From assembly GCA_038888155.1 (NCBI GenBank), contig JAWAJB010000037.1, forward strand, positions 1 through 10,568: a stretch of DNA of 10,568 nt, given 5' to 3'. Numbering within the stretch: position 1 is the stretch's first letter; each line of letters opens with the position of its first letter. The notes beneath the pieces were generated by a model. That model had not been told where the DNA came from. It ran no database searches and saw only the letters and a program-made list of their open reading frames with translations. A program made the translations under genes and the position numbers. Origin of the DNA: Desulfurococcaceae archaeon. Lineage in GTDB: Archaea; Thermoproteota; Thermoprotei_A; Sulfolobales; Desulfurococcaceae. Of this stretch, positions 1-10,568 are shown in pieces.

Positions 1-1
1 T

Positions 2-79
2 TTGAAAAATGGTAGACCTGCTATTCGTGGAAAATGCTCAGTATGTGGAACAACACTATATAGAATAGGGAAGTTATAA
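2..79 (+). CDS. 3' end of a small basic CxxC protein, DUF5679-like (partial, starts before the window)
   Basis: Manual translation from base 2 gives LKNGRPAIRGKCSVCGTTLYRIGKL* (TAA 77-79). This matches the KNGRxAxxGxCxxCGTxxxRI pattern I recall for DUF5679 proteins. Too short for the ORF track. Confidence 0.8.
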   Translation: MKNGRPAIRGKCSVCGTTLYRIGKL

Positions 80-101
80 GTGAATTAAACAAATCAAATA
101 A

Positions 102-117
102 TTTTTTTAACGTTTTT
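102..117 (+). terminator. Oligo-T tract, probable archaeal intrinsic terminator of the DUF5679-like gene
   Basis: T7 run (102-108) followed by T5 (113-117), starting ~23 nt after the stop codon. Confidence 0.4.
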
Positions 118-277
118 ATAAACAGTTGACTTTATTTTCCTCAAGGGTAATTCTTATAAAAATAATCTAAAAATGATTTTTTAAATAATTCATTTAAGTT
201 TTCTCTAATACTTCCTTATATAAATGTCTCTAAAAATATTGTTGAAGAATCTAGGTAGAGAATAAGAATCTCTCTTT

Positions 278-299
278 AGGGTATAAAAAAGGGTATAAA
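278..299 (-). terminator. Oligo-T terminator of the peroxiredoxin gene, inside a 10-bp direct repeat
   Basis: Minus strand reads TTTATACCC-TTTTTT-ATACCCT just after the stop. AGGGTATAAA occurs at 278-287 and 290-299. Confidence 0.45.
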
Positions 300-300
300 T

Positions 301-963
301 TTAGTTATATTTTTTATAGCAGAACCACCAATCTATACACTTTATTTCTCCAGCCTTTTCTTGTTCTCTCCTCTTTAAGATCATGTCTATAGTGTTTGCT
401 GGTGGGACTATTACATTATCGCCTATTATCTCATTATTTGGCCAATTAGCTGGTATAGCATAACCTTTATCGGCAATTTGAAGTGCCTTAACCATTCGAA
501 GTATTTCATCCATGTTTCTACCGAGTTCCATCGGATAATAGAGTATTGCTCTAATAATACCCTTAGGGTCAACTATAAAGACTGCTCTAACAGTTTGCGT
601 TCCTGCAGCTTGTTTATGGCGCATACCTAATCTTGCAGATATTTCACCAGCATTATCTGCAATTATTGGAAATTGTATTTCTATGCCAAGTTTTTCTTTA
701 ATCCATTCTTCCCATTTTAGATGTGCAAAAACCTGGTCTATACTCAATCCTATCAACTCACAATTTAACTTCTTGAATTCTTCATATCGTTTTTGAAATG
801 CAACAAATTCTGTAGTACATACTGGCGTGAAATCCGCTGGGTGACTAAACAAAATAAACCATTTGCCACTATAATCTTCTGGAAGTTTAATTATACCCCT
901 AGTAGTTCTAACTTCCATATGAGGGAAACTATCACCTATTAATGGCATTTTATACTCTTCCAT
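301..963 (-). CDS. Peroxiredoxin, archaeal Prx6/TDXH type (AhpC/TSA family)
   Basis: Peroxidatic motif [14 protein letters not shown], conserved [18 protein letters not shown] and PANWP, and the C-terminal CIDWWFC typical of archaeal Prx6 enzymes. Intact 220 aa, with a GGTGA SD at 968-972. Confidence 0.97.
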
Positions 964-967
964 AAAT

Positions 968-1012
968 TCACCGATAAAAATTGAAATATGAAAATCTAAA
1001 TATAAGATTTTC
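968..1012 (-). promoter_or_regulatory. Peroxiredoxin SD and BRE/TATA promoter, overlapped by an 8-bp inverted repeat
   Basis: Minus strand reads GAAAATC-TTATATTT-AGATTTTC...GGTGA-ATTT-ATG. GAAAATCT (990-997) and AGATTTTC (1005-1012) are perfect reverse complements. Confidence 0.55.
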
Positions 1013-1038
1013 CCTACGAAAACCCGGATTCCAAATTA

Positions 1039-3687
1039 TTGCACATATATCCAATAGATCCTGAGGGATATCATCTCGAAGAGTGGCACGCTAGGTTAAA
1101 GAGCCTTACAGTGGGTAAGGGTGGAGATATTCTCATTAGGCTCGATAAGCAGGAGATAAATATTCCAATACCAGTTAGCTACGACTACTCTGATAAATCA
1201 TTAAAGACTAAATTTAAGGATTTACATACCTTTGGGAGTTTTAAGAAGGACATTAAGGTTTTCTCTTGTAGAGGAAGATTGCCTGAAACTACCAACGTAA
1301 GTTTCTGCGAGTATCTTAGTTGGAATGAGAAGAATAAGGTAATGGCTCTCTTCGGTGGGAAGAACGGCGAAGTCATACGCCTCTATAGGCATCAACTTGA
1401 AGCGCTAAGAATACTTGAGGAGTCAGGACCAGAAAGGCTTTGCCTAATACTTGCATCCGGAATGGCTAGTGGAAAAACTGAAGTTGCCATTTTATATTTA
1501 TTGAAGATTTTCAAGAAGTTGGGAGTAGTAAAGCCTGGAGGACATATTGTAGTCGTTTATCCAACACGCGAACTATTAAGAAACTAGTACGCTAGATGGA
1601 AAACTTATTTTTATGGGCACATGACTTAGGTTATCTTTCGTCACGTGTTGAAGTAGCCAAATTATATGGAGAGCTGGCCCGTAGAGACCCGGTAGAATAT
1701 GAAAGGGAAAAAGAAAAACTTGAAAAATCATACGCATAGTGTTGACAACGGCTTCAACGCTTTTTGGATGGGCCAATAAATTAGATAGCGTTCTAAATTA
1801 TACTGTACCATCGGTTATGCTATTTGATGAAATACACTTTTACACAGCATTAGACTTAACGCTAGTAATGGAGCTACTCAATTTTATACTTAACAAATAT
1901 GGTGGACTAAACAAAATACTTATGTTCTCAGCAACTATAGGGGAGTTAAAGGAATTTGCTGCAAATGTTGAATTTTTCCTGAATGTAAAGACAGTCCCTG
2001 TCAGAGGGGAATCCCTCCAAGGACAGAAAACCACGTACTCAATTGACCTTTCTGAAAAAGATGATAAGCAGCAGGAAGCTGTAATTAATCAGATCTTGGA
2101 GAACTATGCTAAAAGGGGATTCTATGATAAGACGATAATTTTTGCTAAGGACAGAAATGAAGCCGAATCGCTGTACAGTAGACTTAGCCGATCTTTTAGG
2201 AGGATGGCATGCTTACATTTAGGAGATATGGACGAACTAGAGAGGAGAAAATCTGCAAGAGACTTTATGCTTGGAGAGCGTAAAGTCATAATAACCGTTA
2301 AAACTTTAGAGGTTGGAATAGATATAGGCGATGTTTCCAGAGTTATTCATCTAGGCCTTCCACCATCACTTAACGATTTCATGCAAAGAGAGGGGAGAAT
2401 TGGAAGAAGAGGACAGGAATGTGAATCCATTGTGATATTAAGGGATAGCGGCGAAGTTAAGAGGTTCAATAAGTGGATTGAGGAGTTAAGATATGAACCA
2501 ATCCATCTCTGATGAATTCATGTCAAAATTAGAATTTAATCCTTATTGTGAAGTAGCGTCACTAATAAAGCGGAAAATAAGAGCTGAACATAAGTTCCCG
2601 GAAATAATAAGCTTAGGTGGCTTTAATTTTCCATGTAAAGTTTATTGCGGCCTTACTTCGCTGCCAGTTGAATTAAATGGCAGGAAGGTAAAATATGTTT
2701 GGATTAATGATGTAATTTTCAGATATTTGCCATACAGCATTAGAATGGTGCGTGGAAAGCGCTGTATTGTTAAAGAAATAAAGCTTGCCGCTACAAAGGA
2801 AGGCTATAAACTGAAGAACATAGTTATGGAGGATCTTGAAGTATCTGACCTAGTAAAAGATGATCTTAAAAGGCAAGTTCATAAAACGACATCCTATGTT
2901 AAAGTAAATATAATTGCCGCTGACAGATTAAGTGAAAACCCCTATCAAACAATAATTGTAGAATATGAGCCACAATGCGTGAACTACGTGGCAAGGAGGG
3001 AAAAAGAGATACATGATGAGAAAAGTGGGCTTTCCCTAAAAATTCCAGTCTATTACATTATTAGCAGATATCCAGTCCAAAAAGATTTGAGGGGTGCTCT
3101 AAGAAAATACTCAAGAGATTTCACACGAGGTTTCAAACTAGAGTTAAAATCGCCAACGAAATAGTAGACGCATTTCCTTGGCTGCCTCTTGAGAGTAACC
3201 TGAATCTGCTTTTGGATCTTATTAAGACGCCTGTAGACGAATACGCTCATTTAGCCACCCACTTAATACTTAATCGGGTAATTGAGAAGGAAAAATGGAA
3301 TCCTCGCGATGTAGATCATTACGTTGATTCAATGATTAACTTGGATGAAGAATTAAAACAAAGATTAAAAGAAATGCTTAGCAGACCTGCCGACGAAAAT
3401 GAGAAGCGTAAAAGGCTCATTGAATCCTTACTACCAAAGATATCAATAACGGTCGTTGTCGGCAGTAAAGTTGATTTGCTCAAGGGCTTTGACTGGAACG
3501 AGATCAACTCAATGACTTAGAGAAATTAAGCAGTACCGATCTTGAATCAGAGGCGACATTTCCACGCTGTCCAATAAAACCGGATTTCGTTCGTGAGGAC
3601 CCAACAGCCCCTAGGATCATTAAAGGCTTATTTAAATTACTCTTAGAGGAATTAAAGAATACCGCGAATAAAGTCAAGACCTATTAG
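1039..3687 (+). pseudogene. SF2 DEAD/DEAH-box helicase, Hrq1/MrfA/DUF1998-like, probably 5'-truncated and disrupted
   Basis: Motifs occur in order across frames: Q LYRHQLEAL, I SGMASGKTE, Ia VYPTRELLRN, Ib IVLTTASTL, II DEIH, III SAT, IV TIIFAKDRNEAE, V TLEVGIDIG, VI QREGRIGRRG, then FNPY, AHLATHLIL and FPRCP. Lesions: TAG at 1585-1587 where Gln is expected, and frameshifts at ~1610, ~1730, ~2500, ~3148 and ~3508. Joins track ORFs 1039, 1739, 2493 and 3212 with untracked segments 1611-1739 and 3511-3687. No convincing start or SD. Confidence 0.88.
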
Positions 3688-3715
3688 GGAAGTTATATGG
3701 GATTTAAGTAGGGCC

Positions 3716-4240
3716 ATGCAATTGGGGCCAAAGATCATAGGCTGCACAAAAATGATAGAAACTGAACTTGCAAAGAAAATAAGTTCGATGGTCGCTGGGT
3801 GCTTTGAATTACTCACCGCGGAATTTCTCTCCCACAAAGTCGAATTAAGGGAAGTTGCTTATGACGAACCTATTTGTCCTCCATGTGTATATTGGAATGG
3901 AAGACTTCTCGAAGAAATGCCGGTGAGCGCGCCGAGCGGAGTAGCAGATATTGAAATATACTTAGACCTTAAAGAGACATGGATAGTTGATGTCACGTTA
4001 AGCTCGGATAGTAAAATCCAGCTGTTTGAGGTTAGAAGGTTAATGACACATAATCCATCATTAACAGTTTCGCCGAACGTTAAACGGATACTTGTTGCTC
4101 CAAGAATTAATGTGAAACATCAATATATCATTCCTATTGAAATAATGTCTGAGATTAAAAACTTAAGCTTAGAAAGACCAAAGATCATTAGTTACTGGGA
4201 TAAAGTGGAAACGAGGATCCGAGCCATCATAGGAAATTAA
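3716..4240 (+). CDS. AlwI/Nt.BstNBI-like restriction endonuclease catalytic domain (possibly the C-terminal domain of the helicase)
   Basis: GCFELLTAEFL...PVSAPSGVADIEI...WIVDVTLS...QLFEVRRLMTH resembles the AlwI-family P..G..DI / EVT / Q..E / H pattern. The frame is open from 3656, overlapping the helicase tail, so the true start is uncertain. Confidence 0.6.
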   Translation: MQLGPKIIGCTKMIETELAKKISSMVAGCFELLTAEFLSHKVELREVAYDEPICPPCVYWNGRLLEEMPVSAPSGVADIEIYLDLKETWIVDVTLSSDSKIQLFEVRRLMTHNPSLTVSPNVKRILVAPRINVKHQYIIPIEIMSEIKNLSLERPKIISYWDKVETRIRAIIGN

Positions 4241-4405
4241 CAATTCAAGAATATGCTCCCCCCATATTAGTCTCATCATTCTCCTCAGCACTAAAAGTGC
4301 TCATAAAATCTCTCACAAAAGAAATAAAACCCAACGCGCCTAGAAATATTTTGTGGAATTTCAATTGTGATAGAGCATGAAAGTTTTTAGGGGAAGTGCC
4401 AATTT

Positions 4406-4858
4406 ATGAGCGAGCAGACTAGGACTAAGCTTTTGGGGGATTTTGGCGAGTATCTGCTTGCGTGGCTTCTTAGGTCGAGGTTTGGTGTTAACCTAAGCCT
4501 AGTTAAAACTGAAGGAGTAGACCTACTTTGCGTGGACAAAGATGGGGCGCTCTTCCCAAAGAATGAAAACATAGCGATAAGCGTTAGAACCCGTGAACGA
4601 ACAAAAGAGAGGGTCTTGGATAATGTGAATGCTGACTGGAGCAAGATAGAGGAGGCTGCTGAGAGATGGAATGCTAAACCATACTTCGCCTATATAAGGA
4701 TCACACCCGAGAATGGAGAGATAAAAGTCTTCCTACTACCAGTAACTAAGGCAAAGACATATGGTAGAAACTTCAACGTCAAGAAAGCAGAGCTAGACCC
4801 ATCAAACATACTCTTCGAAATGAAATTCGAACAATATGTTCCTAAAAAGCAAAGTTAA
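4406..4858 (+). CDS. Small standalone PD-(D/E)XK restriction endonuclease-like protein
   Basis: GDFGEYLLAWLL (helix Glu), GVDLL (catalytic Asp) and IAISVRTR at the usual (E/Q)xK strand. Intact 150 aa with an ATG start. Confidence 0.7.
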   Translation: MSEQTRTKLLGDFGEYLLAWLLRSRFGVNLSLVKTEGVDLLCVDKDGALFPKNENIAISVRTRERTKERVLDNVNADWSKIEEAAERWNAKPYFAYIRITPENGEIKVFLLPVTKAKTYGRNFNVKKAELDPSNILFEMKFEQYVPKKQS

Positions 4859-4921
4859 TGAGTTATATTAAAAGAAACTCAGTGAACTATGCAGGAGATA
4901 TAAAGTGAGTTATATCTCTGA

Positions 4922-5026
4922 CTTGGAAAACCACTAGAAACAATTCTTAACGAATCTGAAAAAGAGCTAATCGAACAGCTTACTGCAAAGGGACTAAAGT
5001 ATAAAGAGAAAGTAATAGTAGATTAA
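4922..5026 (+). pseudogene. Probable 3' remnant of an unknown gene
   Basis: Start-less open frame LGKPLETILNESEKELIEQLTAKGLKYKEKVIVD*. A protein-like stretch in another frame precedes it (KKLSELCRRYKVSYI, ~4872-4916). No family recognised. Confidence 0.3.
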
Positions 5027-5116
5027 AATACTGAATAATTTGAAGGGAATCCTCAGATATAGGCTTATTTAGCCTATAATCTTTAGCCTGACAGAAGAAT
5101 CTCATTGGGAGTTTTC

Positions 5117-6127
5117 TTAGATTTTTAGGTAATTGAGGATCCTATCGATTGTGCTCCTTAGGTCTGGGTTTGTGTAGAATGTTGCGTCTGGGTGGTTTGC
5201 TGGAACCCTATCCCTGCCATCCTGCTTTAGCATCCCCATCTTTTTTAGCTCTAGTATATTGACTGTTGTCTCCTCGATGCTTATGCCGAGCCCATTCGAT
5301 ATACTCCTTATCGAGACTCTATGTGAGCTACTCCTAACATACTTAAGGATAGTCAGCTGCTCTCTGCTCAGGTATGGTAGGCCGTCCTTGAACACCATAA
5401 GTCTCCTCTCCGGAAACCTTATCCACGCCTCGCTCGTTAGCTCCCTTGTAGCGATTATTGTTGCCACCTCATCCTCGGCCTTAAGCTCGCTTAAGTCCAC
5501 TTCGAAGTCCTCATCAAGCAGCTTTACAACTCCCATGTGCGGTGGGACTCGAATAATGTAGTATAGGCTTGAGTATCCAGACCAGAACGCGTAGAGATGT
5601 TCTCCATCACTCATTAAGAAGTTGAACCCGCCGTAGCCGGCGAACTCGTTAGCGGCACCCTCTATGCATTTAACCCTCTCATATATGCTGGCTCCCCTCC
5701 CAAGCTCCCTGAGTCGGTCCAGTATTAGGCAAAAGGCTTTTTCGGAGTCCGTCTCACCAATTGGTTCGTAGAATCTTGGGTTCGGCAGCTTTCCAATAAG
5801 CGTCCCATTATGCGCGAATACCCATTCCCTACCAAAGAGTTCCCTAACAAATGGATGAGTATTACGGTACGCTACTTCACCTTTAGAAGCCCACCTAACA
5901 TGGCTTATAACAATCTTACCCCTAACAAAATTAGCAGACTTTAAAAATGAAGCCATAGTGCTGTTCACAGAGGGATTAGGCTCCTTAATCAAACATATAG
6001 AACGCCCATCCGGGTAGAAGGCGACACCCCAACCATCCCTATGAACCCTACCCCTAGCCAGAAAACCACGCCAAGAAAAGCCAATACTAATAGACCTATT
6101 ACATGAGAAACCAAATAATTCACACAT
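5117..6127 (-). CDS. Class II glutamine amidotransferase-like Ntn hydrolase (YafJ/EgtC/Dug3, GATase_4) with a C-terminal winged-helix extension
   Basis: N-terminal nucleophile MCELFG, HRDGWGVAFY, SHVRWAS, NTHPF, FAHNG, GETDSE, NFLMSDG and IATRELT. Then ~80 extra residues, LSREQLTILKYV...SIRSISNGLGISIEETTVNILELKKMGML. GGAGG SD at 6134-6138. Confidence 0.92.
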   Translation of the reverse strand: MCELFGFSCNRSISIGFSWRGFLARGRVHRDGWGVAFYPDGRSICLIKEPNPSVNSTMASFLKSANFVRGKIVISHVRWASKGEVAYRNTHPFVRELFGREWVFAHNGTLIGKLPNPRFYEPIGETDSEKAFCLILDRLRELGRGASIYERVKCIEGAANEFAGYGGFNFLMSDGEHLYAFWSGYSSLYYIIRVPPHMGVVKLLDEDFEVDLSELKAEDEVATIIATRELTSEAWIRFPERRLMVFKDGLPYLSREQLTILKYVRSSSHRVSIRSISNGLGISIEETTVNILELKKMGMLKQDGRDRVPANHPDATFYTNPDLRSTIDRILNYLKI

Positions 6128-6133
6128 AAAAGC

Positions 6134-6174
6134 CCTCCAGAAAAATCATTACATTTAAAGCATTAAAAGTTTAT
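6134..6174 (-). promoter_or_regulatory. SD and candidate TATA box of the amidotransferase gene
   Basis: Minus strand reads TAAAC-TTTTAATG-CTTTAAAT...GGAGG-GCTTTT-ATG. Confidence 0.45.
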
Positions 6175-6179
6175 TAGAC

Positions 6180-6914
6180 TCATGATTTAAGTGCTTTTCC
6201 AATTTCATTCAATAGGGTGACGAGGGCGGCAACAGATTTCTTAGCCTCAGCTACAGTCTCCGCTTCAATAACCTAACACCTTGCGGCAAGACTTCTGAGC
6301 CTTACTGATCTTGTCTCTCCCAACAACCAGGAACTTGACTGCGGCGTTAACTAGGCTGAGCTTAAATAATGCTTCCTTTAGGTTTCCCATCAAGACCACT
6401 TCGAAGGCAGTTGTGATAGCTCCATCCTTAATATAAGCTGCGTCTAGCCTTAAGTCGTCGACGATTTTATACTCAAGGGAGACCTCGTAACCCTTAACTC
6501 TGCCTATCTCAGCTATGATTGAACATACTTCATCATGCTCGCCTATGTCGCCTTTAGCACGAAAAACCCTATCCACAAGTATTTTAACTTCATTCATAAT
6601 AGTGTCTGATATTTTACTTAGATCAACCTCGACGAGATCGCCCTCTTCCACATCGAATACGTAACTGAGCAATTCGCTCGCCTTAGCTATACAACTTTTC
6701 TCCTTTGGAAACCTTTGTCTGATAAAGGTTTTTGGGGAACTCAGCACAGCACTTCTGGGTCGACCCAATAGAGCCTAATGTAGGCTACGTCATCCTCTTC
6801 AACTTCAACTGCCAGAACCAGGTCTTTCAGGGAGCTGCGTGGAACAATCAAGTACTCAGCCAGCTCCCCTACAATTGATTCAACGGCCAGTTTTCGCAAT
6901 CTGAAAATTCTCAT
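6180..6914 (-). pseudogene. PD-(D/E)XK nuclease-domain protein, frameshifted
   Basis: ATG at 6914 opens MRIFRLRKLAVESIVGELAEYLIVP...IRLYWVDPEVL, which shifts at ~6750 into the tracked ORF. That ORF carries HDEVCSIIAEIG..GY...EY....RLDAAY...AFEVVLMGNLKEALFKL. Further shifts at ~6275-6290 lead to VIEAETVAEAKKSVAALVTLLNEIGKALKS* (stop 6180-6182). Confidence 0.65.
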
Positions 6915-6926
6915 GCCATCCCTAAC

Positions 6927-7118
6927 AAAGAAGAAGTTTTAAAGACATGGCTTAAGGCATTTGGAGTGCAGGTGGTTAGATTAAGGTTATCCGGCCACTA
7001 CCTACCATATCAATTCCGTAACATAATTGAGACTTTGAAATCAAAAGATATAATTCCGCTACATACAGAAGAAGCTGAATCCACGAAAAAGATATTTCAA
7101 AAATTTATGCATCAGTAA
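6927..7118 (+). pseudogene. C-terminal remnant of an RNase J-like beta-CASP metallo-beta-lactamase nuclease
   Basis: Untracked frame KEEVLKTWLKAFGVQVVRLRLSGHYLPYQFRNIIETLKSKDIIPLHTEEAESTKKIFQKFMHQ*. SGH (motif B) and IPLHTE (motif C) have the typical spacing. The N-terminal MBL core is absent. Confidence 0.82.
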
Positions 7119-7182
7119 ATTTATTGCGCAAAATTGGGGCTGGGGGGACATTTTAAGGGAGTAGAAGACGGATATTCTTAGC

Positions 7183-7328
7183 GCTCTTTTTGGAGAGAAA
7201 GGTGGTGAAGTTCTACGTCTCTATAGACATCAGCTTGAAGCGTTAAGAACCTGAGCTCAGAAAACCAAAGGGACATCAGTTATATGAAAGAAGGCAGAGA
7301 CAAGATTCGAGCCATGATACGAAATTAA
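7183..7328 (+). repeat. Internally deleted, diverged second copy of the helicase-nuclease module
   Basis: 7183-7248 matches 1345-1410 (19/22 aa and 51/66 nt by hand count). 7248-7328 matches 4160-4240 (12/26 aa identical, same length, stop aligned). Confidence 0.85.
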
Positions 7329-7580
7329 TCATTTAGAATTAATATCAAATCAAAAATCGTTATTCAAAGTCTACGCTGAAGTTGAAAAAGGGAAAAGGTT
7401 ACGTTAAAGCGTGAGCCTTTTAGTCGGAAAATCTGCTCTGCTCCAGAGATAAGAGGTATGCCTCAAGATACAAACAGTGGCTGTAGAGATCAAAAGGTAA
7501 AACCGTAGTCATGTGACTTACCTGAATCCGTTATACTTCGGATCCGCAATTATGCCAAATCAATTATAGGAGTTTCATTG

Positions 7581-8525
7581 TTAAAGATACTTCTTTGCAA
7601 CAGCTTCCAGCAAATCTCTTATGGGTGTAAACGGATCTCTCCTAAAATGCTTAAGAATTTTTCTTTTCATTTTAAGATCTTTTAATAGATCTTCCTTTAT
7701 TTTGGCTTTCTCCTTGTCTTTGGGGGTGGAGTGGACAATGGCTCCTCTCAAATCATCATGCTTACACTTTTCACTTTCCCACGCCCATACTTCTTTATTC
7801 TTTTTCTCGTCCCAGACTCGTAAGAACTCCAGTGTTCCAGTTGCAAGAGTGACATAAGCTTGCTCATACTCACCCCTTTCTATATAGTTTAAGAATTCAT
7901 TGAACCTAAATCTAACAAACTCTATTTCTTCTTCACTTGTTCTGTCACTCTTTTTGAGGATTTCCTCAATGAAGTCTGCAGGTTTTTTAATGTCTTTAAA
8001 CCTCAACAAAACCTCTAGTAATGTTGTTCTATTCATGGCGGCGCAAACATATCTCAACATAAATAACATTATAAAGGTTCCAGCTATCCCAATAAGGTGC
8101 TCTCGTAATTGGGTAAAGCCGAAGCCAGCCAACAGCACAATAACTGTGAGAAAAATAGCTGGAAATAAAAGATCAAGTGAAATGATGTATCGGGAAAAGA
8201 TCCACTTAATATCATCTACGAATAGGAGAGTGGATAATGTGAGGGGAATAGCTACTACGGGAATATAAGCATATGCAGAAAACTGAACAAATAAGGCTAT
8301 AAAGAAAACTCCGGCAAGCAGAAAGAAGATGAAACGCCATTTAAACTCGGACTTAAACCACATTTTTGGCAAGCTAAATAGTGATACGCAAGCCATCGCT
8401 AAGGAACAGTAAACATTAAACGTAACCATTAAACAGGTGAAGGATAGAATGACAAAAAATGTAAACGAGAACCAATCCGCGATCTTGCTAATATGATCCT
8501 CAATAGAAAATACCCTAATATCCAT
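7581..8525 (-). CDS. Multi-pass membrane protein with a C-terminal HEPN-like domain
   Basis: About 5-6 hydrophobic segments in the N-terminal ~165 aa. The soluble helical C-terminus has GEYEQAYVTLATGTLEFL and an RxxxxH motif (RGAIVH, 7731-7748). Intact 314 aa. The CDS is well supported; the HEPN call is tentative. Confidence 0.75.
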   Translation of the reverse strand: MDIRVFSIEDHISKIADWFSFTFFVILSFTCLMVTFNVYCSLAMACVSLFSLPKMWFKSEFKWRFIFFLLAGVFFIALFVQFSAYAYIPVVAIPLTLSTLLFVDDIKWIFSRYIISLDLLFPAIFLTVIVLLAGFGFTQLREHLIGIAGTFIMLFMLRYVCAAMNRTTLLEVLLRFKDIKKPADFIEEILKKSDRTSEEEIEFVRFRFNEFLNYIERGEYEQAYVTLATGTLEFLRVWDEKKNKEVWAWESEKCKHDDLRGAIVHSTPKDKEKAKIKEDLLKDLKMKRKILKHFRRDPFTPIRDLLEAVAKKYL

Positions 8526-8553
8526 AAAGCCATAACCATAAACTTAGTGGATT

Positions 8554-8574
8554 TTAAAGTTATATAAACTTTAA
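8554..8574 (-). promoter_or_regulatory. BRE/TATA promoter of the membrane-HEPN gene inside a perfect 8-bp inverted repeat
   Basis: TTAAAGTT-ATATA-AACTTTAA. The minus strand reads AAAG-TTTATATA, ~36 nt upstream of the ATG at 8525. Confidence 0.6.
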
Positions 8575-8799
8575 CTAATTATTTAAGTATTAATGATGGA
8601 TGGTCGGAGTGGATAAGTTTAACATCAAAGAATTGAGATTCCTAATAAGCATTCCATTATATGCGAAGACCCACTCCATATTAAAGGCTTCTCGTCGTTT
8701 TCACCTCAATTATATCAATATCGCTGACGAATTCCTGAAGCTCATTGTCAATAAACTCATTAAAGGGATCAATGTACGAAGCTTTTACTTCTTCGATGC

Positions 8800-9483
8800 T
8801 TAGCGGTTATCCCTTTTCAAGACCTTCTCAGATAAAGATAGAAGGCTGCCAAGCATGAAACTTAAGGCGTGTCCAGGAACATGGACCCTTTTTCCACTCT
8901 GCATAAATGGTTGATAGAGAAAACTAATCATAATGAGGAGGAAGAGCGTGAAAAACACCAATGAAAATGCCAATAGTGATGTCAAGGATACCTTCTTCAT
9001 TGTTGTTGAGGTTAAGCTTACAGAGTTGGATATCAAATAGATGGAGTAACCAAAAAGACAGTATACCGATATTGAGAAGCCGCAAATAGTGAGGCTTCAT
9101 AGAATGACGACGATTGTATAAATAGATATAAAAATGGGGCCATGATTAAAATGACAAAATACATGAGTAGAAAGCACTTTCTGCTACCTTCAAGTAGCAT
9201 TGTTAGAAATGCAAAAAAGAAGATAAAAGATGATATTACCAAGTAAATGATCCAGCTCAAAATGTATGTATTTTGCAGTAAGCAATGGCCATGGTGTAAT
9301 GTTCTTTGGATGAAGGGCTAAAAGACTCTTGATATCGCTGGGAAGCCGGAAAATACTTAACAGAACCAGAGGAACCACCAACATCATTAGTAAAGAGTCC
9401 TTTCTCTTAAAGGACAAGAAATTTTCCTTAGGTCTTTGTAAAATAACATTAAGCTTTGGCGTTTTATCCATAATGCTAGCCAT
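8800..9483 (-). pseudogene. Rhomboid-family intramembrane serine protease, frameshifted
   Basis: Three track ORFs join into one gene. PWPLLTAKYIHFELDHLLGN is the L1/TM2 H..HxxxN motif. Shifts at ~9215 (T6 run) and ~9095 lead to ICGFSISVY (catalytic GxS, Ser codon 9073-9075), in frame with VHVPGHALSFMLG (catalytic His codon 8869-8871). Confidence 0.78.
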
Positions 9484-9559
9484 ACATTGGAAGTTTCTTA
9501 TCATTTGCACTCTTCCGCTTTTCGTCAACGAAGTATATTTCTACGTCGTCCAGCCACAG

Positions 9560-10297
9560 CTCATACTCAGAGCAGCCTAGCTTCTCCCTAAGAAACTCTA
9601 GGCTCATTATGTCGCCAACCTTAAGCGCCTTTATAACCTCATCCCTAACTGCCTGGAGCTTGGACGCGCTGAATTATCGGCGTAGACTTCTTGGCGAAGA
9701 TCTTCTCAGTCCTCTCAAAGGCTTCTGGTATGGCTTGTTCCTTAAGGTTTAGATGGGTCGATCCAGGTGATAATGTAGCCCTCCCTAAAAGGCGACTCGC
9801 GTCCCTCACTCCTATAACCCCTAATGTAGACCAGGCCCCTACGCTCAAGTCTTCTAACATTAGACATGACGTCCGGCGGCCTAACCCCCTATCAGCGAGA
9901 AGATCCGCAATCTCACGCGCAAAGAAGGCCTTATCACGATCCTCCTCAAGAAACCTGTAAATTATCTGCGCCTTACTCTCAGTCCTACCATTAGCCCGGG
10001 AGGCAGTAAACCCAACAAACCTAATACTGTTAACTATAGCTTCGCCACAACCCTTAGGCGCAACAACATACAGAAAATATTTCCTAAGGTTTCTCGACGC
10101 CCCAGCCCTACCCTTAAACATCTGCTCAGACTCCATGGACGGCTTCTCAGACCGTAAGACTAGGCTCCCCCTCCAAAGCCTATATAAGCAGCCCTCAAGC
10201 CCAAACCAGTAGAGACGACAATATCCCTATAAGACCGCGGAACACCATCAGAGAGAACCCTCAAAACAGCCTCAACAGTCCGACCAACCAAACCCAA
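9560..10297 (-). pseudogene. Multi winged-helix protein, frameshifted and 3'-truncated
   Basis: Reconstruction across frames: TVEAVLRVLSDGVPRSYRDIVVSTGLG / YRLWRGSLVLRSEKPSMESEQMFKGRAG...SKAQIIYRFLEEDRDKAFFAREIADLL / GVRPPDVMSNVRRLERRGLVYIRGY...EGYIITWIDP / KEQAIPEAFERT / AVRDEVIKALKVGDIMSLEFLREKLGCSEYE. Shifts at ~10180, ~9887, ~9742 and ~9660. TTG start candidate at 10297. Confidence 0.7.
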
Positions 10298-10326
10298 ACA
10301 TCAACAATAAAATAGTGTTGGCCAAA

Positions 10327-10335
10327 TATTTAAAA
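10327..10335 (-). promoter_or_regulatory. TATA box for the wHTH pseudogene (near-leaderless)
   Basis: Minus strand TTTTAAATA, ~30 nt upstream of the TTG at 10297. Confidence 0.45.
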
Positions 10336-10441
10336 GCGTGGGGTTCAAACCGAAAAGAAAAATAGAAACTCACACAAAAACAAAGCAAGAATTAAGCTCG
10401 TTTCTTCCCGAAAACAGCCAAAATGAAATGAGTAAAAGATA

Positions 10442-10518
10442 TGGTGCCGGGGGTGGGATTTGAACCCACGGCGGTCCGGTCTTCAGCCGGATGCTCTCCC
10501 AGTCTGAGCTACCCCGGC
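10442..10518 (-). tRNA. tRNA-Phe: tRNA-Phe (anticodon GAA), intronless, CCA encoded
   Basis: The reverse complement folds fully: GCCGGGG TA GCTC AGACTGGGA GAGC A TCCGG CT-GAA-GA CCGGA CCGCC GTGGG TTCAAAT CCCAC CCCCGGC A CCA (77 nt). Confidence 0.98.
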
Positions 10519-10535
10519 TAAAATTATTATCGGAG

Positions 10536-10558
10536 TATTTAATTTATTTACTTTTCTC
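10536..10558 (-). promoter_or_regulatory. Probable tRNA promoter (purine-rich BRE plus TATA-like box)
   Basis: Minus strand GAGAAAAG-TAAATAAA-TTAAATA, 18-40 nt upstream of the mature 5' end. Confidence 0.5.
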
Positions 10559-10568
10559 TCTTACAACT

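Follow-up and report, generated by a model that had tools for sequence, protein, structure and literature searches.

The region between positions 1019 and 4240 of the window, the 10,568-nt stretch of a Desulfurococcaceae archaeon contig analyzed here, is best explained as a pseudogenised copy of a conserved archaeal operon, which would encode a YprA/MrfA-like helicase and a separate PD-(D/E)xK nuclease and would serve defence rather than repair. We assign this reading as a whole a probability of about 0.6. The intact relatives of the operon probably constitute an unnamed anti-virus or DNA-repair device, and we think, judging from their genomic context, that defence is the likelier of the two roles. 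The sequence-only reading from which we started had proposed an undescribed defence module, in which a DUF1998-like helicase is coupled or fused to an AlwI-type nuclease. According to the ORF listing, the helicase of the window lies in six frame pieces, which are followed by the nuclease frame, and the remains of a second, more decayed copy are found downstream (Table 1). With two dead copies within 6.3 kb, the window shows how rapidly such modules decay.

Table 1. Features of the module copy and of the second relic in the window.
Feature	Position	Strand	Remarks
Helicase motor ORF, piece 1 (frame 1)	1019-1587	+	Q motif, motif I, motif Ia
Q motif	1381-1395	+	helicase piece 1
Motif I, ASGMASGKT	1453-1479	+	helicase piece 1
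Motif Ia	1558-1584	+	helicase piece 1
Helicase motor ORF, piece 2 (frame 0)	1588-1739	+	entered via 1-nt deletion at 1614, left via 1-nt deletion at 1731
Helicase motor ORF, piece 3 (frame 2)	1724-2512	+	motif Ib TTAST, DEIH, SAT, RecA2
DEIH	1826-1837	+	helicase piece 3
SAT	1928-1936	+	helicase piece 3
Motif VI, QREGRIGRRG	2384-2413	+	RecA2, helicase piece 3
ORF 2 of the split helicase, OB-CON-MZB(DUF1998)-like canopy (predicted)	2493-3687	+	pieces 2490-3164, 3065-3520, 3493-3687
HLATHLILN in helicase tail	3248-3274	+	
Lone Cys, FPRCP, in helicase tail	3559-3573	+	
Separate 193-aa nuclease gene	3659-4240	+	predicted PD-(D/E)xK fold, AlwI / R.BspD6I small-subunit kind
Relic of second module copy	6927-7328	+	more decayed than the copy at 1019-4240
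Relic: 3′ end of MBL-fold gene and helicase-upstream region	6927-7165	+	90% nt identity to L015 2744-2987
Relic: helicase scrap ...LYRHQLEALR...	7183-7250	+	joined to nuclease-gene remnant
Relic: last 28 codons of nuclease gene	7243-7328	+	

The full set of SF2 motifs that had been claimed for the helicase was located on the plus strand, and Pfam recognizes Helicase_C in the window pieces with an E-value of 9.3e-20. Among solved structures, the top match of the helicase family profile (A5) is YprA/MrfA (6znp; E 2.1e-18), which is matched over both RecA domains and places the SF2 core nearest to YprA. The best non-self match of the helicase in genome G000 (E 4.4e-17) falls in an ORF of ~760 aa with MZB, and several top matches in 40 relatives of this genome are again ~760-aa ORFs with MZB; throughout G000 and these relatives, ORFs of the size of a reverse gyrase score about equally. 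The 40 relatives contained no orthologue of either the helicase or the nuclease. Ahead of the core, the helicases carry an extra N-terminal region of 300-420 aa, variable among members, for which we have a lead toward a carboxypeptidase-regulatory/Ig-like fold (ESM Atlas 0.76-0.78, all below 0.9; Pfam E 0.072).

The DUF1998-like character attributed to the tail of the helicase stood by fold but found no Pfam support in the window pieces. PF09369 (MZB/DUF1998) had no match in these pieces at E ≤ 0.1 and was absent at E ≤ 1 from the proteins P0001, P0003, P0004, and P0006. Comparison of the tail profile (A2) with the canonical archaeal YprA tails (A4) in hhalign gave an E-value of 0.23, the best match of a PDB profile search with the tail alignment (E 0.12) was not significant, and PADLOC and NCBIfam returned no match for the helicase tail or the nuclease. 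The predicted model of the tail (pLDDT 78.1, from a shallow 15-row alignment) has MrfA as its first match both in Foldseek (E 1.5e-6) and in VIA-align (Z 9.3, rmsd 6.1, 218 residues), which superposes model residues 54-386 on residues 495-749 of MrfA; DrmB comes second in VIA-align (Z 6.6, rmsd 5.7, 257 residues). The available part of the MrfA study assigns residues 491-556 to the OB domain, 557-630 to CON, and 631-749 to MZB (PMC7797055), and the predicted model likewise has an OB-CON-MZB canopy after the core, as is characteristic of the family. The HxxxH motif and the single Cys where a zinc cluster is expected, both pointed out from the sequence, were recovered (Table 1). This Cys, C360 of P0001, is the sole invariant one in the MZB-like part of the tail (counted from about residue 237 of P0001) across 15 aligned tails, which do not have the four-Cys Zn2+ site of the YprA/MrfA family, whereas C347, C349, C353, and C356 are invariant in the canonical archaeal YprA tails (A4). 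Jointly with the rest of the main reading, and at the same probability, we consider the protein a YprA/MrfA-like SF2 helicase, in which an N-terminal region is followed by RecA1, RecA2, and an OB-CON-MZB-like canopy without the four-Cys zinc site.

The nuclease was searched among 1.84 billion proteins, which gave 14 representatives; the four best homologues are 192-196 aa long and start at the equivalent of window position 3659. As described from the sequence, the frame is open from 3656 (to 4240) and overlaps the helicase end at 3687, the overlap of the gene itself being 29 nt. The accompanying statement that it has no clear SD holds for the ATG at 3716, but the family start at 3659 has GAGGA 8 nt upstream. 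A PD-(D/E)XK fold, which the sequence-only reading had put forward for checking, is supported by the predicted model of the protein (pLDDT 93.9, from a shallow 10-row alignment), whose first match is the small subunit of R.BspD6I (2p14; Foldseek E 1.3e-4; VIA-align Z 10.7, rmsd 3.3, 131 residues). In VIA-align, the model also superposes on residues 366-544 of Nt.BspD6I (2ewf; Z 10.1, rmsd 4.2, 148 residues) and on FokI (Z 8.1). The AlwI type is supported by fold, with 2p14 on top in both programs, but not by Pfam for the window protein, which had no RE_AlwI (PF09491) match at E ≤ 10; one of 10 nuclease homologues was matched by this family (E 0.0014), and a PDB profile search with the nuclease alignment yielded 0 matches at E ≤ 10. 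Conservation is found at E50, W79-N80-G81, D97-I98-E99, D/E111-x-T113, E124, and H131, with E50, D97, E99, D/E111, and E124 invariant or nearly so in 10 homologues. The titles of BspD6I entries in the PDB name the mutants D456A and E418A. We take the 193-aa protein, again as a component of the main reading and sharing its probability, to be a PD-(D/E)xK nuclease that has the predicted fold of the BspD6I small subunit and itself carries no DNA-binding domain. According to the available part of the source, the BspD6I small subunit must form a complex with the large subunit to be active (PMC3017599).

Prediction of a complex between helicase and nuclease returned a result graded as "weak support," with a score of 0.36 (runs of 0.36, 0.50, and 0.08) against 0.00 for the best of three controls. 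Of 157 solved complexes, 116 reach the mark for this grade, as do 2 of 215 mismatched pairs, and scores at or under 0.60 comprise only 18 of the 157 solved complexes together with both passing mismatches. The runs share at least 15% of contacts, and the partner pLDDT is at least 83. The model lends weak support to binding of the two proteins. By analogy with MrfA, the motor would load on single-stranded DNA and translocate 3′→5′ under the canopy, and it would carry or activate the nuclease, which, like the small subunit of BspD6I, may have to be docked to its partner in order to cut. Foreign or aberrant DNA would be the target, presumably recognized by structure rather than by methylation, because no methyltransferase is linked to the module. 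More tentatively, and at somewhat less than even odds, the modules could form an unnamed archaeal class of defence systems in which a YprA-type translocase stands in for the large, sequence-reading subunit of a heterodimeric restriction enzyme like BspD6I. Cutting by the bare catalytic subunit would then require that it is docked on the motor as this moves, and structural features such as free 3′ ends or replication intermediates, instead of a methylation mark, would single out foreign DNA; the sensor might be the variable N-terminal array, which is Ig-like.

The context of the module was examined in 19 loci, each taken with at most 8 kb of flanking sequence, in which 24 neighbouring ORFs were scanned with Pfam and 48 with PADLOC. 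A pAgo gene adjoins the module in L017 (E 2.9e-89) and L021 (E 3.4e-66), a type I REase is present in L018, an SNF2/NOV_C helicase in L015, a cluster of Piwi ORFs in L023, and Mrr_cat in L019, these defence-context loci being partly kin; transposases lie near the module in L022 and L027. PADLOC matched 4 of the 48 ORFs and had no match for the other 44. The module appears to be rare and very patchy, as of 351 genomes in the class one was found to contain it, a figure that is a lower bound because the search pattern was narrow. None of 12 pattern matches in viral contigs was confirmed, which says little for or against defence.

We consider it unlikely, if still deserving of weight, that the two proteins form a DNA-repair pair like MrfAB, one that would clear lesions or crosslinks from the DNA of a thermophile. 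For the core of the helicase as well as for its tail, MrfA is the closest relative of solved structure, MrfAB, which pairs a YprA with a nuclease, is a repair system, and the YprA census, in its available part, has a repair branch with partner nucleases (10.1101/2025.09.15.676423). Against this, a canonical YprA of ~760 aa with MZB is already present in G000 and in 24 of its 40 relatives, and the module was detected in a single one of 351 genomes of the class; at several loci its neighbours include genes for pAgo, type I R, and transposases, and it decays readily, as the two dead copies in the window attest. In addition, MrfB is described in the same source as a 3′-5′ exonuclease, not a PD-(D/E)xK enzyme (10.1101/2025.09.15.676423). 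It is quite unlikely that the pair serves a plasmid or integrated element in replication, transfer, or anti-defence instead of defending the host. The patchy distribution, the transposases near the modules of L022 and L027, and the differing cassette contexts of L013 and L015, where homology begins only ~19 nt before the helicase start, would suit such a role, but no match in viral contigs was confirmed, and no integrase, replication, or conjugation genes were found among the neighbours scanned (24 with Pfam, 48 with PADLOC).

The copy in the window cannot work. It is a pseudogene. Homology to its relatives begins at 1019, which corresponds to codon ~304 of P0003, so that ~300 codons are gone from the 5′ end, and contigs of runs X2 and X5 part from the window sequence before this position. 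A TAG at 1585-1587 replaces the CAG of L012, L013, and L015, five deletions shift the frame (2 nt at 1050 and 1 nt each at 1614, 1731, 3156, and 3503), and the start codon of the nuclease at 3659 is ATA, where three relatives have ATG. The frames had been thought repairable, but the copy also lacks its 5′ end and the start codon of the nuclease. It is very unlikely that the frame breaks are errors of sequencing or assembly and that the genes are really intact. All five indels are short deletions, some of them next to short homopolymers, and the quality of the bin is mixed, with 6.4% contamination and 2.42 Mb, compared with 0.9-1.5 Mb in the genus. However, an independent assembly, a Logan contig of run X1 (27x), is identical to the window over 1000-4300, all lesions included, and thus over the whole 3.3 kb; X1 is possibly the source sample, and its agreement therefore tests the assembler, not the reads. 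Another study contributes run X3, in which a contig matches the window without a difference from 1450 to 1704, a stretch with both the TAG and the deletion at 1614. Two of the lesions, moreover, are substitutions (CAG>TAG, ATG>ATA), and a third is the 5′ truncation. The assembly is not generally frameshifted either, because frames of at least 150 aa span 79% of the genome as a whole and, in the five largest contigs, 80-86% of the sequence. Run X5, from a third study, has the intact state at all lesion sites with 40-71x coverage. A different genetic code for the TAG at 1585 was rejected, since the relatives carry CAG and the remaining breaks are indels.

The nearest folds of the nuclease are the catalytic domains of type IIS enzymes, yet it is extremely improbable that the module is a type IIS-like restriction-modification system in decay, with its methyltransferase and DNA-reading subunit encoded beyond the window. 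Pfam and NCBIfam scans confirmed that the window contains no methyltransferase, as had been noted, and neither a methyltransferase nor an AlwI-type large subunit was found among the neighbouring ORFs of the relatives (24 with Pfam, 48 with PADLOC); the cognate methyltransferase and sequence-reading subunit expected of a type IIS system are absent from the window and the 19 loci, and the constant partner is a helicase. Coupling of the two genes held up well, with the helicase directly 5′ of the nuclease in 16 of 19 metagenome loci and in one further genome locus (L031). The three remaining metagenome loci either begin at a contig edge (two) or are a truncated relic (one), which leaves 17 of the 18 loci that have upstream sequence.

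The fusion that had been offered as the other option, in which one more frameshift would give a single helicase-nuclease protein of ~1,060 aa or more, is scarcely conceivable: the frames overlap by 29-32 nt, but P0003, P0004, and P0006, the homologues whose sequences were read, end at or just past the equivalent of ...NKVKTY (3684), every full-length nuclease homologue is 192-196 aa long and has its start where 3659 lies in the window, helicase and nuclease are separate overlapping ORFs in different frames at 17 loci, no homologue has both parts in one ORF, and the sole long match of the nuclease search (P0020, 3320 aa) covers 23 residues with an E-value of 1.4e-4. For the loci seen, their sequences refute the fusion. 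Intact relatives of the helicase measure 986-1231 aa, six of them (P0003-P0008) 1072-1227 aa, and most family members have it unsplit. In L012, L013, L015, and L029, it is divided into a motor ORF of ~800 aa and a canopy ORF of 398 aa, both intact, and going by the sequences of these loci the split is the natural state of the subclade to which the window belongs. The motor ORF ends at a natural stop (TGA, 2510-2512), which is conserved in L012, L013, and L015 together with the overlap with the next ORF, and the intact canopy ORF (P0001) is 99% identical to that of the window. A programmed frameshift at the junction was considered and set aside in favour of a true split, because the second ORF has its own ATG (2493) with GAGGAG 7 nt 5′ of it (2480-2485) and four loci retain the overlap. 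The three genes are under purifying selection in the intact relatives, with dN/dS values of 0.16-0.25 among L012, L013, and L015, except for one pair of 72 codons at 0.55. Intact modules of both forms are available, for example with three ORFs in L013 and L015 and with two in L026.

YprA-family helicases are the common engine of DISARM, Dpd, and Druantia and of the recently proposed ARMADA, BRIGADE, and TALON. To our knowledge, few defence systems are known from hot-spring archaea. The clade described here adds a new nuclease partner to this family, namely a type IIS-like catalytic subunit without a DNA-reading domain. With it, the zinc site is seen to be lost independently for a second time, and motor and canopy are found split in a second case, all three features occurring in hot-spring archaea. 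The intact relatives offer a small system in which to ask how a translocase controls a nuclease without such a domain.

Among solved structures, the module is nearest in the sequence of its SF2 core to MrfA/YprA (6znp), which works with MrfB in Bacillus subtilis, and it shares with it the order OB-CON-MZB of the tail, by predicted fold, and the position of a nuclease gene after the helicase. It differs in that a Pfam DUF1998 match and the four-Cys zinc site are both missing, in its additional N-terminal region of 300-420 aa, and in its rare and patchy occurrence, whereas MrfA/YprA is widespread; by predicted fold, the partner is a PD-(D/E)xK endonuclease instead of a 3′-5′ exonuclease like MrfB of the MrfAB pair. 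Like DrmA and DrmB of DISARM (7s9w), the subclade of the window has its motor and its OB-CON-DUF1998-like part in separate adjacent genes followed by a nuclease gene, and among the structural matches of the tail DrmB ranks second. However, the nuclease would be of the PD-(D/E)xK type and not a PLD like DrmC, most members are unsplit, the PADLOC model of DrmA matches the core of one homologue only (E 2.4e-12, below BrxHI and SngC), and DrmD/E and methyltransferase genes are not linked in the module loci, which places these outside DISARM. The small subunit of R.BspD6I/BstNBI (2p14) is the best structural match of the nuclease and similar in size (186 vs 193 aa), and it too is a stand-alone catalytic domain encoded just 3′ of its partner, which it needs for activity, as stated in the available part of the source (PMC3017599). 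The partner in the module is a helicase and not a site-specific nickase, there is no methyltransferase, and sequence similarity to the AlwI family (PF09491) stays below the Pfam threshold.

In Dpd, BRIGADE, ARMADA, and TALON, too, a YprA-like helicase is combined with a nuclease, which is either fused to it or encoded downstream, and loss of the four-Cys cluster in Dpd and sporadic splitting of the canopy in other YprA lineages are reported, in the parts available (Bell et al., 2025 preprint). The neighbours scanned in the module loci include no 7-deazaguanine genes, BrxHII/PglX, TPR-CSD/TBP, Vsr, or PLD, in which they differ from these systems. The terms "AlwI," "FokI," and "BspD6I" are absent from the available text and four supplementary files, one of them partial, of Bell et al. 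(2025 preprint). In the accessible census table, the MAG prefix of P0001 occurs once, for another gene labelled "DISARM-like helicase," and that of P0002 does not occur, which is weak evidence. The claim that the arrangement matches no named system fared well, as PADLOC gives only generic helicase-core matches and the available text of the 2025 YprA census mentions neither AlwI nor FokI. We read the module as a YprA-type helicase-nuclease system with a make-up different from that of the systems named so far.

The window is an entire contig (C37) of 10,568 bases from a bin of 2.42 Mb in 134 contigs. No single long ORF runs through 1006-4240 on its + strand; instead, we found a chain of seven overlapping open frames, with a complete SF2 motif set across frames 1-3 (1006-2512), as the sequence-only reading had accurately described. 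Pfam recognized Helicase_C (E 9.3e-20) and, weakly, DEAD/ResIII in these pieces, with no other matches and none at all in the last four (2490-4240).

Features of the window copy, and pAgo genes near related modules
Feature	Position	Strand	Basis
Open frame 1	1006-1587	+	ORF scan
Open frame 2	1596-1739	+	ORF scan
Open frame 3	1724-2512	+	ORF scan
Open frame 4	2490-3164	+	ORF scan
Open frame 5	3065-3520	+	ORF scan
Open frame 6	3493-3687	+	ORF scan
Open frame 7 (nuclease)	3656-4240	+	ORF scan
Q motif	1381-1395	+	SF2 motif
ASGMASGKT	1453-1479	+	SF2 motif
DEIH	1826-1837	+	SF2 motif
SAT	1928-1936	+	SF2 motif
QREGRIGRRG	2384-2413	+	SF2 motif
2-nt deletion	1050	+	vs L012, L013, L015
TAG (CAG in all three relatives)	1585	+	vs L012, L013, L015
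1-nt deletion	1614	+	vs L012, L013, L015
1-nt deletion	1731	+	vs L012, L013, L015
1-nt deletion	3156	+	vs L012, L013, L015
1-nt deletion	3503	+	vs L012, L013, L015
ATA (nuclease ATG in all three relatives)	3659	+	vs L012, L013, L015
pAgo, 1-2 genes upstream of module	L017 1250-3256		PADLOC
pAgo, 1-2 genes upstream of module	L021 1547-2896		PADLOC
pAgo, 1-2 genes upstream of module	L023 2067-4073		ORF cluster

Intact homologues, for which the sequence-only reading had proposed a search, set the gene boundaries. The 224-aa middle piece of the window has nine relatives among longer proteins, including six intact helicases (1072-1227 aa, 34-51% identity over the piece). Two 398-aa relatives, 99% and 89% identical and labelled by their sources as one Nitrososphaerota and one Bathyarchaeia MAG, span the window from MNQSIS (2493) to ...NKVKTY (3684). 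Since the full-length helicases read share this C-terminus, ending at or just past it, the helicase stop is at 3687, which places the following frame outside the helicase gene. Searching 1.84 billion proteins exhaustively with the nuclease frame (HMMER) gave 14 representatives, 4 of them at E<=1e-30; the top four have lengths of 192-196 aa, and their residue 1 aligns to the window codon at 3659. The longest match (3320 aa) was rejected as a 23-residue, chance-level alignment. With helicases ending and nucleases beginning at these points, the proposed helicase-nuclease fusion is discarded for the loci seen.

Coupling of the two genes, proposed alongside fusion, was borne out: among 19 loci obtained by scanning metagenome contigs with the nuclease alignment, 16 have the helicase immediately upstream with an overlap of a few bases (tblastn), and the one further locus from species-representative genomes, in a Bathyarchaeia MAG, is arranged likewise. 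The contig edge falls inside the nuclease gene in L014 and L030, and L028 holds only its first 69 codons. The helicase is a single ORF of 986-1231 aa in nine loci and two overlapping ORFs, a motor of ~800 aa and a tail of 398-417 aa, in L013, L015 and, partially, L012 and L029, a group that includes the window's lineage. The motor/tail overlap (ATG 2493 ... TGA 2512) is kept in all four close sequences, and GAGGAG lies 7 nt upstream of the tail ATG. Motor, tail and nuclease all show dN/dS of 0.16-0.25 among the three intact close relatives (L012, L013, L015), except for 0.55 in one pair compared over just 72 codons; the split form is therefore kept by selection. In L016 (1764-5385) the helicase lies in three frames (91, 338 and 747 aa), broken just before RecA1, away from where the window's subclade splits; a further damaged copy or a further natural split may account for this.

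The window copy itself is dead, and its lesions are real. Against L012, L013 and L015 (90-93% nt identity) it carries the tabulated deletions and substitutions and lacks everything upstream of 1019, ~300 codons. Frames of at least 150 aa cover 79% of the genome, 80-86% of its five largest contigs and 68% of this contig, so the assembly is not generally frameshifted. Moreover, in run X1 (27x), which may be the source sample, an independently assembled Logan contig matches the window exactly over 1000-4300, and in run X3, of another study, a contig does so over 1450-1704, a stretch with both the TAG and the 1614 deletion. Run X2 mixes broken and intact forms, and X5, of a third study, has every intact state at 40-71x. 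Comparing the window with its relatives gives dN/dS of 0.17-0.40, no clear increase, and thus inactivation was recent.

At 6927-7328 (+) lies the relic of a second module. It retains the final 63 codons of an MBL-fold gene, 92% identical in aa to that of L015, where this gene is immediately 5' of the intact helicase, and the helicase-upstream region; then come a 22-codon helicase scrap (77.6% nt identity to 1345-1411) and, fused to it, the final 28 codons of a nuclease gene (73.9% nt identity to 4155-4240). A 150-aa ORF at 4406-4858 (+), without a family in Pfam, PADLOC or NCBIfam, separates the nuclease from a class-II glutamine amidotransferase gene (5117-6127, -; GATase_4 E 2.7e-80), whose C-terminal extension weakly resembles a Csa3-type HTH (NCBIfam cas_HTH, E 3e-4) and which also adjoins the module in L013. 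The L013 spacer is shorter (436 vs 812 nt) and has no blastn match to that of the window, which therefore looks like an insertion or replacement. Four overlapping short ORFs in different frames at 8800-9528 (-), of 78, 58, 75 and 112 aa with many hydrophobic stretches, resemble a further gene broken by frameshifts, whose product may be a membrane protein. GC is 0.46-0.50 in 9501-10568 and 0.29-0.46 in the remaining contig; Rfam found only a tRNA there (tRNA-Phe, 10442-10518, -), and a 163-aa ORF at 9645-10136 (-) has no family. The contig may be mis-binned or accessory. Contamination of the bin is 6.4%, its contig GC spans 0.35-0.53, and its 2.42 Mb compare with 0.9-1.5 Mb in 16 same-genus genomes; the GATase gene has a match in just one of 15 same-genus genomes, at 35% identity, and the sources of the module's closest homologues label them Bathyarchaeia or Nitrososphaerota.

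We scanned neighbour ORFs of the module with Pfam (24) and PADLOC (48 of 62) and found no linked methyltransferase; PADLOC matched nothing in 44 of its 48, some loci being close kin. A pAgo gene is nearby in L017 (E 2.9e-89), L021 (E 3.4e-66) and L023, preceded in L017 and L023 by a 413-445-aa ORF without a family. Other neighbours are a type I restriction R subunit (L018), an Mrr-like/TPR protein (L019), an SNF2/NOV_C helicase with the MBL-fold protein (L015) and transposases (L022, L027). Of 351 genomes in the bin's class, the bin alone has the nuclease, which was not found in a viral-contig scan; 16 runs from 7 studies, all hot-spring metagenomes, hold the stretch.

The labels DUF1998 and AlwI of the sequence-only reading were not recovered when the window's own pieces were searched with profiles; fold matches of predicted models support them. 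For the nuclease model (pLDDT 93.9), both searches placed the R.BspD6I small subunit at the top (Foldseek E 1.3e-4; VIA Z 10.7, rmsd 3.3, 131 residues), followed by the Nt.BspD6I catalytic domain (Z 10.1, rmsd 4.2, 148 residues) and FokI (Z 8.1), which suggests an AlwI-family fold. Conserved residues are E50, D97-I98-E99, D/E111-x-T113, E124 and H131; Pfam RE_AlwI matched only one of ten homologues (E 0.0014). For the tail model, built from 15 tails (pLDDT 78.1), the Bacillus subtilis DUF1998 helicase MrfA was first in Foldseek (E 1.5e-6, probability 1.00) and, independently, in VIA-align (Z 9.3, rmsd 6.1, 218 residues), where residues 54-386 superpose on MrfA 495-749. This covers the whole canopy, as the MrfA domains are described as OB 491-556, CON 557-630 and MZB 631-749 (PMC7797055). 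YprA/MrfA is also the best solved sequence match of the family profile in the core (E 2.1e-18). The 300-420 residues preceding the core may, as a lead only, be Ig-like or carboxypeptidase-regulatory-like.

Complex prediction for the helicase (RecA1 to end) and nuclease gave weak support, its score of 0.36 (best of three controls, 0.00) falling at or below 0.60, where the mark, reached overall by 116/157 solved complexes and 2/215 mismatched pairs, is reached by only 18/157 solved complexes and both mismatches; the runs share at least 15% of contacts, with partner pLDDT of at least 83. We infer that the intact module is a translocase-guided nuclease. A defence role is favoured over MrfAB-like repair because the bin and 24 of 40 relatives already carry a canonical YprA, and because the module is seldom found, is associated with islands and decays quickly.

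The sequence-only reading recognized no named system in this arrangement. PADLOC models (SngC 7e-29, BrxHI 2.4e-25, Cas3, DpdF, DruE) match the helicase core only, and none matches the tail or nuclease; full-text literature searches gave no paper on such a system for RE_AlwI plus helicase, judged by title and abstract start, and nothing for AlwI plus DUF1998. AlwI, FokI and BspD6I are not mentioned in the YprA census text and supplements, one supplement being covered in part. These results leave a YprA-family helicase with a partner nuclease, an arrangement already known, so the module is not a new category; what the census text lacks is an AlwI-type partner. The family resembles MrfA in core sequence and predicted tail fold and differs in having one invariant Cys (four in canonical tails) and no PF09369 match at E<=1; similarity of the tail profile to canonical archaeal YprA tails was not significant (E 0.23). 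Neither the four-Cys loss nor the separate canopy excludes a YprA origin, as the 2025 census reports that Dpd helicases have likewise lost the four-Cys cluster and that a separate canopy gene occurs sporadically beyond DISARM (10.1101/2025.09.15.676423). DrmB of DISARM is the second-best fold match of the tail (Z 6.6, rmsd 5.7, 257 residues), and a motor/canopy split is shared with the window's subclade. Finally, the best fold match of the 193-aa nuclease, the 186-aa R.BspD6I small subunit, is described as inactive unless complexed with its partner (PMC3017599).
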